From: a virus
Reading direction: 5' to 3' (one strand)
Length of the DNA: 64,000 bases
IMG/VR virus record: IMGVR_UViG_3300012995_000005
Span: 7,655 to 71,654 of that record
Positions 1 through 64,000 of this stretch are shown one piece after another (positions within the stretch are counted from its first letter, which is position 1; each line of letters opens with the position of its first letter). Below the pieces are notes generated by a model. That model saw nothing but the letters and a program-made list of their open reading frames with translations, searched no databases and had not been told where the DNA came from. The translations under genes were made by a program, and so were the position numbers.

Positions 1-483
1 ATCCTGTGCCTTGAGCTTAATGTCAGCCGTTGGGCTATGAAACAAGAGTGAGACACTTTGACCGTCGGTGAGCGGAATTTTTGCGGTCATAACTGGAATG
101 CCCGCCACCTTACGAACATTACCTATTTCAGCCCCACCAGCTGTCGTCACTCCGGTATCATCGGTGCCGGCTTCATCGGTGCCGGCTTTGATTCCCGTAC
201 CATTTAGACCTGAATTGAGTATGCGAACAAATGCGCGCATAGTTTGGGATAAGCGGTTTTTTGTGGTGCTAATGGCTTCAAACATCGCTGTACTCTGCGG
301 ATCGGAAAGGTAGTCCCCCATATAGGAACACTCGACCTCTTCAACCGTAACACTTTCTAGCATTTGAGCCTCACCAGCTCCTTCAAGCAAAGATGAATAC
401 TCAGCATTGGATACCTGGCTTAAGTTATAGTCGCCACGATCGACGATCAGCATCCCATTCACGGGATGATATGGGTTACTCAT
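1..483 (-). CDS. darA: DarA-like antirestriction/internal head protein, N-terminal 161 aa (runs off the window edge; not in ORF track)
   Basis: Manual translation MSNPYHPVNG...FEAISTTKNRLSQTMRAFVRILNSGLNGTGIKAG...GGAEIG...PLTDGQSVSLLFHSPTA resembles the P1 DarA N-terminus; ATGA overlap with hdf stop; GAGGTG RBS. Confidence 0.85.
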   Translation of the reverse strand, partial: MSNPYHPVNGMLIVDRGDYNLSQVSNAEYSSLLEGAGEAQMLESVTVEEVECSYMGDYLSDPQSTAMFEAISTTKNRLSQTMRAFVRILNSGLNGTGIKAGTDEAGTDDTGVTTAGGAEIGNVRKVAGIPVMTAKIPLTDGQSVSLLFHSPTADIKLKAQD

Positions 484-1115
484 GCATCCACCTCGCGTTT
501 CAGAGTATCAAATTCAGTTTTCAACCTACGCCCTTCGGCCTGTTCAGCACGCAGTTGGTTTTTCAAAGCCTCGGCCCGATTCCGCTTATCCTGCAAACTG
601 TTGTTGCGCTCGAGAGTGACAGCCTGAGCAGAGGCGATCCTCCCTTTGGCTGCATCAATACGACCATTTTGCTCAGCGAGTCGCTGCGCGTTAGTTTTCA
701 GGCCGCTTTTTTGGCGAGGGGTTTCCGCTCGACCGGCTTTAGCCAGTTTGCGAGCAAGAGATTTTGCGAACGTTTGGGCATTAGAGGTAATGGCGCCAGC
801 TATGATTTTCGCGAGTGTCTCGAGGTCTTTGGCGCCGGTGAATGGAATAGATTTTTTATTCAGTGAAATAGCGGAGATATCACCAGAATCATTGACTTGT
901 ACAGACACCTCTTGCTCGTCCAAGGCTTTCAAGCCAAATGTACGTATACGTACCCCGTCTTTTTTTCGAGCAGTACCGGCAGGAATAACCTTAACGATTT
1001 CTGCGCCTGCTTTCGTCACAGCTTTTTTTAATGGCTCTAGGCCTTTGTCATTAAGATTGTTGAAGTCCAGGACGGCGTAGGTCTGCCCGTTCTTCGAAAA
1101 CAGATTAGCGGGCAT
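480..1115 (-). CDS. hdf: Hdf-like protein (DarA-associated)
   Basis: YAVLDFNNLNDKGL and VQVNDSGDIS motifs recalled from P1 Hdf; lydA-lydB-hdf-darA order. Confidence 0.8.
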   Translation of the reverse strand: MPANLFSKNGQTYAVLDFNNLNDKGLEPLKKAVTKAGAEIVKVIPAGTARKKDGVRIRTFGLKALDEQEVSVQVNDSGDISAISLNKKSIPFTGAKDLETLAKIIAGAITSNAQTFAKSLARKLAKAGRAETPRQKSGLKTNAQRLAEQNGRIDAAKGRIASAQAVTLERNNSLQDKRNRAEALKNQLRAEQAEGRRLKTEFDTLKREVDA

Positions 1116-1545
1116 AAGACGTCACCTTATCTACAGGAATGGCGAATACTTTGGTTACAACAGATTGAACAGGGAATAATCGATATAGTGGATTAATTCG
1201 GCTATCGCCGTGGGTCATTCGTACAACCAGCTCCCAATCCCCTTCCTTCAAGTAACGACGATTGAAAAACAGAAACTCTCGAGTTAAGCCCTTTTCCGAG
1301 ATGAATAATGACCGCGCCTTTCCGGTGATCACCGTCGTAGGGTCTTTCTTATCTCGCAGGCAATATTCAACTCTTGCGCCTTTCACATTCCGGCATGTCG
1401 TAAGAAAACTGACTGGGAACCGGATTACTTCATCGCTGTATTCTTCTGATCCGGTATCTTGAACAAGTACTTTTCTTCGCTTAAACAGAAAGCGATCTGC
1501 AAGTGCCGCTGCAACAACCAGCGCAAGGCACGTTTCACTGATCAT
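1105..1545 (-). CDS. lydB: LydB-like antiholin
   Basis: N-terminal TM segment; THGDSRINPLYRLFPV motif as in P1 LydB. Confidence 0.8.
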   Translation of the reverse strand: MISETCLALVVAAALADRFLFKRRKVLVQDTGSEEYSDEVIRFPVSFLTTCRNVKGARVEYCLRDKKDPTTVITGKARSLFISEKGLTREFLFFNRRYLKEGDWELVVRMTHGDSRINPLYRLFPVQSVVTKVFAIPVDKVTSYAR

Positions 1546-1854
1546 CTAAATCCCCTTTTTAATAAAAATGCTTTGCAGCGCAGCTATAAACTTCTCTTTC
1601 GCCACGGTTACGGTTTCTCGCCCGTTATTGCTCGCTACCAGTACAGCCAGGAGTAAAAGTGGTTCCTCCCAGCGAAGGTGCTCAGCTGAGTAATAAGCTG
1701 TGGCGCCGGATACAAAGCTGATCACCAGCTCAGTAAACAGGTTGAACCAATCACGCTTAATCCTTTCCTCCCGCACCCCCTGAAGGAAAACAGCTAATCC
1801 TCCAAGCGCCGAAAGCAGCACAGCAATAACGAGCGTTTGGGTGCTGGTGGGCAC
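1546..1854 (-). CDS. lydA: LydA-like holin
   Basis: 102 aa, three hydrophobic segments, ASNNGRE motif, GTG start. Confidence 0.8.
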   Translation of the reverse strand: MPTSTQTLVIAVLLSALGGLAVFLQGVREERIKRDWFNLFTELVISFVSGATAYYSAEHLRWEEPLLLLAVLVASNNGRETVTVAKEKFIAALQSIFIKKGI

Positions 1855-1884
1855 GTATTCCTCCGGCTCTGTAGGTACGTTGAG

Positions 1885-1903
1885 AGGCTAACAAAAGTGA
1901 CTT
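1885..1903 (-). promoter_or_regulatory. Late promoter (AAGTCACTT-N4-TAGCCT) for the lyd/dar operon
   Basis: Same architecture as five other sites; resembles the P1 Lpa-dependent -22 box AAGTTACTT. Confidence 0.65.
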
Positions 1904-1928
1904 TTGAAACTTGCAGGAGTTTTAGTGC

Positions 1929-1954
1929 AAAAAAAGCGCCCTGGTGGGCGCTTT
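1929..1954 (-). terminator. Intrinsic terminator after the tail fibre operon
   Basis: AAAGCGCCC-acca-GGGCGCTTT stem followed by a U-run on the minus strand. Confidence 0.8.
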
Positions 1955-1959
1955 CCGTA

Positions 1960-2397
1960 TCATGGCTCTTTAGGCCATGTAACTGTTTTTAACGTAGTAT
2001 CAAGACGATACAATTGTATCCGATAAATTTCCCAACTCTTGAGCAACGCGGCCTCTTCTTCGGTCGCAATCCCCAATTTTTCAGCATCCTGCAACGGTGC
2101 CATCGCCTTTGCGGCCGAAGCCATTAAGGATGCCTTCCTGCGCTCAGCACTGGTGCGCTGTTGCGCCGCAGTCGGTGGCGGGATGTCTACCCAGCACGGC
2201 CGCCCCTTCGATGCCCCACGTTGTTTCCCCTCCGGCGGTTGGCCGGTGAACGCCTGAAACACAGCCTCATCAACATCAATGCCGTCATCAGGCCAAGCGC
2301 CTACAGCGGCGTAATCTTCCAGCATCGAGAGTGGGTAAAACGCATTCTTTTCAGCACTATAAACATACATATTTTTTATTTCCCAATCGCGAACCAC
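1960..2397 (-). CDS. Tail fibre assembly chaperone (gpU/Tfa family)
   Basis: YSAEKNAFYP, WPDDGIDV, WEIYRIQLYRLD and C-terminal WPKEP motifs; downstream of the tail fibre gene. Confidence 0.85.
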   Translation of the reverse strand: MVRDWEIKNMYVYSAEKNAFYPLSMLEDYAAVGAWPDDGIDVDEAVFQAFTGQPPEGKQRGASKGRPCWVDIPPPTAAQQRTSAERRKASLMASAAKAMAPLQDAEKLGIATEEEAALLKSWEIYRIQLYRLDTTLKTVTWPKEP

Positions 2398-5300
2398 GTC
2401 ATGCCACTATCCCAGTCGGTGCGCACTTCGTTGCTGTAGCATTGTTTGTTCCAGTTAAAGCCTTGCGTGTTATGGCTGCCGAGCTGCACGCCGTAGTCGT
2501 AATACTGATCCCAGGTGCTTCTGTCCGGCCAAGCGGGCGTCATCAGGATCGGCCCGACCCATTGGGTAAACGGGATGTTGAACGACTGCCACAGGTTCGC
2601 ACTTTCGTTAATCCCCTTCGTGTACGTCCTGCCATACTGTAGGAGAATGCCGGTGTTCTCGTCTCGCCACCATCCTGATCCCTCATGCGTTCGGTTCGCA
2701 AAGGAACCCCAGTCAACACGGCCGTTAATATTGTTTTTCAGCCATTCACTGAGGTAGCCACCCCAAGCTGACCCCTGAACGTTTCCGTCCGGGTGCCACG
2801 TTGTCCCGCTGGATGTGGTGATCGCAGGCCAGTTACCGCCGATATGAATACCCGACTCAAAGGCGGCGGCACCGGTTCTGACATCCACAGAAAACGGACG
2901 CAGGTTGTTGAATGTGCCGTACTGGTCGTTTTCTTTTGTCAGCAGCAGGTAAAGCCTGTTGCCATCATTCCGCCAGAATGAACCGAACCCGCCGCCGATC
3001 AGCCGGTAGTTATCGGGATTTGTTGATTGGATCTCAGCACTGGTTTTTACCGGCCCGGTGAGCTGTCCTCCAGACTTCGCCAGATATCGTCCATCTGATT
3101 CAGTTTTGTTATACGCATTAACATCACCAGCCAACAAATTGACGTCCGATGATAGAGGTTTGCCATTAACTTTAATCGAGCGAAGCGCGTACTTTTGCGC
3201 TGCCTGCGGGTCAGTCAGCGCTCCTACATCGGCAGCAGTTGGCTTGTCGAGTGTTGTATACACCTTCGCCCAAGTTTTAGCCGTCGCCGGATTATCTTCC
3301 CTAAGAGAGCGCAAATAAAACTCAGTATTACCGGAGCCAATAGCGAATTGCACGTGTCGATATTTGTTGAGCTTGAATGTGATTAAATTACCGAGATTGC
3401 CTTTAGTTAGCGGATAGCCGACCGATTTATCGCCCAGTTGCTCCAACATGAATCCATCTGGACGAGTAAGGTCATTGTCGGCGTTTGATGCCTGCAAGCC
3501 TTCGCTCGGGAAAATAACACGCGGCAACGTGAGCGGCCCCGACATTTCGTCGCTAGATTTTTTAACATATCGCCCATCTGATTCTTCTTTCCCCCAAACC
3601 CCAATATCTTCTGGGGCCGGGTTATTACCCGAGTGATAGATTGAGTTGGATATAAATCTAATGCTAGCTGTTGGTGCAGTATCTTGAGTAGCAAATGAAT
3701 ATGCCCAGTTGGTCATTTTCACTGATGCTGTAACGCTGAAAACAACATTTTTTACATACGTAGCTACAAGGATATATAACTCATACTTATTGGCCGATAC
3801 TTCGATCGCCCGAACTTCAGATATGGCTGGCAGACCATAATGATGGCTAGTTACAATGGCGCGAAACGGATCATTTATTTTAGTAATTGAACCATTATTA
3901 GTCCTAAGCATTATTCGCTGAGATGCATTATTTCTTTCGGACGCGTTATAACCAGCCCCCCCCATTACGTCAATAGTTAGAGTAGCTCCATACTGAAGCA
4001 TGTTAGAAGCTGTACCAAGCAGAACCCATGACGGTGCTGCGTTTGTCTCGACTTTTAATTTTGCAATACTGCCAAAGTTATCTACCAAATCCTCTGTTGA
4101 AAGCGTTCCGATATCAGAAGGCTTTGGTTTATCGAGTTCGGTATAGATTTTAGTCCACCCCTTCTCATAGCCGAAACCATCTCGAGAAGATCGATATGCA
4201 ATACCGCCATTACCATAATTAAATCTGAATCCAGCTGAACGCGTGCTACCTGTGCCGCCCAGATGAAAATGCAGAACAGACGTCATACCGGAGGCCTGAG
4301 TGCTATAGAACCCGGAAGGTGAGTTCCAAGCAACATCTGTAGCCGTTCCTGCAAGTCCTCTTGAAAAGTATCGTGAGTCAGACTCTGATTTATTGTATGC
4401 ATCCACATCAGATGCAAGCAGATTGATATCTGATGTGAGGGGTTTCCCATTCACTCGTATAGATCTTAGTGCATACTTCTGCGCTGCCTCAGCGTCTGTT
4501 AGCGCACCAACATCTGCGGCCGTCGGTTTTCCGGCAGTTGAGTAATATTGTGACCAACCGCTAAACGACCCGTTATTGTTCGTAGCGGCATAAAGTTTGT
4601 TGCCATTACCATGACCAATGAATAAATAATGGATAAAGCGCTGATTTCCTGGCTCTGTGCTAAGTGTTGACTGGTTTGTTGTTACATAGAGTGAACCCCA
4701 GGGGACAGGAGTAAATGAGCTATTTTCGACGCTCCAAACACCAGCTGATGTAGGTTTGTCGGCTCCATTTAGTACGCGTTGCACACCCATCCGTGCCGCA
4801 AAATTGTTCCTATGATCTGCGGCACCAACGTCTGTGATTGTCGGTTTGAAATTTGTTGTATATGCCTGCGACCACTTGACCCCACCAGCCGGCGAATTAG
4901 ATTGACCAAAGAAAGAACTACCATCATTTTTGATAGCAAGATATGCCGAAGAGGGGCCACCATCGCAAGGTAGCGAGACAACACCGAAAACCCCTTTTCC
5001 TGGCGCATTTTCAGATGTTTCGTTGACTCGATAGAACTGTGCAGTATTGCAATACGCATTGTCAAAATGCCGCGATCCTGCGCCAAGTCCAAATGCGCCA
5101 ACAGCCATCAACTGACCCGCCGCAACACCAACATTACGCGTCGCAGCATCTCCCAGCTCTAAGCTTCCACGGGCCTTTGCTTTATCAGTTAGATCAGCAA
5201 GGTTGCTTGCCTTGGATAAATATCGTCCATCTGATTCAGTTTTGTTATACGCATTAACATCACCAGCCAACAAATTGACGTCCGATGATAGAGGTTTGCC

Positions 5301-6284
5301 ATTAACTTTAATCGAGCGAAGCGCGTACTTTTGCACTGCCTGCGGGTCAGTCAGTGCACCTACATCGGCAGCTGTCGGTTTGAAGGCTTGGGTATATACG
5401 CGATCCCATTTCTCAGTGGATGCCCCAGTATCTTTACGCATAGAGCGCAAATAAAACTCAGTGTTACCAGAACCAAAAGCGAGTTGAACATTTCGATATT
5501 CGTTCGATTTGAACGTGACCAGAGTTCCCAGGCCACCTGGCACTGGATATCCCGTGTTGATAGTAGAAAGTGATTCAAGAGTGAATCCATTTTCACGATC
5601 AATATCTTTGTTAGCGTGAAATACGCCACCGTCAGGAAAAACTAGACGAGTTACACCTAACGGCCCTGTCATATTCCCGCCGGTAATGGGGACAAATGAC
5701 CTACCTGCTTTAACAGTCAACAATCGACTATCTCGAGCATCATTAATATCATCTGTAGGCTCATAAGAAACCTTCAGAGAATAACGGTTCGCGATACTAA
5801 TACTTCCGGCCGGCACGCTAGTTGCATTAGCTGCGAGGTTAACTCGACAAATCTCAATCATGCCATCAATGATGCTTTTCTCGTCATTAACGACAAACAA
5901 ACTGGCTGCCTTAATTTTGGAATCAGCGTTTACCTGATCGGTGGTGATACCCAGTCCGTATTTTGCCTCCAAAACAACGATGTTCAGCTTCCCAGCCGAT
6001 AAAGCTACAGTTTGCTCAGTAAGAAGCTGTACTGTGATTTGATAGCCATTAACATTAACCGATGCTACACCTGGCTTAGTACCGTTTGGTTTAACGATAA
6101 CATTTAGACCATTGCCAGGGGCAACTGAGAATCCTTGATACACACCGGCGCCAAAAATCCCATATGCTTTGCGGTTGAAAGCAGATGAGGCGTATGGCTC
6201 TAAATATTGAATATCAGCCAAAAGGCCGCTGGAATTTTTCGGGGCAACGATCGTGATGCCGCCAACTGTAGTTATAGCGGCCAT
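2376..6284 (-). CDS. Long tail fibre protein (P1 gpS-like N-terminus), about 1302 aa
   Basis: ADIQYLEPYASSAFNRK resembles the P1 S N-terminus; repeated KPTAADVGA/VNGKPLSSD modules; start moved to the ATG overlapping the gene R stop. Confidence 0.9.
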   Translation of the reverse strand: MAAITTVGGITIVAPKNSSGLLADIQYLEPYASSAFNRKAYGIFGAGVYQGFSVAPGNGLNVIVKPNGTKPGVASVNVNGYQITVQLLTEQTVALSAGKLNIVVLEAKYGLGITTDQVNADSKIKAASLFVVNDEKSIIDGMIEICRVNLAANATSVPAGSISIANRYSLKVSYEPTDDINDARDSRLLTVKAGRSFVPITGGNMTGPLGVTRLVFPDGGVFHANKDIDRENGFTLESLSTINTGYPVPGGLGTLVTFKSNEYRNVQLAFGSGNTEFYLRSMRKDTGASTEKWDRVYTQAFKPTAADVGALTDPQAVQKYALRSIKVNGKPLSSDVNLLAGDVNAYNKTESDGRYLSKASNLADLTDKAKARGSLELGDAATRNVGVAAGQLMAVGAFGLGAGSRHFDNAYCNTAQFYRVNETSENAPGKGVFGVVSLPCDGGPSSAYLAIKNDGSSFFGQSNSPAGGVKWSQAYTTNFKPTITDVGAADHRNNFAARMGVQRVLNGADKPTSAGVWSVENSSFTPVPWGSLYVTTNQSTLSTEPGNQRFIHYLFIGHGNGNKLYAATNNNGSFSGWSQYYSTAGKPTAADVGALTDAEAAQKYALRSIRVNGKPLTSDINLLASDVDAYNKSESDSRYFSRGLAGTATDVAWNSPSGFYSTQASGMTSVLHFHLGGTGSTRSAGFRFNYGNGGIAYRSSRDGFGYEKGWTKIYTELDKPKPSDIGTLSTEDLVDNFGSIAKLKVETNAAPSWVLLGTASNMLQYGATLTIDVMGGAGYNASERNNASQRIMLRTNNGSITKINDPFRAIVTSHHYGLPAISEVRAIEVSANKYELYILVATYVKNVVFSVTASVKMTNWAYSFATQDTAPTASIRFISNSIYHSGNNPAPEDIGVWGKEESDGRYVKKSSDEMSGPLTLPRVIFPSEGLQASNADNDLTRPDGFMLEQLGDKSVGYPLTKGNLGNLITFKLNKYRHVQFAIGSGNTEFYLRSLREDNPATAKTWAKVYTTLDKPTAADVGALTDPQAAQKYALRSIKVNGKPLSSDVNLLAGDVNAYNKTESDGRYLAKSGGQLTGPVKTSAEIQSTNPDNYRLIGGGFGSFWRNDGNRLYLLLTKENDQYGTFNNLRPFSVDVRTGAAAFESGIHIGGNWPAITTSSGTTWHPDGNVQGSAWGGYLSEWLKNNINGRVDWGSFANRTHEGSGWWRDENTGILLQYGRTYTKGINESANLWQSFNIPFTQWVGPILMTPAWPDRSTWDQYYDYGVQLGSHNTQGFNWNKQCYSNEVRTDWDSGMTWFAIGK
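3084..5334. repeat. Perfect 115-bp direct repeat (3084-3198 = 5220-5334) inside the tail fibre gene; diverged third copy at about 4370-4530
   Basis: Base-by-base comparison; similarity continues about 45 bp further with a handful of mismatches. Confidence 0.9.
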
Positions 6285-6733
6285 TATCCAGCCCTCTGGT
6301 CGATAGTTAACACGGCAGTAAAGGCCTTCCCGCGATACAAAGTGTCTTGCTGGCAGCAAAGGACAGCGAACGCTTTGCCATCGCCGTCAATCAGCATCAT
6401 TGTATTGAAGTTGTATGGTGTATCCGCAGGTAGCAATGAGTCCTGTAGCGTTGCGTTAATTGTGATCAACCCTTCTTTGGCAGTACAGACGAGGTTGCAC
6501 TCAGCAAATTTGTTTTTCAGATCGCTCAAGGAGTATGTCGACGGGATGTTCGCGATGTTCCAACCTCCCGCCGGGTTGGCGGTTACGAGGGCCGATGTAC
6601 CAAAGTACCCCTTCGACATTACGAACCTTGTTCCAGCCCCGATCTCTGACTCCGCGCGCCGGTTGTAAAAATAATCCAGCAGTGCAGCTCGAAATAGCTT
6701 CCCGCCGGTCTGAACGGCCTTAATTTCTGCCAT
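6284..6733 (-). CDS. Tail fibre attachment/assembly protein, P1 gpR-like
   Basis: LLDYFYNRRAES and CQQDTLYRGK motifs recalled from P1 gpR. Confidence 0.8.
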   Translation of the reverse strand: MAEIKAVQTGGKLFRAALLDYFYNRRAESEIGAGTRFVMSKGYFGTSALVTANPAGGWNIANIPSTYSLSDLKNKFAECNLVCTAKEGLITINATLQDSLLPADTPYNFNTMMLIDGDGKAFAVLCCQQDTLYRGKAFTAVLTIDQRAG

Positions 6734-6768
6734 AGAAGAACGCCTGTGCAGTGGTTGATTAGCAGGCG

Positions 6769-6787
6769 AGTTTATGTAAAGTGAGTT
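6769..6787 (-). promoter_or_regulatory. Late promoter (AACTCACTT-N4-TAAACT) for the R-S-tfa operon
   Basis: Shared motif, spacer length and -10 box. Confidence 0.7.
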
Positions 6788-6846
6788 TTAGAATTGAAAA
6801 CACCGGCCCAGTGGGGCTGGGCCTCTGCATTTTGTCATGCAGCCTG

Positions 6847-7905
6847 TTAAATGGTGTCTAGATAAATAATGGAGTTTATTCGTCCTACCTCGGCCGCAGA
6901 AATAGGCAGTATAGCGCTATCTACCTCTTCTGGGAATGTGTATCCGATTAGCTCTCCAGAGGTAAACTCGATGTTACAACCTCGGTAACCGAGCGTTTTA
7001 ATGCTGGCGATCCCGTCCACTACAACAAGGCGTGAATCATCCCCTTGCGTTGGGCGTATCATTGGCGCAGGCACCACATCAAGCACCCAGGCATCGAGTC
7101 GCATTTCATCCATATGGACGGGTACAGCCTCCAGTGGCCGAGGAATATTGCTGAGCGTTTGGGCCACAGTAAGATTTGTAGAAACAGACTGTGCTGCGAT
7201 CACCGTTTGGAGTGATTCGATATACCAGGTGCCGTTTTGGATCTTTGCGCTGGCGCCAGAGAGGGTGAATACTATTTTTCGCTCCACCAGCTCAAACCGC
7301 AAATGATATCCCATGCCATCAAACACTATATGCAGCGGTATCAACGGTTCTATGACCATTTTGAACTGACGCATGAATTCGTCTAACACCTTAGATGGAT
7401 CTGTGTCCGAATACACCTCGTAAACGTCATTCAGTGCCACGCTGATGCGCCCGCGCGAGGTTAGGAAGAAATCACCATACTTATCCTTTGACGTCTCCAG
7501 CTCGTCTTTGGTGACGAAATAGGAACCATACGGAAACTTTGCTTGATCCACGGGGGCATAAAGTGGCGCCCAAGTCGCCGCAAGGTTTTTGAACTCACGC
7601 CAAAGAGTTGCCTCAATTGGGCGACTTGTTCCCTTGAAATGGATCTCATCCAGACGTTGCGAAAGTAATACTGGCAGTGAAGTAGAATTTTCCCCATCGA
7701 TATAGAAGAACTTACCCAGTTCTCCCATCTTTTTCCTCAAGTCATCTTTATCCATTGAGTACAGCGATTTTCTATTGGCAGTGCGCTCAATCAATGGCAG
7801 AACAATACTGTTCAGCATTGACTGCACCACATCAGCAAACCCCGCCCACAACCCAGATTGTTGCTTAGCGGACGTCATTTGCTCTTTGAACCAATTATCT
7901 TTCAT
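6847..7905 (-). CDS. Baseplate protein, P1 gp16-like
   Basis: Synteny between bplA and R; WFKEQMT and RLDEIHFKG motifs. Confidence 0.65.
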   Translation of the reverse strand: MKDNWFKEQMTSAKQQSGLWAGFADVVQSMLNSIVLPLIERTANRKSLYSMDKDDLRKKMGELGKFFYIDGENSTSLPVLLSQRLDEIHFKGTSRPIEATLWREFKNLAATWAPLYAPVDQAKFPYGSYFVTKDELETSKDKYGDFFLTSRGRISVALNDVYEVYSDTDPSKVLDEFMRQFKMVIEPLIPLHIVFDGMGYHLRFELVERKIVFTLSGASAKIQNGTWYIESLQTVIAAQSVSTNLTVAQTLSNIPRPLEAVPVHMDEMRLDAWVLDVVPAPMIRPTQGDDSRLVVVDGIASIKTLGYRGCNIEFTSGELIGYTFPEEVDSAILPISAAEVGRINSIIYLDTI

Positions 7906-7913
7906 TATAACTC

Positions 7914-9326
7914 TCAGTATTTAAGTTCGAATTTCGATTTTTTCACATCAAGATAAATAAAATCATTTAGAGCTGCCGCTTCGCTCATATTTATAATCTC
8001 AAGCTTGAATTTCGACAACAGCCCTGTTGACTGAATAATCGCCCAAACTTCATTATGCGAAACTCGTGCAAACTCCCCTGATTCATCGCGTTCAAAATTA
8101 CTTGAGTCTCGACCCGCCCTAGCCTCCAGTTCATCGCGGATCTTCTTCTCTGCATCAACAATTACTTCGTTTTTTTTCACAACGCCAGTAACGTTAATTG
8201 TAAATGGCCGCTCATTTGTCTTTACGTATACAAAATTCTTGTTGAGTTCATTGGGGATATCCTGAAAGGCGCTTAAAACAACCGATTCCATTTGTTCCTG
8301 AGTCAGCCCTTTCTTATGTCCGCAGAAAAATACTGTATTAATATTTTTCAGAGAATGAACGCCTGTTGATTTTTCTTGCTCCTTCTCACCCCAAGCATTG
8401 ATCCAGCTTATATTTGGAATCTGAGTGCGAAGATAAAATTTATAGTCCGCGCCCCACACTACCTGGCCGTCATAGGCTGTAAAATATTGCGCTCTATTCC
8501 GTGTCTCTTCGGTAGTTTCGTAACCTGCTCCGTTTGTAATCGGAGTTTCTGTTTTTACCTCAATTTTACCTGATAAATCAGAAGATCCAGCATATGGCGT
8601 TAAAGTCTGTCCTTGCACAAGGGTGATATCACCATCACTTAACCACACATCTAAAATGACCTGTTCGCCACCAGCCGGCATCTTCCCAATCGAACCATCA
8701 CCAAAACGAATACCTATTTGCTCCGTGGGTCGATAGAATTTTACATAATGAAGAGAGTTCTTATTAGAAAGACGGAATTGAGGATTCTCTTCCCACCGGC
8801 GTGCCACTCCATTATCTGTGACAGATACATCGATACTGACACACCTCTTCGTCATAGCTTTCGTTAATGTGAAAGACAAGAACTCTGTTTCGTTTTCGAC
8901 ATCAAATATGAGCTGTTCTCGTTCAAGCTGCTTTGTTGGAACACCATGCCGAGTTTCCCCAGGCTTTAAAACAAGCGGTTCAACCAGCATGTAGCGTTTC
9001 TGTTCGTCAGAAATTAGATCCGCATAGATTGGAAGGGATTGTTGTATCTGAGTTTTATTTGTTACTGATGAAGTGCCATAAGATGGCATAATTTGGCGGG
9101 CCACATACCCACGATCCTCAGCACCAGCAAGGATTGAAGAGCGCTTTGTTGCTGTACTAATAAACCCTTCGGTTAACGCTTTCTCCGCAGCTGTTTGAGC
9201 TGCGTAAATTATCTGGCTGAGCATAATCGCCAGCATTTTCATAAACTGGCTATTTACAAAGCGACTCCACCAGACATTCTGCTGAATAAGGGCTGTGAAT
9301 TTCTCTAAAATTTCCTGCGAAGTCAT
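7914..9326 (-). CDS. bplA: Baseplate wedge protein BplA (gpJ/gp6-like)
   Basis: FISTATKRSSILAGAEDRGY and IRFGDG motifs; 470 aa; synteny. Confidence 0.8.
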   Translation of the reverse strand: MTSQEILEKFTALIQQNVWWSRFVNSQFMKMLAIMLSQIIYAAQTAAEKALTEGFISTATKRSSILAGAEDRGYVARQIMPSYGTSSVTNKTQIQQSLPIYADLISDEQKRYMLVEPLVLKPGETRHGVPTKQLEREQLIFDVENETEFLSFTLTKAMTKRCVSIDVSVTDNGVARRWEENPQFRLSNKNSLHYVKFYRPTEQIGIRFGDGSIGKMPAGGEQVILDVWLSDGDITLVQGQTLTPYAGSSDLSGKIEVKTETPITNGAGYETTEETRNRAQYFTAYDGQVVWGADYKFYLRTQIPNISWINAWGEKEQEKSTGVHSLKNINTVFFCGHKKGLTQEQMESVVLSAFQDIPNELNKNFVYVKTNERPFTINVTGVVKKNEVIVDAEKKIRDELEARAGRDSSNFERDESGEFARVSHNEVWAIIQSTGLLSKFKLEIINMSEAAALNDFIYLDVKKSKFELKY

Positions 9327-9330
9327 ATCA

Positions 9331-9678
9331 TTACTCCTTTTTCATCGCCCAGGAAAGATCCTGTTTCGGTATCCCAATAGTCAGGACAAATACATCGATT
9401 TCTGCTGGCTCTATCCTGATCCCTGTTAACTTCAAATCAGCTATATCGCTCATCATTTTGATGATGATCTCGTTCTCGATAGCGACCAGCGTATGCACGC
9501 TATCTAGAGGCTCGTGCTTATAACGCGGCAACGGATTTCCATACTCAGGTAGACCATAGACACTTCCTTCCGGCGTATGTAACCAGTCCTCAATGCGTGC
9601 TTGCATGGCTTCTACATCACCAATTTTGACGTTTACGCCCTCCCCGCTCACTCGTAAAAGGCTATCTATTTCGTTCAT
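9331..9678 (-). CDS. pmgA: PmgA-like baseplate protein (gp25/gpW-like)
   Basis: WLHTPEGSVYGLPEYG motif; synteny. Confidence 0.7.
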   Translation of the reverse strand: MNEIDSLLRVSGEGVNVKIGDVEAMQARIEDWLHTPEGSVYGLPEYGNPLPRYKHEPLDSVHTLVAIENEIIIKMMSDIADLKLTGIRIEPAEIDVFVLTIGIPKQDLSWAMKKE

Positions 9679-9708
9679 ATGAATACCTGTACTGGTAGCT
9701 AGGACGCT

Positions 9709-9727
9709 AATTTAAGCGAAGTGAGTT
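9709..9727 (-). promoter_or_regulatory. Late promoter (AACTCACTT-N4-TAAATT) for pmgA-bplA-16
   Basis: Shared motif in an intergenic gap. Confidence 0.7.
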
Positions 9728-9758
9728 AATGAGCGCGGCAGGAGTGCCGCGCCCACTA

Positions 9759-12700
9759 TCACCCGAAGAGTTTTTCGAGGGCACTATCTGATATTGAGGT
9801 TGGGACTTCCCCACGCGGGGCCGGCTGAGGGCTGTGGGCCGTCATATTGATATTTGTCTCTTTCGGTTCCGGCTTCACATTGAGTTGTTTCTCGACCCCT
9901 TTCGCAATACGTTCTAACCAGGACAGGCTTTCATCATCGTGGCTACGTGATTCATTATCGCGCTGATAAACTGGCGCCACACCACTAGCCGCCAGATTTG
10001 GGATCGGTGGAGGTGGTGAAGTTTGAAACGCAGAAATAACCTGCTGAGTGAGAGTATTTGCTTTTCCCCCAATCGCGTTAGAAACCGTGTCGCTCAGGAA
10101 AGATAATGGCGTATCAGCCATCAGGCCGGAAATGAGCGATGAAGCCCCGCTACCAACCGTATCGCCGGCCGTAGCTCCGAACGAAGACAACGGATTATCA
10201 ATATCTACACCTATCGATTGTAGCGCGCTTCTAGCTGCATCCTCCCCCACGCCTTTAACTGCTCCAATAGCAACGTTACCGATGCCTGAAGCCATGTATT
10301 TCGTCTCATCCCACCAGCTATCAGTTTCTGAATTTCCGGGGGGAGACATTTTATTGCGAGATTTTTTCACCTCATTTGCCGGGACGATCTCCATCGACCG
10401 CTCTTGAGCACCACTAACCGTAGGAGGTGGAATTAGCTCAATGTCCGCATCAGACAAGCCCGTATAACCCATTCTGCGGCTAGCACGCCCTTGAAGAACT
10501 GCGATGGCATCTGGCAAGCCAGACGCACCTTGCAAGGCCGTTGGAACTTTGTCATTTAGAGGTACTGTTAACCCTCTTTCAGGAGCCGGAACAGTCAACC
10601 CTTCAACATCAAACATCCCTGTTAGAGCTGCATCACTTTTCCCACCAAGTTCGCCTAAATACGTTGCTGCTGTATCGTAAGCCTCGGATGCAGCTTCGCT
10701 GACTCGTGAGCCGATTGTTTGCTTTTCTGGCCGAGAGAATTGAGCATTGTTTGTTATCGCCTCAAGGCCATCGTTTTGTCGCTGTTGGTTAATTATTGAT
10801 AATGTTTCTGGATTAAATTGACCAACCCATTTTCTCCCGGAGCGCGCACCAATGGCTGTTTTTATAAATTGATCGGAAACCTGCGGGGCACCGCCTTCAA
10901 TTGTAGCGATTTGCCGCATCACTTTAGTCATTACGTCTGCATTGCTTAGGTCGAGGCGATCGCTTTCCCTCACCCTCAAAGTTTTAGATAATTGAGCTAT
11001 ATAGCCCTCAGTGTCATTCTCGCCTTTTGGGGCGTAATTCGTGATAATACCGCGCACGGTATTCAGCTTCTGATATCCTACAGCTTTAGACGTCCCTTCA
11101 GCGTAACTGCTAAGCTGATTAGCCAAGGCTCGAAACCCTTCTTCTGGCGAGTCGAATTTCGCGAAGCGTCGCTCACCTTTGGCATTTGCAGCTTCCAGCT
11201 CAGCGCCGGCTTGACCTGCATATTCAAGGTTCCCAAAATTATTATTTCTAAATGACCTGGTATGTGAGTTAACCCCGCCAATATTTAGTTCACTCGACAC
11301 ATTATTAAACGTCGGAACTGAACCAGGAGTTCCACTCTGATCTTCCAATGGCTCTGCCATACCTGGCATGGTAGATTGAAGTGATCGGTCTAGGTCTTTA
11401 ATTGCCTCAGTCGTTTGCTTTGCTCCAGCTCGAATGGCTTCAACATGACTATCACTACTGGTACCAAAGAATTCTTTTACGCTACTAATACCGCTATCTA
11501 AAGACTCTTTGACGCTGCTAACGCCGCTATCAAGCGATTCTGCGATCCCATCGGTGCTAAACGTTAAGCTGTCCGCAACACCATCCATACCCAGCCATCT
11601 GGCGCCATCAGCTAAGAACCCTGCCCCTCCTGAAACTAGACCACCCATGTCGATTACGTTGGCTGCTGCATATTCGGTTTTTTGGCGCCCTGGGACTTCT
11701 TGCCCCTCAGCCAGTTTAAACGCCCCACGTTGCCCATCGTCATTGCTGAAGCCTTCAACCGCATCAATGCCGGCGCCAATAATCGTCCCGACCACAGGAA
11801 TAGCCTTCAGCGCCCCCTTTGCAGCAAGTTTCCCTGCGGCTTTCTCGGCGACCTTTTCACCAGCAACTTTTTCAGCTGCATGCTCAGCCGATGCAGTCGA
11901 TGCTTTTGCAGCGACCTTTTCATTTGCCTTAGCTGAAGCTCTACTTTGCGATACTTTCCTTCGCCGTTTAGACCTCTTGCCGGATTTTTTCTGCTTCCGG
12001 CTTTCCACTTCACTATTTGTTGATTTCTGAGGGCTTTCAGTAACTGGCGTGGCTAGTTCACCAGCCTCACCATTCACGCCGAAGACCCCTTTAATGGCTC
12101 CGTAAGCGCCGGCCGCTACTGCACCCGCACCCGCCGCTACTTTTGCTATCTTACTGCCTTTACCCTTACCTGCTGGCACTGAAGGTTTGCGCTCTCCATG
12201 CACTCCCCCTGTTGTGAGCGCTCCGCGCCCAGTTCGAATTACATCGCCGACGTCACTTGCACCGGCCAATCGCCTGAACAGCTTTACAAGCACTCCGCCA
12301 CCAAGAGCTAAAGACAAGCCGCCTAAAATACGAGATCCAATGGCCTTTCCAATGGCTTTACCACCCAGGCCAGCAAGAACACTACCCAATAGACCCCGGC
12401 CGGCACTGCCCTTTTCGTTTTTGTCTCGAATTTCACCAAGGACTCGTATGATTTCTGCGTCTGACTTCGCAAGTTGTTCCTGTTGCGATTCCATGACCGA
12501 AATTACTTTGCCTGTGGTGCTCGTACTATAAGCTTGCTGTGACTTGGTTGGTGTCACACCGGCGAACGTCACGGGTGTTTGACTCGTCGATCCTGGTTGG
12601 TCTTTGCGCTTATCTCTCCATTCCTTGAGGCTGACAACCTTATCGTTTAAACCGCTCACAAGTTCGGCGGCTTCTTTCCCTGCGCTAAAAAGAACCCCGC

Positions 12701-13442
12701 CAGCTGCCATACCAGCAACCTCAGTCGCTTCGCCATCGCCTCGTTTACTAACGATTAATGATGAAAGCCTTTTCAGCAGGCTTTGTTCCTCTGATTTCTT
12801 ACCATCTCCACCCGTCTTTTCAACAGTGTCTTTCGAGATAAAGCGCCCTGCTTTATCCCTCGCAGCCAATCCTTTAGCAACATCATGTTTTATTGATGAT
12901 TTTATCGTTTTATCTTCTTCAATAAACGGTAGCTTTTTTGCCGCATTTCCGATTTCAGAATAATGATTTTCGATTTCACCTTTTAATTTTAGAACCCGTC
13001 CAGCATGGCTTTGACTGTTACTTTGTTGCAAAAGCGTATTTTTTGATTGCAAATTACTTAAATTTGCATGATTTCCGCCCGAGCCGCGCGTGACCTTCCC
13101 GCTTTCGATGGTGAATGGTGATTTTTGACTTTTTTTGTCATTTATTTGAAATCCACCACCTGAAACAATCAGTTCAATACGCCCATTGTTATTGCGAATA
13201 TCATGCAACTGATTGCGACGAAGAGGCGAAGTGCTTTCGTTGGCAGGGGCTTGACGTCGTGCAATCTGCGTAATAATCGAGGCATTAGAACGTTGCAACT
13301 TGATATCGTTAGGTCTTAGGGAGGAGCGACCTACGATAACCCTATGTATATCAGTCAGAACCTTTAGTTCACGAGCGCTGGCATGATCTATCGCATCGAT
13401 GATTGACAGCATTTCAGATGGTGTGGTGTTAAGTGCCGGCAT
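9759..13442 (-). CDS. sit: Tape measure protein with a structural lysozyme/transglycosylase-like domain (Sit-like)
   Basis: 1227 aa, Ala/Gly-rich; RNNNFGNL...FAKFDSPEEG...YAPKGENDT lysozyme-like block. Confidence 0.85.
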   Translation of the reverse strand: MPALNTTPSEMLSIIDAIDHASARELKVLTDIHRVIVGRSSLRPNDIKLQRSNASIITQIARRQAPANESTSPLRRNQLHDIRNNNGRIELIVSGGGFQINDKKSQKSPFTIESGKVTRGSGGNHANLSNLQSKNTLLQQSNSQSHAGRVLKLKGEIENHYSEIGNAAKKLPFIEEDKTIKSSIKHDVAKGLAARDKAGRFISKDTVEKTGGDGKKSEEQSLLKRLSSLIVSKRGDGEATEVAGMAAGGVLFSAGKEAAELVSGLNDKVVSLKEWRDKRKDQPGSTSQTPVTFAGVTPTKSQQAYSTSTTGKVISVMESQQEQLAKSDAEIIRVLGEIRDKNEKGSAGRGLLGSVLAGLGGKAIGKAIGSRILGGLSLALGGGVLVKLFRRLAGASDVGDVIRTGRGALTTGGVHGERKPSVPAGKGKGSKIAKVAAGAGAVAAGAYGAIKGVFGVNGEAGELATPVTESPQKSTNSEVESRKQKKSGKRSKRRRKVSQSRASAKANEKVAAKASTASAEHAAEKVAGEKVAEKAAGKLAAKGALKAIPVVGTIIGAGIDAVEGFSNDDGQRGAFKLAEGQEVPGRQKTEYAAANVIDMGGLVSGGAGFLADGARWLGMDGVADSLTFSTDGIAESLDSGVSSVKESLDSGISSVKEFFGTSSDSHVEAIRAGAKQTTEAIKDLDRSLQSTMPGMAEPLEDQSGTPGSVPTFNNVSSELNIGGVNSHTRSFRNNNFGNLEYAGQAGAELEAANAKGERRFAKFDSPEEGFRALANQLSSYAEGTSKAVGYQKLNTVRGIITNYAPKGENDTEGYIAQLSKTLRVRESDRLDLSNADVMTKVMRQIATIEGGAPQVSDQFIKTAIGARSGRKWVGQFNPETLSIINQQRQNDGLEAITNNAQFSRPEKQTIGSRVSEAASEAYDTAATYLGELGGKSDAALTGMFDVEGLTVPAPERGLTVPLNDKVPTALQGASGLPDAIAVLQGRASRRMGYTGLSDADIELIPPPTVSGAQERSMEIVPANEVKKSRNKMSPPGNSETDSWWDETKYMASGIGNVAIGAVKGVGEDAARSALQSIGVDIDNPLSSFGATAGDTVGSGASSLISGLMADTPLSFLSDTVSNAIGGKANTLTQQVISAFQTSPPPPIPNLAASGVAPVYQRDNESRSHDDESLSWLERIAKGVEKQLNVKPEPKETNINMTAHSPQPAPRGEVPTSISDSALEKLFG

Positions 13443-13594
13443 TATCGTTTACCTGACGAATTTTTTATCATTTGAACCAAGTCATCGCACATCCTGAAGG
13501 CTCGCCACTGCGGCAATCTTTCGATATCGCCTATCGACTGCTTTCCATATAGAGCTAAGTCATGAATTAGGGTCACCCAGGAGCTTAACGACAT
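13442..13594 (-). CDS. Unlisted 50-aa ORF (T4 gp51-like / tail chaperone C-terminal module)
   Basis: MSLSSWVTLIHDLALYGKQSIGDIERLPQWRAFRM...; overlaps the pmgB 3' end; TAATG coupling to the sit start. Confidence 0.6.
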   Translation of the reverse strand: MSLSSWVTLIHDLALYGKQSIGDIERLPQWRAFRMCDDLVQMIKNSSGKR

Positions 13595-14390
13595 GACCTG
13601 GAAGGTAGTCGACACACCGAAATTGAAAGAAGAGGCGAGTGGAAATTGCCTGTCCCTCCTTAGCCAAGGTAGGGCAGTTATGAGGCTTTATGTAGAGCTG
13701 CGCCGTTCCTTTGCGGATCGTTATAGGTAGCCCGTGGCGTAACGTTTCCTGCATCTTTTTGACGTTGGCAACTAGTGGCAAGAACTCCGAGTATGTTTCC
13801 ATGCTACGGATCAGTTCATAACGCATTTCAGCCGCTTCCTGGAAGTCTCCTGGTTGCTCGGCCAGGTGTGCTTGGAGAGTGATCTCCACCAGCCGTAGGT
13901 TCGCTAATTCCGTTTCATAATTTGGGGCGTCTTCCGCCGGCAGATTTGAATACATCATTTCAAGATGTTCCATACCCAGACCGTCGATCGGCTTCAGGTG
14001 CCATTGATACGGGATGCCCTTAACAGGAATGCTGATCTCGATATGCGGGGGGACTGTTAGCAGCTCCAAATCTTCAGCTAACCCGCACAGATCAAAATCA
14101 TAGTGATGCAGCTCACCACAATGACTGCATTGATAGCTAACTGTCTGTTCCGCGCCATTCGGTTGAGAATGGGTGTGAATCCACCACAGCGCTGTGCGGC
14201 GATCTTGTGCTGTCCACTTAGCGCTATCTTGCATTACACCAAGCTGAACAGAATTCAGGTATCGAGTTGTGGCTTGCTCTTCTTGGTCTGGAGACGTCCC
14301 ACAGAACGCCAGCGCATCGTTGACAGCAGGTGCACGAAACTGGATTTCGTTCTTAGGATTTGAAGGCTGGTAGAAAATTGGAATGTACAT
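13560..14390 (-). CDS. pmgB: PmgB-like tail/baseplate assembly protein
   Basis: IQFRAPAVNDAL, WTAQDRRTALWWI and CxxC motifs; start placed at MYIPIF. Confidence 0.7.
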   Translation of the reverse strand: MYIPIFYQPSNPKNEIQFRAPAVNDALAFCGTSPDQEEQATTRYLNSVQLGVMQDSAKWTAQDRRTALWWIHTHSQPNGAEQTVSYQCSHCGELHHYDFDLCGLAEDLELLTVPPHIEISIPVKGIPYQWHLKPIDGLGMEHLEMMYSNLPAEDAPNYETELANLRLVEITLQAHLAEQPGDFQEAAEMRYELIRSMETYSEFLPLVANVKKMQETLRHGLPITIRKGTAQLYIKPHNCPTLAKEGQAISTRLFFQFRCVDYLPGHVVKLLGDPNS

Positions 14391-14398
14391 GAATAGCC

Positions 14399-15178
14399 TT
14401 AAAATTTGATAATGCTGGTGGTTTTGCTTAGAGCATCGCCGGCCATACCTGTCGCCACCGAGGACGCCAAACCAGTTAGGCTTGCGTCGGCTGAAGTGTG
14501 GCAAACAAAGGTCAGTGGGTAAGACAGAAACTCGCCAACTTGATCATAGGAACGCGTTGTAGCGCCTCTCTCTGTTGGGATTACTGAATACTCGGCGTCT
14601 AAGGTCTTATTGCCGTTGAAACCCACCCGGTAGACCCGGATGTTCATTACGTAGAAAGGGGAAAGATTGATAGTGCCGTCACGGTTTATAACCCGTCGTT
14701 TTCTGCCATCGAACCATTTTGCAATGCGTCCAGTTTGGTCATCGCGAACAGTTATTGTTACCGTGCCTGGAGTGATATGAGTTGGTTTGTTGAATTGGAT
14801 ACCGCCAATGATTTTTGCATCCGTTTCGATAGTCCCTTCGCTATACGAAACGTCACGAACGAACATGAAGAGGTCTTTCATGCCATCGGCTTCAACAACC
14901 CATTGCCAACCTTGGGCATACTGGATGCGCATTGCCATTTCCAATATGCTTTTTGCATAGGCAACTTCGCCAGAGTGACCAGCCTTGCCATTCACCATCC
15001 CACCGCCGGCAAAACCACTTGATGAACCGCCACCAAGCGCATAATCCAATGCTTCCTTTACGATATCATTCGTTCCCTGGAGGAAGCGGTTAGTGGCTGA
15101 ATCCATCGCGTCATTGAACATGCCGTTAACCGCATTTTTAAGACTAGATCTACTTGATAACCCATCAAATATGCCCAT
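14399..15178 (-). CDS. tub: Tub-like tail tube-fold protein
   Basis: YAQGWQWVVEADG and RVINRDGT motifs recalled from P1 Tub. Confidence 0.7.
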   Translation of the reverse strand: MGIFDGLSSRSSLKNAVNGMFNDAMDSATNRFLQGTNDIVKEALDYALGGGSSSGFAGGGMVNGKAGHSGEVAYAKSILEMAMRIQYAQGWQWVVEADGMKDLFMFVRDVSYSEGTIETDAKIIGGIQFNKPTHITPGTVTITVRDDQTGRIAKWFDGRKRRVINRDGTINLSPFYVMNIRVYRVGFNGNKTLDAEYSVIPTERGATTRSYDQVGEFLSYPLTFVCHTSADASLTGLASSVATGMAGDALSKTTSIIKF

Positions 15179-15189
15179 GATGCCCCCAT

Positions 15190-15741
15190 TTAAAATAGCG
15201 TTGCGCCGGCGATGATTGCCCGGTTTGACGACATTAGGGCTTCCAGATCTGCCTTGCGCTGATTGAGCGTATTTTCATCGGGAAGGGCTGACGTATCCAA
15301 TTTACCGGCGATTGACACGCGGCGCTGGCGCTCGGTATTAGGAATAGCGATAAGAACTTCCAAATAGTCTTGAATAAGGCCAATGATTGTTGGGGGAACT
15401 GTCCAGGCATCTAAAGGACGGTCGCGCAAGTTGACCAGGTAAGAAAGGATAAGGGGGTAGCACTCGCTGCCATTGAGTTCGAGATCAATTGAAGTGCCAT
15501 AATCGTCGCTATATACGAGCGCTTCACGTTTATCAACAACGTGCACTAGGGCCAAGTAGTCTTCAGGATAAGGCAGGGATACACCTGCCTCTTTTCCGAT
15601 CTTGACTCTACGCACCAAGCCAGCTCGATCCTGATATGCCGCCAGAGCCTGAATCAGAAGGCTTTCCAGCACTTTTGACTCAACCACCAGCAGAGGTGTA
15701 AACCGAGATTTGACACCATCAAGAAGCTCGTTTGGTGTCAT
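15190..15741 (-). CDS. Head-tail adaptor-like protein (probably PmgC-like)
   Basis: [17 protein letters not shown] and [19 protein letters not shown] match a recalled P1 virion protein; name uncertain. Confidence 0.6.
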
Positions 15742-15745
15742 CGAA

Positions 15746-16237
15746 TTACTCCACCCAGTTGTAGATAATACGAAGGCTTGGGCGAACAGCAACAGTGACG
15801 TCTTCGGATGATAGATCCACAGCTTCAGAGTAGACTTTGCAATGAAGCAATGACCGGGTCAGGCCTTTATGATCACCGCCGTTCGACTCGGCCGCTGCAC
15901 TAATTGTGATATCAACGTATTTTTTGCCAAACACCATATCTTTCACTGCTGCAAGAACGTCGCCTGTAATGGTTTCAACGCACTGAACCTGGATCTCACC
16001 ACTATTTCTCAGTGCTCCGTGTTGGTTGAACTTCATACCACCCGGCGCCACATCTTCCATGTCTTCACGGGTCATTTCTGGCAGCTGCGCCGTTCGGATC
16101 AAGATAGAGAGGTTTTCATGCCCCTTAATCACCATCCAGTATTCCGAGCCGATCAGCTTTTCGCCGGCCGCCAGGTTCTGGTTAAAGCGCTTTTTTAAGA
16201 AGCCAACATCCGCTTTGGTGTTACCAAATCCACTCAT
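15746..16237 (-). CDS. bplB: Tail tube protein, BplB-like
   Basis: [30 protein letters not shown] motifs. Confidence 0.7.
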
Positions 16238-16244
16238 AATTACC

Positions 16245-16841
16245 TCAAATGTACATAAGCGGTATTTCAGACTCGTTGTAAGCCGTCATACCTGAGATGT
16301 GCAGGTTCACTGTGTTGTGGGCGTACATACCTGTTATCGTGCGCGGGGCGTCCAACTCGTATTGAACTGACTGAATCACGGCATGCATAATTTTTTGCCG
16401 TCGCCCAATATCCAGGACAACAGGCTTCGGCCGGCGGCCACCTGGCAGGAAGTTTTTCAAGTCAGGCGACGCCATTTGCTGCAACGCCATAATCGCGGAG
16501 TTGACCTCGATCTGCGCATCCACTTTCGCCATGAAATGCAGCGATAAATTAAACTCCGGTGGCTTCTGGCCTTCCCACACCAGCATGCTGTTAATTTTCG
16601 CTTTTGACGTCGTGGTCGATGCCGCTTGAGTCGCATTCGAGAGGGTGCTCACGCCGGCCATAGAGCCAACTGAGTTGTTTTCAAACGGCGACGACCAAAG
16701 GCTTTCTAGCATCGCAACGCTGCCTTCCCCGATGTATCCAACGACCATGTTTGTGCCCGATGTGATGTAGGCCTTCAGGAATGGACTCACACCGTCAGGC
16801 ATTATTGCGCCACAAATCACAGAACCCCCTTTAAAGCCCAC
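16245..16841 (-). CDS. Tube-initiator-like protein (probably PmgG-like)
   Basis: DGVSPFLK, VWEGQKPPEF and LDIGRR motifs; synteny. Confidence 0.6.
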   Translation of the reverse strand: MGFKGGSVICGAIMPDGVSPFLKAYITSGTNMVVGYIGEGSVAMLESLWSSPFENNSVGSMAGVSTLSNATQAASTTTSKAKINSMLVWEGQKPPEFNLSLHFMAKVDAQIEVNSAIMALQQMASPDLKNFLPGGRRPKPVVLDIGRRQKIMHAVIQSVQYELDAPRTITGMYAHNTVNLHISGMTAYNESEIPLMYI

Positions 16842-16862
16842 CCCAAGGGTGGGCCTGATACC

Positions 16863-17594
16863 TTACAGACCGCGTTTTTTCCGCACTTTCAGCGATTTCC
16901 GGCGAGAGATATTTGCCGCTGCCGTGTGAGATTTGCGTTGCGCCTTTTTGATGGAAGCACGCTGCAATGCAGTAATGCGCTTCGGGCGAGGGCGCTTACG
17001 AATCAGTTTCACCTCTCCATTGCGGACAACTTTTTTGTTCGCCTCCAACATTGCGTCATCATCGCTATCCCCAGAGACGCCATAGATTGCGATAGCTTCA
17101 TCGTCGTCTTCATTTGCCGCTGAAATTGCATCCGCAACGGCAATTGCCGCTTCGTCATCTTCTTCATCGATCATTTGAGTGACAGAATCTTGATCGGCAC
17201 CCAACGAAACCGCAGCTTCAGCCAGGATTGACAGGACGCGGTTGTACTCATCCGTTTGGGCATCAGTGATTTCATCGTCATCTTCGTCGTCGCTAATGCC
17301 GGCCATAACCATCGCGATACCGTCAATGTCTTCACTGGTCGGGTTAGATGAACGCGCCCAATCCAGCAAGAATGAAGCCGCTACAGAACGCTCATCCTGA
17401 CGCGACCGTTTTGATACAGCCTCGAAAATGGCATCTGAGAGCGCCTTCTTGCCTTTTTCGGTGCCAGGCTGAGCCTTGCCCTTATTCGACTCCAGCAGAG
17501 CGTCAGGAGCCGCTACGGACGCTGTAAGGCCAAATGCAGCCTCTAGCAATGGGTTAACTTTGTTTTGTTTGAAAATATCCACTTTTAGCTCCAT
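16863..17594 (-). CDS. P1 gp21-like virion protein (acidic core, basic C-terminus)
   Basis: KKVVRNGEVKLIRKR C-terminus; start at MELKVD overlapping the sheath stop. Confidence 0.6.
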   Translation of the reverse strand: MELKVDIFKQNKVNPLLEAAFGLTASVAAPDALLESNKGKAQPGTEKGKKALSDAIFEAVSKRSRQDERSVAASFLLDWARSSNPTSEDIDGIAMVMAGISDDEDDDEITDAQTDEYNRVLSILAEAAVSLGADQDSVTQMIDEEDDEAAIAVADAISAANEDDDEAIAIYGVSGDSDDDAMLEANKKVVRNGEVKLIRKRPRPKRITALQRASIKKAQRKSHTAAANISRRKSLKVRKKRGL

Positions 17595-19174
17595 TAACGC
17601 AGTAAAACAGGCACGCCGATAATTCGGCGGGAAACACCCGTCACACACACTTCCCAACGCACTTCCCAGCTATCGAAACCGGTATTAGTTACAGTCACGA
17701 TATAAGGCGCGTCACCCTGGCTGGCATCGCGCGGCTTAACCAATGCATCTGCCGCCACATAACGATCGAGTAATCGAGGAATACCCTTTTCCAGGCCTTC
17801 ACGAGTTAAGCCATCAGGTTCATGTTTAAGTGCCGAGGCGAGGGAGTAGTAGTTGCGAGCGATAGAGTTCATAACGGAAATAACGTGTTGATACTTCTTG
17901 TAGTTATTTTCCATACAGGTGGTCAGCGCATCATCAATGACGATCGCACCATTCGAACTGGTCACAACGTTGAGGTGTGCTGTTGCAAAGACTTCTCGGT
18001 CAATGGTTGCGGCAGCAGGTAACGGCTGGATGTTTTGACGATTGACGACGCCACGTGAGCTTCCTGCTGGAGAGTAATGCCAGCCGCCAACATCAGGCAC
18101 TAGAGCAACCCCCTTGGCCTTCGCCGTGAATGCATCACCAGACAAACCGAAGACAACATTCGATTGGCCTAAGGGGTCACGACAGGAGAACGGGAAGTAG
18201 TACGCTGTGACGTTTTCATTGCCAGCCAGGCCAAGTCCAGCTAGTTGCTCCAGCGCCTTATCAGCCGCCAAGCGAGGGTCAACATCAGCGAACATATCAA
18301 CACGAACCGCCTTTGCTAATTCGGCAAGTTTTGCGATAGCTGTTGCATCGTAAGTGCCTAAAGTCAGGATCGCGGTATACTCCACCAGCGAGCCGTCCAG
18401 AACAGCAATTGAGCTAGCGTAATCTTTTGCCGCCAGCTTCTTGTAATCACCATCCGAACCACCAACAAACGCTTGGTTAGTGATGCCAGCAAAAGACGCG
18501 GGCAACACCACGGTATCCGAGATCAGAGCACGTAAGCGTGAGCCGTTACGTTCGAGCACATCTGGAATGAACGCAGAAAGCCCCATGTCGTCGACAACAT
18601 CGGAATTCAGCGAAACCTCGTAATTCTCTAGCGTGCTCTCAGCACCTAACGAATCAGTAGCGACCAGCTTCAGCTTGAAAATCCCAGGTTTGTCTTTGGC
18701 CGGTTCGAAGCTCAGTTTGCGATTTGTAGATTTATCGCCGTCTTCCACATAGAACGTAATTGCGGTCTTGGCCGGCAAAGTGATATCAGCGCCAAACGCT
18801 GTTGTGCTGGTGGTTGCCTTCACTGTTGAAACAGCAGGTGTGCCCGCTGTCTCAATGGTGAGGTTGATAGCAGGAATCAGCATGCCAGGCAGTGGAATTC
18901 GCACGACATATCCGTCGCCACCAGATAAAGCTTGGTTTACGTGGCGTAGAGGCTCAAAGAATGCACCTTCTTGCGGTCTTGGCGCCTCACCTAGGATAGA
19001 CGTGACGTTATTTTTGGTAATTTTAAGTACGGTGTTCGGCTTACCTTTTCGCGAAATAACCAATCCCGCAAAAACTGATGCTCCGCCTGAAGTAGAGCCG
19101 ATTGTAGCTGATGCATCGATCGGTGCAGCCGCCACACCGGCTGCCGTACCTAAAGCAAAAGGAATCTTGTTCAT
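17594..19174 (-). CDS. Contractile tail sheath protein (P1 gp22-like)
   Basis: 526 aa; GGWHYSPAG and LKHEPDGLT motifs; next to the capsid gene. Confidence 0.85.
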   Translation of the reverse strand: MNKIPFALGTAAGVAAAPIDASATIGSTSGGASVFAGLVISRKGKPNTVLKITKNNVTSILGEAPRPQEGAFFEPLRHVNQALSGGDGYVVRIPLPGMLIPAINLTIETAGTPAVSTVKATTSTTAFGADITLPAKTAITFYVEDGDKSTNRKLSFEPAKDKPGIFKLKLVATDSLGAESTLENYEVSLNSDVVDDMGLSAFIPDVLERNGSRLRALISDTVVLPASFAGITNQAFVGGSDGDYKKLAAKDYASSIAVLDGSLVEYTAILTLGTYDATAIAKLAELAKAVRVDMFADVDPRLAADKALEQLAGLGLAGNENVTAYYFPFSCRDPLGQSNVVFGLSGDAFTAKAKGVALVPDVGGWHYSPAGSSRGVVNRQNIQPLPAAATIDREVFATAHLNVVTSSNGAIVIDDALTTCMENNYKKYQHVISVMNSIARNYYSLASALKHEPDGLTREGLEKGIPRLLDRYVAADALVKPRDASQGDAPYIVTVTNTGFDSWEVRWEVCVTGVSRRIIGVPVLLR

Positions 19175-19218
19175 TTTTTTTCCTAGTAGCGCCCCAGCTG
19201 GGGCGCTTGATCAAAGGA

Positions 19219-21195
19219 TTAGCCGGCAGCCTTCACAGTGACCTTGGCAACGGCGGTTTTTGAACCGTCTTCACTGGTCATCGTGATATTGGCGACGCCC
19301 ACAGCTTTTGTTTCGCCGTCACCGCTCTGATCGATGACCGCTAAGGACTCATCGCTAGAAGTCAGCGTAAATGCTTTGTTAGAAGCGTTTTCTGGCAGAA
19401 CAGCGGGGGTCAGTTTGAATTTCTCACCAACGGTGACAGTCAGCGTTTTTGGCGTTAAGGAAACGGACTCTACGCCTACTGATGCTTCAGGTTTACCGCC
19501 GGCTTCCGGCTTTTTTTCGATGAACTTCCCAGTGCCAGGATCGATGGCGCCGACTTTTTCGTTAACGAGCGTGAGACGGGAGAAATAGTCTTCGCCATTG
19601 CGTGGGTGGATCTCATTAATGGCAGAACCCCACAGTGTTTGGCGATTAACCAGCGCCGTGCTCGTTGGATGGACAAATGGAATTGCTGGTACTGCATCGC
19701 CCGCGACCATGCCGGCCTCACCCAGGTTTTCACCACGTGAGTAGAAAAGAATGTCGCTCGATGAGAACGGATAGCCTTCTTTGTCGAACTGTTCACACAC
19801 TGGGTTCGGCACTTCATAGATACGGATCGAACCGAACAGCAAGCCGATGAAGTGCACATAGGATGTTTGCACATAGTTCGGCGCCAGTTGGAACATGCTT
19901 TCCGGCAGTGACTTGATATAGCCGGCTGCATCACCACCAGCAAAGCCACCACGGATGCCGTATTTTTTAGTACGGTCACGCATCTCCGTGGAAATTCGAT
20001 TCACAACCCCACGGAAGAGGGCACACCACGGTTCCCATTGCTGGCCTTCAGGCAGCGCTGTGTCGAATTTGTATTCGTGCACAGTATGGAACGCGAGCTT
20101 ACGCAGACGTTTCATATCCTGCTCATGAGAACACCATTGGGTCAGGCTGGTGAACTGCATCGATGCCAGGTTTAGGCCAAACTCACGTTGCAGATCCATC
20201 ATGGACTGCACGGTATGCTCGGCCGCCAGGATGTATTGCGATGGCTTCATAGTCCATTTACGCATCGCCTGGTTAATTACCGGGATCAGGTCAGGAGCAT
20301 TCTCAACGTCCAGCTCGGCCTGCATTGCAATGTGAGTGCCCGCTGGTGGAGCTTCGTCAAACTTCAGCTTCACGATGCCCTTTGTATAGTCGACTGTTCC
20401 AGTCACCTGGAAGCTATTGCCTTTGGCGTCTTTTTCGTTGAAGTTGATGTTGCTATCACCATCATCGTAGTGTTTACCGAGCCGGCGGTTCACGATGATA
20501 CGAACACGAGAACGACGAATTGGCATATTTCGGCCTTCGTAGTCGTAAATCGAGATGGTGAACTCTTTGGCAGTGCCGTCGACGCCACCCTTCAGCATGA
20601 AGATACGGCCCATCTGCGAGAATACGCCGGCGCTGAGGTGATCCATTTGCTCACCGCGCTCAAACGACCCCATCTTCACGCCTGCAACGTTGTAGACCTC
20701 ATAGAAGTCAGACTCATCGCGAGTAGCCGGCATGAAAGTGCACATATCGCTGGTTGCGGCGCCCAGGGCGGACGGCAAGATCATTGCCATGAAAATAGCT
20801 TGGCGCATTACACCTTCTGATGTACTCATGTCACTGGAAACTGATTCCAGCATTGCCGCGCCTTCACCGCTACGTTTAGCGGTTGGGGAAGATTCCAGGA
20901 TCAGGTTTTCACATGCATGTTGAGCATTTGCCAGCAGATCGGCTGGTGGATTACAGCCATTAATGCGGCGGTAATCAGCCACACTGGCCGCCCAAGCTGT
21001 AGAAATCTGGCGGACGGCCTTCGGGTCTACGCCTTCAAACATTGGATCTTTGGCTGCTGCCTGAGAAATGGCTTCCGCTTGCTCTTCAACGCTCATAGAG
21101 GCGTTGATAGGGGCATTGCTGGTAAACGCCAGCACTCGGCCAGCGCGACAATTTACGTCTCTCTGACGTTCATGAAATGCTTTGGTATCAGACAC
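19219..21195 (-). CDS. Major capsid protein (P1 gp23-like) with an in-frame C-terminal Ig-like (Big_2) domain
   Basis: LESVSSDMSTSEG and ALGAATSDMCTF capsid motifs; last ~85 aa VESVSLTPKTLTVTVGEKFKLTPAVLPENASNK is a typical Big_2 fold. Confidence 0.9.
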   Translation of the reverse strand: MSDTKAFHERQRDVNCRAGRVLAFTSNAPINASMSVEEQAEAISQAAAKDPMFEGVDPKAVRQISTAWAASVADYRRINGCNPPADLLANAQHACENLILESSPTAKRSGEGAAMLESVSSDMSTSEGVMRQAIFMAMILPSALGAATSDMCTFMPATRDESDFYEVYNVAGVKMGSFERGEQMDHLSAGVFSQMGRIFMLKGGVDGTAKEFTISIYDYEGRNMPIRRSRVRIIVNRRLGKHYDDGDSNINFNEKDAKGNSFQVTGTVDYTKGIVKLKFDEAPPAGTHIAMQAELDVENAPDLIPVINQAMRKWTMKPSQYILAAEHTVQSMMDLQREFGLNLASMQFTSLTQWCSHEQDMKRLRKLAFHTVHEYKFDTALPEGQQWEPWCALFRGVVNRISTEMRDRTKKYGIRGGFAGGDAAGYIKSLPESMFQLAPNYVQTSYVHFIGLLFGSIRIYEVPNPVCEQFDKEGYPFSSSDILFYSRGENLGEAGMVAGDAVPAIPFVHPTSTALVNRQTLWGSAINEIHPRNGEDYFSRLTLVNEKVGAIDPGTGKFIEKKPEAGGKPEASVGVESVSLTPKTLTVTVGEKFKLTPAVLPENASNKAFTLTSSDESLAVIDQSGDGETKAVGVANITMTSEDGSKTAVAKVTVKAAG

Positions 21196-21247
21196 TTTTT
21201 CGTCCTATCTATTTGCACAGACAGGGGTTTGCTTCTCGACATTCGAG

Positions 21248-21266
21248 ATATTAACGAAAGTGAGTT
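21248..21266 (-). promoter_or_regulatory. Late promoter (AACTCACTT-N4-TAATAT) for the capsid/sheath operon
   Basis: Shared motif about 50 bp upstream of the capsid ATG. Confidence 0.75.
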
Positions 21267-21303
21267 ATTGGGGATCACGATAAAACAGTAGGGTTGTTAA
21301 TGG

Positions 21304-21351
21304 AGGTTTGTTAGACTAATTCTATTAAACTAATACAGGATTAGTAATGCG
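21304..21351. promoter_or_regulatory. C1-type operator cluster (AGGTTTGTTAGACTAAT plus TATTAAACTAAT-N5-ATTAGTAATGCG)
   Basis: Matches the recurrent operator motif; overlaps the ATG at 21347. Confidence 0.6.
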
Positions 21352-21769
21352 TTATACTGTTTATGTGGAATATCGAAACGGCGCGACCAACACGCCAGCG
21401 CACTCTGGGGTCAAAGAAGTTGCGTATCGAAACTTTGTTGAATTAGTTGCTGATAAAGATCTACAGCTCACAGCAGAAGCTTGCATTATCAAGTGCTCAA
21501 CAAGTGAGATACTTCGCTTTGACCTGCGCACCCCTCAACCTCTCCCTGAATTTAAAGAGATCCAATGGCCTCGTCGAGGTGCTCAGCGCCAGGTGAAGAA
21601 TGGAAAAACAGTCTCAGCTTTTTTAGCGTCAAATGAAGAGGACTTCTTAAAGTCGTTAGGGGGAGGGAGTCTCACGCACGGTATTCGTAAGGCAGTAACA
21701 ATGCTTAGCATTCTTGAGCAGGAGAAGTTGAGGGATCTCAAGGAAAAAGCCACCAGCGTATCAGCGTAA
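21347..21769 (+). CDS. Hypothetical protein with a possible C-terminal ribbon-helix-helix
   Basis: 140 aa ORF; TVSAFL-helix-GGGS-helix pattern. Confidence 0.6.
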   Translation: MRYTVYVEYRNGATNTPAHSGVKEVAYRNFVELVADKDLQLTAEACIIKCSTSEILRFDLRTPQPLPEFKEIQWPRRGAQRQVKNGKTVSAFLASNEEDFLKSLGGGSLTHGIRKAVTMLSILEQEKLRDLKEKATSVSA

Positions 21770-21794
21770 GCCTAGTGTTTTCTTCGATGCCCCT

Positions 21795-22073
21795 CTATGG
21801 GGCTTTTCGTGCCTTGTCGTGTTCAGAACGCTTGTGGAAAAGTTCTAACACCTCCTCAGCAAACTGATCGTCTACGATGTAGAAGTAGCACTCTGGTACA
21901 TTCAGAACTTTTCCGAATAGGCACATCGTTTCGAATACTGGTCGATATGCACCCGTTTCATACGATGAGATACGCCCACGAGCGGTGCTTTCGTCAATGC
22001 CTGCTAAGACGCCAAGTTGCTCTTGCGTAAGACCTGCGCGGATGCGAGCAGATTTCAGCCGTTTTGTGATCAT
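21795..22073 (-). CDS. XRE-family HTH regulator
   Basis: RLKSARIRAGLTQEQLG...ISSYETG HTH_3 signature. Confidence 0.85.
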   Translation of the reverse strand: MITKRLKSARIRAGLTQEQLGVLAGIDESTARGRISSYETGAYRPVFETMCLFGKVLNVPECYFYIVDDQFAEEVLELFHKRSEHDKARKAP

Positions 22074-22127
22074 ATTTTTGCCGTCATATTAATTGACGAC
22101 ATGTGTAACATTGCATAACATCAACGT

Positions 22128-22208
22128 TGTTCAGAATCACAGAACATCATAAAGACCACAAAGCAACACCAGGGAAAGGCCGATCACTTGATCGGCCATT
22201 TTTTTTTA
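22128..22208 (+). ncRNA. Candidate ~80-nt small RNA
   Basis: TTGACG(22093)-17-TAACAT promoter; no ATG in the transcript; GGCCGATC-actt-GATCGGCC stem followed by A and T10. Confidence 0.4.
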
Positions 22209-22670
22209 ATGGATTTTTAATTTTTGCGCTCGGTAAAGTTAAACCTTGACCGTTGTGTGTTTAGAAACGGGGAAAAAACCATGTTTTTACACTGTCAAAA
22301 AAGGGTTAATCTTTTGAATAATAACCAATTACTAAGCTTAGATATAGCAGGGCGTAAATCAAAACACTCTATCACTCAATCGGGCGCCTTGAAGCGTGAA
22401 TATGGCATATCGAAGCAGCTTAGTGATCATGATGTTCTATCGGTAATTCATAGGCATTTCATTAACCCCAGATCAGGGGATAGCGTGTTGACACTCTCAG
22501 TTCTGCTTACTACTGAGCACCCAAGTATAAGACGCGCTGATTTTAGGAAAACTGTAGAGGTGATCACGAGGGTGGTTAATCAACTGAATTTGCAGGCAGC
22601 AAATTAATTGGACGAAAAACCCGCAAGTAGTGGTAACCGGTCATCTTAATGCGTGACATAGAAGTGAAAG

Positions 22671-22885
22671 TTATCCACATATCAACTGGCTAGATCCAAT
22701 AATTTAACCTTTAGATCCATAAATGACCTAAAAGATCCCGGAACCCTTTAGACCAGGTATGACGCGGCCTGCGGGCCTGTTTGTGTGTTTATAAACTGGA
22801 ATAATGTGTTTATAAACTGGATATCTGTGTTTGTAAATGGGATAAATGTGTTTGCAAACTGGATTAAGTGTGTTTATAAACTGGG
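22671..22885 (+). repeat. Plasmid replication origin (oriR-like): DnaA box, three AGATCC heptamers, GC-rich spacer, five iterons
   Basis: TTATCCACA 22671-22679; AGATCC at 22692, 22713, 22733; TGTGTTTATAAACTGGA-type iterons at 22784, 22805, 22826, 22847, 22869 (21-22 bp period). Confidence 0.92.
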
Positions 22886-22934
22886 AAAAGGATCTTTTTT
22901 TCCACATTACTCAGACCATCACAAGAAACTATTT

Positions 22935-23834
22935 ATGACTATGAAAAACAACGTGTTAAGTCTTATTGATGTGCTGGCCTCGAAGGGTGAAAAAAAACTT
23001 ACCCCCAATTCTAATAGTACCGTTCAACCTGTTGCGCTGATGCGTCTTGGTCTTTTTGTACCAAGCTTGAAGCGCAAGGGGAAGAACGTTGAGAGTGTCA
23101 CCATAGATGCGTCTGAGGAGCTATCCAAGCTCGAAATAGCCCAAGCCGAGGGCTATTCGAACATTACGATAAGTGGCCCTAGGCTGTCTATGGAGACAGA
23201 TTTCAAGGTTTGGGTGGCTGTAATTTTATCGTTCTCAAAGTATGGCCGAGACTCCAATACGATCGAACTGCCTTTTTCCGAGTTTGCGAGCTTTGCTGGC
23301 TATCCTGACAAGGAAAAAACACGTGTTTTGCGTGAACGCATCTCTGGCTCCCTCACTCGAATTCGTAGCACTACGTTGAGTTTGTCCTCAAAGAACAAGG
23401 ACAAACATAGCGTTACTGGCTTGCTCCAGAAGGGTAATTGGGATGTAAAAGCAGATGTAATTAAGCTGACTGCTGACGAGTCACTCTGGGAGTTGTATCA
23501 GGTTGATAACCAAGTGCTGCTCCAGATGTTCGTACTCCGCAAGCTGGCGAACAAAGGGACTGCGCAAGCGCTTTACACTTTCATTGAAAGCCTTCCGCGT
23601 AAGCCCATACCGTTGTCCTTCGAGCGTATTAAGCAACGCCTGGTGCTTACATCCCCGCAGAACCAACAAAACCGAATCATCAAGAAAGCCGTCGAGGAAC
23701 TGATCGAAACAGGATACCTCGATGCGACCATTCAAAAGCGCGATAAAGACTGGCACGTATTGATCCACGGGCGGAATCCTAAATGCCACCTACCGGCCGG
23801 CGCCAGCCTCATCGAGGGATTGGACGACGATTAG
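22935..23834 (+). CDS. repA: Iteron-binding replication initiator (P1 RepA/RepFIB family)
   Basis: TVQPVALMRLGLFVP and ITISGPRLSMETDFKVW motifs; start placed after the iterons. Confidence 0.92.
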   Translation: MTMKNNVLSLIDVLASKGEKKLTPNSNSTVQPVALMRLGLFVPSLKRKGKNVESVTIDASEELSKLEIAQAEGYSNITISGPRLSMETDFKVWVAVILSFSKYGRDSNTIELPFSEFASFAGYPDKEKTRVLRERISGSLTRIRSTTLSLSSKNKDKHSVTGLLQKGNWDVKADVIKLTADESLWELYQVDNQVLLQMFVLRKLANKGTAQALYTFIESLPRKPIPLSFERIKQRLVLTSPQNQQNRIIKKAVEELIETGYLDATIQKRDKDWHVLIHGRNPKCHLPAGASLIEGLDDD

Positions 23835-23837
23835 ATT

Positions 23838-24095
23838 TGTGTTTATAAACTGGATTCCCGCTTGTGGGAGTGTGTTTATAAACTGGATGCTGCGACATCC
23901 ATCGCGTTATATCGCCTGATCTGGCTCTTCAGCTCGTGATTTTTCCCGTTTGTAAACACACCGGGTGCATTTCTTGGCCGTGATTCGTTGGTTCCATCCA
24001 GTTTATAAACACTCCTGGCGTACTGGCGCTATAGTCTGCCAGTTTATATACACACAGTGCTTGCCCTGCTGATCCTCATCCAGTTTATAAACACT
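23838..24095. repeat. incA-like copy-control iterons (2 direct, 4 inverted)
   Basis: Direct at 23838 and 23871; inverted at 23944, 23997, 24037, 24079. Confidence 0.9.
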
Positions 24096-24160
24096 TCCCA
24101 GCCCCACCTTATTCATACATGGTATGATTTGACGTTCAACAACCACCATAAGTCAATCAC

Positions 24161-24445
24161 ATGCGATTATCAGCAATTCAAAAAGATACCTTGTTTATCC
24201 TGCATGCGTTCCGTTTAAAAGGGCGTTCAGCAGGCATACGTCAAACTGCATTGTTCAACATTGTTAGAGCCAATCGCTCCGTTGAACTTTTCCCTAACAA
24301 CTACAGCCTGTCCTGCCGAACGCTGGCAAAGAATGGCCTGATCCTCCTTGAGAGGGATGAGAGTTTAAGGTTGTATCTCACGTTGACGGAGAGTGGCGCC
24401 AAGACCGCAGAGAGTATCTATGAGGAGAGGGCGGTATACGGATAA
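24161..24445 (+). CDS. UpfA-like winged-helix protein
   Basis: MRLSAIQKDTLFIL resembles P1 UpfA; follows repA/incA as in P1. Confidence 0.6.
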   Translation: MRLSAIQKDTLFILHAFRLKGRSAGIRQTALFNIVRANRSVELFPNNYSLSCRTLAKNGLILLERDESLRLYLTLTESGAKTAESIYEERAVYG

Positions 24446-24457
24446 TAGCCGTATGAA

Positions 24458-24486
24458 TTGACAATTACATAGACCGTAGGTAATCT
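24458..24486 (+). promoter_or_regulatory. Sigma70 promoter for the TA operon
   Basis: TTGACA-17-TAATCT. Confidence 0.75.
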
Positions 24487-24581
24487 TACATCGTAGTACG
24501 GCTATCATCCGTACTAGGTTTGATGATGAATCTTAATTTAGAAGATACATATACTGAAAAAAACGTAATCAGGAGTTAATA

Positions 24582-24647
24582 ATGGCAAATCATAATTTTA
24601 GTAATTTCAATAATTTAAGACGAAGGCCTTTTACTGGAAAAAGGTAA
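24582..24647 (+). CDS. Candidate 21-aa leader peptide MANHNFSNFNNLRRRPFTGKR
   Basis: AGGAG RBS at 24571; lies between the promoter and the antitoxin gene. Confidence 0.35.
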   Translation: MANHNFSNFNNLRRRPFTGKR

Positions 24648-24694
24648 CGTCGCCTGTCAGAAGGAGAGTTTAGAGGAATATAGAGAGGTTCAAT

Positions 24695-25018
24695 ATGGCA
24701 ACCACAACTGTCTCGCAGATGCCTGTGGATGTAGCTAAAGGTTTAAAGAACGCAAGAGTCGAGTTGAAGACTTCTGTGAGTTTAAAAGATGTACTTCGTG
24801 AAGCGGCGGCTGTCGCTGGTTTGGATTTGACGTCGTTCATACTGAATGCCGCCCTGGAAAGAGCTGAAAGCGTGTTGGATAACCAACGGCGCCGTGAGCT
24901 ATCTGAAGGGGCTTGGCATCAGTTGAATCAACTTATGTCTGAACCTGCCGCACCAACGCTTGCCCTGAAAGCCTTGATGAGGAGGAAGAAACACAATGGG
25001 GAACCAGACCACAAATGA
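24695..25018 (+). CDS. DUF1778 RHH antitoxin (TacA/AtaR family)
   Basis: ARVELKT...LREAAAVAGLDLTSFILNAALERAESVL...P..ALKALM. Confidence 0.9.
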   Translation: MATTTVSQMPVDVAKGLKNARVELKTSVSLKDVLREAAAVAGLDLTSFILNAALERAESVLDNQRRRELSEGAWHQLNQLMSEPAAPTLALKALMRRKKHNGEPDHK

Positions 25019-25541
25019 TGTAAGTAACGCGGACGTATTGGCCTGTACGTATCAGGCGGATATCACATACCCCGGTCAGAAGAAGTTTGATTGTGGGAAA
25101 GATGCAGTGAATACCTTTGTTCGCGGTTCACTCAAAAAAAACGTTGCCGATGGGAATTGTGCTGCAAAGTCGCTGATCGATAAGAACACTGGTGAGTTGA
25201 TCGGGATATGCAGTTTTACAGCGTTTAGCCTGGAAAAAACGGCATTGAGCGGGGTAGTTACCGGCTCTCTTCCTCGTGAGGTTGGTGTTGTTCGACTAGT
25301 AATGCTTGGTGTAGCCACTAAGTATCAAAAGCAAGGCTACGGTTTGGATCTGCTGTGTGAGTTCTTTGAGCAGATTAAAATCATCCACAAGGCATTGCCT
25401 GTAAAAGGCGTCTATCTAGACGCTGACCCAGAAGCGATTGGTTTTTACGCTCGTTATGGGTTCGTCCAGCTGAACTTGCCGCCGAACAGTTTGGGTGCTG
25501 TGCCGATGTTCTTGGGCATTCAGCATATACTGGCGGCTTGA
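24996..25541 (+). CDS. GNAT tRNA-acetylating toxin (TacT/AtaT family)
   Basis: FDCG, LGVATKYQKQGYG acetyl-CoA motif, AIGFYARYGF. Confidence 0.9.
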   Translation: MGNQTTNDVSNADVLACTYQADITYPGQKKFDCGKDAVNTFVRGSLKKNVADGNCAAKSLIDKNTGELIGICSFTAFSLEKTALSGVVTGSLPREVGVVRLVMLGVATKYQKQGYGLDLLCEFFEQIKIIHKALPVKGVYLDADPEAIGFYARYGFVQLNLPPNSLGAVPMFLGIQHILAA

Positions 25542-25555
25542 TTCGCTAAAATTAG

Positions 25556-25583
25556 AAGCCCCGTCAATCTATGACGGGGCTTT
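25556..25583. terminator. Hairpin terminator between convergent operons
   Basis: AAGCCCCGTCA-atcta-TGACGGGGCTT. Confidence 0.75.
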
Positions 25584-25659
25584 GCTCAGCATTATTCACT
25601 TCATTGGTTGCTTGTTTTCAACAGCGGCAGCCTTGTGTGACCGTGTCACGTGTGCCTGT

Positions 25660-25857
25660 TTACTCTTCCAGCTGTAACACCCCATGCTCTTCTGATTCCG
25701 AATATGCGATCAGACCGTTGTATTCAGGAATCTGCTCACCATTCTCCGCTTCCCACGCCGGAATTGTGCTGGTTGTAATTGTGTAGGCCGGCTGGCCGTC
25801 TTCGGCAGCGAATCGGGCCAGTTCTTTAATTTGTTCTTGTGTCAGTACAACGCTCAT
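25660..25857 (-). CDS. Hypothetical phage protein
   Basis: ATGA coupling with the i-spanin stop. Confidence 0.6.
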   Translation of the reverse strand: MSVVLTQEQIKELARFAAEDGQPAYTITTSTIPAWEAENGEQIPEYNGLIAYSESEEHGVLQLEE

Positions 25858-26396
25858 TTTTTTCTCTCTTCATCAAGCTGGCGGATAGCCAGGAGTTGGT
25901 TGTTAGCTTTGTCGATCGCCGCAAGAAGCGGATCAATCCACAAAACTGCTTGGCAATATGTCAGTTCGCCGGCGGCAGAGGTACGAGCACTGGCTGTGTC
26001 AGTAATGGCGGGATTGGCTGGCATTGCGCTGGAACGTAAACTGTTCGTGTAGTCGAACAACCCACGAGCAATAGAGTCAGGCACGCGCAAATTACATGTT
26101 GGTAGGTCTTTAAGGATCGTTCTGTATTCAATCTCTTTCTCCCGAGAGGTCGAGTCGGCATTGATGCCATATCGATTAGCTGCATAGCTGATCTCGTTTG
26201 CTCGTTGGAATTGAAAAGCCTGCGTCGCGATGACGACCGATTGCTGATCAACAGTTCTTGTCTGTTCTTCCAGCCGTGTTTGGAGGAGCCGCAGATCTTT
26301 CCGATATCCCCAGTTACTGACGGCCAGCCATGCGATGAAGCCAAAAATAGCGATCACCCTTACTGCTTTACCGGTCGGCACTGCGATGGCGTTCAT
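25854..26396 (-). CDS. Rz-like i-spanin (PpfA position in P1)
   Basis: N-terminal TM segment, coiled coil, TYCQAVLWIDPLL block; start placed at MNAIAV. Confidence 0.75.
   Translation of the reverse strand: MNAIAVPTGKAVRVIAIFGFIAWLAVSNWGYRKDLRLLQTRLEEQTRTVDQQSVVIATQAFQFQRANEISYAANRYGINADSTSREKEIEYRTILKDLPTCNLRVPDSIARGLFDYTNSLRSSAMPANPAITDTASARTSAAGELTYCQAVLWIDPLLAAIDKANNQLLAIRQLDEERKK
25961..26131 (-). CDS. Embedded Rz1-like o-spanin lipoprotein
   Basis: Lipobox LLVG-C, Pro-rich mature part; candidate TTG start after GGGAG (start uncertain). Confidence 0.7.
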   Translation of the reverse strand: MNTERSLKTYQHVICACLTLLLVGCSTTRTVYVPAQCQPIPPLLTQPVLVPLPPAN

Positions 26397-27174
26397 CGAT
26401 CCCCCCAAAGAGCGCGTTAGTAACGCTGGCGGGAGTGATCGCTTCAATGGCCCCTTGCATAGGTGAACTCGTGCCCATTGAGTCCAACGCTGCAATGCCT
26501 ACAGCGTTTTTGAATGCCTTGGCCGCCAGGGCGACAGAAGCCACGCCATCGGACGTTAATTGACTAACGGCGCTAAAAGCCTCCGTAAGCCCGCTGGTGG
26601 CCTTTAGCATTTCATCGCATACAGCCACCAGCCTCTTAACTAGTTCATTGCTTAGCGTTGGCGCTGGTGGGCCTGAAGGTGGCTCGCCCCCACCAGCAGG
26701 CGGTGCAATGTTCAGGATCTTGTTAATTTCATGCATTACAGCGATCACTTGCTGTGGGTTAACTTTCGCCACTGCGTCAGCCATTGACCTTACCGTTACC
26801 GTGTCGGCCAATGCTTGCACTAAGGCTGGCGCCGTACCGACCTGTTTGCCTTCGCCTTTGAGATGACAATCCCACCCAATGCTCACGGTAAGCAGCGACG
26901 ACGGTGACTGGTAGGTTGTGAATGCGGCGGTAAATTCCCGGCCCGTTGATTCGGCAGACTCTAGTGAAGTAGCTACCTCGTTAATTTGGTTGATCGGTAC
27001 TGAAATACTTGTGGGGTATGCGATGCCAGGAAGTAGCGAAGCTAAAAGCGAGGTGTGTTTAGCCTTCGCCTGTTCGCTGGCTGCTAACGCTTGGGTTACT
27101 GAAGTGGCCGGCGTGAAGCCAGTCTTATTTAGTTCTCGGAACGCATTGACTTGGCGAGGATTATCTAACATCAC
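26368..27174 (-). CDS. upfB: UpfB-like virion-associated protein
   Basis: LLTVSIGWDCH motif and synteny with the PAAR gene. Confidence 0.6.
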   Translation of the reverse strand: MMLDNPRQVNAFRELNKTGFTPATSVTQALAASEQAKAKHTSLLASLLPGIAYPTSISVPINQINEVATSLESAESTGREFTAAFTTYQSPSSLLTVSIGWDCHLKGEGKQVGTAPALVQALADTVTVRSMADAVAKVNPQQVIAVMHEINKILNIAPPAGGGEPPSGPPAPTLSNELVKRLVAVCDEMLKATSGLTEAFSAVSQLTSDGVASVALAAKAFKNAVGIAALDSMGTSSPMQGAIEAITPASVTNALFGGIDERHRSADR

Positions 27175-27455
27175 GCAACCTCCACCAGCGGGTCACCGGA
27201 TGCGACGATAGAACCGCAGGAAACAGGGTCATCTTTGCAGACGATCCCTTTGCCGTTGACGGTTATCCAGGGCCGAGTTGATATCGCCGTACCGCTGTGC
27301 ACGCTGTTCCCGTCGGAGTGTTCGCTAAAGGCACTACCGTTAACCATGACTGCAACGCCATTGATTGTGACGAGTGGATCTCCCTCTACGCATGGGCGAG
27401 GCGGAAAACCTTCATGCCCAGAGCAAATAGCCCCTTTGATAGAGATGCTTGCCAT
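27171..27455 (-). CDS. upfC: PAAR-like spike-tip protein (UpfC / T4 gp5.4-like)
   Basis: CSGHEGFPPRP, HS...H, DPVSCGS motifs. Confidence 0.85.
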   Translation of the reverse strand: MASISIKGAICSGHEGFPPRPCVEGDPLVTINGVAVMVNGSAFSEHSDGNSVHSGTAISTRPWITVNGKGIVCKDDPVSCGSIVASGDPLVEVA

Positions 27456-28135
27456 TAGGCGAAGATTCCTTTTAGCCGAGCCTGAAAATCCTCTTCACTT
27501 TCTTCCGGCTTACGTAGCGAATTGACGTTGAAATGTGGCTTTACTAACGGGGATTCTAACGTCGAGTGATGAATTACTTGGTATTGTCCGCTGGTGGATA
27601 GTTCATAGCACTGGGGCTTTTCCCCATCCATTACCAACGGCTCATCGCATACGAGAATGGTTTCAGGGGTGCACGCTGAGGCTGACAGTTGCCAATTCTG
27701 ATTTGGCGCGAATAGCTCCAATCCCTCGATGATGATATCGATCGGTAATTCCGCTCTAAGTGCCGCAAATTCAGGCGTGAAGGCGCTGTGCTCAACGAAT
27801 TCAACAAACGTGCGTGCTTCATGGCGTTGATAAATGCGGTTACCAGTGATGACCAATGGCTGGTCACGGGGGAGCGTTTGGTTAACCGCTGATATTACGA
27901 AAGGGGCGTACTTCGCTGCATTTTGACTAACGACGAGTGTTGGACGACGCTTGTCGATCAGGTTTGCCACTGCAATGTTAGTTACGTTGTTCGTTAAGCC
28001 ACACACTGGCCCGGACAAAAGCATTAATCGCTTATCTTTGCCCTGAGCAAAGAAGGCCTCAAGCGTTTCTTGTTGCTGAACGGTAAGTTTCACCATGAGA
28101 TGCGGATTTGAAAAAATACCGGTACTGATAGCCAT
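27455..28135 (-). CDS. Hypothetical protein (degenerate terminase/helicase-like; uhr position in P1)
   Basis: 226 aa ORF in the late operon. Confidence 0.5.
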   Translation of the reverse strand: MAISTGIFSNPHLMVKLTVQQQETLEAFFAQGKDKRLMLLSGPVCGLTNNVTNIAVANLIDKRRPTLVVSQNAAKYAPFVISAVNQTLPRDQPLVITGNRIYQRHEARTFVEFVEHSAFTPEFAALRAELPIDIIIEGLELFAPNQNWQLSASACTPETILVCDEPLVMDGEKPQCYELSTSGQYQVIHHSTLESPLVKPHFNVNSLRKPEESEEDFQARLKGIFA

Positions 28136-28147
28136 CGTTGCTTCCTC

Positions 28148-28360
28148 TTAGCTAAAGCGTGAAATGCGCTTGTTTAGGATCGCCAGGTAATCGCTCATGA
28201 CCTCTGCTTGCAAATTCAGCAGCGTCTTGTCGTATTGCGCCAGAGACTTAAATGCTGGCCCTGTGATGAAACCCTTCAGGTTTTGCAGCTTTTCAGCAAG
28301 CTGGTTACGTTCGTCGGTAACACGTAGCTGGTATGGCTCTTGAGGTGGTATTGGGGTCAC
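28148..28360 (-). CDS. Small conserved phage coiled-coil protein
   Basis: YQLRVTDERNQL...QAEVMSDYLAILNKRI. Confidence 0.65.
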   Translation of the reverse strand: MTPIPPQEPYQLRVTDERNQLAEKLQNLKGFITGPAFKSLAQYDKTLLNLQAEVMSDYLAILNKRISRFS

Positions 28361-28393
28361 GTAGGCCTCTGCTAGTGGATGAATGGAGTGCTA

Positions 28394-28412
28394 ACCGTAC
28401 CTGAACTGAGTT
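28394..28412 (-). promoter_or_regulatory. Late promoter variant (AACTCAGTT-N4-TACGGT)
   Basis: One mismatch to the shared motif; heads the PAAR/spanin operon. Confidence 0.55.
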
Positions 28413-28547
28413 TTCAATCTTTAGTGGAAGATTGGGTGATGTTTGGGCTAATGAATGGGCGGGCCTTTATGCTAGGTAAATTAGGCACGTACAATGGTAT
28501 CGCCGGCGGCATATGGCCGCCTTAATTGATGGGAAAAGGGAATTGGT

Positions 28548-28964
28548 TTGAAACTAAAACGGTTGCTGGTATCGGCATCGATCGCTTTGTTTACGCTTCC
28601 GGCTTTTGCTCACGAAAAAGCAATGTCGTACAAATGCGATCAGCTAAATATTCTGGTTTTCAAGCAGGTTGACGCAGAAGGCCGCAGGGTTGTAACTCTG
28701 AACGGGACAAGACAGGATAACGTTAAAACGTCGTTATCCACCCGTTCAGGAAAGAAGGTAAGCACTGTTTCGTTTACACAGCGCGCGGCGGCTGGTGGGT
28801 CTTATGGATTGTATAATCTGTATATCATTAGGGCTGAAGGTATTTACTTAACAGATGATTGGCTGGACGCTGATGATCGACCGAAGCGGAAAGCCAAGGT
28901 CTACCAGTGCGATTATAAGGGGGAGGTTGATACAGGGATGCCGGGCGGTCTTACAGCCGGATAA
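28548..28964 (+). CDS. Exported protein with a Sec signal peptide
   Basis: MKLKRLLVSASIALFTLPAFA-H; two Cys. Confidence 0.7.
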   Translation: MKLKRLLVSASIALFTLPAFAHEKAMSYKCDQLNILVFKQVDAEGRRVVTLNGTRQDNVKTSLSTRSGKKVSTVSFTQRAAAGGSYGLYNLYIIRAEGIYLTDDWLDADDRPKRKAKVYQCDYKGEVDTGMPGGLTAG

Positions 28965-29006
28965 GAACGCCGGAATGCCGACAAAATTGGTGCCCGTGCG
29001 GGGGGC

Positions 29007-30272
29007 TTATCGCACCTTAAATTTGGGCAAATCTGACCAGCGCGTTGTGTAGGCTGGCGATAACCATTGCCTCTTCATTTGGAAGCCTGTATTGATGCCT
29101 TGGCCTGCTAGAAATAACGTGCCTCGAGCATCTTTGTTCAGCCTATCCATAACGGCCATCAATTTTTCGCTGTTTGGCCGTGGGGGTGCCTCGTCAAATA
29201 ACGCGAGTTGTGCCTCCCGGCCGCTAAAATCCGCCAGCATGATACCCGCTTTGGCGTAACGTATCCCAGGGCGCCAGATTCGGAGTAAAGCGCGCTGAGC
29301 AGCCTCTACGATATCGCGAGTATCTTGCGTTGGTGTTATGCGCGTTTCGCAAAATTGATTACTGTACTGTGCATCATGCGAGAACGGGCTGGTGCGAATA
29401 AACACAGAGATTGCCTTGCAATACTGCTTCTCCTGCCTCAGCTTGCTGGCCGCTATTGAAGCGTGACCGCAGATAGCCTGCTGCATATCCACCAGCTCGG
29501 TCACCCGCCGGCTGAAAGATCTGGAGCTGATGATTTGTTGTTTGGTCGGGGGATGTTCCTCTAGCGATAAGCATGGTTCGCCACGCAACTCCCGAACGGT
29601 TCGCTCTAACACAACGCCAAAGTTTTTCCGAATGAACTTTGTATCGGCGAGGGCCAGATCAAGCGCCGTTTTGTAGCCCATCACGGTTAATTTTTTTGTT
29701 AGTTGTCGGCCGACGCCCCACACCTCACTAACTGGCAGCAAAGACAATAATTTATAACGGCGCGCGGCATCATCCAAAACAACCACGCCGCCGGTTTTAC
29801 TCCATGTTTTTGCAGCGTAATTTGCGATTTTAGCTAGCGTTTTTGAGGGGCCAAACCCCACACCTATCGTTAGTCCTGTAGCCCTATACACGGTGTCGCG
29901 CAGCTGGTGGCCGAACTCATCATAACTCATGGCCTTACCCATCCCTGCGCACTCAATGAATAGCTCATCAATACTGTATTGCTCCACGCGCGCGGAGAGG
30001 GATTCTACTGTTGCGACAAAACGCGCGGACATGTCCGCGTAAAGCGAATAATTTGAAGAAAACACAACAACTTCATGTTGTTTTATGAGGTGCTGAACTT
30101 TAAAAATCGGCTCCCCCATCTTCAAGCCTGCCTGTTTCGCGAGACGGTTTCTGGCGACGATATTTCCATCATTATTTGAGGTCACCACAACCGCTCGATT
30201 GTCGAGGTCAGGTCTGAAGATCTGCTCACATGAAGCGTACATAGAGTTTACGTCAGCGAGAGCGAACATCAT
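29007..30272 (-). CDS. umuC: Y-family DNA polymerase V subunit UmuC
   Basis: FALADVNSMYASCE, SNNDG, YSIDE, LSPAYTTRW. Confidence 0.95.
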   Translation of the reverse strand: MMFALADVNSMYASCEQIFRPDLDNRAVVVTSNNDGNIVARNRLAKQAGLKMGEPIFKVQHLIKQHEVVVFSSNYSLYADMSARFVATVESLSARVEQYSIDELFIECAGMGKAMSYDEFGHQLRDTVYRATGLTIGVGFGPSKTLAKIANYAAKTWSKTGGVVVLDDAARRYKLLSLLPVSEVWGVGRQLTKKLTVMGYKTALDLALADTKFIRKNFGVVLERTVRELRGEPCLSLEEHPPTKQQIISSRSFSRRVTELVDMQQAICGHASIAASKLRQEKQYCKAISVFIRTSPFSHDAQYSNQFCETRITPTQDTRDIVEAAQRALLRIWRPGIRYAKAGIMLADFSGREAQLALFDEAPPRPNSEKLMAVMDRLNKDARGTLFLAGQGINTGFQMKRQWLSPAYTTRWSDLPKFKVR

Positions 30273-30709
30273 CTCACTGCCTGGTGCAGCCAAAATGTGA
30301 CAACCCCCCACACCTCGAAGGTGTCAGGATCTGGATAAATTGGGCTGTACGCAGCATTCATTGGCATAAGGCAAAGGCGAGGGCGCGTATGGAGCATCTT
30401 CACTGTAAATTCACTGTCGACTTTGGCAATGATGATAGAACCATGCTTTGCGCGCAGATCTCGATCAACGATTAGCAAATCGCCATCATGTATACCAGCT
30501 TCGATCATCGAGTCACCTTCAGCCCAGCCAAAGAACGTTGAGTGTTTTTTGGCGATGCAATACTCGTTGAGATCCAGGGTCGCGTCTTCGTACCCTTGCG
30601 CTGGCGATGGGAAGCCAGCAGGTATGCGTTCAGCGAAAAGCGGCGTTTGTAATTGTGGTGCGCTGGTGTCTGGGCGCAGGAGATAGCGGGGCGGGTCTAT
30701 TAGTTTCAT
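30269..30709 (-). CDS. umuD: UmuD (S24 autopeptidase)
   Basis: IPAGFPSPA, GDSM, FTVK motifs; start at MKLIDPP. Confidence 0.92.
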   Translation of the reverse strand: MKLIDPPRYLLRPDTSAPQLQTPLFAERIPAGFPSPAQGYEDATLDLNEYCIAKKHSTFFGWAEGDSMIEAGIHDGDLLIVDRDLRAKHGSIIIAKVDSEFTVKMLHTRPRLCLMPMNAAYSPIYPDPDTFEVWGVVTFWLHQAVR

Positions 30710-30725
30710 GATTGCTTCCGTGGTG

Positions 30726-30741
30726 CTGTATGCATATACAG
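30726..30741. promoter_or_regulatory. LexA (SOS) box
   Basis: CTGTATGCATATACAG upstream of umuD. Confidence 0.9.
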
Positions 30742-30786
30742 TATATATTGCCGAAAGCAGATTATACAAATGCTGCGGATAGAGAC

Positions 30787-30814
30787 AAAAAAGGCCTTCA
30801 GTAATGAAGGCCTT
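30787..30814 (-). terminator. Intrinsic terminator after the HigA-like gene
   Basis: AAGGCCTTCA-ttac-TGAAGGCCTT followed by a U-run. Confidence 0.75.
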
Positions 30815-30823
30815 AGCTGATGC

Positions 30824-31201
30824 TTAGCGGAGTTGAGAAGGCTTGCAGCTGTAGATCTTTGCCAGTTTGCCTAGAGTTGCGGCCTGTGGGCGTTTAGAGC
30901 CTTCCAGCTGTGAGACTGAAGCCTGGGAAACGCCCAGTTTCGCCGCAACATCGGCTTGGGATAAGTTGCGATAGATGCGCCATGCGGCCAGCAGGCTCAC
31001 GTTTTCTTTCACCTTGATGCTGACGACAGCATGAGGGATAACTACGGAATCGTCATCTGCATCTGTTGAAGGAGAGTATGGGACGTCTTCATACGCATCA
31101 TCATCACTGTCGGCCGCAGCAAGCAGGCGATTGTAGTCGTCGATCGGTACAACGGCGTAAGCAACGTTATTGTTACCATCTTTGATAAATTGAACGGACA
31201 T
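30824..31201 (-). CDS. HigA-like antitoxin (C-terminal XRE HTH)
   Basis: AYAVVPIDDY N-terminus; WRIYRNLSQADVAAKLGVSQASVSQLE HTH. Confidence 0.85.
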   Translation of the reverse strand: MSVQFIKDGNNNVAYAVVPIDDYNRLLAAADSDDDAYEDVPYSPSTDADDDSVVIPHAVVSIKVKENVSLLAAWRIYRNLSQADVAAKLGVSQASVSQLEGSKRPQAATLGKLAKIYSCKPSQLR

Positions 31202-31315
31202 AACGCAAATTCCTCGACAAGTAGGTTATTCCATAGATATAAATTAATAAATCATACTTCATACTTGTTGTGTGTGAAGTTTTACGGTGTTGAGGGGGGT
31301 ATCCCCCCCTCTCAC

Positions 31316-31576
31316 TTAGCTGTATGTGGTACTTGTCCGGCGCTTCACAGTCATTATCTTTATGACCGTTGGCACCCCGTCGATAACTTGAAACAACACC
31401 CGGTAATCACCAACCCGCATCCTGTATTCGTTGTCACCGTCTTTCATCTTCTTTATGTCGAGGTTTACGCTGGGAAAACCTGCTAACTGATCGACCTTAT
31501 CGAAGATTTTCCGTCTATACCGCACATCGATGCTATCCAACTGCTTCTCAGCGCGGCGTGACCAAACAATTTCCAT
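31316..31576 (-). CDS. RelE/HigB-family ribonuclease toxin
   Basis: YRMRVGDYRVLF motif; toxin-first order. Confidence 0.9.
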   Translation of the reverse strand: MEIVWSRRAEKQLDSIDVRYRRKIFDKVDQLAGFPSVNLDIKKMKDGDNEYRMRVGDYRVLFQVIDGVPTVIKIMTVKRRTSTTYS

Positions 31577-31768
31577 ACGCCTTTCCCGTTTCTAAAGAGC
31601 ATCGCATTGCGATATGTGACTAATATAAGGTTTTATATAAGGTAATGCAAGCGTTATCTTATTGTTGTCTTATATAAAGCTTATATCCAGACAGGGTGGA
31701 TTGGTTGCCCTAAGAATGAAGATAGCGACAGAACACCCATAAATGTGGGTGTTCTGTGGATGAAAGGG

Positions 31769-32008
31769 TTATTGCTGCGGCCGCCGACCAATCTCATGCC
31801 AAAAATATGATGAACTGCTAATAGTGCCCTGACAGTGTTGGCACCGGTACTTTTTCCTTTCCGACTCATTGGTTGCCGGCTCTTCACGGAACTCATGGTA
31901 TAGGCATGAGTTGAGGCGATCCTGGTTAGCTTTCACCTCAGTGGCGATTTTTCGCATCTCAGAGCCAGATAGGCCAACTGCTTTACCAATAATGTCCAGT
32001 CCGTTCAT
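31769..32008 (-). CDS. Hypothetical protein with Cys/His motifs
   Basis: 79 aa ORF in the rdgC-dam operon. Confidence 0.6.
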   Translation of the reverse strand: MNGLDIIGKAVGLSGSEMRKIATEVKANQDRLNSCLYHEFREEPATNESERKKYRCQHCQGTISSSSYFWHEIGRRPQQ

Positions 32009-32133
32009 GATTCTTCTCCATACGGCTTTGTTGGGGGCATTTGAGTGACATAGGTTGCCAAAACGAAACCGGGGGCGAGCGTGAGGCCCATAATCGATAT
32101 GCAGGTAAGATAGAAAGTAATATCACTGAACAT
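32005..32133 (-). CDS. Unlisted 42-aa membrane peptide MFSDITFYLTCISIMGLTLAPGFVLATYV...
   Basis: AAGGA RBS; ATGA coupling to the next gene. Confidence 0.5.
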   Translation of the reverse strand: MFSDITFYLTCISIMGLTLAPGFVLATYVTQMPPTKPYGEES

Positions 32134-32146
32134 GCCAGATCCTTTG

Positions 32147-33019
32147 TCAAAATGCAGCGAGAATGTCGTTAGCGTTATGCCTCGTGCCCCCCTTACAGCT
32201 CAGAGTACGAGGCGCATCCAGCTGGTGGATGGTCATGCCATGTTTGACGTAAAGCTCTACGACATTCGGTGCCCGACTGTTAGTAATAATTACGTCAGCC
32301 CCGCGCTGATAGGCTGCTGAGAGGTGATCCATCAGGGCCTCTTGGTCAGAGAATCTGAAACCGCCCGAGGAGTAAGTTGTGAATCCCTCCTTGCCGGGGA
32401 GAGGTTCATAAGGTGGATCGCAAAAGACCACATCGCCGGCGCCGGCCTCGGCTATTGTTTCTTGGAAGTGCTGGTGCGTGAATATGCAGCGCGCGGCAAC
32501 GGAGTGGCATTCCTTGATCTCGTTAACCGGCAGATATGGAGCTTTGTACTTGCCATAACTCGTATTGATTGCACCTGCGAGGTTGTAACGCATCAGGCCA
32601 TTAAAACAATGGCGATTAATGAATACAAAGCAAGCTGCGCGGGCCACCAGCGGCATGTTGTGCTTTTCCAAATTGAACTGCTTGCGAACTCCAGCATAAC
32701 CGTCAGCGGTGTTTTTGGTGTCGAATAGCTCCACGAGCGCCGCAATTAACGCATCTGGAGAAGACTGGATTACTTGATAGGTTACGATTAGGTCATTGTT
32801 TATGTCGCCGCAAAGATATTCAGGGAACTTGAAGTTCATAAACAACGATCCACCACCAACGAACGGTTCTATCAGGCGTTTCCCGGCGGGCAGGTGTTGG
32901 GCGATGGTTGTCAATACTGAACCCTTGCCACCAGCCCATTTAAACACGGAGCGTATAGGCTTCTCGCGAAGTTTAGCGCGCGCAGGCGAGATAACGTCTG
33001 GGGTGCTGGCTACTTCCAT
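32147..33019 (-). CDS. dam: Dam-family adenine methyltransferase
   Basis: KWAGGK, EPFVGGG, DPPY. Confidence 0.93.
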   Translation of the reverse strand: MEVASTPDVISPARAKLREKPIRSVFKWAGGKGSVLTTIAQHLPAGKRLIEPFVGGGSLFMNFKFPEYLCGDINNDLIVTYQVIQSSPDALIAALVELFDTKNTADGYAGVRKQFNLEKHNMPLVARAACFVFINRHCFNGLMRYNLAGAINTSYGKYKAPYLPVNEIKECHSVAARCIFTHQHFQETIAEAGAGDVVFCDPPYEPLPGKEGFTTYSSGGFRFSDQEALMDHLSAAYQRGADVIITNSRAPNVVELYVKHGMTIHQLDAPRTLSCKGGTRHNANDILAAF

Positions 33020-33939
33020 TCTGATTCGCCCCCAAACGCCACCAGGGTGTCGTTAATGACCTCTGAGACTGTCTCAGCCATAAGCAGGAAGTCAGCGCGT
33101 TTGCGAACGTCGGAGCCGTTCTCGTCTTCTTCCTGCATGTCATCGTTTGTTTCAAGGAATAGATCGGAGAACTTCAGACGCTTAAATGAGCAGTCATCGG
33201 TCATCATAAAGTCAACGTGGAACTTAGTGGCGTGGAACATACTAAGATTGGTTACAAGCTTCCCACTCGAAACGGTGGACTCGATGGTGTCACTACCCAA
33301 TGGCTCATTTCGAAAAGAAGTAGTACCGCCTTCAGAGAGGATGCTAACCATTCGGGCATCGCATTCTACGTGCATGTGAAGTGGGGCCGGTGCTTCGCCA
33401 GCTTTCATCCATTCGGTCATTACCAGCTCGATCGGTTCTTTTGTTGTGACCGGAACAACTGGCAAAGAGCCTAGAGTTTTCCGCAATAGTGCGAGTACGT
33501 CTTCAGCACGTTTGGCGTTAGTGGTGTCAACGATGATTCGACCTTTGTCCTGGTCGATCCAAAGCTGGGTTTCTGTCGTCCGGGTGAAGGCTCGGGGAAG
33601 TAGATTTTGGAGCACTTCATCTTTGATAGTCGCGCGTTCTGCGTGCTTCAGTCGGCGGTGTTGTTCATTCTCAAGCTGTTTAACCCTGTCATTTACCTCT
33701 GATTTGAGGAAGTCTGGAGGGATGACCTTTTTCTCGGTCTGCATGGTGATCAGGATGTGGTTTTTCACCTGAAGAACGAATTGTTCTTTGCCATCGAGAG
33801 CCTTCCATCCGCTACGACTCATGTCATGTGAGCCACAAGGTTTGAATGCAAAAGCTTTCAGCTGCTCATTGAGATTTTCTGGAGCGATCTCGCCAGAACG
33901 ATGAAGGTACACCACCGCATTTTTGAACAGGGTAAACAA
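33010..33939 (-). CDS. rdgC: RdgC recombination-associated protein (P1 hrdC-like)
   Basis: FKNAVVY, PCGSHDMSRSGW, LLPRAF, RKTLGSLPVVP, ADFLLM. Confidence 0.92.
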   Translation of the reverse strand: MFTLFKNAVVYLHRSGEIAPENLNEQLKAFAFKPCGSHDMSRSGWKALDGKEQFVLQVKNHILITMQTEKKVIPPDFLKSEVNDRVKQLENEQHRRLKHAERATIKDEVLQNLLPRAFTRTTETQLWIDQDKGRIIVDTTNAKRAEDVLALLRKTLGSLPVVPVTTKEPIELVMTEWMKAGEAPAPLHMHVECDARMVSILSEGGTTSFRNEPLGSDTIESTVSSGKLVTNLSMFHATKFHVDFMMTDDCSFKRLKFSDLFLETNDDMQEEDENGSDVRKRADFLLMAETVSEVINDTLVAFGGESEWK

Positions 33940-33953
33940 ACGGTTCTCCTTGG

Positions 33954-33987
33954 TGTTTTGTAAAACTAATAATTAATTAGTTTAACA
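33954..33987. promoter_or_regulatory. Bivalent C1-type operator upstream of rdgC-dam
   Basis: TGTTTTGTAAAACTAAT-aatta-ATTAGTTTAACA. Confidence 0.75.
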
Positions 33988-34185
33988 GGTTTGAGGTGTA
34001 TTCACGTCAACTTTTATGTGAGCGCTGCTGGAGAGGAGCCGGGAAAATTTAGATAGCCATATCGGGAGGTAAGGAAACTGCCACTATTTGCTGTGGCATA
34101 TCCGATCGCTATTTAGGGGGGGCGTCTTTGTAGATGTAGATTTGTGCTCGTTTGTAACTGACCTCAGCCTGTAGTCATAATGTCG

Positions 34186-34500
34186 TCAATTCTTTGATTG
34201 AGCGTTTTCGGCAAGAAATTTGATTTTATTAAGGAAACCGACAGTTGTTTCACCCCATAGTTCGGGCGCAACATCATTACCCCAGCGGGACATGAATTCA
34301 TCATCAAGTGTGTCAGGGTATGCAGCTTCAAATTCAGCCACATCTGCTATCAGCGTCTTGATCTGTGTTGGTGGGTTGTCCCGAAGATAGAAGCCCATGA
34401 CTCCTGCAAGTGTCGTTGCTCCAGTTATTTCGTAGCTATCCTGACCGAAGTAAATTTGTATCAGATGTTCTAGAGCGGAAAAATTACCCATAATTTTCAT
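34186..34500 (-). CDS. CdiI-type immunity protein
   Basis: LIQIYFGQD signature; immediately downstream of the toxin. Confidence 0.8.
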   Translation of the reverse strand: MKIMGNFSALEHLIQIYFGQDSYEITGATTLAGVMGFYLRDNPPTQIKTLIADVAEFEAAYPDTLDDEFMSRWGNDVAPELWGETTVGFLNKIKFLAENAQSKN

Positions 34501-34509
34501 GGTATTATC

Positions 34510-35340
34510 TCAGGTGGTGGGATAGGCAGTGAGAATGTAATATGGTTTACCGTGGAAGACTTCAAAGCGTATTACTACCCTGAGGTTGGATAATTTGGTC
34601 GTAGTCTGCTCGCCACGCAGTAAGCCATATCCAATGACTCGTCCGGCTGAATAGTTCGCGACGAGTGGTGACGCAGGGCGCGTTGAACTTCCTGCCCAAA
34701 CTTTTATCCATTCCTGGTTATGTTTCACCGCTTCAGAGATAGCCTCTTCGGCAATACGCATGTTTGTGAATGACGTTGCTGCCCGCATTGTAGGGTTTTT
34801 AGCAAGTCGTTGAGCCAATTCATCCTGCGACTTGGCTACATGCTGTGCAATCGTATGACCACCAGGCTTAATGCCGGTCATCGATTCATGCTCAATCAAT
34901 CTCACTCTCCCCACTCTAACTGAAGCAACACGAGCAGCCCCTATCGCGACAGCAAACACTAGGGGAACCGCTATATCCACGGTTAGGCCTACGTTGTAGG
35001 CTGTCTCTTCATCGGCTCCCAGCGAGCGGGCCAGTGAAACAGCAGATTGGTATGTGTCAGTTGTTGTGGGTTGGCCTGTGATAATCTGATTAGAAGCGGC
35101 CTTTATGCTATCAAGACTGTGCGTACCGACAATGACGCAACCGACTTTGGTTAAAAATGTTGGATCAGGCGCATAACACATCACGCCAGCGCCCATTAGT
35201 TCGACAACACCACCAGCCAAGCCCAATCCACCAAACAGGCGATTACTGAGAGTTTCACCCTCAGTGACGCTCTTGTTTGACATTACCGCCGCCAGTTGCA
35301 CGGGAGAGAAAGCAACCTTTAATCCTTCTTCTATAGCCAT
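34510..35340 (-). CDS. Polymorphic toxin with a C-terminal bacterial RNase-A-like domain
   Basis: HE...GGHTIAQHV.KS..EL..RL and ILTAYP motifs; hydrophobic ~140-aa N-terminal domain. Confidence 0.8.
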   Translation of the reverse strand: MAIEEGLKVAFSPVQLAAVMSNKSVTEGETLSNRLFGGLGLAGGVVELMGAGVMCYAPDPTFLTKVGCVIVGTHSLDSIKAASNQIITGQPTTTDTYQSAVSLARSLGADEETAYNVGLTVDIAVPLVFAVAIGAARVASVRVGRVRLIEHESMTGIKPGGHTIAQHVAKSQDELAQRLAKNPTMRAATSFTNMRIAEEAISEAVKHNQEWIKVWAGSSTRPASPLVANYSAGRVIGYGLLRGEQTTTKLSNLRVVIRFEVFHGKPYYILTAYPTT

Positions 35341-35515
35341 AACAATTCCATTCGCTAGGTCGATTTTATGATTCTATAGTGTACATAAATAACACAACAA
35401 TAATTCTCTGGTAAGCAGGAAATCGAATGGCATCGCTCGTGGCAGCTCTACCTAAAGCGAAGAACTTATCCCCAATTTCTGTGGATAACCGCCGGTAGCC
35501 GGCGGCTATTCTAGG

Positions 35516-36151
35516 TTATGCTTTGTCAAAGGAGAATTGTGCACCTGTGAAGCTCATTTTACCACCAGCAGTAAAAGCCATATTGCCAGCTGCTTTCACG
35601 TCCAGATCACTACCGGCAACCACAGTGGCCTTGCCTCCTGTATGGATGAACGTATCACCGGCACTGATCACGTAGATCTGACCGGCCTCATTCATGCCTA
35701 TGGTCGTACCATCTCCAGTGCGTGTAATGGCATAACCGCCACCAGCCGAGCGCACTTCAAGTAGTCCGTTGCGCTTCAGCACACTGTCAGTGGTAGGATT
35801 CAGCTTTGGTGCTGGTGGTGCCCCTTCGACCTCTGGTGGCGTATATTGCCCACCTTGACCCGATGCTTCAGGTGGCACATTGGGGACACCACCAGGCCAA
35901 TCTTGAGCGGCGCCTACGATAATCGGCCGGCGACTGTCACCGTCATACGGAAACTCAACCCATACTTGATCGCCGGCAATGGTCGGAACGAAACCACCCC
36001 CTATGGGCAACAGGTATTCAGCCCACGGCAGTGTCGCGTCTGGCATTTCATCCCATTCATGCATCAGGCGGATCTGCGCCTTCATCATGCCGCCCTGGTG
36101 CACGGTATTGACGACTTTAGCGCGGCGTTTACCAACGATTTTGTTAGGCAC
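35516..36151 (-). CDS. Baseplate spike protein (P1 gp5; gpV/gp5 OB-fold)
   Basis: WVEFPYDGDSR and PNVPPEASGQG; beta-helix C-terminus. Confidence 0.85.
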   Translation of the reverse strand: MPNKIVGKRRAKVVNTVHQGGMMKAQIRLMHEWDEMPDATLPWAEYLLPIGGGFVPTIAGDQVWVEFPYDGDSRRPIIVGAAQDWPGGVPNVPPEASGQGGQYTPPEVEGAPPAPKLNPTTDSVLKRNGLLEVRSAGGGYAITRTGDGTTIGMNEAGQIYVISAGDTFIHTGGKATVVAGSDLDVKAAGNMAFTAGGKMSFTGAQFSFDKA

Positions 36152-37133
36152 TTTTCACCACCCCTAGGATCATCCTACACACGTAGGAGCGACGATCTTC
36201 ATAATGTGTCACCCCCATGATAACCATGCTGCTTTCAACTGATTCATCGAGTGAGCTATCAGTGTCATAGCGCTGAATAAGCACGGTAATCTGTTGGCCT
36301 ACAGCTAAGCTTGCATTGCCTTCACATTCAACATCGAGCTTTGGGATAATTGTCAGAGACAAATTCATCAATACTTCGCGGTTCGCGTCTGAGAGCATCT
36401 TGATCGGGTACTCTTTTTTCCCAATCGAGATATACCCCTCAGTTTCGTTGTATGCCGAGAATCGATACCGAACTTTGTCCAGATAGGCCTCCTCCTGGGT
36501 AAGATGCCGTGCTTTGGTGAAAAGATTCTGCGCAGAAGGGTTGTTGGTTTCGTACTTGGCTATTGGCTTCAGCTTTTGAAGCGCCGTTAATGTCCTAACG
36601 TGAAGAGAACCGCGAGCTATCCAGGCGCGGGCACCGTGGTCACGGGCTATTTTATTGATCAGTGCCGCTGGCTTATCACCTGGCCCAAGGTGGTACGTAG
36701 TGACCCGGTTGAAAGGGTCGCTGACCAAACCCAATTTCCCACCAGTACCAGATAGAGCACTCAGCATATCTTTAGGGTTTTGGTCGACAAAGAACCTGGG
36801 TAATGCCGTTTTCTGGTGGAGTTGGTGCAGAGCTTTCGGAACCGCCACTATGCGTACCGTGTCGTTTGCATAGGGGCATGAGACGATCGTCATGTCATCG
36901 CTCCAGCTTGTACCCCCATCGCTATCACCCATGACCGCCACCAGCCGAGATCCCTCTCTCATATTTCTTTCATTCATCAGCTGATTGTTAACATCACGAA
37001 CATGCAATTCGAGAGCTGGCGCCTGAATGTTCATGTGCTCTATATACGCCGAAGTTGTGACCATTTCTCGCGGCACTTCCACGCCATCAATGACGACGGA
37101 TTGGAGGAAAAACTGATTAAGCTGGCCGGCCAT
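36144..37133 (-). CDS. Baseplate hub protein (P1 gp6-like)
   Basis: FLQSV...EVPREM, TTYHL, VTHYEDR. Confidence 0.8.
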   Translation of the reverse strand: MAGQLNQFFLQSVVIDGVEVPREMVTTSAYIEHMNIQAPALELHVRDVNNQLMNERNMREGSRLVAVMGDSDGGTSWSDDMTIVSCPYANDTVRIVAVPKALHQLHQKTALPRFFVDQNPKDMLSALSGTGGKLGLVSDPFNRVTTYHLGPGDKPAALINKIARDHGARAWIARGSLHVRTLTALQKLKPIAKYETNNPSAQNLFTKARHLTQEEAYLDKVRYRFSAYNETEGYISIGKKEYPIKMLSDANREVLMNLSLTIIPKLDVECEGNASLAVGQQITVLIQRYDTDSSLDESVESSMVIMGVTHYEDRRSYVCRMILGVVKSA

Positions 37134-37906
37134 TAATTCTCCTTAACGGCGGTAAAGACTTCAGTACGAGTGCGGTGAGGGACAACGGCGAGTGCGTGCA
37201 ATACGTCGACAGAGGCTGTCAATGTTGTCTGCACTGCAAAAATTCTGTCATCACCAATCGGCGCCGAAATATCAGTAAAAGAAACGTCACGGCTATCAGT
37301 CAAAGTCACATCCTGGACTACATCAGCCAACGCAATTACAGTTGGGGCCGCTAATGACCGGTGCCCAGCGAAGCGCAGCTGTACGCCTATAGCGTTAATC
37401 AACAGGGATAACGTTTCCTTCTCAGCCGCAAGTATTGTAACTGTGTACGTTAGCGAGGCGTTTGTGGTGTTGACCGCTGCGTAAGGCCGGCCATCCTTAT
37501 CCTCAATGATGTTAAATCTTCCGAATGAGTTGGAGAGATCTCGCTTGTTCTCTATAGGCATAAAAGCCGTATCGAACGAGCGTGAGACATTGATTACAGG
37601 CAGGGCTTGCTTATTCACCGCCGGCTTGCTTGGGGCCGCTTTCCAGTTGTCGGCCCTTCGTAGTGCTCGCAGGAATTCGACAATATCGTCAAATTTACCG
37701 AGAACCACCCGATCAGCTGGTGGGCTTTTTATGAACCGTTGAAAAGCCGCGTTTTCACGTGTAGGTGTGTTTATTTTGGCACCGTCAAACATACGGCTGA
37801 TTAGGGTTGATATAGCCTCATCAGCAGCTTGGAAGCCTGACACCTCATATTCGCCGGTTGGTTCCAAATCCAGCTCGTGAAAGCGAGAGATCAGCTCTTC
37901 CATCAT
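37133..37906 (-). CDS. Tail terminator (P1 gp24-like)
   Basis: VNKQALPVINVSRS motif; synteny 5-6-24-7-25-26. Confidence 0.75.
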   Translation of the reverse strand: MMEELISRFHELDLEPTGEYEVSGFQAADEAISTLISRMFDGAKINTPTRENAAFQRFIKSPPADRVVLGKFDDIVEFLRALRRADNWKAAPSKPAVNKQALPVINVSRSFDTAFMPIENKRDLSNSFGRFNIIEDKDGRPYAAVNTTNASLTYTVTILAAEKETLSLLINAIGVQLRFAGHRSLAAPTVIALADVVQDVTLTDSRDVSFTDISAPIGDDRIFAVQTTLTASVDVLHALAVVPHRTRTEVFTAVKEN

Positions 37907-38715
37907 TGGGCCACCTCCGGCGAACCATCAAAGCTGCGAGCGGGGATGCAGTAATACAAAGACCCCACAGCGGCTGTTCCATAGGTGAAGATACGATGGA
38001 CATACCACCAGCAACGTACTGTAGACCCTTCGGAGAGAGACTCATTCCACTCGAGAATAGATCCCACTGGCACAAAAGCGCGGGCCGCAGGGTGGGGATT
38101 GCCGTTTTCATCCTCACCGGAATCGATCATTTCCATTTGCGGTGCTATTCGGAGGAGTAGCACATCATCGACACCACCATCTTGCTCGCCATCGTTATCA
38201 ACTGCATTCAAACCGGCACGTTCGTCAGGGCAATCCAAAACGGACACTGCCACTGGATCGGCATAGCTGAGGGTTTTTTGGTTGTTGTTGAGTTCAGTAA
38301 AACTTGGCTCACACGGTTGCCCCTCATCGTCAACCTCAACAGCTTCCGCATCACTTGGGATGAACAAAAGAGCATCAAAGGCATATGGATCAGCTGCGAT
38401 AGCTCGTTGCCAGTCACGGCGAACCATATCGTTAAACGAGGTGTGGCCTGAATAGCGACTTTTTAAAGCCTGAGCCGGGCGGATAGAAATGCTATGGGGT
38501 ATAGTTGTGGCGGGAGTCGAATTAGCTCCTCCAGGAGCCTCTGCGCCCTCATTGCCTTCTATGGGTAATGAGATATTACTCATGTCGGTAAAAGCCTGCT
38601 GTGGCGGTTCTGCTGCGCGAGCAGGGGCGTCGAAAGCCGGACTTACCTCAATTGGTAGGTTTTCTGGTAATTCTTCATCATTTTCGGGTTCAAAAAACTC
38701 ATTAAAACGACTCAT
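37903..38715 (-). CDS. Tail stability protein (P1 gp7-like)
   Basis: LDCPDE and WYVHRIFTYGTAAVGSLYYCIPAR. Confidence 0.8.
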   Translation of the reverse strand: MSRFNEFFEPENDEELPENLPIEVSPAFDAPARAAEPPQQAFTDMSNISLPIEGNEGAEAPGGANSTPATTIPHSISIRPAQALKSRYSGHTSFNDMVRRDWQRAIAADPYAFDALLFIPSDAEAVEVDDEGQPCEPSFTELNNNQKTLSYADPVAVSVLDCPDERAGLNAVDNDGEQDGGVDDVLLLRIAPQMEMIDSGEDENGNPHPAARAFVPVGSILEWNESLSEGSTVRCWWYVHRIFTYGTAAVGSLYYCIPARSFDGSPEVAQ

Positions 38716-38718
38716 GGC

Positions 38719-39930
38719 TTATTTCCCCAGTGTGGTCTTGATATGGTGTTCAAAGGCTTTTGCTGCGTCCTCAGGTGACTTACCAGCCATAACCTGAGCG
38801 TCGATAAAGATCTGTCGCTGCATCTTCAGTAGGTCAGTCACTTGACGCTTGTAATCCTCCAGTTGCTCAGCACGCTGTCTGGCTTTTGCTTCAGCTGATT
38901 TTCTGCGAGCACGTTCTTGGGCTGTTACTTGTCGTGCGCGCGCCAACTTGGCCCTGGCGTTAGTGAGCGTGGCTTTGTCCTTCTCGGTTAATTTGCTTTG
39001 CAACGCATTGATGCGTTTTTGGTAACGTTGGTACTCGGTGCGGATAGCGGATTGATTAGTTTTCCCCTTCCTGTTGCGGTTGAGGTGCTTAATTTCGCTT
39101 TCGCTAAAGTATTCGTGGGTTTTCTTACGATCGTCACCAAAGTGATGGCCTTTTGAAGCCCGGAGCAGTGACTCGATAATCCGGGCCAGCCAGCCAGCGC
39201 CCTGCATGCGAGTGAAGGCGTGAATTATGTGCTTACAAGCCACGCCGCGCAGATTCGGGTTTTTTATCTTGGGAAAGACATACTCTTTAGGTGGGGCAAT
39301 TGTGAAGTTGCCAGCAGTAGCGATGTAGCGATACCAATACATGTAACGGCCGCAGTCGCAGTTGACGGAAGTTCGGCCTACCACCAGCTTCCTGACTAAG
39401 CGCATCAATGCCGCACGATCGTTTGTAACGTTTTCGAGCGCATCCTCCCACTCCTCAAATCTGAGTTGTACCAGGTGGCTGGAGTCTAATGACCGGTTGG
39501 ATGCTGTAACGCGGATCTGGGCGACATTGTGCTTCAGGCCAATGAATGAGGCTGATGAAATGCCAGAACCGTCGTCTACATTATTGTTGGCCCTTTTAAC
39601 GTCGATCGACTGCGAATGGGCGACCAACTGCGCGTATGTAATCCCTGGCTGAGTATTGGTGAACTTCTTCTTAGTGGCATCGCGGCTGGCCTCAAACCCC
39701 TTTAGGTCATCGAGGCTAAAAAAAGTACCGTCTCTCTTCTTGCCAAGAGCAATTACGTCTTCAAGATGCTTGTTTTTCAGCAATGATGGCGTGAGATGTT
39801 TGCTTCCACTTTTCCGCCGGCGTGCCTGCGCCCGTTCTCGTTGGATCTGGTCGAAAAGGCGGGTGAATTGCTTCGGCGATAAGCCGTCCGTGATGTATCG
39901 ACCATTGCTGTCTTTGTTGAACTCGGTCAC
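38719..39930 (-). CDS. Tail stability protein (P1 gp25-like) with a SWIM-type CxC...CKH motif
   Basis: GITYAQLVA, NCDCGRYMYWYRY, VACKH. Confidence 0.8.
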   Translation of the reverse strand: MTEFNKDSNGRYITDGLSPKQFTRLFDQIQRERAQARRRKSGSKHLTPSLLKNKHLEDVIALGKKRDGTFFSLDDLKGFEASRDATKKKFTNTQPGITYAQLVAHSQSIDVKRANNNVDDGSGISSASFIGLKHNVAQIRVTASNRSLDSSHLVQLRFEEWEDALENVTNDRAALMRLVRKLVVGRTSVNCDCGRYMYWYRYIATAGNFTIAPPKEYVFPKIKNPNLRGVACKHIIHAFTRMQGAGWLARIIESLLRASKGHHFGDDRKKTHEYFSESEIKHLNRNRKGKTNQSAIRTEYQRYQKRINALQSKLTEKDKATLTNARAKLARARQVTAQERARRKSAEAKARQRAEQLEDYKRQVTDLLKMQRQIFIDAQVMAGKSPEDAAKAFEHHIKTTLGK

Positions 39931-39949
39931 TGCAACCTCTTTTCACTAG

Positions 39950-40005
39950 TAATACTTATTAACTCACAGGTATGAATTATGAAATATTAATTATTAATTA
40001 TGCGA
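39950..40005 (+). repeat. Array of eight in-phase 7-bp units (TATGAAT-type heptads)
   Basis: TAATACT TATTAAC TCACAGG TATGAAT TATGAAA TATTAAT TATTAAT TATGCGA. Confidence 0.7.
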
Positions 40006-40329
40006 TGTGGGGAGTTCGCCTCTGTCGACGTAATGGCGAATTCGATCTCGTAGCCAGGCAATCGACGGAACAGCAAGCGTGGTTCCGACCGGGAGAGGAT
40101 CATATTCGGCTTCCGTGCCGGCCAGCAGTCTGACGCACCAACGAAGTTCATGAGTGCCCCAAATCCGGTGGGCTGAAAGGTCTGGCCGATATTCCTCATC
40201 GGGTTTAATGTCGTAGCGCTGTAAATCGATATCTTGACTGGTGGATTTGCGGATAACTTCGTTGTGAAGATACGCCCGGATAATAGGGTCTTCGATGCAT
40301 CGATCATCTAAACGGTTATAAGCGCTCAT
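39994..40329 (-). CDS. Baseplate protein (P1 gp26-like; LysM/gp53-like)
   Basis: IKPDEEYRPDL...LRW...LPVGTTL.VPSIAWLR. Confidence 0.8.
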   Translation of the reverse strand: MSAYNRLDDRCIEDPIIRAYLHNEVIRKSTSQDIDLQRYDIKPDEEYRPDLSAHRIWGTHELRWCVRLLAGTEAEYDPLPVGTTLAVPSIAWLRDRIRHYVDRGELPTSHN

Positions 40330-40976
40330 AAGAATACTGTGCCTTCATCGTCTGCCTTATCGCCGGCAAGGCTCGCTGTCGGCTCATGACTTTCAATCGC
40401 TGCTGTGGTGATCCACGCGGGGATTTGAGTGGCATCCTTTCTGTCAGGATAAAGTGCGCTCATCATGCGCTTGAAGTAGCCGGCACTTCCGACTGGTTGA
40501 TAGAACGTTCCATAACAACAGAGGATCGTTAGGATATGTTCGGGGCGAAGCTCTGCCCATGCGATGTTATAAACCGGCTCTCCGTTTGAGTTGTACGAAA
40601 CATCGATGATGGAAGGGGGGATATCGAAACGGCTTCCTCCGTCTTTGGGGGTAATGATGGCGTTAGTGCGCTTAAGCTCGTTATAGCGATCCAGGGCGAC
40701 AGAAATGACGGGATGCCCATTAGTATGCTTATCGCTGAGACGGACTCTATTAGCTCCTGTAGCCTTAGATACATCGCCAGAAACCTCATCAACAAGGGAT
40801 ACCATGCCCTTATTAACGTAGCCTAATAGAGCAGGGACAAGTTGGCTGTTGATATCACTAAGGTTTGGCGGATACTTGATAGCACTCCCCATTACCAGCA
40901 CATTATCCTTGTAAATTGCCCGGAGCATCTGAGCGTTTGGGCCGGAGAGGGTGGTGACACAGATCGGTAAAACCAT
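40326..40976 (-). CDS. Mat-like maturation control protein
   Basis: RVRL..NGHPV and W...EHILTILCC resemble a recalled P1 protein that follows ref; name moderately certain. Confidence 0.55.
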   Translation of the reverse strand: MVLPICVTTLSGPNAQMLRAIYKDNVLVMGSAIKYPPNLSDINSQLVPALLGYVNKGMVSLVDEVSGDVSKATGANRVRLSDKHTNGHPVISVALDRYNELKRTNAIITPKDGGSRFDIPPSIIDVSYNSNGEPVYNIAWAELRPEHILTILCCYGTFYQPVGSAGYFKRMMSALYPDRKDATQIPAWITTAAIESHEPTASLAGDKADDEGTVFL

Positions 40977-40996
40977 AATTCACCTTTAGCAGAAAG

Positions 40997-41105
40997 AAAA
41001 AAACCGCCCGTAGGCGGCTCATTTCTGCATGGGCATTCGGCTGTCGCGCTGAAATTGTGGTTTCGTGTCGAAAAGCAAAACCCCAAAACCGAACCGCCCG
41101 TAGCG
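40997..41105 (-). ncRNA. Structured leader RNA ending in an intrinsic terminator
   Basis: TTTACA(41135-41140)-17-TAATAT(41112-41117) promoter; nested stems; terminator GCCGCC-tacg-GGCGGT + U7 at 40997-41020. Confidence 0.5.
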
Positions 41106-41113
41106 ACTACCAT

Positions 41114-41130
41114 ATTAGTTTTACGCAACA
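41114..41130 (-). promoter_or_regulatory. C1-type operator TGTTGCGTAAAACTAAT within the promoter spacer
   Basis: Identical 17-mer at 50886-50902. Confidence 0.75.
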
Positions 41131-41144
41131 CTGATGTAAAGCTT

Positions 41145-41507
41145 TTATAGTATCAGCTGCCCTGATTCAATTTTGTTCACTAAGGACATTGCCAATTCCA
41201 GGAGAAACTCTTGTGTGTTATTCCGTCGTTCAAAGTCGGATTTACCACCAACACTTCCACAAGCATGCACCGGAATTAGCCAGGGGTAACGCAGGCGAAA
41301 ATCACGTGGCGCCGCATGCTGGTGGTGCCAAACACATAGAGGGAGTACCCGCATATGGGCGCCAGGCTTCACGCGGCCGTCAATGTGATGAAGACTAATC
41401 TCGTAAGATTTCTGTCCATGAAGTAAGCAGGCGATGCAAGGCAACTTTCCCATTCTATCCATAAACCGACGTTCTTCGGCGGTAGGATTTCGACCGTAAT
41501 TTTTCAA
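41145..41507 (-). CDS. ref: Ref-like RecA-dependent HNH nuclease (short form)
   Basis: PCIAC, SLHHIDGR, VLPLC.WHHQH. Confidence 0.85.
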   Translation of the reverse strand: MKNYGRNPTAEERRFMDRMGKLPCIACLLHGQKSYEISLHHIDGRVKPGAHMRVLPLCVWHHQHAAPRDFRLRYPWLIPVHACGSVGGKSDFERRNNTQEFLLELAMSLVNKIESGQLIL

Positions 41508-41574
41508 TTTATATTAAATAATTAGTTTATTAGATGGACGATAACCAGCGCAAGCCATCGCCCACCGTTGGTGC

Positions 41575-42327
41575 TTACTCGGTTAAAGCCGGGCTAGGCA
41601 GATCATTCGATTCGGCTGTATCAACACCAGCAGAAGCAGGGACATCAGCTGACGCGAGAGCCTCTTCAATTCTTGATGCTGCACTCTCAGGGCTGATACC
41701 AATAACGGCATACTCATCAAGTTCAGGAACATGAACAACGTCGTCACCCATATCAGTATTAGCTAACATCCATGCATAGATCTGGTCACTCATCCATTGA
41801 AGGGTTGGCATTTCCCCTTCAACATCAGAACGGAGAAGGTATGCTTTCCGGCCGATACCGGCGATTCGTAATGCAGCGAAACAGACAGCTGACAGCAATG
41901 AGGTGGACACTTCTGAAACAGGTTCCATAGAGCCAACCTTCAAACCTGTATTTGCCATGTCATTGGCGCCATAGGTTGTATTTAGTTCCACCCGCCACTG
42001 ACCAACCAGGTTGCCATTTTCAAAGATGATCGGCGTAACAACCAGGCCAAGAGAGCGAATTAAGCTCTGGCAAAATGCGTGGTTTTCAAAGGGATTTAGC
42101 TCAGGCATGTGTTCAAAAGCAGAGTAGTCTGGTTCAGCACCATCAATTTGCTTACGAATCCAGGCGCGCGAGCCGTCTTCAGCGACGAAAACGTTAGCAG
42201 GGCCTTGGCTGGCAACATGATCATGCTTCAGTCCCGCGATTAGCGCTAATGCGTTGCTGGCTTCGATTGGATCGATGCCGTTGTTGGTTAAAGTCAGAGA
42301 TAAATGCTCGCTCAATCGGTATTTCAT
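41575..42327 (-). CDS. Hypothetical phage protein (NinX-like central domain possible)
   Basis: 250 aa ORF coupled to the upstream gene. Confidence 0.55.
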   Translation of the reverse strand: MKYRLSEHLSLTLTNNGIDPIEASNALALIAGLKHDHVASQGPANVFVAEDGSRAWIRKQIDGAEPDYSAFEHMPELNPFENHAFCQSLIRSLGLVVTPIIFENGNLVGQWRVELNTTYGANDMANTGLKVGSMEPVSEVSTSLLSAVCFAALRIAGIGRKAYLLRSDVEGEMPTLQWMSDQIYAWMLANTDMGDDVVHVPELDEYAVIGISPESAASRIEEALASADVPASAGVDTAESNDLPSPALTE

Positions 42328-42656
42328 TGATATTCCTTATATAAATTGATTCTTGAGGAGGTTGGGCGCTGGTGGCGATCAGTGAAAGCGAGGGATATTG
42401 CCTCAATAGCACCTCCAAACTTCGCGTCACAATCAGCCATACCTCGAGCTGCAACGTCTTCAGTCGCTTGCTCGACGAATGAAATAGCGCGGCCGATGTT
42501 TGGCATAGCGTAATCCACAGCTATGTCTCGAATGGCGGGGTGATTAAGAATCTCCACGCCTAAGACTACAACGGGATTTCCTGCTTTTATGCCGGCAGCT
42601 AGCGATACCCGCCTACCGTTAAGAGCAAAAATCTTGCTAGCCTGGATTTGGGACAC
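42324..42656 (-). CDS. Hypothetical protein (c8 position in P1)
   Basis: GTG start after an AGGTG RBS, downstream of an operator. Confidence 0.6.
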   Translation of the reverse strand: MSQIQASKIFALNGRRVSLAAGIKAGNPVVVLGVEILNHPAIRDIAVDYAMPNIGRAISFVEQATEDVAARGMADCDAKFGGAIEAISLAFTDRHQRPTSSRINLYKEYQ

Positions 42657-42667
42657 AAAACATCACC

Positions 42668-42701
42668 TGTTAATCTAATGAATAATTAGTTTAACACAAC
42701 T
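42668..42701. promoter_or_regulatory. Bivalent C1-type operator upstream of the ref operon
   Basis: TGTTAATCTAAT-gaata-ATTAGTTTAACACAACT. Confidence 0.75.
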
Positions 42702-42812
42702 CGACGTAAATCAGATCCATCGGGGAGGTCACTTGTTATTCAATCGGCGTTGGCTCGTTAAGCAATACAGTGGGGCGTGCTAAGCGTTGTTCGTGATATG
42801 GTAATGCAATCC

Positions 42813-43847
42813 TTAGCCCTTTGTTTTAGCGCCGTATTCCATCAGATCCAGCATAGCGCCTTTTTGGGCTTCTATGTGGCGAATATACCCCATTAAGGTT
42901 TCTGTTTTCGTCCATGTTCCTTCCTGCATGATCTGAGGAACGCTGTAGCCGGCTGCGGCCATATCTTGCGCCGCACCAACTCGTGCACTATGCCCAGTCC
43001 AGCAGGCATATCTATCTTTGTTCGCATTAACATCGGCTTTGCCAAGCGATGCCCAAGCGTCAGAAAAAATCTTCTCAATCGCTGGCGCACTCAACGGTGT
43101 GGATGTGTTAACGATCGCTTTGTTGGTTCTGTGCGTTCGGCAAAATAGATAGGCATCGGGATGATCTGACAGACCCGCAGTCTTTATCCAGGCTGTTAGC
43201 CTTTCACTTGATAGTGCGCTGAGTGACTTGGTCACCGCTCCCGCCTTGAGGATGGTCTTCGTGTACGAGACATTTAGAATGATCCTGCCGTCGGGCGCCC
43301 TTTCAATGTCCCGAATACGAAGGCGGCCAATCTCACTCATACGCAGCAACGTGCTATATGCAACATGGAGAAATGCTAGGTTTCTGACGATCGCAACGCG
43401 GTCTGAGTCTACCCAAGCTGCATCTATCTCGAGCAGGTCATCACGGCGAAATGGGACTGCTTGACCTGTCCGCTCACCAGAAATTAGAGCTGAGCGGCGG
43501 GTTAGCTTCATGGCGCGTGCAATGGCCGGCGATGTGGTTGGGGAGACTACCTGTGCATGCCGGTGTAGCATCGAAATCAGTGAGACGTGGACTTCGATAG
43601 TGCCAACAGACAGGCCGTTATCTTCTAAATGTGAAATATAGTCCCTCAGATCCGCACTTTTCATAGGAAAAAAAGTCCGGCCTTCTTTCGCAGCCCAGGC
43701 AGCGACTATACGCATGACGCTTATTAACTGCGACCACGTATTCGTGGAAAATGCCCCTTTATCACGGACAAACTCGCGTAGCCGCTGTGAAATATCATCC
43801 TGGGCACCCACAGCCACCAACGAATTCAGATCTGTCACATTGTTCAT
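42813..43847 (-). CDS. cre: Cre/Dre-family tyrosine recombinase
   Basis: GERTGQAVP, LLRMSE (R), TKT (K), HSARVGAA (H-x-x-R), TW, GYIR (Y). Confidence 0.95.
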   Translation of the reverse strand: MNNVTDLNSLVAVGAQDDISQRLREFVRDKGAFSTNTWSQLISVMRIVAAWAAKEGRTFFPMKSADLRDYISHLEDNGLSVGTIEVHVSLISMLHRHAQVVSPTTSPAIARAMKLTRRSALISGERTGQAVPFRRDDLLEIDAAWVDSDRVAIVRNLAFLHVAYSTLLRMSEIGRLRIRDIERAPDGRIILNVSYTKTILKAGAVTKSLSALSSERLTAWIKTAGLSDHPDAYLFCRTHRTNKAIVNTSTPLSAPAIEKIFSDAWASLGKADVNANKDRYACWTGHSARVGAAQDMAAAGYSVPQIMQEGTWTKTETLMGYIRHIEAQKGAMLDLMEYGAKTKG

Positions 43848-44197
43848 AATTCTATAGCCCTTCGATTTACAGTTGGTTGCGCTACGTGAAAAATATTAAG
43901 TGAGCAAGGGGTTTCCTCGTCAGATTTTTTGTAGCGTCGTCAAAATATAGCTGCTTCAATTTCGCTCTGATATGCAAGTCTTTTAGGGCGCATGCATTCC
44001 GTCGCGCTCGGAACGTCTCTAATCCTGCCAGTGATTGGGACGTCACTTTTCGTCGATTCATGTCACGCTGATTGGAGTGTGCAAAATTCCGCCGCCGCAA
44101 TGGTGGGTGAAGAAAAGCGCCTAGGTCAGTGACACTGAAAAATTTTTCTAATCCGACGTCAAGACGATCGCCCTACGACCGATCCCCGCAAAGCATC

Positions 44198-44229
44198 TAA
44201 CTTTATATAAGTCCTATTATATAAAGTTA
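44198..44229. other. rox/lox-like recombination site
   Basis: TAACTTTATATAA-GTCCTA-TTATATAAAGTTA: perfect 13-bp inverted arms about 350 bp upstream of the recombinase. Confidence 0.9.
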
Positions 44230-44891
44230 ATGCGAGGGAGTACAGATCCGACTCAAATTTGCCGGATAAGGCATCTTTTGGGGGGTAAGCTCAATTTGAG
44301 TTATGGGTCGCTTATAACTCAGTCTAATTGTCAAAAACGCCAAATGATGACAAGGTTTTTAATGCGTAAAATTTCCGTTTTGATTCGTTATAATTTGTAA
44401 TGGACAGCGATCTAAAACCAGATAAAATAGCGCCGATGTGAAAAACTAACTGACTATTATTGTAAAGGGAGTTTCGTGAGTTCTTTAACCTCGCCAGACG
44501 ATGCGCAAATATTGCAGTCGGCTAAGCACAACTTTATTAGCAGTAGGTCTTCTTCTTTCATCGCGGAAATGATGTGCATATTGAGTGCTGAGTTTCCGAG
44601 CACTTGTGTGCAGGAGGCACATCGTAGGATCAAAGCCCTTACCAACATTCATAATGCGCATCCGAATAGTTTTAGTGATTAATTTTTAAAATTTATTTGG
44701 CATCTATGACCCCTTGCAGGGGTCGCTACGCCCACCAGTAACACCAACCCATCCGACCACTCCCGTAGCGTTTCCCGGCCCTCTATGGGGGTGTGTAGGT
44801 GCGGAATTCTCTTAAATCGTCACCTATCTCAACGATCCGACAAAAAACATTCTCAATTCACGTTGAAACGTATTAAAATAAAACGTGTGTC

Positions 44892-44920
44892 TGTTTATCT
44901 AATAGATAATTAGAATTTTT
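44892..44920. promoter_or_regulatory. C1-type operator upstream of the c1-like gene (autoregulation)
   Basis: TGTTTATCTAAT-agata-ATTAGAATTTTT. Confidence 0.65.
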
Positions 44921-44959
44921 AGATGTATCCAGAATGGATTGTGCAGCGTTAATTAACGT

Positions 44960-45928
44960 ATGGGAATGAATAATAGAATGAATACTGCCCTGTTCGATAC
45001 CGCGTTTAAAGCCTTTACGGAAGTACGGAGGGAGTGGATTCAGATTTTACAGCGCTATGCGGTGTACATTAACGACACCGGTGATGGTGTGCAACGGCCT
45101 GTGGCGGTGATCAACGATCCCGAGATAATGGCGCAGCTGCGTCATTTGCAGCTTGAATGGGAGCGCTTTTACCTCCTGGCTGAATCTCGCCGCCTTAAGA
45201 AGCTGTCGCCGCTCCCGGTTTCGTTGTATTCGCCGGTGCCGGTCATCGCAGGTAGCGGTGATCTGGCGGCTGTCATTGTCACCCAGGCGGCCAATACCAT
45301 GAAGTGGCATCGAGACAAGGTGATCATGTCGCTGGAGAAAAAGCTGGCTCAGCATGTCAAAATGCGCCGGCTGGTGGAGTCAGGCGCCTTGCCGCAGAAC
45401 GAACTGCCGCTAATTACTGCAAATATCGCTGTATTCGAGGCCGATCTAAAACGATTCAATGCCATGCCTGAAGGCACAATGCTGGTGCGCCGGCAAAGTG
45501 GGTACACTGACGTCATCGTGAAGATGAAGAATGAGGCCTCACAAGATGAAGTGTCCACCTTAAGCTCCATATTCGATGGCTTCGTGGAAACCGAGGTTAT
45601 ACGCGTTGGCGCCTATGGCTGCGTAATTGATGGCTCCAAGCTGAAGTATGAGCCAGTCATTGACGATAAAACCACCTTGGAGACTCGTCGCAACGTATAC
45701 GCTAGTATTACGCCAGTGCCCTGTGCGCTGATGAGTTCCAATGCTTCTCTATACCTGCTTGAAGACGTTAACCGTGCCAAAGCCGAGGCTAAGCAAGCCG
45801 TCTTGGAAGAACGGCGCAAGGCAAGCCGCCAGGTGATGAGGGCCGCACGCGGCCATGCTGATGATGGCGCCGACGAAAAGAAGCCATTGCGCGCGCGAAT
45901 TTCAAGCAAAGCTGTTCCGAAAAATTGA
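44960..45928 (+). CDS. c1: C1-like primary repressor
   Basis: DGVQRPVAV, LYSPVPVI and PEGTMLVRRQSGY echo recalled P1 C1; lies between lox and pacB, convergent on pacB as in P1. Confidence 0.65.
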   Translation: MGMNNRMNTALFDTAFKAFTEVRREWIQILQRYAVYINDTGDGVQRPVAVINDPEIMAQLRHLQLEWERFYLLAESRRLKKLSPLPVSLYSPVPVIAGSGDLAAVIVTQAANTMKWHRDKVIMSLEKKLAQHVKMRRLVESGALPQNELPLITANIAVFEADLKRFNAMPEGTMLVRRQSGYTDVIVKMKNEASQDEVSTLSSIFDGFVETEVIRVGAYGCVIDGSKLKYEPVIDDKTTLETRRNVYASITPVPCALMSSNASLYLLEDVNRAKAEAKQAVLEERRKASRQVMRAARGHADDGADEKKPLRARISSKAVPKN

Positions 45929-45953
45929 CGCCGCTTATCTGTGAGGAAGGAGG

Positions 45954-47471
45954 CTACGCTGCTCCTTCCTCTGCATCATCAAAGTCGTCCAGGTATTTCA
46001 GCGCATCTACTCGCACACTCTCTTTGTCAAAACCAACGTCATCATTTGCAGCTACGTAATCCACCAGCATTGAGAAGCAATATGTATCCCATAAATCAGG
46101 TGACTTAATGTTAAGCTTCTGACGCATAACAATTTTTTTCATGATGACATTTTGCCCCATTTCATTGATATCGACCGGGATCTTGCTGGCTTGCTCCGCT
46201 GTCTTGGGGTTAGAGTCAAGGCGCATACGGCCAGACTTTATTGCGTCCCGCGCCATTATGTTTGCAAAGGCACGCTGGTTTGCGAATCGCTGCTTATCAT
46301 CACGTGAGTGCATAGGTTTACCCCAGTTGATGCGGACAACCGCAACACCGAGGGACTCCAGCTCCCGCACTGTCGCATCCCCAATACCGTCAGCATCAAC
46401 GGCAATGGTTATGTTCGGATACTTCTCTTGAGTACACTCCTGGAAGATGTAATGAGCAAACTTCACAGGGTGGCAGTCGCCGGCCATTTCCATGACCAAG
46501 AAGGGCACTACGCGCCTGGTATGGCGTCGGCCGGACACACGGAAAATGCTCAAAACCGATTTATCACGGCCATTACCAACGTCACAGCAAGCAACCCAAC
46601 CCCAGCCTTTATGAAGTCTAACTTTGCGTCGTGCAGCCCTCTCACACTCATCTCGGCCAAGCAGGAAGCCATGAGCGTTCTTAGGGAACAGACCGAGCAC
46701 CTTGATCTGATACTCGGGGTTATCTCGGCCGCCATATTCCAGTAGTTTGCTGCGTATGAATTTTTCATTTACCCACGGTGACTCCTCAGAGTTGAGTGTA
46801 ATTGCGGTGAAGTCACCTCGCGGGTTGTCTTTAGAGCGCGCTAGCTTGTGATGTGAGTCATAAAAATATCCACTTGGCCTTGTTGGCTGAGAGATCAGCA
46901 AGAGGCGGTTGTCGTCTTCCGTTAGGGCGCCAGTTATAATCCCGAAGGCCTTATCGTTAACACCGGAAGCCTCATCGATGATGTAAAACAGATGCTTGGC
47001 GTGTTCGCCGGCTAGTGCCTCTTCGTTACCCCTTCTGAAGCCCTTGGGTATGACCGTCCAACTTCCCTTGTTAGCGATCTCATAGAACGACGTATCAGTG
47101 ATCACAAAGTAGTTTTGCAACCAGGGTTGCCGGCGTACACACTCGTTCCAGTTTTGTTTTATGTACTTGAAAATGCCGGTCATAACCTGCTGGATTTTGT
47201 TCGCAACAATAATGACGCGGGCTCCTGGGTAGAACATCAGGTAGCAGAGGATCATAATGGAGGTCATATCAGACTTGCCGGTACCGTGGCCGGACGCAAC
47301 AGTTGTGCGGCTGCCCGTGTCCTGGGCGGCGTTGATAATCTCTTCTTGTTGCCAGCTTGGTATCTTCCCGAAGAGTTCTACCGCCGCCAGGCTCCAGTCA
47401 TAGCGATAGCGGATTACCATATCCCGCCAGCGGGGATCGGTGATGACCGAACGTATCCTTTTACGCGCCAT
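45954..47471 (-). CDS. pacB: Terminase large subunit PacB
   Basis: [10 protein letters not shown] Walker A, IIDEASG Walker [11 protein letters not shown] nuclease, SPDLWD. Confidence 0.95.
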
Positions 47472-48696
47472 CTCTTGCCCCTCCCGGCCCATACAACTCT
47501 TCGTCGGTTAGTTCGTTATCAAACTCCTCGTCAGACTCAAATTCGCTGCTGACAAATTCGCCTTCACGACCCTCGCCATCGGCATTGATATCCCCGTATT
47601 TACCCTCATCAACGATTTGAGCAACAATCGCACGACGCTCCGCGATAAATTGCTCTTTACCGTCCCTCATTGCCTTGTGTTTTCTTGCCTCCGCATCGAT
47701 CTGCTCATCGTCAACTGTGCTCGTCTCATCGTCCGGTTCTGGCGGTCTGGTGGCCTCTATTCTGGCCTGCTGCATGAGGTGAGGAGGAACTACGCCCCCA
47801 TTCGATTCGATGAATTCCGCTGTCTCCTGGTAGTTCCAGCCATGTTCTCTCTGCTGCTCATAAGCCAACGAGATCAGGTTCAGCGTTTCCATTTTTATGC
47901 TGTGGGCCTCCTCATCTCTTCGCGACTTCAGCATCACTGAACGCAGTGCACTCATTGACTTTGCGGTTTCACCGATTCCAACACTGGCATTGAGAAGCAT
48001 CTGTAGGGCCTTGTGTTCGGGGTGCGTTCCTCCTTCGTCTTTTTTGTAGCCTTCTACCTCTTCTTCTAAACGATCCAGGCTGCGGTTCCGAGCGCGCTCC
48101 ATTAATTTGAGGTGGGAGTAGACGATCGCTATTGAACGTGCTTCCAGAGTATTGAGGAAGTTGGGATCTCTCATTTCCTCCAAGGTTTCTTCTACGTCTT
48201 GCGGACGGGGAGATGCATAACGCCCATGAATAATGCAGTCCTCGTTCATGTGCCCAAAGCGCCTTCCTCCCCGCGCTCTAGGCACATGAAACAGGGCCGT
48301 ATCGTCCACCCCATTCGCCGCAGGGAAAGTGATCATTTTGTCGCTTCCATGATCACGTGTAGTACGCGATCGTTTGTGGTCTGCTGACTCAGCGCTAAAG
48401 CTCGCCCTTCCAGATGTGGCGCGGGTTTTACGCCCCTTGGGCGGAGGTGTGATCACGTGATCATTTGAGCTACCAGAGAGATGATCACGTGTTTGATCAC
48501 TCCTTGTGACCTTCTTAGGAGGCGATTTTTTGCTTTGCTTCTTTGGCGTAGGCGTAGCCTTGTCGGCAACCTTTTTTTTAAGCTCTCTACGGGCTGTATT
48601 CGCGTTTAATCCGTGAGCTTCAGCATATTCCTTGACTGTGATCCCTCGCTCATTTTGGAGCGCGGCAAATCTTTCTCTGTGCTCATCCCAGGTCAT
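47461..48696 (-). CDS. pacA: Terminase small subunit PacA
   Basis: [10 protein letters not shown]..., [11 protein letters not shown]; overlaps pacB. Confidence 0.88.
48330..48499. other. pac site: six TGATCA hexamers in two clusters
   Basis: TGATCA at 48330, 48350, 48450, 48458, 48482, 48494 inside the pacA 5' region, as for P1 pac. Confidence 0.8.
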
Positions 48697-48736
48697 TCGA
48701 AGCTACTCAGTGGCCTATTTTCAGTACGTGCCACGC

Positions 48737-48755
48737 GGTATATCAAAAGTGAGTA
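48737..48755 (-). promoter_or_regulatory. Late promoter (TACTCACTT-N4-TATACC) for pacAB
   Basis: Shared motif, one mismatch. Confidence 0.6.
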
Positions 48756-48902
48756 ATGAAGCTGTGGTTTTTCGATAAATCATGTTTTTGAATTCATTTA
48801 TTAACCATTCGAATGCAAATTTCATCTAATTGCTTGAATGGTAGATCGCAGTGAGATAATCTCGAACCGTGTATTACCTAACAGTGAAAAAGGCGAAAAA
48901 AA

Positions 48903-50006
48903 ATGAGCAAAAACAATCCGGTCTATGTGGCACTTGACTGTGGTTCAGGCAATGTGGCTAGCGTTATGGAAAGCAATGGCGCCGTGCAGATTCGCGTTAC
49001 CCCGTCATTTGTCGCGAGGGTTTTGGGACGGGCGAAGGAAAGCGATTCGAAAACCAATTGGGTGACAACTGGTGCCAGCGGCGAACTGGAAACCTATGCT
49101 GTGATGAATAAGGCGATTGGTGCCATCGATACCCGGACGCCAGATTATCAGCTAAGTGCAGCTTGCCGCGTCCTTGTGGTGAATGCCCTAGCCCAACTCA
49201 AACTTGGCGGTCGTAAAGTGGTAATAGCTGATACCTTGCCAGCCGATCAGTATTACGATGACAACAACGCGATTAACCGCCAGCAAATCGAACTGAAGAG
49301 ACAATCGCTGATGACGGCGGTAACCAATGCAAGCAATGGAATCGCAACGCCTGATATCGTATGCGTTGAGATTATGCCTGAAGCCGTGACTGCATATAAC
49401 GCAGCACTGTACACCCAGGATGGACAGGATAACCCGTACCTGGTTGGCGCTAAGGACGTGGCGATTATCGATATCGGCCGTTATACGTGCGATATAGCTC
49501 ACCTGGACTGTGACAATCACACTCTGTTCTCACGTGGCACTACTCCTCGCGGCGTACACATCATGCTGGAGGCAGTAAAAATGCAGATGATTGACCAGGC
49601 GGGAGAGATTGGAATACCGGTTGAAAAAATTCGCCTCATGACCTTGGACGACATTGACTCAATCGTGCGTAAAGGGTACTACGGCTCGAGCATCGAAGCC
49701 TTGAAAGATAAGCGGATTTACCTGGATCATATCATCTCAGCGGCTGCGGCAAGCTTCGCGAGCGAAATCAACTATGCTCTGAAGACGATCGTGAAATCTC
49801 TTGGCAGTATCGACGCCCTGATCATTGTGGGTGGTGGCGCCTACTACATTGGTGGTTTGCTTCGCGAAATGCCTAACTTTGTTGCAGACTGGCATGATAA
49901 CGTTGTTATTCCCCACCAGCCAGAAACTGCGGTAGCTCGCGGTGCGTACCTCGCCCTGCTGGCGCGCCATGACGTTGAAGAACAAACATCCGAAATTGAG
50001 GCTTAA
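48903..50006 (+). CDS. parM: ParM/StbA actin-like partition ATPase
   Basis: LDCGSGN, PEAV, IDIGRYTCD, VGGGA actin-fold motifs. Confidence 0.9.
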   Translation: MSKNNPVYVALDCGSGNVASVMESNGAVQIRVTPSFVARVLGRAKESDSKTNWVTTGASGELETYAVMNKAIGAIDTRTPDYQLSAACRVLVVNALAQLKLGGRKVVIADTLPADQYYDDNNAINRQQIELKRQSLMTAVTNASNGIATPDIVCVEIMPEAVTAYNAALYTQDGQDNPYLVGAKDVAIIDIGRYTCDIAHLDCDNHTLFSRGTTPRGVHIMLEAVKMQMIDQAGEIGIPVEKIRLMTLDDIDSIVRKGYYGSSIEALKDKRIYLDHIISAAAASFASEINYALKTIVKSLGSIDALIIVGGGAYYIGGLLREMPNFVADWHDNVVIPHQPETAVARGAYLALLARHDVEEQTSEIEA

Positions 50007-50008
50007 CA

Positions 50009-50491
50009 ATGGCTGAAACCAAACGCCGGCTGCTTCAGCTGAATCTTGATAAAGTTGCTGCCCATAGCTATTTCGGCAAGCGCTTTGTCGACAAGCACCA
50101 AAAAACTGAGGCCTTAGCGTCCCGCCAGGCGCTGCTGTTCAACTCGATAAGCATTGGCAATATGATTATTGAAAGTGGCTTGGATAGCGCCTTTAAAGCG
50201 TTGGACAATGCATCTTTTGCCAACGCCAATAAGGCCGACCGTGCTGAAATGATACTTCGGGCACTTGAACTTTTTAGCGGGGTTAAAGCCACCAGCTCTA
50301 AAACCTCAGCGCCAACTCCTGAGCCGGTAGAGCAAAAACACGCTGAAGGCACACCACCAGCGCAACAAACTAACGACACCCCACCTCAACGACCTGAAGC
50401 GCCGGCGGCTGATTTAGACAATGCCGATGGCGCCGAAACATCAAGTATGGCGTTACCGTTGAAGCGAGATAAGGCCAGAACGTTTAGCTAA
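50009..50491 (+). CDS. ParR/StbB-like adaptor
   Basis: Follows parM; disordered Pro/Ala-rich C-terminus. Confidence 0.6.
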   Translation: MAETKRRLLQLNLDKVAAHSYFGKRFVDKHQKTEALASRQALLFNSISIGNMIIESGLDSAFKALDNASFANANKADRAEMILRALELFSGVKATSSKTSAPTPEPVEQKHAEGTPPAQQTNDTPPQRPEAPAADLDNADGAETSSMALPLKRDKARTFS

Positions 50492-50875
50492 CAAGCTGTG
50501 AAACAACTCTCTACCAAAAGCCATCGCACTCAGCATGGCTTTTTCTTTTGCGTCTCCCCGGAGCGTTTCTTTAATGATCGTTGTTGATAAATCGGTTCGC
50601 CGGCCGTTTCGAAACTTGAAATAGTGGCTACTGATAGCCTTCAAATGGAACGTGCGCGGGCGGATCTCGTCATACAGCACGCAATCTGCCTGATTTGACC
50701 GAGAGAACCCCTTCAATCGTATGTAAATGTCGTTTTTTTCTATGAGTAGAGCCGGGTAGGCTTTTTGGAGAAGAATGGTTAGCTCAGGGGCTGAAACTGG
50801 CCTATTTAGTCTCAGCATGAAATCTGCGACTTCGGCACTATTAATGCGTGGGCGATTTTCCTGCATAGCGTCCAT
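50453..50875 (-). CDS. lpa: Late promoter activator Lpa
   Basis: INSAEVADFM, DIYIRLK, RPRTF, RELF recalled from P1 Lpa; start at MDAMQE after GAGG. Confidence 0.75.
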   Translation of the reverse strand: MDAMQENRPRINSAEVADFMLRLNRPVSAPELTILLQKAYPALLIEKNDIYIRLKGFSRSNQADCVLYDEIRPRTFHLKAISSHYFKFRNGRRTDLSTTIIKETLRGDAKEKAMLSAMAFGRELFHSLLAKRSGLISLQR

Positions 50876-50885
50876 GACCTCGATG

Positions 50886-50902
50886 TGTTGCGTAAAACTA
50901 AT
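50886..50902 (+). promoter_or_regulatory. C1-type operator TGTTGCGTAAAACTAAT in front of lpa
   Basis: Exact 17-mer shared with 41114-41130. Confidence 0.75.
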
Positions 50903-51176
50903 TGACAAATCTCGGCGATGATAACGGCTCATTAGCGACCTTTCAATCGCGCTGTTGAGCCGGATAACTCACAAATGCTAAGGAGGCAGGTTTTTGTCTC
51001 GTTAACGCATAACTAATCGACTAATTATTTTATCAGTTCACTGAGCGGCTCTTCATTTTTCAGTTAATTATTCTGTTTTAAGCCTCTTCTTGAACCGCCA
51101 CCCCAAACCAGATGAAACTATAATTCCCTTTATCTAACATAGATTTGTGTTGTTCCGTAGGCAACTAATTAACCGC

Positions 51177-51596
51177 TTAAAAAAGCCGCATCTGGCCGGC
51201 GCCAACTATAGGCCCCTCCACCAGCAAAAGCGCTCTTCGTATTTTTGCCCTGTGTGCTCTTCTCGCAGCATCAGCATCCTCTTTAGTGGCAAAGATCGCC
51301 GGAGGGTTGATGACGCGGCGTACTGCCCCAGTGGACGCGTCAGTATGCCGCTCAACGCAAACAGGGCAATAATCTGTAGAGTCCCAGAATCCTGTTCGCC
51401 CCATCCTGAAGTGAATAACCCCTTTACGCGTTGCGCATGAATTACAGATTTCAGTGTCACACGTCAGTCGCTGGTGGATATCAATGCACAGGCGAGGCTC
51501 TCGGCTAAACTCCATCATTCCCATATACCCTATCTCTCCATCACACAGCAGCTCTGCTTGCTTACCGCAAAATACGCAAGGTTGCCCTTTACTCAT
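51177..51596 (-). CDS. Hypothetical Cys-rich (zinc-binding) protein
   Basis: Several CxxC motifs; coupled operon. Confidence 0.6.
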   Translation of the reverse strand: MSKGQPCVFCGKQAELLCDGEIGYMGMMEFSREPRLCIDIHQRLTCDTEICNSCATRKGVIHFRMGRTGFWDSTDYCPVCVERHTDASTGAVRRVINPPAIFATKEDADAARRAHRAKIRRALLLVEGPIVGAGQMRLF

Positions 51597-51808
51597 TTCT
51601 TTCCCTGTCCCTTACCCCGTCTCTTGGCTGAACGGTACTCCGCAGTGCCGTAAATGAACCCCAGTGCACCGAACACAAACGTTATCTTGCCGGCCAGCGC
51701 CGTCCCCCACTCAGCCCCCCATGCAATCCCGACGATACCCCCCCAAGTTATGAATGCAGCACCAACTAGAAGGGAGCGCAATATTGCAATAATGGTGCTA
51801 CTCATCAT
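51593..51808 (-). CDS. Small two-TM membrane protein
   Basis: Two hydrophobic segments and a basic tail. Confidence 0.6.
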   Translation of the reverse strand: MMSSTIIAILRSLLVGAAFITWGGIVGIAWGAEWGTALAGKITFVFGALGFIYGTAEYRSAKRRGKGQGKK

Positions 51809-52193
51809 TCTTCTTTCTGGCGCCTCTATATTTCGGTTCAGGTTCGTTTGCCGGCGCGCGGATTACATGCCTCAATATTTCAAGCCAGTTTTTTCGAGTA
51901 TTCGCAACCCATCGACCATGATCATCATCGAAGAATCCGGGTTCCACAGGTTTAGCCACCCCCTCCATCAACTTGCACGGAACAGCTACAGCATCATCAC
52001 CATTGTTGTAATACCCCAAGTTGCCTAAGATATCGCCCTCCGTATAGCGCCCAGCCGTCTCAACTCTTCCCCTGTACCCTGAATTACCACCTCCCCAGAG
52101 CATGATGTATGGGGTATGCCTCTGGGTATGGGTGACGCTTAATACAAAACATTCTCTATCTGAGTTCTTGCTCATTCCATACACCATTTTCAT
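51798..52193 (-). CDS. Hypothetical phage protein
   Basis: ORF in a coupled operon; NSGYRGRVETAGRY motif. Confidence 0.6.
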   Translation of the reverse strand: MKMVYGMSKNSDRECFVLSVTHTQRHTPYIMLWGGGNSGYRGRVETAGRYTEGDILGNLGYYNNGDDAVAVPCKLMEGVAKPVEPGFFDDDHGRWVANTRKNWLEILRHVIRAPANEPEPKYRGARKKNDE

Positions 52194-52232
52194 ATTTCAT
52201 AATTATTACTTGATGCAATATAACTTCCAGTA

Positions 52233-52523
52233 CTAGTCCCATTGCAGAACCGATGCGAAGTACGAACCCCGACAAGGCGTATCGCGAGGATGGTGCCAAT
52301 TTCCGTAACCGTCTGCGCCACCAATTGGGGAGATCTTGTAATGCGTCTGGTAGTAGTTTGCCATCTGCCAGTCAACGCTATCTTCCTGCCCTATTTCGCC
52401 CTGCTCAACTGCCGCCGCAATAATCTGCTCTGCTGTATAATTTCCTCTCATGACCAAGAATTGAGCGTCATCGCTGCGCATAAATTCACACTCGCCGTCC
52501 TTACGTTTTTTATGTTTAGTCAT
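52233..52523 (-). CDS. Hypothetical phage protein
   Basis: TAATG coupling with the methylase stop. Confidence 0.6.
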   Translation of the reverse strand: MTKHKKRKDGECEFMRSDDAQFLVMRGNYTAEQIIAAAVEQGEIGQEDSVDWQMANYYQTHYKISPIGGADGYGNWHHPRDTPCRGSYFASVLQWD

Positions 52524-53425
52524 TACGCTGCCTTATCCCTTACCTGCCCCATATACCGGATTATTTCCGTTCCCACCCACTCACCTACATGCTTGCTAAC
52601 ACCATTTCCAACCTGCCGATAGCCAGCTGTATCTGACACGGGAAATGTGAACCAATCGGGAACCCCCTGGAGCCGCGCATACTCGCGCAGCGAATATGGC
52701 CTAACTCCCATTGGGAAACGTCCATCAACAACCAGCCGAGTGGACTTATCCTTGGCGTAATGAGCCACGCACGTCGGGGCAATATCTCTCCTAGCCGGAT
52801 CGCTAACAATCGGGCGGTCACGATATGCACCGCTCATTCGTGCTTTAATCGCTGCCGGGAGGGTCACGCGAGGGTTTTCCTCAAGGATTGCAGACAGAGG
52901 AACGGGTTTAGTATTTTCTGGCGGGCGCATGTCAAACGGCCGACGAGTACCAACGATGATCAGCCGATTCCGACGCTGAGGGAGCCAAAGCTCTGATTTA
53001 ACAGGGCAGAAAACCTGTATATAGTAATCTGGCATCCGTGTCATAGCTTCCATGACGACAGGGAACGCGCGCATACCGGGAACATTTTCAACGATGTAAA
53101 ATTCTGGGCGAGCAAGTGAAAAATGCCGTAACGCGTGCAGAAACAGGTCATCGCCTGTTCGGGTGCCGTGGATATCTCCAATCGTCGAGTATTTTGTACA
53201 TGGATACGTGAAGACCATTCCGTGACAGCTGTCCTGTTCAAAAACTAGCTCTTTTGAGATATCGCATTGCTTAATATGATCCCCAAGGTTGGCGCGGTAG
53301 GTCTTACATGCGTCTGCATCTAGTTCAAACGCCTGGTTAATTCGAATGCCGGCATCCATGAGGCCAATATCCATTAATCCAGCACCGCAGAAATATGAAT
53401 TAACCGTAACGTCACTATGCTTCAT
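52523..53425 (-). CDS. Orphan C5-cytosine DNA methyltransferase
   Basis: FCGAG (motif I), YPC (IV), ENV (VI), QRRNR (VIII), RLQGVPD (IX), QVGNGV (X). Confidence 0.9.
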   Translation of the reverse strand: MKHSDVTVNSYFCGAGLMDIGLMDAGIRINQAFELDADACKTYRANLGDHIKQCDISKELVFEQDSCHGMVFTYPCTKYSTIGDIHGTRTGDDLFLHALRHFSLARPEFYIVENVPGMRAFPVVMEAMTRMPDYYIQVFCPVKSELWLPQRRNRLIIVGTRRPFDMRPPENTKPVPLSAILEENPRVTLPAAIKARMSGAYRDRPIVSDPARRDIAPTCVAHYAKDKSTRLVVDGRFPMGVRPYSLREYARLQGVPDWFTFPVSDTAGYRQVGNGVSKHVGEWVGTEIIRYMGQVRDKAA

Positions 53426-53774
53426 GAATCCCCCCAGCTTCGGCCCCGTAGTTGCCATACCACCAGCCATCGGCCGCTTTCGTCAGAAACATCTGCTTTG
53501 AGTCAATCCCCCCCCTTAAAATCTGCTCCCGTGCCTCCTTTGGAACCCCAAATGTCATGCCAACTTTGCCACTTAGGTTACGGTTAAAGTCGACTCCGGT
53601 TTTCAGTCGGATCTGCTTTGCTTCTGCGTCTAACTCAAACTCAATCGTCGGTTGCTTTGGGCCTTCAAATACAGCGATCGTAATATGGCCGACCCCATTA
53701 CTTCTTACGGTGACGGCGGGTAGTTTGTTCGGGCGAGCGCGCCCTGTCATTTCATTGATTGATACAAAAGCCAC
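53415..53774 (-). CDS. Hypothetical phage protein
   Basis: 119 aa ORF overlapping the methylase start. Confidence 0.6.
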   Translation of the reverse strand: MAFVSINEMTGRARPNKLPAVTVRSNGVGHITIAVFEGPKQPTIEFELDAEAKQIRLKTGVDFNRNLSGKVGMTFGVPKEAREQILRGGIDSKQMFLTKAADGWWYGNYGAEAGGIHEA

Positions 53775-54039
53775 TGGATCTCCATCCAGGAAATACCTGG
53801 TTGTTGTTGTGCAACATTCCTACGGGCGTGCCGGCCCGAAAACTCGACCAGGCTTTTAGCCTGGTGAGTTGAGGAATTTATTTTCGTTTGGGTTAACCGT
53901 GCGACTGACTAATCGTAATCCTTTGATTCTGGGCGTTTTCTATACTCTTTATCCGATGAGAATCCAACCCAGAATAGTGCACCAACACCCAGCAATATGA
54001 ATGGAAGTGCTTGATAAAGAGATTCCAAAGTAAACATCG

Positions 54040-54603
54040 TCAAACCCTTGGCACGGTAATTTTCTTCCAAATGGCCGACACGTATTTGACCTGGTGGATA
54101 GCATCATCGAGAGCGTTATGCATCTCACCCACAAACGGCATTTCTTTCTTCGGATTGAACCCGATCTCTAGCCCCGCCTTAACAGTTGTTCGAACATCAC
54201 AATCATTCCAGAAGCACCAGAACGGTTCGATTCCACACCGTTGATAAGCAGAACGGAGGATAGTGTTATCAAACGTTGCTCCATTTCCCCACACCTGTAC
54301 CCGGCCTAAGTCACTACAGTGGGTCTTGATGAATCCCCCCAACCTTTTCAAGACGTCAACGTTTTTACCCCGTGGTTTTGCCGTAATTGCCGCTCGAGCA
54401 GCCTCACTTTGCGCCAACCACCAATAGATAGTGTCAGCATCGGGCTTTGCGCCAAGTTCAAGCTCGCTTGCCAGGTCGACGATCGCATAGAAGCTTGGCC
54501 CAACCTCGCCTGTTTTGAGATCGAAAAACACTGCGGCGATCGCGAGAATCGGCGCAAGTGGGCCTTTACCGAGGGACTCAATATCAACCATTACGTTGTG
54601 CAT
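54040..54603 (-). CDS. DEDD 3'-5' exonuclease (phage family)
   Basis: VMVDIESLG, WGNGATFDN, HNALDDA. Confidence 0.9.
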   Translation of the reverse strand: MHNVMVDIESLGKGPLAPILAIAAVFFDLKTGEVGPSFYAIVDLASELELGAKPDADTIYWWLAQSEAARAAITAKPRGKNVDVLKRLGGFIKTHCSDLGRVQVWGNGATFDNTILRSAYQRCGIEPFWCFWNDCDVRTTVKAGLEIGFNPKKEMPFVGEMHNALDDAIHQVKYVSAIWKKITVPRV

Positions 54604-54615
54604 GTTTAACCTTGC

Positions 54616-54894
54616 TCATTGATTTTTGGGGGGATTAGCTTGGAACCGGCCGCACTGTAGGGCATTTGAAACAGCTCTATTTAGCTCCTCTATTCCGGCG
54701 CTACATTCCCACGGCCGGAGTGGTGTCTCTTCAATCCATCCGATCAGCTGATCGTGGAAGAAGATTTCCATCCTTCCTATCGTGCATTTCATTGAGATGC
54801 CGGCCTTTTGCTGAGGCCAGGCGCTGACATGTGGTTTAATGATGAAGGCCAGGTGATCATCACGCTGGCGCTTCAGTTCGGCCATAACATCCAC
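54616..54894 (-). CDS. Hypothetical protein
   Basis: Coupled operon. Confidence 0.55.
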   Translation of the reverse strand: MDVMAELKRQRDDHLAFIIKPHVSAWPQQKAGISMKCTIGRMEIFFHDQLIGWIEETPLRPWECSAGIEELNRAVSNALQCGRFQANPPKNQ

Positions 54895-55355
54895 TACTTA
54901 TCGACTCCGGCCGCATGCCCAGCGTTGATAACAGCTAAACGTAGCGTTTTGATCGAAACGCATCGTTTACGAGACACCAGCGACATCAGGCGATCCACCA
55001 GCTCTAGGCACTTAAGGCGACGTTGTAGACGAACGGACTCGGAGGGAGCTAAATCACCGACGATTGCCCGCGATTTCATGCTGTCCAATTCACGCACCAG
55101 CTCACAGTTTCGAGCCATTAAAGAACGCCGGTCATCGATTAACGCGTCAATAGTCGCTCTATGCTCCTCTGCGGCCTGCTGCCGGCCTGACGCCTCTGCC
55201 TTGGCGGTGAGATTAAGCAGTGTCGTGAAAGAGCCACAAGCCATGCTTAGCGGCTTCCGAGTATCAACGCCGGCCGGGATAGTAACCTCCATGCCCAGCC
55301 ATTCAGCCAAAGAGCGGATCTGTGAAAATGAAACCTGTTCCAATGCTGTTTTCAT
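54894..55355 (-). CDS. Hypothetical coiled-coil protein
   Basis: Coupled operon. Confidence 0.55.
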   Translation of the reverse strand: MKTALEQVSFSQIRSLAEWLGMEVTIPAGVDTRKPLSMACGSFTTLLNLTAKAEASGRQQAAEEHRATIDALIDDRRSLMARNCELVRELDSMKSRAIVGDLAPSESVRLQRRLKCLELVDRLMSLVSRKRCVSIKTLRLAVINAGHAAGVDK

Positions 55356-55383
55356 CTATGTCTCTCAGCAGATATTTGAAATG

Positions 55384-56724
55384 TTACTTCTTACCTTTGC
55401 GATGTTTTTTGCTTCGGCCAATAGCCGGCGCATCAGCCCTGCCTTTAGATTGGCCTGACAGCCCCACCAGCCGGGTGATCGTTTCTTCGATTGTGCGCGA
55501 AGCCTCTGGCATCATTGGCTTCTCAATCTCGATAGAACCGTGTTCGGACTCCCAGGCAGCCTTATAGACGTATGGGATTGCCCGGAGTTTGCGCGCTGTC
55601 GCCTCGCCCACCCCTTTCAACTTCTCTAGATCGCTGGTAAATGCGTTTCCGAGATGCGCCAGTGTGCATATTTCTAGATCGGCCAGCTTCACCAGGTCAG
55701 CCGGCTTCAATTCAGGCACGTCAGCAAGTTTCAATCGGTCAGCAAATTCGAAGAATGAAGCTAAGTGCGGATTTGTCACTGCTACCAGTTCGTGATGTGC
55801 TCGTGTCAGCTCGTCATAAAGCTCTTGAGGGATCTCATTCTTGAAAATTGCAAGGTTTTGGTACTGGACAATGCCCCACTCACTTATGCGTGCGACTAAA
55901 TCAACCCCATAGGTGCTACGAAGGTTTATGTGGAAATTTAGGTTGTTAACGAATGCCGGCTGGTCAGCGTCACGAGGAGCGTTCGGGTATTGCAGCGGGT
56001 ACATGAAGAAATGCATATAGAACTTCAGGCTCGGATTCGTTGCGCTTTGCCAGAACCGATCGCCACAAAAGCCATTTATAATGTCCCGTTCACGGCGTGA
56101 GTAGTCGCGAAAATGTAGTAGCGAAATATGATCCAGCTGCATTTTGTTGTACGACAGAGAGGTTTTGTCATGGGCTATCATTTCCTGGCCCACACGCTTC
56201 CGCAGCTGCGTTACTTTTGCGCGGGATTCGCTTAGCTCAGTCTCAGTGGCCTTTAACTTTACGGTAAGACGTCTCAAACCTTCGGCATGGTCTGCTTTCA
56301 TGGCTTCAAGGCGCTGAGTTAGCCGATCCACCTCCTGCTCTAGAGTTTTCTTTTCTTCAGCAGTAATGCCGGCGGATTTACCCAATTCAGCACGCAGCGT
56401 GTTCAGCTCATCTGCCTTGATTGACAGCTGAAGGCGCAGGGTTGTAATTGCGTCATCACGAGATTCAACGGCATCGACTAACTCGTTGTAACCGTCAGCT
56501 TCATTGGATGCGAATAAGGTGATATTGCGAGCAAGATCCTCTAAATCCGCCTCCATGCGCTCCATGCCAGCCCTAAAGACGGAGTTCCCTGCCACTCGGC
56601 TACAGAATGTCGCCTCCGAAGCCAGCATGTTTATCTGTGCGGTCAACACCGCAGCATCTGGTACAAAGTCTGTTTTTAGTTCAGCCAATAATAATGCGTC
56701 GGTCATTAGATCTCTTGCTCCCAC
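55384..56724 (-). CDS. PmgS-like coiled-coil protein
   Basis: ARISEW...LAIFKNEIP and AWESEHGSIEI resemble recalled P1 PmgS; HhH-like LKGVGEATARKL. Confidence 0.6.
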   Translation of the reverse strand: MGARDLMTDALLLAELKTDFVPDAAVLTAQINMLASEATFCSRVAGNSVFRAGMERMEADLEDLARNITLFASNEADGYNELVDAVESRDDAITTLRLQLSIKADELNTLRAELGKSAGITAEEKKTLEQEVDRLTQRLEAMKADHAEGLRRLTVKLKATETELSESRAKVTQLRKRVGQEMIAHDKTSLSYNKMQLDHISLLHFRDYSRRERDIINGFCGDRFWQSATNPSLKFYMHFFMYPLQYPNAPRDADQPAFVNNLNFHINLRSTYGVDLVARISEWGIVQYQNLAIFKNEIPQELYDELTRAHHELVAVTNPHLASFFEFADRLKLADVPELKPADLVKLADLEICTLAHLGNAFTSDLEKLKGVGEATARKLRAIPYVYKAAWESEHGSIEIEKPMMPEASRTIEETITRLVGLSGQSKGRADAPAIGRSKKHRKGKK

Positions 56725-56918
56725 TGCTTCTCAGTCATTTTTCCGCGATACATCACTTGCACAAGGTTTGCCCCTGGCTCCAGCCCTAGTTGATTCTTCA
56801 ATACTTCAATTCGGCGGTGCCCAAGACGTCTGCTAGTGAAGCGCACATCAATCCGTTCCCGTTTCTGGTCAGTTCGCTCAAACACAAGGCCAAACCAGTG
56901 ATACCTACGCTTAAACAT
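56706..56918 (-). CDS. PmgR-like small protein
   Basis: 70 aa upstream of pmgS-like; YRGKMT C-terminus. Confidence 0.5.
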   Translation of the reverse strand: MFKRRYHWFGLVFERTDQKRERIDVRFTSRRLGHRRIEVLKNQLGLEPGANLVQVMYRGKMTEKQWEQEI

Positions 56919-56936
56919 TCAAACACCGTTAGTTTA

Positions 56937-57013
56937 CGTAAATCTAATTCAATATTTGATATACTACAAAACACCGGATCGATTTGCATTAAATTTATTA
57001 GTTTTACGAAACA
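56937..57013. promoter_or_regulatory. Two C1-type operators upstream of pmgR-pmgS
   Basis: CGTAAATCTAAT at 56937; inverted TGTTTCGTAAAACTAAT at 56997-57013. Confidence 0.65.
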
Positions 57014-57274
57014 ACGATTGTGTAGATTCGGGGCGGGTTGTTAAGACTCTGGCGGCGGGCGAAGGTTAGCAGTTGACCAGATACCAACCTTATCTATTGA
57101 TTTTACCTGATTTTAAATGCACAAAAACTTGAGAGTGCAAATGCAACGATAGCATTTAATGCCACAGCAAAAGTGTCAGACGATAGCCCAAACATGTGAA
57201 GAGGCAGCATGTTAACTGTGAAAAATCCGGCGAAAACCCCTGTAGCCACTATTCGGCGCCGGGTAAAGAAATCC

Positions 57275-57586
57275 TTAATCAAGAAGCCTCCGGATCGGAT
57301 CGACCATAATTTTTTTATCCATCGCGTATGCGTAGTTGTATTCCGCCACAGATACCGGAGATCGCTCGAAATCGCGAGGGAACCGTACTACTGAGCTAGC
57401 CACCAGCATTGCCAGGCGCATCATAGAAACTGCTTCAATCGGCTGGTGAATCATAATTGCTGGAGGTTCGATATGATCATACCCTTGCTCTTCAAACGTT
57501 GCTTTCACGTTACAAAGCCTTGCTCTCAATAGGCCGGCATCAACGTCATGCGGCGTCGACAGATATACCCTCTTCAAATCCTCCAT
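57275..57586 (-). CDS. Hypothetical protein
   Basis: Overlaps the VRR-NUC stop. Confidence 0.55.
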   Translation of the reverse strand: MEDLKRVYLSTPHDVDAGLLRARLCNVKATFEEQGYDHIEPPAIMIHQPIEAVSMMRLAMLVASSVVRFPRDFERSPVSVAEYNYAYAMDKKIMVDPIRRLLD

Positions 57587-58158
57587 GCTTCATCACGCTC
57601 CCGTAAAGGCAATGAGGCGCCGGGTTCGAGGTGCCAATATGACATGATCACCTCTATAGCTTCATTATGCCCGACACACAGAGCACAGTAATAGCCTTCC
57701 TTGGTCAGCCTATTCAACCAATCCTTTTGCTCCAGTGAAGCGCTGTTCTTCCCATGCTTCAACTCAACACGTAAACCATGATACATCCCACGTGGCGCAT
57801 CTAGAGACATATCCGGGTATCCCTTTTTTTGGCCTTCCGCCTTCAATTTCCCCGCAGTAGCTTTACTTCTTTGACCGCCATTTGGAGTCGAATGCAGCAG
57901 CTGGTAGATCCCCTGGTGGTGAACCTCAAAATAGTGAAAGACCCGCACTTGTTCAAAATGCTCTTGCTGTCCTTTCAAGAGGTCAGGGTTTTTATCGAGA
58001 AGAGATAGCGCGATAGCATGCGCAGACCTCTTCACAGCCGCTTTGACTGCCTCTCCCAGCACGTTGGTTTTGCTTTTAATTGATGCAGTTTGGCTGCGCA
58101 TGCGACTACCCATCTTTTTCTGCCTGTCTGCCAGCCATTCTTCACTGAACCTAAGCAT
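57574..58158 (-). CDS. VRR-NUC nuclease
   Basis: HSTPNGG, KAEGQKKGYPD, RVELK, SLEQKDW. Confidence 0.9.
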   Translation of the reverse strand: MLRFSEEWLADRQKKMGSRMRSQTASIKSKTNVLGEAVKAAVKRSAHAIALSLLDKNPDLLKGQQEHFEQVRVFHYFEVHHQGIYQLLHSTPNGGQRSKATAGKLKAEGQKKGYPDMSLDAPRGMYHGLRVELKHGKNSASLEQKDWLNRLTKEGYYCALCVGHNEAIEVIMSYWHLEPGASLPLRERDEAWRI

Positions 58159-58315
58159 TTTTCCCCCTGCGTGACCGGCGAATGGTCTTTGCCTGGTTCA
58201 ACCGTTCCATTGGATCAAAGCTGGATATTTCCTCTTCCTGCGGTGCTTTTAATTTCCTAGGGTTAGCCTGCCGATAGGTGCTACTTGCCTCTATCTTCCG
58301 TTCTGCTCTAGCCAT
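58151..58315 (-). CDS. Unlisted 54-aa basic ORF MARAERKIEASSTYRQ...
   Basis: Manual translation; overlaps the VRR-NUC start. Confidence 0.45.
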   Translation of the reverse strand: MARAERKIEASSTYRQANPRKLKAPQEEEISSFDPMERLNQAKTIRRSRRGKNA

Positions 58316-58371
58316 TCACGTACCTACTAATTTTATCTTTATTGTTAGATAGTTAACCAACGCTCAGACCG

Positions 58372-58689
58372 CTAGTCTTGGTGTCTTCTTATGCTCGTAT
58401 CCAGTGCCAGACCTGTTTCCTTCAAAATCTCTGAATTCACCCTATCCACGTTTTCGCGCAACCATAAATCTGCTTCCATCTGCCCTCGAAACGTATCCGG
58501 TGCACCAGGGATCTTTTTCCCAGGTGGAACCATGTAGCGATCGGGCCGGTTTCTATCTACTGGGAAATAGGCTACCTCGTAATGCGGGGCAGCTGTTGCT
58601 CTCCACCCGCCACTTGGATAGTAACCAGGGGTAACTCGGGTAACATAAAACAGCCCTGCACTTCGTCTAAACTCCATTCTTTCCACCAA
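58372..58689 (-). CDS. Hypothetical protein
   Basis: First ORF after an operator. Confidence 0.55.
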   Translation of the reverse strand: MVERMEFRRSAGLFYVTRVTPGYYPSGGWRATAAPHYEVAYFPVDRNRPDRYMVPPGKKIPGAPDTFRGQMEADLWLRENVDRVNSEILKETGLALDTSIRRHQD

Positions 58690-58728
58690 AAAAGCGTAAA
58701 ACTAATTAGATATTAGATTAACACTTTT
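58690..58728. promoter_or_regulatory. Bivalent C1-type operator
   Basis: CGTAAAACTAAT-tagat-ATTAGATTAACA (58695-58723). Confidence 0.75.
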
Positions 58729-58735
58729 TAAAGCA

Positions 58736-58760
58736 AAAAAAAGGCACCAGAAGGCACCTT
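58736..58760 (-). terminator. Terminator of the par operon
   Basis: AAGGUGCC-uucu-GGUGCCUU (two G-U pairs) followed by a U-run. Confidence 0.55.
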
Positions 58761-58802
58761 TATGATTTCACACGTATGAATTATGAGTTATGAATTATGA
58801 AA
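58761..58802 (+). repeat. Centromere-like heptad array downstream of par
   Basis: TATGATT TCACACG TATGAAT TATGAGT TATGAAT TATGAAA. Confidence 0.85.
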
Positions 58803-59097
58803 CTTCTTGCAAATACTTCTCAACAGCTTCGCGCATTATTGCGCTTACGCTTTTCGGGTTTTTGCCCGCTCTTTTATTTGCCAGGGCTAAATCCTCAACC
58901 TTACGCTGCAACGACATGGGCAATGAGATTGCTGTACGCGTCATTTGCTCCGGCTGTACTGATGCAGGTTCCGTGTCAGCGCCATGTTGCCCATATGGCC
59001 TATCTGCCAGCCTTGCAGCAAGGGCTTCTACATCTGCATCTGTTGGCGCTGGTCGGCGCTCCTGCTTCAGACGATCGCTAGGTTTTTTTACGGCCAT
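58795..59097 (-). CDS. ParG/omega-like RHH centromere-binding protein
   Basis: Flexible N-terminus, C-terminal RTAISLP...SVSAIMREAVEKYL; TAATG coupling to parA. Confidence 0.8.
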   Translation of the reverse strand: MAVKKPSDRLKQERRPAPTDADVEALAARLADRPYGQHGADTEPASVQPEQMTRTAISLPMSLQRKVEDLALANKRAGKNPKSVSAIMREAVEKYLQEVS

Positions 59098-59732
59098 TAG
59101 AATACCTCGTCTATCAAAGACCAAATCTCAACTTTTGCCTTCTCATTGTCTGTCTCCAATACCGATTTACCTTCCGACATTACATCACGATAAACCTTTC
59201 TGAAGCAGCTTTTCGCATTGAGGGGCTGGAGCTGGTCAAATTCGGCGACGTACTCTAGGAACTCGCTACGCTCATTGCCGGCAAGAACGGGATTTGTTGA
59301 AGCAATGCTTTGATAGCAATAGGCTTTTAAATCAGGATTCAGGTCACGAACTTGGATCAACTGTTCTTGCAGCTCTAACATGGTATCCAGGTCAAGCTGC
59401 GAGCACTGATGTGGGGCAATTAACTGGTGAGCAACCGTGCAGGCAGTGATCAACTCACGACTATTACGGCCGGCCACATCAACAATTACGTGCTGATATT
59501 TCTCATCCAGACTACGTAAAGTGGCAGCCAGGTTACCAGTCTTTTGGATCAGAGTGATGTATGGCGTAAGGCTTGCAGTTTCCCGCTCCGCGTTCCAGCG
59601 TGACGCCGATAACTGCGGATCGCCATCCACCAGCACCACCTCCTCCCCTCGTAACGCTAAACCAACGGCAAGATTAACCGCTGTGGTTGTTTTTGAGCAC
59701 CCACCCTTATTTGCGCCGACGACAGTGATCAT
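59097..59732 (-). CDS. parA: Type Ib ParA ATPase
   Basis: KGGCSKTT deviant Walker A, DGDPQ, VIVDVAG; 211 aa with no N-terminal HTH. Confidence 0.93.
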   Translation of the reverse strand: MITVVGANKGGCSKTTTAVNLAVGLALRGEEVVLVDGDPQLSASRWNAERETASLTPYITLIQKTGNLAATLRSLDEKYQHVIVDVAGRNSRELITACTVAHQLIAPHQCSQLDLDTMLELQEQLIQVRDLNPDLKAYCYQSIASTNPVLAGNERSEFLEYVAEFDQLQPLNAKSCFRKVYRDVMSEGKSVLETDNEKAKVEIWSLIDEVF

Positions 59733-59765
59733 ACTAATCCTCGATATGACTTAGTAAATTATAGG

Positions 59766-59903
59766 TATGAGTTATTACTTATGATTTCATACGTATGAGA
59801 TATGAACACCCCGTAAAACTCGGATTGATTGATTATTACCCTCACCTAAAAAAATGTAAAGTATTAAATTTTAAATATGATTTATGAAGTATGAATTATT
59901 ACC
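59766..59903 (+). repeat. Two heptad arrays flanking the par promoter
   Basis: 59766-59807 TATGAGT TATTACT TATGATT TCATACG TATGAGA TATGAAC; 59876-59903 TATGATT TATGAAG TATGAAT TATTACC. Confidence 0.85.
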
Positions 59904-59952
59904 AGGGTAAAAAAGGGCGCAGCGCGCCCCCTCAATCATCACTTACTTAGGC

Positions 59953-60306
59953 TCACTCACGCTTGAGATCACAACCGACCATTGCTCGATAGAACCCCGG
60001 CCCCGTCGGTATCTTGTTCTTCGCCTTGTAGCGCTTACTAGCCAAACGTTGCTCAGCAGATGGCTCCACCGGCACAAGGCGCCACTGCCCATCGGTTGTA
60101 AACCCATTCCCATCCAGCAGGATTTGATTGTCGTTTTTAGGGGCCGGCACTGCTGGCGGGGTGGTGTAGAGCTTCGTGCCATCTGGCAGTGCTTTGTCAA
60201 TTGTCGATGTATCGTTACCGGCTCGGCTGGAAAGTACCTCTGCCACTGGCTGCGCCTCCTGGCTAATCCGCCCCTTCCAGCCTTCCCACATCGCAGCGGC
60301 AATCAT
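59953..60306 (-). CDS. Hypothetical phage protein (Eaa/Ead-like modules)
   Basis: QPVAEV...GTKLYTTPP and WRLVPVEP...YRAMV patterns. Confidence 0.6.
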   Translation of the reverse strand: MIAAAMWEGWKGRISQEAQPVAEVLSSRAGNDTSTIDKALPDGTKLYTTPPAVPAPKNDNQILLDGNGFTTDGQWRLVPVEPSAEQRLASKRYKAKNKIPTGPGFYRAMVGCDLKRE

Positions 60307-60377
60307 CCTTCTTCTCGTCGAAGAACCAGTTTACGAACTCCATGCTCATCTCGTTTTGCTCAGCAAACTGCTGGCGC

Positions 60378-60725
60378 TCAGTCGTTTGTGTCATTTCCCT
60401 TCCAATCGCTCAGGTTTTTCAGTTCTAAATATGTATCGGCAAACGCAGCAGCTGTGCGCATTCCCGCCCGCACATCATCAGATAGCGAGTTTTCGCTATC
60501 GTTGGCACGCGCGAGCATTTCTGCTGAAAATGCCTTAAGAGCATGCATCTCAATGCTGCCAACGGTTCGACGGTTCCATGCCACCGCAGCTTCGCTTTCA
60601 CTGCCAAAATGCTGTCGACCGCTGAACATCTGGGCACCACATCGGCAGCTGACGTGTATTGCAGAGCCGGAGTAACTCGAATCGACCACCCGAGCGGCTC
60701 CCCCGCAAAACGGGCATGAATTCAA
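60378..60725 (-). CDS. Lar-family restriction-alleviation-like protein
   Basis: SCPFCGG...CRCG...AAVAWNRR. Confidence 0.7.
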   Translation of the reverse strand: MNSCPFCGGAARVVDSSYSGSAIHVSCRCGAQMFSGRQHFGSESEAAVAWNRRTVGSIEMHALKAFSAEMLARANDSENSLSDDVRAGMRTAAAFADTYLELKNLSDWKGNDTND

Positions 60726-60730
60726 TTAGT

Positions 60731-61072
60731 TTAGTGTCCATTCAACTCCCTCAAGGCCAAAATGCACGCGTCCCATATAACCTGCGGATCAGCGCCTATA
60801 TCTACGAAACCTTCACATTCGTTGTAGATAACATCGTAAACGGATTTAGGCACTTTCGCAGGTATCTGCGATATGCGTATTTTAATATCCGACTGACCGC
60901 ACTCTTTGGGGTCTGACCTTAAAGTCCACCGCCCAGTGGTATCGTACCAACGGCGTGTAACGCGCCCTTTGCCATCAACACCGGCCCGCAGAGTAGCTTG
61001 CCGGCCTTCGACGCCGATAACGAGGTAAACAGTACCGCGCGGGGATTCCCACACTTCACCTACTTGGAACAC
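60731..61072 (-). CDS. Hypothetical phage protein
   Basis: 113 aa ORF, GTG start. Confidence 0.55.
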   Translation of the reverse strand: MFQVGEVWESPRGTVYLVIGVEGRQATLRAGVDGKGRVTRRWYDTTGRWTLRSDPKECGQSDIKIRISQIPAKVPKSVYDVIYNECEGFVDIGADPQVIWDACILALRELNGH

Positions 61073-61165
61073 TTCACCCCGGTTACCGCCAATTTACTTA
61101 ACTCGGCCATTTTGATTTTTCCCATGATATCTCACTAAAAACCCCGGCAAGCCGGGGTGGAATGG

Positions 61166-61345
61166 TCAACGAATTGCAAAAACGTATACAGCATTAAGGA
61201 CTGTCATTACGCCGATGGTGCCGAGAGCCATGCCAGTGATCTGAAGCAGAATTGGAACGGTAGTTGAAGAGGGTTTAGCCGCTGTGCGGCGCGCTGGATG
61301 GGAGTTAACAAAGTCCACCAGCGTAGACACTTGATTCTTAGACAT
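61166..61345 (-). CDS. Small membrane protein
   Basis: 59 aa from MSKNQV with a C-terminal TM segment. Confidence 0.5.
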   Translation of the reverse strand: MSKNQVSTLVDFVNSHPARRTAAKPSSTTVPILLQITGMALGTIGVMTVLNAVYVFAIR

Positions 61346-61409
61346 GATAATATTCTCGTTGTTAGGTAACACGGGGTTGGAAATTTTCGCCGATTGACAA
61401 CCCCTCATT

Positions 61410-61437
61410 AAAACCCGCTTTTTGCGGGTTTTTTTGT
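61410..61437. terminator. Hairpin AAAACCCGC-N5-GCGGGTTTT
   Basis: Perfect 9-bp stem flanked by A/T runs. Confidence 0.7.
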
Positions 61438-61474
61438 GACTGTTTTCTGGCACAAGGCAACTATACTATTTTTT

Positions 61475-61491
61475 GTTAGTTTAACGCAACA
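61475..61491 (-). promoter_or_regulatory. C1-type operator TGTTGCGTTAAACTAAC overlapping a TTGCGT-18-TATAGT promoter
   Basis: 15/17 match to the 41114/50886 17-mer. Confidence 0.65.
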
Positions 61492-61564
61492 AAAATCATG
61501 TTTTTGCAATCATAAATATCAGTAAAATTATTTATGGCATTGTTTAAATGAAAAAAAAGAGAGC

Positions 61565-61837
61565 CTAAGCCCTCCTTCCTTTCCCGTAGTGGGCATGCTC
61601 TATATGCTGAATATTATCGGGCAGCGCTCTATTCCAGCCCTCCCGTGAGTAATGCCGCACTCCTTTAGCGGGTTCCCCCGTACTCAAATCCGATACAGTG
61701 CCCCAGCAATCAGGATCGGCTTTGTTTGTGAGTCGCATCATTCGACTCATCTGGCGGTGATCGATTGTAAGCTCGTACCCCATGTTTTCGGCCATCGATA
61801 CAAGTTCTAACCATGTGTACCATCGCCTTTCTCTCAC
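61565..61837 (-). CDS. lxc: Lxc (Bof)-like C1 co-repressor
   Basis: WGTVSDLST...GVR...W...DN resembles P1 Lxc; darB-ulx-lxc order. Confidence 0.65.
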   Translation of the reverse strand: MRERRWYTWLELVSMAENMGYELTIDHRQMSRMMRLTNKADPDCWGTVSDLSTGEPAKGVRHYSREGWNRALPDNIQHIEHAHYGKGRRA

Positions 61838-61849
61838 GTAAGCCCTCCT

Positions 61850-62293
61850 CTAAATGCTAAATGCGACAAGCTTTTCCATCTGGTCATCATCACAATAATA
61901 AATATATGGTTCCGTATCATTCGCATCTGCGTGCACTGCAAGCTCATGCTGTGCTGCATAGATCAGCCCAAGCTCGATTCTATTCGCACTATACAAGTGC
62001 GCTGCGACTACGGTAAGACCAGGACGTGAGAGGCCGTAAATAGCTTCTACATCCTGCGCCACCTGCTCCCCGAACATGTCCGGCCCAACCTCATTGATCA
62101 GCAGCGTTTTAATCGCCGGCCACCAAGGCCCGAATGCCCGATACAGGGCCGGAGTTGCACCCAGACGCGACGCAAGCCCTGTTAGGTATGCCGAGGTATA
62201 CTCAAGCTCGCTACGGCCGCTGAGGGCATGCTCATTCATTATTTCTTCGATGTAGCTTTCTGATGGCTGCATAGTGTCGATCAATGTTGTCAT
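61850..62293 (-). CDS. ulx: Ulx-like antirestriction accessory protein
   Basis: MTTLIDT.QP..SY, LYRAFGPWWPAIKTLL, RPGLTVVAAHLYS. Confidence 0.8.
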   Translation of the reverse strand: MTTLIDTMQPSESYIEEIMNEHALSGRSELEYTSAYLTGLASRLGATPALYRAFGPWWPAIKTLLINEVGPDMFGEQVAQDVEAIYGLSRPGLTVVAAHLYSANRIELGLIYAAQHELAVHADANDTEPYIYYCDDDQMEKLVAFSI

Positions 62294-62334
62294 TTTCTGT
62301 TTGATACGCCCCCCGGCGGGGGCGGCTCCAGTAG

Positions 62335-63999
62335 TTAGCGATATTCAGCAATCACAGCCATAACGTCATTTAGTTCATATGTGGCAGGGATAATCCACCA
62401 GCTACCCATGAACTCCATTCCGGCTTTTTTACCATTCAGATATTTAGCGCCAAAGTCAGCCTTTAGTTTATCTTTGGCCTGGTACAGCGCCCCCCCAATC
62501 CCATCTGAGTCCTGAAGGCCATACGCGCTATCTGGAGGGAAGTTGAAACGATTAGCCCCTTTCCCGCCGGCTAACGGCTGGGTGTTCTTGCGCACAGTGA
62601 TATTGTCCATCCTGCTGGAAGCTGCCGCTAGAGCCTCTGAAGCCTTTTCACGTTCCGCCTTCTCGGCAGCCACACGGTCAGCCTCCATTTTCGCTTCGTC
62701 TTCTGTGATCAGGCCAGCGCGTAACTTGAGGCCAGCCAAGAACTCAGCATTGTCGCTGTTAGCGGCTCCAAACGCTGAATCAATCTTACTCGTGGTGTCT
62801 CTGATCATCACACTGTCATAAAACGCGGCTTCGGTGATACTCGCCTTGTCGATCAGGCCCATAATGACAGCGTGGGCATAAAACTCATCCAAGTTGTAGG
62901 CTTCGTAGTTGATGGTTCCGAGGCTGGATGATTTATACATAGGGGATAGCAAGAGTGCCGTAGGTCTAAACTCGGATGCCTTCTCAAAAACGACACTGAC
63001 CGGCAGTGACAGATTATCACCGTATCTCAACCATGTTTCGTGAGCGACACGTTTCGCCTGCTGAACTACGTTGTCGTGGTGCTCTGAAATTTTTTGCTTA
63101 ATCACAGCAGAAAGCTCATGCTGGAAGTCCGCGGTGTTACGGTACTCACTAGGGATGTAAGTGGCGTTGAATGGCGGAATTACATTGTGTATATACGGTA
63201 TGGCATCGTATTTCCCAGTCAGTAGATATTCGCTGTACTGAGAGAGCCGGCTACCGTCAAATCGTCTATTTTTAGAATCGACTTTTTCGAGCGCGCGCGT
63301 GACATATGCGGCTACAACCTCATTAATCCTCGCTGGGCTTGCAACCTCTCCGTATTTTTGAACTTCACTGCGCCACTCTCTGCCAAATAGCCCAATGAGG
63401 AACGGTTCGATACTTCGCACATTTCGATCCGAGCGACACCACTTAGCCATTGCGGTCTTGAGTGTGTCATCCTGAGTATCCGGGTAAACAACTCTGGATG
63501 CATTTTGGCTTAGCCATTGCTTACCATCGCTCATAATTACCGGGTTAGGGCTATAAGAGCGCGTCACGCGAAGATCGTAGGTATCTAGTTGTCCCTCATC
63601 ATTACGGTAAACCACACTAGAATCACTTAGTACCAACCACCCCTTAGCAAGGTACTGGACAAAATCGCCCTTCGTCATCTGTTCTTCAACCGAGTGCGTG
63701 TAGCGCCCTGGCGCAGCCCAAGCACGCAGCGTTACCTCGGCTTCGGGTACGTCACTGTCTTCCCCCAGTTCTGCCAGCACAACGGTCTTGCCGACCTCCA
63801 ACGAGCCTCCACTGTTATCTTCAAAGAAAATAACATCGGCGATGCCGGTTCCGGTGTCGATATCAATTGCTCTAAGGCGAATATAGCTACGGCCACCAGG
63901 CTTTAAACGATAGATACCGCCGCGCTTAATCATCCGCCCTGACGCCATCTGAACGTAGCGATCACCATGTGTCAGAATATCGGCATCAACGTTAAGCAA
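62335..63999 (-). CDS. darB: C-terminal part of a DarB-like antirestriction protein (5' end outside the window)
   Basis: Long ORF running off the edge, directly upstream of ulx-lxc as darB is in P1; assignment mainly by synteny. Confidence 0.6.
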   Translation of the reverse strand: MLNVDADILTHGDRYVQMASGRMIKRGGIYRLKPGGRSYIRLRAIDIDTGTGIADVIFFEDNSGGSLEVGKTVVLAELGEDSDVPEAEVTLRAWAAPGRYTHSVEEQMTKGDFVQYLAKGWLVLSDSSVVYRNDEGQLDTYDLRVTRSYSPNPVIMSDGKQWLSQNASRVVYPDTQDDTLKTAMAKWCRSDRNVRSIEPFLIGLFGREWRSEVQKYGEVASPARINEVVAAYVTRALEKVDSKNRRFDGSRLSQYSEYLLTGKYDAIPYIHNVIPPFNATYIPSEYRNTADFQHELSAVIKQKISEHHDNVVQQAKRVAHETWLRYGDNLSLPVSVVFEKASEFRPTALLLSPMYKSSSLGTINYEAYNLDEFYAHAVIMGLIDKASITEAAFYDSVMIRDTTSKIDSAFGAANSDNAEFLAGLKLRAGLITEDEAKMEADRVAAEKAEREKASEALAAASSRMDNITVRKNTQPLAGGKGANRFNFPPDSAYGLQDSDGIGGALYQAKDKLKADFGAKYLNGKKAGMEFMGSWWIIPATYELNDVMAVIAEYR

Positions 64000-64000
64000 G

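What the first reader, a model, noticed from the sequence alone, without database searches (positions are those of the whole stretch)
19219..19520. Ig domain fused in frame to the major capsid protein, with a dnaX-type -1 slippery site in the linker that would remove it
Seen: the 658-aa capsid ORF ends in a ~85-aa Big_2 domain. At the domain boundary the codons GAA AAA AAG (19518-19510) form an in-frame A_AAA_AAG heptamer. A -1 slip reads AAA AAA GCC GGA AGC CGG CGG TAA (stop at 19495-19493), giving a 567-aa Ig-less capsid protein, close to the length I recall for P1 gp23 (~565 aa). Known: A_AAA_AAG is the E. coli dnaX shift site, and phage Ig domains are usually added by frameshift. Inference: here the logic is inverted (frameshift removes the Ig), which would set the fraction of Ig-decorated capsomers. 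Only weak stimulators are visible (GGGAAG about 8 nt upstream, short hairpins downstream).
Basis: partly seen in the sequence, partly recalled or inferred. Interest (0 to 1): 0.75.

Follow-up and report, generated by a model that had tools for sequence, protein, structure and literature searches.

The report
Slip site between capsid and Ig domain
A Serratia P1/D6-like phage-plasmid fuses an antibody-like domain to its coat protein, and the ribosome slip site at the joint descends from a complete dnaX-style signal that relatives very probably use to make a coat protein without that domain, but here only the bare slip site is left, so little of the short form is expected.

Summary
The 658-aa ORF (21195-19219, minus strand) is a P1 gp23-type major capsid protein with a C-terminal Big_2 domain. 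GAA AAA AAG (19518-19510) is in frame, and a -1 slip gives a 567-aa product ending ...EKKAGSRR.

The site is not a chance one. In-frame capsid-Ig fusions of 58-66% identity (Erwinia, Pantoea, uncultured) carry A_AAA_AAG or G_GGA_AAG at the same joint. The amino acids in front of it differ. A -1 stop follows exactly one codon later, as TGA, TAG or TAA. In five of six of these lineages a GC-rich hairpin with compensatory changes lies 4-5 nt downstream.

The window's own lineage keeps only the heptamer. The local hairpin is gone, the -1 stop lies five codons further on, and the nearest outgroup (82%) has lost the heptamer but kept the Ig in frame. I therefore expect a low-level slip giving a minor Ig-less isoform; whether it still matters is open.

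D6-like relatives use the same heptamer the other way round, adding Ig strands. This scan has reported that several times; it has not reported the truncating version.

The parts
19219..21195 (-). Major capsid protein-Big_2 fusion gene (658 aa, GTG start). The frame-0 product carries the Ig-like domain.
   Evidence: ORF. 45% identity to P1 gp23 over residues 1-560. E 1.4e-163 to the solved P1 Gp23 chain 9ukm_A. Big_2 hit.
19510..19516 (-). Slippery heptamer A_AAA_AAG (codons E560 K561 K562 are GAA AAA AAG, 19518-19510), followed by CC.
   Evidence: It is the only in-frame X_XXW_WWZ in the ORF. It is kept in all 23 members of the 90% cluster and in loci with 3%, 17% and 38-40% synonymous difference.
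19493..19510 (-). Read-out in the -1 frame after the slip: GCC GGA AGC CGG CGG TAA. This gives the 567-aa Ig-less product ending EKKAGSRR, with the stop at 19495-19493.
   Evidence: The same tail is kept in L112-L114, where the stop is TGA instead of TAA because of a K-to-E change in frame 0.
19474..19509 (-). Flexible linker (residues 563-574) between the capsid core and the Ig domain.
   Evidence: AlphaFold2 pLDDT <50 at 563-571. Its sequence and length vary among relatives.
19240..19473 (-). Big_2 (bacterial Ig-like group 2) domain, residues 575-652.
   Evidence: Pfam PF02368, E 2.8e-14. The model shows an all-beta domain at 577-655 with pLDDT about 90.
19525..19530 (-). GGGAAG, a weak Shine-Dalgarno-like hexamer 8 nt upstream of the heptamer. 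It encodes Gly-Lys and is probably not a dedicated stimulator.
   Evidence: It is also present in the heptamer-less L003/L008 and variable in the D6 clade.
19495..19503 (-). 5' arm (GCCGGCGGU) of a candidate long-range stem that starts 6 nt after the heptamer. It is homologous to the GGC GGT 5' arm of the hairpin in the sister clade.
   Evidence: It appears in the MFE and centroid folds of the window and L002 and in the RNAalifold consensus. The folding energy is no better than shuffles (z -0.5 and -0.3), so this is only a candidate.
19426..19434 (-). 3' arm (ACCGUUGGU) of the candidate long-range stem. It lies in the Thr-Val-Gly codons of the Big_2 domain.
   Evidence: The pairing is disrupted in the heptamer-less L003 clade (sequence). 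Not statistically supported.
17594..19174 (-). Tail sheath gene (P1 gene 22 homologue) immediately downstream. Context only.
   Evidence: ORF. Synteny with P1 and D6 annotation.

Best explanation
The heptamer is a genuine, inherited -1 ribosomal frameshift site, but it is the stripped-down remnant of a complete cassette.

The ancestor of the capsid-Ig fusion clade carried a dnaX-like truncating cassette at the capsid/Ig joint. It consisted of X_XXA_AAG, a 4-5 nt spacer, a GC-rich hairpin, and a -1 stop one codon after the slip. Ribosomes that stay in frame make capsid-linker-Ig. Ribosomes whose two tRNAs slip back one base on the heptamer terminate almost at once and make a capsid protein without the Ig. 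Each of the roughly 775 subunits of a T=13 head is therefore either decorated or bare.

In the window's Serratia lineage the linker was shortened and the local hairpin lost. The heptamer remains, in the shift-prone ...AAG CC context, and the -1 stop now lies five codons downstream.

Shown: the anatomy, the homology of the site, and its conservation in relatives. Inferred: that slipping occurs; that in this phage it is low (about 1%, possibly a few %) and gives a minor 567-aa ...EKKAGSRR isoform; and that the isoform is dispensable. I rate the chance that selection still maintains the site here at about even.
For: 1. Family. The protein is a P1 gp23-type capsid protein fused to Big_2. The 12 in-frame fusions form one clade with 100% support. 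The window group and the heptamer-less group together are sister to L108, L106, L009, L107, L109 and L110.

2. Heptamer conservation despite changed amino acids:
- window: GAA AAA AAG
- L106: GCA AAA AAG
- L107: GTA AAA AAG
- L108: GTA AAA AAG
- L109, L009, L110: GTG GGA AAG
Given the amino acids and the genes' own codon usage, the probabilities are 0.17, 0.053, 0.048, 0.048 and 0.0036; GGA is 3% of Gly codons. The background is 4 in-frame X_XXA_AAG in 50,350 core codons.

3. A -1 stop exactly one codon after the slip in 8 of 9 heptamer-bearing sequence types. It appears as TGA, TAG or TAA under different frame-0 residue pairs: PE, SE, TD, PD, SS, LN.

4. A hairpin 4-5 nt downstream in L106, L108, L109, L009 and L110. 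For L109 the energy is -27.9 kcal/mol in a 60-nt fold, and z is -3.45 in the 100-nt fold. 92.7% of cells are paired, against 35-75% when the partners are slid, and 3 pairs show compensatory changes.

5. The two heptamers belong to the three most efficient motifs in E. coli (PMC4066793). [quoted passage not shown]

6. Within the window's own lineage the heptamer is kept in every member seen, up to 38-40% synonymous difference. The -1 stop is kept through a TAA/TGA change.

7. The slip codons sit exactly at the start of the disordered linker.
Against: - No local hairpin follows the heptamer in the window, L002 or L027. The only nearby stem is 4-5 bp, abuts the heptamer and is not kept in L002.
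- The candidate long-range stem folds no better than shuffles.
- The one-codon -1 stop is lost in the window's sub-lineage.
- The nearest outgroup (L003, L008, L111, 82% identity) has no heptamer at all but keeps the Ig in frame, so the Ig-less form is dispensable.
- Heptamers without stimulators gave only 2-10 times a 0.055% background in E. coli reporters.
- Conservation inside the window's own lineage is statistically weak. The chance that three two-fold codons stay unchanged at 40% synonymous difference is about 0.2. The 9-codon identical run that ends at the heptamer is only the joint fourth longest in the gene.
- No protein or reporter data exist.
Confidence: 0.65

Rival explanations
1. 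Fully programmed site in this phage. Unrecognised stimulators raise shifting to a substantial level (10% or more), so the phage actively sets a mixed population of Ig-bearing and bare capsid subunits. Candidates are the long-range stem that starts 6 nt after the heptamer, the CC spacer and the GGGAAG upstream.
For: The 8-9 bp stem (19503-19495 with 19434-19426) appears in the MFE and centroid folds of the window and L002 and in the three-sequence consensus, with an ideal 6-nt spacer. It is disrupted in the heptamer-less clade. A nine-codon run without any synonymous change ends at the heptamer. The -1 stop is kept through a TAA-to-TGA change. CC is the most shift-prone 3' context.
Against: Fold energies do not differ from shuffles (z -0.5 and -0.3). 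The 3' arm lies in conserved Thr-Val-Gly codons of the Ig domain, so the complementarity may be accidental. No compensatory change was seen. GGGAAG encodes Gly-Lys, is also present where the heptamer is lost, and sits at 8 nt rather than the 10 nt recalled for the dnaX Shine-Dalgarno-like element (the 10 nt is from my own knowledge).
Confidence: 0.2
2. There is no frameshifting anywhere in the family. The A-rich or GGGAAAG string and the following hairpin are conserved for another reason, such as a Lys-Lys processing site, a translational pause that helps the capsid core fold before the Ig domain, or chance.
For: No experimental product data exist. Lys-rich C-terminal tails are common in the wider family, for example KKSE, KKDS and TTK ends. 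A hairpin alone could act as a pause site.
Against: A protein-level constraint does not explain the wobble base of the preceding codon (E, A, V, V), the switch to the rare GGA Gly codon, or the AAA-then-AAG order. Nor does it explain a stop kept in a frame that is supposedly unused, as three different stop codons. The same heptamers head -1 ORFs under evident purifying selection in the D6 clade and in Rosenbergiella.
Confidence: 0.07
3. The short product arises from transcriptional slippage of RNA polymerase on the run of seven A's, not from ribosomal slippage.
For: The window has A7. Slippage on A runs is known in bacteria and phages (reviewed in PMC5009743).
Against: Three related lineages use GGGAAAG, which has no long homopolymer, in the same place with the same stop and hairpin. 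To my knowledge seven A's is short for efficient polymerase slippage. The strict AAA AAG order and the requirement that the heptamer be in frame fit tRNA re-pairing.
Confidence: 0.03

Closest known systems
E. coli dnaX tau/gamma -1 programmed frameshift
   Same: The heptamer is identical (A_AAA_AAG). The slip leads almost at once to a -1 stop, after one codon in dnaX and in the sister-clade capsid genes, so the shifted product is the shorter one and lacks C-terminal domains. A stem-loop lies a few nucleotides downstream (PMC5009743; PMC6787027).
   Different: The gene is a phage capsid gene, not a polymerase subunit. No convincing upstream Shine-Dalgarno stimulator is present. In the window the local stem-loop is missing and the -1 stop lies five codons away. 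dnaX shifts at 70-80%; the efficiency here is unknown and probably low.
Capsid-gene frameshifts that add a C-terminal Ig-like domain (T3 gene 10A/10B, Lactobacillus phage A2, Kuravirus/phiEco32-like GGGAAAG)
   Same: They also make two forms of the major capsid protein from one gene, with and without an Ig-like domain, by a -1 slip at the capsid/Ig joint. GGGAAAG is used by some of them (PMC9965538; PMC5009743).
   Different: The polarity is reversed. There, frame 0 stops and the slip adds the domain, giving a minor long form. Here, frame 0 carries the domain and the slip removes it.
Phage D6-type capsid frameshift feeding a split Ig domain
   Same: The capsid family is homologous (47.6-53% identity). 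The same GAA AAA AAG lies at the homologous codons and is invariant, while the adjacent stop codon varies among TGA, TAG and TAA.
   Different: In D6 frame 0 stops right after the heptamer, and the -1 frame adds about 35 residues that form only the first strands of a Big_2 domain. The rest of the domain is a separate small gene. The window has the whole domain in frame.
Phage lambda G/GT tail-chaperone frameshift
   Same: The G_GGA_AAG heptamer is the one used by the Erwinia and Pantoea members of the fusion clade (about 3.5% slippage for lambda and the GGGAAAG site of Kuravirus-like capsid genes are cited in PMC9965538; the lambda heptamer itself is from my own knowledge).
   Different: Lambda's slip extends the protein, and the gene is not a capsid gene.
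phi29 gp8 (major capsid protein with an in-frame BIG2 domain)
   Same: An HK97-fold capsid protein with a group-2 bacterial Ig-like domain fused in frame at its C-terminus (from my own knowledge; not checked here).
   Different: No recoding site is known at its joint. The capsid family is unrelated.

Membership tests
-1 programmed ribosomal frameshift cassette (dnaX type) | An in-frame X_XXY_YYZ heptamer that lets both tRNAs re-pair in the -1 frame | tested here: met
   A_AAA_AAG at 19516-19510 in frame 0. It is the only such heptamer in the ORF.
-1 programmed ribosomal frameshift cassette (dnaX type) | Heptamer conserved in diverged homologues beyond what the protein sequence requires | tested here: met
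   It is kept in five diverged lineages with different preceding residues. Codon-level probabilities are 0.17, 0.053, 0.048, 0.048 and 0.0036. The background is 4 per 50,350 codons. It was lost once, in L003/L008/L111.
-1 programmed ribosomal frameshift cassette (dnaX type) | A 3' stimulatory RNA structure about 4-9 nt after the heptamer | tested here: not met
   The window, L002 and L027 lack the local hairpin. A long-range stem is predicted but folds no better than shuffles. The feature is met in the sister clade: L106, L108, L109, L009 and L110.
-1 programmed ribosomal frameshift cassette (dnaX type) | A 5' Shine-Dalgarno-like stimulator about 10-14 nt upstream | tested here: inconclusive
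   GGGAAG lies 8 nt upstream and matches the anti-SD only weakly. It is coded by Gly-Lys and is also present where the heptamer is lost.
-1 programmed ribosomal frameshift cassette (dnaX type) | A defined -1 frame outcome (early stop giving a truncated product) | tested here: met
   In the window the stop lies five codons after the slip (19495-19493). In 8 of 9 heptamer-bearing sequence types it lies one codon after.
-1 programmed ribosomal frameshift cassette (dnaX type) | Two protein products observed, dependent on the heptamer | not testable with these tools
   No proteomic or reporter data were found.
-1 programmed ribosomal frameshift cassette (dnaX type) | Host decodes AAA and AAG with a single tRNA-Lys (UUU anticodon) | not testable with these tools
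   The genome held is only the 81-kb plasmid, and the window has no tRNA genes. This holds for E. coli and about half of known bacteria (PMC5009743) and, from my own knowledge, is expected for an enterobacterial host such as Serratia.
P1 gp23-type major capsid protein (HK97 fold with insertion domain) | Full-length sequence homology to P1 gp23, with synteny next to the tail sheath gene | tested here: met
   45.5% identity over residues 1-560 to P1 gp23. E 1.4e-163 to the solved chain 9ukm_A. The sheath gene follows, as in P1 and D6.
Big_2 (PF02368) bacterial Ig-like domain | Pfam profile match above the gathering threshold, and a beta-sandwich model | tested here: met
   53.3 bits against a cut-off of 22.8, covering profile positions 2-79 of 79. 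The model shows an all-beta domain at 577-655 with pLDDT about 90.

The most novel reading that the evidence does not exclude
P1/D6-like phage-plasmids carry one ancestral recoding module at the capsid C-terminus whose polarity has flipped between lineages. In D6-likes and Rosenbergiella the slip adds a tail (Ig strands or a low-complexity tail). In the Serratia, Erwinia and Pantoea fusion clade the same heptamer, with the stop displaced by two bases, removes a whole Ig domain in the manner of dnaX. This would tune how many of the roughly 775 capsid subunits are decorated. The window would be a natural 'stimulator-less' allele in which this tuning is turned almost fully towards decorated subunits.
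Probability: 0.45. Interest if true: 0.75.

Novelty: new variant of a known kind. Interest (0 to 1): 0.6.

Why it matters
Phage capsid genes are a classic place for frameshifts that add an Ig-like domain to a minority of subunits. I found no description of a capsid gene in which the domain is the default and the slip removes it, as in dnaX (the scan's earlier notes).

The clade offers a graded natural series:
- a full cassette (heptamer, hairpin, one-codon stop);
- the heptamer only (this window);
- no heptamer;
- in D6 relatives, the opposite polarity at the same codons.

Such a series makes two questions directly testable. One is how recoding signals are built, flipped and lost. The other is whether the density of Ig domains on a virion matters for assembly, stability or adhesion.

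There is also a practical point. Public records annotate these genes only as 'Ig-like domain-containing protein', with no capsid name and no slippage note.

Tried and rejected
- Megablast of the gene against the phage collection found nothing.
- A metagenome-contig scan with the fusion-clade alignment found no relative.
- The search of 50%-identity representatives was swamped by large multi-Big_2 proteins and added no new fusion lineage.
- The phage D6 genome paper (PMC5800970) is not held, so I could not check whether its authors noted a capsid frameshift.
- The host's tRNA-Lys set could not be checked, because the genome held is the plasmid alone and the window has no tRNA genes.
It is not kept in L002. 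I rejected it as a stimulator.
- GGGAAG as a Shine-Dalgarno stimulator: not rejected, but unsupported.
- I first read L108 as having re-created the heptamer four codons downstream. It keeps its distance to the hairpin, so a four-codon insertion upstream of the heptamer is the simpler reading.
- D6 (heptamer followed directly by TGATGG) and the fusions (heptamer, two bases, then TGATGG) look alike, which suggests that a two-base indel flipped the polarity. The reading frames across that motif differ and the D6-clade outer stem is not conserved, so I keep this as speculation only.
- Complex prediction was not used. The D6 split-Ig question is outside this finding and has already been reported by the scan.
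Full report
**What is there**

The window is part of an 81-kb P1/D6-like phage-plasmid. Its closest public relatives are Serratia plasmids, at 92% and 82% protein identity for this gene.

The ORF 21195..19219 on the minus strand encodes 658 residues.
- Residues 1-560 are 45% identical to the P1 major capsid protein gp23. They match the solved P1 Gp23 chain 9ukm_A at E 1.4e-163.
- Residues 575-652 are a Big_2 domain.
- The tail sheath gene follows, as in P1 and D6.

The sequence reads ...GGG AAG TTC ATC GAA AAA AAG CCG GAA GCC GGC GGT AAA.... A_AAA_AAG is therefore in frame at 19516-19510.

An AlphaFold2 model built on 39 homologues places the slip codons directly before a disordered linker (pLDDT <50 at 563-571). 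A confident beta domain follows at 577-655.

**Is it more than chance?**

The heptamer is the only in-frame X_XXW_WWZ heptamer in the gene. Across 95 distinct capsid-core sequences of the family, in-frame X_XXA_AAG occurs 4 times in 50,350 codons.

I collected relatives from the protein database, GTDB genomes, IMG/VR and assemblies. A tree of 77 capsid cores gave these results:
- All in-frame capsid-Ig fusions form one clade (100% SH-aLRT).
- One branch holds the window group (window, L002, L027) together with a heptamer-less group (L003, L008, L111).
- The other branch holds L108, L106, L009, L107, L109 and L110, at 58-66% identity to the window.

**The sister branch carries a complete cassette**

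The joint reads as follows in each lineage:

| Lineage | Codons at the joint |
|---|---|
| L106 | ATC GCA AAA AAG ACT GAT |
| L107 | TAC GTA AAA AAG TCT AGC |
| L108 | GAA GTA AAA AAG CTT AAC |
| L109 | TAC GTG GGA AAG ACT GAT |
| L009, L110 | GTG GGA AAG CCT GAT |

The residue before the slip codons differs (Glu, Ala or Val). The P-site residue is Lys or Gly. Yet the wobble base and the codon choice always produce A_AAA_AAG or G_GGA_AAG.

Given the amino acids and the genes' own codon usage, the probabilities are 0.17, 0.053, 0.048, 0.048 and 0.0036; GGA makes up only 3% of Gly codons.

In every one of these lineages, and in L002 and L027, the -1 frame hits a stop exactly one codon after the slip. 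The stop is TGA, TAG or TAA, under different frame-0 residue pairs.

Four to five nucleotides after the heptamer, L106, L108, L109, L009 and L110 have a GC-rich hairpin of 8-11 bp plus an inner stem.
- For L109 the energy is -27.9 kcal/mol in a 60-nt fold, and z is -3.45 in a 100-nt fold.
- On the five-sequence alignment 92.7% of cells pair, against 35-75% when the partners are slid.
- Three pairs carry compensatory changes.

Heptamer, short spacer, hairpin and a stop one codon after the slip is the anatomy of E. coli dnaX, where the shifted product is the shorter one (PMC5009743; PMC6787027). A_AAA_AAG and G_GGA_AAG are among the three most efficient motifs measured in E. coli (PMC4066793).

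No protein data exist.

**The window's own lineage**

The heptamer is present in all 23 members of the 90% cluster. It is also present in loci that differ from the window at 3%, 17% and 38-40% of synonymous sites.

The local hairpin is absent. The linker is shorter, and the 3' arm (ACC GCC) has no counterpart.

In the window's sub-lineage CCT became CCG. This destroyed the one-codon TGA. The next stop, five codons on, is kept as TAA or TGA.

The nearest outgroup reads GAG AAA ACC or GAG AAA CAA. It has no heptamer and no early stop, yet the Ig is still in frame. A capsid made only of Ig-bearing subunits is therefore viable in this group.

A long-range stem (19503-19495 with 19434-19426, 6-nt spacer) recurs in the folds of the window and L002. 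It folds no better than shuffles.

Without stimulators, heptamers gave only 2-10 times a 0.055% background in E. coli reporters. On the other hand, A_AAA_AAG is avoided in highly expressed genes, and a 3' CC is the most shift-prone context.

My reading is a real but weak slip site. It should yield a minor 567-aa isoform among the roughly 775 subunits of a T=13 head; the P1 capsid geometry is taken from PMC12810830. I rate the odds that selection still maintains it as about even.

**Wider family**

In phage D6 and its relatives the same GAA AAA AAG lies at the homologous codons. It is invariant while the adjacent frame-0 stop varies among TGA, TAG and TAA.
- The -1 frame encodes a conserved stretch of about 35 residues that resembles the first Big_2 strands.
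- A separate small gene encodes the remainder of the domain.
- Earlier notes of this scan describe this arrangement repeatedly. I confirmed it independently.

In L072 the heptamer sits after an acidic insert but again opens a -1 frame that encodes Ig strands. In L069 and L070 those strands are in frame.

In Rosenbergiella, G_GGA_AAG TGA followed by an 11-bp hairpin opens a 74-residue Ala/Gln/Asp/Lys-rich -1 tail. Other lineages carry a similar tail in frame.

P1, the Pantoea group and the Xenorhabdus group have no such module at the joint.

Recoding at this capsid C-terminus is thus a recurrent theme, with both polarities present.

**Comparison with known systems and novelty**

The mechanism belongs to a known kind, -1 frameshifting on X_XXA_AAG. 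Two-form capsid proteins with and without an Ig domain are also known: T3, A2 and the Kuravirus-like phages.

What is unusual is the polarity. The Ig domain is the default and the slip removes it, as in dnaX. I found no paper or earlier scan note that describes this. Public records call the gene only 'Ig-like domain-containing protein'.

I class it as a new variant of a known kind. The window itself is the reduced member of the series, which lowers its individual weight, while the series as a whole is attractive for experiments.

Noticed in passing
L001:4162-4597 (phage D6) and L031-L065 (D6-like viral contigs): The D6-type capsid gene ends in GAA AAA AAG followed by a stop. The -1 frame encodes about 35 conserved residues resembling the first strands of a Big_2 domain. 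A separate small gene encodes the remaining strands plus a second copy of the first strands. That gene's frame relative to the capsid gene varies (0 in L001, -2 in L061), so it is an independent gene. This scan has reported the arrangement several times.
   Followed up: partly
L014:4701-4930 and L063:4701-4930 (Rosenbergiella phage-plasmids): The capsid gene ends in G_GGA_AAG TGA, with an 11-bp hairpin 4 nt downstream. The -1 frame continues for 74 residues of Ala/Gln/Asp/Lys-rich low-complexity sequence up to the sheath gene. Other lineages (L073, P0015) carry a similar tail in frame.
   Followed up: partly
L069/L070 and L072 (IMG/VR contigs): These are variants of the split-Ig layout. In L069 and L070 the first Ig strands are fused in frame to the capsid protein, with no slip needed. 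In L072 the heptamer lies after an acidic insert (EEEKKSE stop) and the -1 frame again gives the Ig strands.
   Followed up: partly
L107:1849-1903: This member of the sister clade has A_AAA_AAG and a -1 TAG one codon later but no evident local hairpin. It sits among the G_GGA_AAG lineages in the tree, which implies a three-base switch between two slippery heptamers.
   Followed up: partly
L002:4193-4201 and L002:4472-4480: In the S. marcescens plasmid the linker string GCCGGCGGC is the exact reverse complement of GCCGCCGGC, the last codons of the same gene about 280 nt downstream. In the window the pairing would hold with two G-U pairs. This is probably a by-product of the Ala-Gly-Gly and Ala-Ala-Gly codons.
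   Followed up: no
window 19219-21195; records NZ_OW849140 and NZ_CP074146: RefSeq names this gene only 'Ig-like domain-containing protein'. Neither the capsid function nor any ribosomal slippage is annotated.
   Followed up: yes
window 20836-21195 (about the first 120 codons): In P1 the first 120 residues of gp23 are removed during maturation (PMC9024508). In the model of the window protein this N-terminal region is helical up to about residue 143, with a low-confidence stretch at 105-131. That is consistent with a scaffold-like delta domain.
   Followed up: no

Follow-up and report, generated by a model that had tools for sequence, protein, structure and literature searches.

Organization of the locus and its phage-plasmid carrier

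In the window (the whole 64,000-nucleotide stretch analysed, positions 7,655 to 71,654 of IMG/VR record IMGVR_UViG_3300012995_000005), a P1 gp5-like spike gene is followed on the minus strand by genes for a toxin and a CdiI_2-type immunity protein and then by rdgC, which opens the next module (Table 1). The co-oriented array described in a sequence-only reading of this DNA (spike gene, 175-bp gap, 276-aa toxin gene and CdiI-type immunity gene) was recovered in full from the ORF list, each element at the position first noted, with the immunity gene lying 9 bp past the toxin stop codon. The spike gave a weak Pfam match to Phage_base_V, just below the cut-off (23.2 versus 23.8 bits), and a match to the phrog_430 baseplate hub family (E 1e-26); it is 52–55% identical to gp5 of P1 and to its D6 counterpart. 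In the P1 and D6 annotations the late tail operon ends with gene 5 (order 26-25-7-24-6-5 in P1), and the segment behind it is therefore a module boundary. The PAAR protein noticed earlier in the same element is also real (phrog_281, E 4e-26; PAAR_motif, 25 bits), but is an ordinary tail part of the P1 UpfC type, with 64% identity to UpfC itself; since it has matches in 283 phage records, we regard it as a core tail-tip component.

The viral record is 81,239 bp long, has direct terminal repeats and is estimated to be 100% complete, and the element nearest to it is an 84-kb plasmid of Serratia marcescens that has RepB. Like D6 and P1 (Punavirus group), it combines a P1-type tail module (gp5 and PAAR/UpfC homologues, and other PHROG tail families) with a RepB-type replicon and partition genes. 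The carrier of the cassette is thus a P1/D6-like phage-plasmid, and we infer that its host is probably a Serratia.

Table 1. Features of the toxin-immunity locus and related elements, in window coordinates.
Feature	Coordinates	Strand	Remarks
PAAR-type tail-tip protein, P1 UpfC homologue	27171..27455	-	phrog_281; outside the cassette
rdgC	33010..33939	-	PF04381, E 5e-80; opens the next module; outside the cassette
Inverted repeat, 12-nt arms and 5-nt spacer	33959..33987	.	Just upstream of rdgC; in DNA common to relatives
Variable cargo slot	34033..35460	-	1428 bp without counterpart in the closest relatives; whole toxin-immunity cassette and flanks
Terminator-like hairpin	34079..34098	-	Terminator scan; 6-pair stem then T-rich tail
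CdiI_2-type immunity gene	34186..34500	-	104 aa; PF18593
Toxin gene	34510..35340	-	276 aa
RNase A-like CdiA-CT type nuclease domain	34519..34860	-	Toxin residues 161-274; PF18431
Conserved five-helix N-terminal domain	34891..35340	-	Toxin residues 1-150; AlphaFold model; probable remote DUF4225 relative
Gap between spike and toxin genes	35341..35515	.	175 bp
AT-rich region upstream of toxin gene	35341..35460	-	Weak sigma-70-like match TTGTTG-18-TAGAAT, 8/12
GC-rich hairpin, GCCGCCGG-cta-CCGGCGGT	35488..35506	-	Read from the sequence; 10 bp past the spike stop codon
P1 gp5-like baseplate hub/spike gene	35516..36151	-	211 aa; context, outside the cassette

The cassette occupies a variable slot behind the spike gene

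Comparison by blastn with the three closest relatives revealed homology only at 37195-35461 and 34032-32901, with breaks at 35461 and 34032, so that the entire cassette and its flanks fall in DNA without counterpart. The corresponding slot in these relatives measures 590–794 bp and holds small ORFs that are unrelated to the cassette and also unlike each other. D6 shares with the present element the order gene 5, rdgC, methyltransferase, but its rdgC comes directly after gene 5, about 60 bp away, and in 28 D6-like viral contigs rdgC lies 75–87 bp after the spike; P1, by contrast, has the convergent dbn-ban pair at this junction, and the sequence-only reading, too, placed ban and dbn next to gene 5. 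Among these phages only the present element has a toxin-immunity cassette there. Toxin or immunity homologues were found in none of 80 gp5-bearing viral contigs, the toxin had no counterpart among phage records by tblastn, and megablast of the locus matched no phage and, among plasmids, only one Serratia relative. A search around the slot for flanking direct or inverted repeats of a transposon- or integron-type insertion revealed none. From these comparisons, the position of the cassette behind the spike gene looks like an accident of cargo insertion rather than a sign that the phage fires the toxin.

These data bear directly on the parallel with vgrG-effector-immunity modules that the gene order had first suggested, and on the associated proposal that the toxin is loaded on or in the contractile tail (at the spike, the PAAR tip or in the tube lumen) and injected into the infected cell. 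A toxin gene next to, and co-oriented with, a gp5-like spike gene would fit such delivery, as would the homology of phage tail tubes and spikes to Hcp and VgrG, given that the toxin family may use Hcp as a carrier (see below). Nonetheless, the adjacency is unique to this element among the three close relatives and the 80 gp5-bearing contigs, and at none of the other loci examined does a family member adjoin tail genes. Linkage of the cassette to gene 5 was absent from every relative examined, an outcome named in advance among those that would count against the first reading, and this leaves the vgrG analogy without its basis. Moreover, every P1-like tail has PAAR and gp5 among its core components, the tube lumen of tailed phages is normally filled by the tape measure protein, and injection of an RNase would harm the very cell needed for replication or lysogeny unless immunity were made at once. 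We therefore consider tail delivery highly improbable.

How the cassette might be transcribed was examined from the signals around it. The GC-rich hairpin past the spike gene lies within the block shared with relatives that ends at 35461; it has no T-run and was missed by the terminator scan but, judged from its sequence, may mark the end of the tail operon. The AT-rich region ahead of the toxin gene is a candidate for the cassette's own promoter; the promoter scan called no sigma-70 site on the toxin strand upstream of the toxin, the match listed in Table 1 falling below its threshold. Among sequencing runs, a search located the stretch in one DNA run, perhaps that of the source sample, and in no RNA run. 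The terminator-like hairpin at the other end is located ~90 bp past the immunity gene, within the inserted DNA.

Such an arrangement could point to a bacteriocin-like use, in which the toxin would be made by read-through from the late tail operon, freed by lysis of induced lysogens, and enter other cells by itself through a membrane-active N-terminal domain. The cassette is indeed co-oriented with that operon and directly downstream of it, the intervening hairpin has no T-run, no strong promoter of its own was found, and the N-terminal domain is hydrophobic and helical. However, the toxin consists of only two domains (276 residues) and lacks any domain of the colicin/pyocin type for receptor binding or outer-membrane translocation, most family members are found outside phages and away from lysis genes, and the co-occurrence with type VI secretion systems (T6SS) described below would stay unexplained. 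Release of this kind is, in our judgement, quite unlikely.

An RNase A-like toxin and its putative immunity protein

Toxin residues 161-274 matched RNAse_A_bac (PF18431) over the whole profile (E 2.1e-31; 109.5 bits versus a cut-off of 27), and in a phmmer search the domain aligned to the structure of Yersinia kristensenii CdiA-CT, 5E3E_B (E 4e-11). Mutagenesis of CdiA-CT(Ykris) implicates His175, Arg186, Thr276 and Tyr278 (PMC5435912), and in the alignment to 5E3E_B their equivalents in the present toxin, H167, R178, T271 and Y273, are all kept. The downstream gene product matched CdiI_2 (PF18593; E 1.2e-16; 61.6 bits versus a cut-off of 26.7) and is proposed from this assignment to neutralize the neighbouring RNase. 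As first noted from the sequence, the present pair resembles that of Y. kristensenii ATCC 33638 (PDB 5E3E; PMC5435912) in its RNase A-like fold family, the four functional residues and the downstream CdiI_2-family gene. It differs in that the toxin is outside a CdiA filament, has no VENN motif and carries a different N-terminal domain, in that the immunity protein has diverged so far that it gives no sequence match to the CdiI chain of 5E3E, and in that delivery is probably by a T6SS rather than by type V secretion.

An orphan CdiA-CT/CdiI module could, in principle, serve as a spare tip for recombination into a host cdiA, with delivery by contact-dependent inhibition (CDI). Both Pfam families were defined on a CDI system, and the fold search with the N-terminal domain (below) gave weak matches to regions of CdiA, VENN and DUF637 proteins. 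Yet the toxin has its own ATG start besides being devoid of a VENN motif, no cdiA or cdiB lies beside any of the family loci examined through annotated or Pfam-marked neighbourhoods, and the cassette itself is flanked by tail genes and rdgC. Furthermore, all 102 homologues identified through the N-terminal domain are separate proteins of their own, about 276 aa long, whose extreme N-terminus is conserved. We regard a role as a CDI tip as extremely improbable.

A family with a conserved N-terminal domain and a fast-diverging tip

Each of these 102 homologues carries the PF18431 RNase domain, whereas more distant relatives of the N-domain core precede other C-terminal domains. Across the family the N-domain averages 63% identity and the tip 38%, and DNA similarity between the present toxin gene and its Serratia copies ends at the domain border. 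The immunity gene shares in this, with 27–33% identity to those beside two close Serratia-type toxin relatives (whose N-domains are 88% and 86% identical to the present one); the tip and the immunity gene thus diverge much faster than the N-domain. The description of the toxin as 'polymorphic' is apt in this respect, but not in the sense of exchangeable tip folds, the N-domain being always joined to the same RNase fold.

Members of the family occur as orphan toxin-immunity pairs on Enterobacterales chromosomes, on Pantoea conjugative plasmids and in a likely integrated element. A Serratia rubidaea chromosomal copy lies between GyrB/ParE-type and ParC-type topoisomerase genes, K. aerogenes also has an orphan pair, and one copy adjoins an integrated element of the primase/AlpA type, next to a Fic/PhdYeFM pair. 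The family is, then, a widespread two-domain effector that has apparently been uncharacterized so far.

A helical N-terminal domain probably related, remotely, to DUF4225

Helices make up the first ~145 residues of the toxin, among them one that is strongly hydrophobic (residues ~117-143) and one that is amphipathic and rich in glycine, and AlphaFold modelled the domain as five helices (pLDDT 89). A profile search with the domain yielded 706 matches, some inside Rhs and other long toxins. In relatives found by this profile at E ~1e-21, DUF4225 (PF13988) matched the same residues, one of them above the cut-off, but the toxin itself had no PF13988 match even at E <= 10. When the N-domain alignment was compared by hhalign with 12 bona fide DUF4225 domains, the two sets aligned over 108 columns (E 3.3e-5) with a probability of 72%, which dropped to 50% with full-length alignments. 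On this sequence evidence, with hhalign probabilities of 50–72%, the N-domain is probably a remote DUF4225 relative, belonging to a related superfamily rather than to DUF4225 proper. A PF13988 search of genomes detected bona fide DUF4225 genes in four carrier genomes, the loci of the toxin family going unreported.

Foldseek searches with the N-domain model found nothing significant in the PDB; against AlphaFold DB clusters they picked up CdiA, VENN, DUF637 and Rhs proteins, but weakly (E 0.005-0.2), and these matches serve as a lead only. A complex predicted for three spike chains, PAAR and toxin residues 1-150 scored 0.00, with the partner folding poorly in the absence of an alignment, and so counts neither for nor against an interaction. 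The role that we propose for the N-domain is loading onto a T6SS and/or crossing of the target's inner membrane.

Links of the family to type VI secretion

In eleven Photorhabdus species the family gene lies only 2 bp downstream of an hcp gene (PF05638, E 5e-21) and is itself followed by two to three immunity genes; this is one conserved locus in one genus and was counted as one evolutionary event. No secreted T6SS core component (hcp, vgrG or PAAR) adjoins the phage-plasmid locus, the gp5 and PAAR genes there being phage tail parts. Of 46 genomes that carry the family, 44 have the T6SS sheath gene tssC (PF05943), among them Ralstonia, Roseomonas and an Acidobacteriaceae MAG; the two carriers without it are one MAG and one Ralstonia. 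In a sample of 121 genomes from the GTDB family, all nine positives had tssC compared with 57 overall (hypergeometric p about 8e-4, calculated by hand and uncorrected for relatedness or genome size). Because T6SS are common in the genera concerned, we treat this co-occurrence as weak evidence. Batot et al. (2017) had already listed this RNase domain for Burkholderiales and Enterobacteriaceae, in 'a group of putative T6SS effectors' (PMC5435912). Proteins with DUF4225 are T6SS effectors whose genes typically follow hcp (PMC9765294), and they are present in the Pantoea T6SS1 secretome (10.64898/2026.08.01.741415).

The Photorhabdus loci also bear on whether the pair acts inside its own host, as a toxin-antitoxin (TA), addiction or abortive-infection module whose RNase is freed upon loss of the element or infection by another phage, and which would thereby stabilize a low-copy element or exclude competitors. 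The toxin and immunity genes are tightly coupled, D6 has a TA pair within its tail gene block, and family members reside on plasmids and at the integrated element beside Fic/PhdYeFM. The phage-plasmid already has maintenance genes of the plasmid type, with a RelE/HigA-like pair at 30824-31576 as well as umuDC. Nevertheless, PADLOC returned no match for the toxin or the immunity protein (nor for the slot ORFs of the relatives), and it is hard to see what a cytoplasmic TA pair would do with a conserved, hydrophobic N-domain of 150 residues, while domains related to that N-domain are found in secreted Rhs and CdiA-type toxins. The toxin-first gene order is that of effector-immunity pairs, many members are chromosomal and lie between housekeeping genes, and the Photorhabdus members come after hcp, with the tandem immunity genes typical of secreted toxins. 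We found no positive evidence for an intracellular module and accordingly judge it to be unlikely.

Comparison with known T6SS effectors

Vibrio parahaemolyticus DUF4225-18764 (PMC9765294) and Pantoea agglomerans Pse9a-d (10.64898/2026.08.01.741415) are, like the present toxin, small effectors without a known delivery domain. The genes for these Hcp-linked DUF4225 effectors likewise either follow hcp or are orphans, and have the immunity gene immediately behind them; their DUF4225 domain is probably a remote homologue of the present N-domain over about 108 columns and shows a similar spread over Rhs-, CdiA- and Hcp-linked toxins. In those effectors, however, the DUF4225 domain is C-terminal, is itself the toxin, works in the periplasm and is countered by a membrane immunity protein, whereas here the related domain is N-terminal and followed by an RNase expected to act in the cytoplasm, the sole immunity gene being of the soluble CdiI_2 type.

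The sequence-only reading had pointed to PIX-type delivery domains for comparison. The PIX orphan T6SS effectors Pse3/Pse4 of Enterobacterales (10.1101/2023.07.16.549128) likewise form orphan effector-immunity pairs with a conserved ~140-aa N-domain and a variable C-terminal toxin, and are sometimes located on conjugative plasmids (in E. coli beside traG/traH). As described, they differ in being 348–354 aa long, in having no predicted membrane helix and in bearing many toxin folds, whereas in all 102 free-standing homologues, of similar length, the present N-domain is joined only to the RNase A fold. Moreover, among the best 150 of the N-domain profile matches, none was a protein of PIX length (348–354 aa) aligned from its N-terminus. 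These indirect signs, with PIX compared by description only, point against membership of the N-domain in the PIX family.

Discussion

Our analysis favours the cassette being an orphan T6SS effector-immunity pair carried as a moron and fired by the T6SS of the host, which we assume to have one. We consider this probable because of the hcp adjacency in Photorhabdus, the co-occurrence with tssC and the DUF4225-like N-domain. Of the options raised when the sequence was first read, that of a T6SS cargo is therefore retained, although the candidate delivery domain is probably not of the PIX type suggested then.

As we envisage it, a D6/P1-like phage-plasmid would have received an effector-immunity pair in the variable slot that separates its gene 5 from its rdgC-dam module. 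The lysogen would express the cassette, making the toxin together with its immunity protein, and the toxin would be loaded onto the host's own T6SS, probably via Hcp as its carrier, for injection into neighbouring cells. There, the N-domain would help the nuclease to cross the membrane and reach the target cytoplasm, where it would degrade RNA, with CdiI_2 protecting other lysogens. Cells without the element, or losing it, would be killed and, with lysogens protected while element-free cells die, the element would draw both a competitive and a maintenance benefit.

A bolder proposal is that the phage-plasmid uses the borrowed T6SS pair as a population-level device for addiction and spread, lysogens killing their element-free kin through the host T6SS; in its most radical version, the Hcp-adapted toxin would travel with the virion, inside its Hcp-like tail tube or attached to the spike, and be injected by it. 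This we put forward as possible but doubtful.

No direct precedent for such T6SS effectors on phage-plasmids or prophages emerged from a literature search, which is no proof that there is none. Orphan effector-immunity pairs are already known on conjugative plasmids and islands, so the phage-plasmid case adds a vehicle and not a new mechanism. If the preferred reading as host-fired T6SS cargo is true, a phage-plasmid equips the T6SS of its own host, the lysogen, with a toxin of new specificity, a form of lysogenic conversion for inter-bacterial warfare, and can punish cells that lose it. Moreover, the occurrence of a DUF4225-like domain ahead of an RNase that would act in the cytoplasm suggests that helical domains of the DUF4225 type may be membrane-crossing modules besides being periplasmic toxins.

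A toxin–immunity cassette at a module border behind the spike gene

The co-oriented spike, gap, toxin and immunity layout described in the sequence-only reading was borne out in every particular (see table), within an 81,239-bp IMG/VR virus record that has direct terminal repeats and is estimated to be complete. The spike protein is 52% identical to P1 gp5 and 55% to its D6 counterpart, the product of gene 5; it further matches phrog_430, with a weak match to Phage_base_V. In the toxin, the RNAse_A_bac domain is full-length at residues 161–274 (E 2.1e-31), and the immunity protein matches CdiI_2 (E 1.2e-16). The proposed likeness to the Yersinia kristensenii CdiA-CT/CdiI type held as well, given this CdiI_2 match and the alignment of the nuclease domain with the crystallised CdiA-CT (5E3E_B; E 4e-11), whose activity depends on His175, Arg186, Thr276 and Tyr278 (PMC5435912); by alignment, the window toxin keeps all four (H167, R178, T271, Y273). 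The rival that it is an orphan CdiA-CT is countered by the absence of the VENN motif from the toxin and of both cdiA and cdiB from its vicinity.

Features of the cassette and its surroundings (window positions)
Feature	Position	Strand	Remarks
PAAR ORF	27171-27455		P1 UpfC homologue
umuC, umuD and RelE/HigB-type genes	29007-31576		accessory genes
rdgC	33010-33939	-	
Immunity ORF, 104 aa	34186-34500	-	9 bp beyond toxin ORF; CdiI_2
Toxin ORF, 276 aa	34510-35340	-	RNAse_A_bac domain
Spike–toxin gap	175 bp, between spike and toxin ORFs		
gp5-like spike ORF, 211 aa	35516-36151	-	P1 gp5 homologue

We identify the element as a D6/P1-like phage-plasmid from its P1-type tail module, recognized by PHROG tail families and by gp5 and PAAR/UpfC homologues, and from the gene 5–rdgC–methyltransferase order that it shares with phage D6. 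Its nearest relatives are a Serratia marcescens plasmid (84 kb, non-mobilisable, RepB replicon; DNA identity ~80%) and a pair of IMG/VR contigs, 84 and 89 kb long. Since this plasmid is among the nearest relatives and the closest toxin homologues are likewise Serratia proteins, that genus is the likely host. The PAAR protein, noted in the sequence-only reading, is 64% identical to P1 UpfC and present in 283 phage records, and is thus an ordinary core part of the tail tip in the P1/D6-like group. Just past rdgC–dam lie accessory genes of plasmid type, namely homologues of umuC and umuD and an HTH antitoxin paired with a RelE/HigB-type toxin, in an order identical to that in the Serratia plasmid.

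The cassette itself is not tied to the spike gene. DNA homology with the three close relatives extends over the spike gene plus a GC-rich hairpin immediately 3′ of its stop, ends at 35461 and starts again at 34032, ~90 bp before rdgC, the intervening 1428 bp being unique to the window element in this comparison. The same slot spans ~590 bp with a 130–135-aa ORF on the opposite strand in the IMG/VR relatives, ~790 bp with an unrelated 147-aa ORF in the Serratia plasmid, and ~60 bp in D6. Among 80 viral contigs with a gp5 homologue, rdgC lies 75–87 bp past the spike stop in 28 (D6-like), two have a 730–742-bp version of the slot, 50 are P1-like without rdgC there, and none carries a toxin or immunity homologue. 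Loading of the toxin on the phage tail is unlikely: spike adjacency is its sole argument, and no relative examined shows it. Because the P1 late operon (26-25-7-24-6-5, by P1 annotation) finishes with gene 5 and an inverted repeat directly precedes rdgC, the cassette sits at the border of two modules, a typical moron site. D6 has a toxin–antitoxin pair with a regulator between tail genes 25 and 7 (L015 1588-2299), so accessory insertions are tolerated even within the tail block of this phage group. Co-orientation with the late operon, with no strong promoter of its own found for the cassette, would also suit bacteriocin-like release upon phage lysis, but the toxin lacks domains for receptor binding or outer-membrane translocation.

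A family of free-standing two-domain toxins

A word-indexed search with toxin residues 1–150 recovered 102 proteins. The RNase domain is common to every full-length homologue and almost all measure 270–280 aa, so the family has a fixed two-domain architecture rather than an N-terminal adaptor on varied toxins. Mean identity to the window toxin is 63% in the N-terminal domain versus 38% in the RNase tip (88% and 43% for the closest relative), DNA-level similarity to the Serratia copies ends at the domain border, and the neighbouring immunity proteins are just 27–33% identical, a pattern that would be expected if tip and immunity protein co-evolve.

Members occur as free-standing toxin–immunity pairs in varied settings: between GyrB/ParE-type and ParC-type topoisomerase genes on a Serratia rubidaea chromosome, beside the Klebsiella aerogenes pga operon, bordering an integrated element of primase/AlpA type, after a DUF2767 gene on a conjugative and a mobilisable plasmid of Pantoea agglomerans, and on a Ralstonia megaplasmid. 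No phage tail genes were found near the pair at any of these loci. The DUF2767 gene, a possible adaptor or regulator, lies directly 5′ of the toxin gene on both Pantoea plasmids (L003 6582-6818, L004 6580-6957) and has no counterpart in the window. Single genomes can hold 5–8 copies or fragments, as in Pantoea sp. BAV 3049 (L032, L042, L051, L055, L066) and genome G290; the family can thus expand to a multi-allele arsenal. Loci L072–L077 (around locus position 8000) have ORFs of 27–53 aa retaining just the conserved 5′ end with its SPVQLAA motif, along with one spurious 118-aa frame. In the Serratia plymuthica ORF (L075), residues ~1–33 are fused straight to a C-terminal NGKPYYILTA, an internal deletion remnant that points to decay or recombination at these loci.

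The N-terminal domain is a probable remote relative of DUF4225

The hydrophobic N-terminal half of the toxin noted previously is modelled by AlphaFold, from an alignment of 46 homologues, as a confident five-helix bundle (pLDDT 89) with one strongly hydrophobic helix (~117–143) and one glycine-rich (~35–56); no Pfam or NCBIfam model matches it. An intracellular toxin–antitoxin or addiction module, plausible in that it fits a low-copy plasmid, leaves this large domain without explanation; moreover, PADLOC gave no match and the genes are arranged as in an effector pair.

When 1.84 billion representative proteins were searched with a profile of the domain, 706 relatives emerged, many holding the core alone (residues ~30–145) inside longer proteins, including Rhs proteins (1008 and 2160 aa), where it directly precedes a short C-terminal domain, ~840-aa proteins, and a 416-aa protein with the core ahead of an ATLF-type peptidase domain. 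Such placement ahead of varied C-terminal domains would be expected for a pre-toxin membrane-translocation module. Individual cases with the core directly 5′ of ATLF-type peptidase or unassigned Rhs/TcdB-type tips are P0230, P0220, P0249, P0224 and P0225.

Pfam DUF4225 falls on the core residues in several relatives, once above cut-off, and profile–profile comparison with 12 bona fide DUF4225 domains from genomes carrying the toxin family gave E 3.3e-5 and 72% probability over 108 columns (a lower 50% with full-length alignments). From this overlap and score we conclude that the N-terminal domain is probably a remote relative of DUF4225, outside the Pfam family itself. DUF4225 is a T6SS toxin domain that is active in the periplasm and brings about lysis, is usually encoded directly after hcp, and is found as the terminal part of PAAR, VgrG, Hcp, Rhs and CdiA-type toxins (PMC9765294); four DUF4225 proteins are among the Pantoea agglomerans T6SS1 effectors (10.64898/2026.08.01.741415). 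Unlike these toxins, the window family has the related domain first, followed by a cytoplasm-acting RNase, and its sole immunity gene is of the soluble CdiI_2 type. The domain may thus serve in loading and/or in carrying the nuclease across the target inner membrane. The Serratia ureilytica genome holds, besides the orphan RNase family, a bona fide DUF4225 gene within its T6SS cluster, ~3.5 kb away from tssC (G001:C2:211108-216053), so that both related domains occur in one T6SS-positive host.

Comparison with PIX, the N-terminal domain of orphan T6SS effectors in Enterobacterales, had also been proposed. PIX effectors are likewise orphan, adjoining traG/traH on conjugative-plasmid contigs in E. 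coli, but as described they are 348–354 aa long, have no predicted membrane helix and carry many different toxin folds. No 348–354-aa protein aligning from its own N-terminus occurred among the best 150 of the 706 profile matches. These indirect signs, with PIX compared by description, speak against membership.

Linkage of the family to T6SS

Neighbour clustering at 55 loci of the family, with recurrent clusters scanned, revealed, in eleven Photorhabdus species, an hcp gene (PF05638, E 5e-21) whose end lies 2 bp 5′ of the family gene, with two or three CdiI_2 genes following, which is how an Hcp auxiliary module is organised. Being one conserved locus in one genus, this counts as a single independent case. 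The full order is a DUF2645 gene, hcp, a 289-aa family toxin and the tandem CdiI_2 genes (L022–L036, L068, L069; around locus positions 6800-9900), the extra immunity copies suggesting accumulated protection against other alleles. Furthermore, of 46 genomes carrying the family, 44 have the sheath gene tssC, among them distant Ralstonia, Roseomonas, an Acidobacteriaceae MAG and an Advenella MAG. Batot et al. (2017) had already placed the RNase domain among putative T6SS effectors from Burkholderiales and Enterobacteriaceae (PMC5435912), an account that suits the present family. In an even sample of 121 genomes from the GTDB family around Serratia, all nine carriers had tssC versus 57 of 121 overall (hypergeometric p ~8e-4, computed by hand and uncorrected for relatedness and many small symbiont genomes).

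Implications

The toxin fold, the immunity family and a putative T6SS association of the RNase domain have already been described, as have DUF4225 as a T6SS domain and orphan effector–immunity pairs on mobile elements. What is new is the vehicle, a P1/D6-like phage-plasmid, for which we found no precedent in the literature searched, and a clearer picture of the two-domain effector family, which is widespread and apparently uncharacterised. The best-supported reading is that a phage-plasmid has acquired an orphan T6SS effector–immunity pair, whose toxin the lysogen would deliver through its host's own T6SS. Lysogens would thereby gain a new toxin specificity, and cells without the element would be punished.
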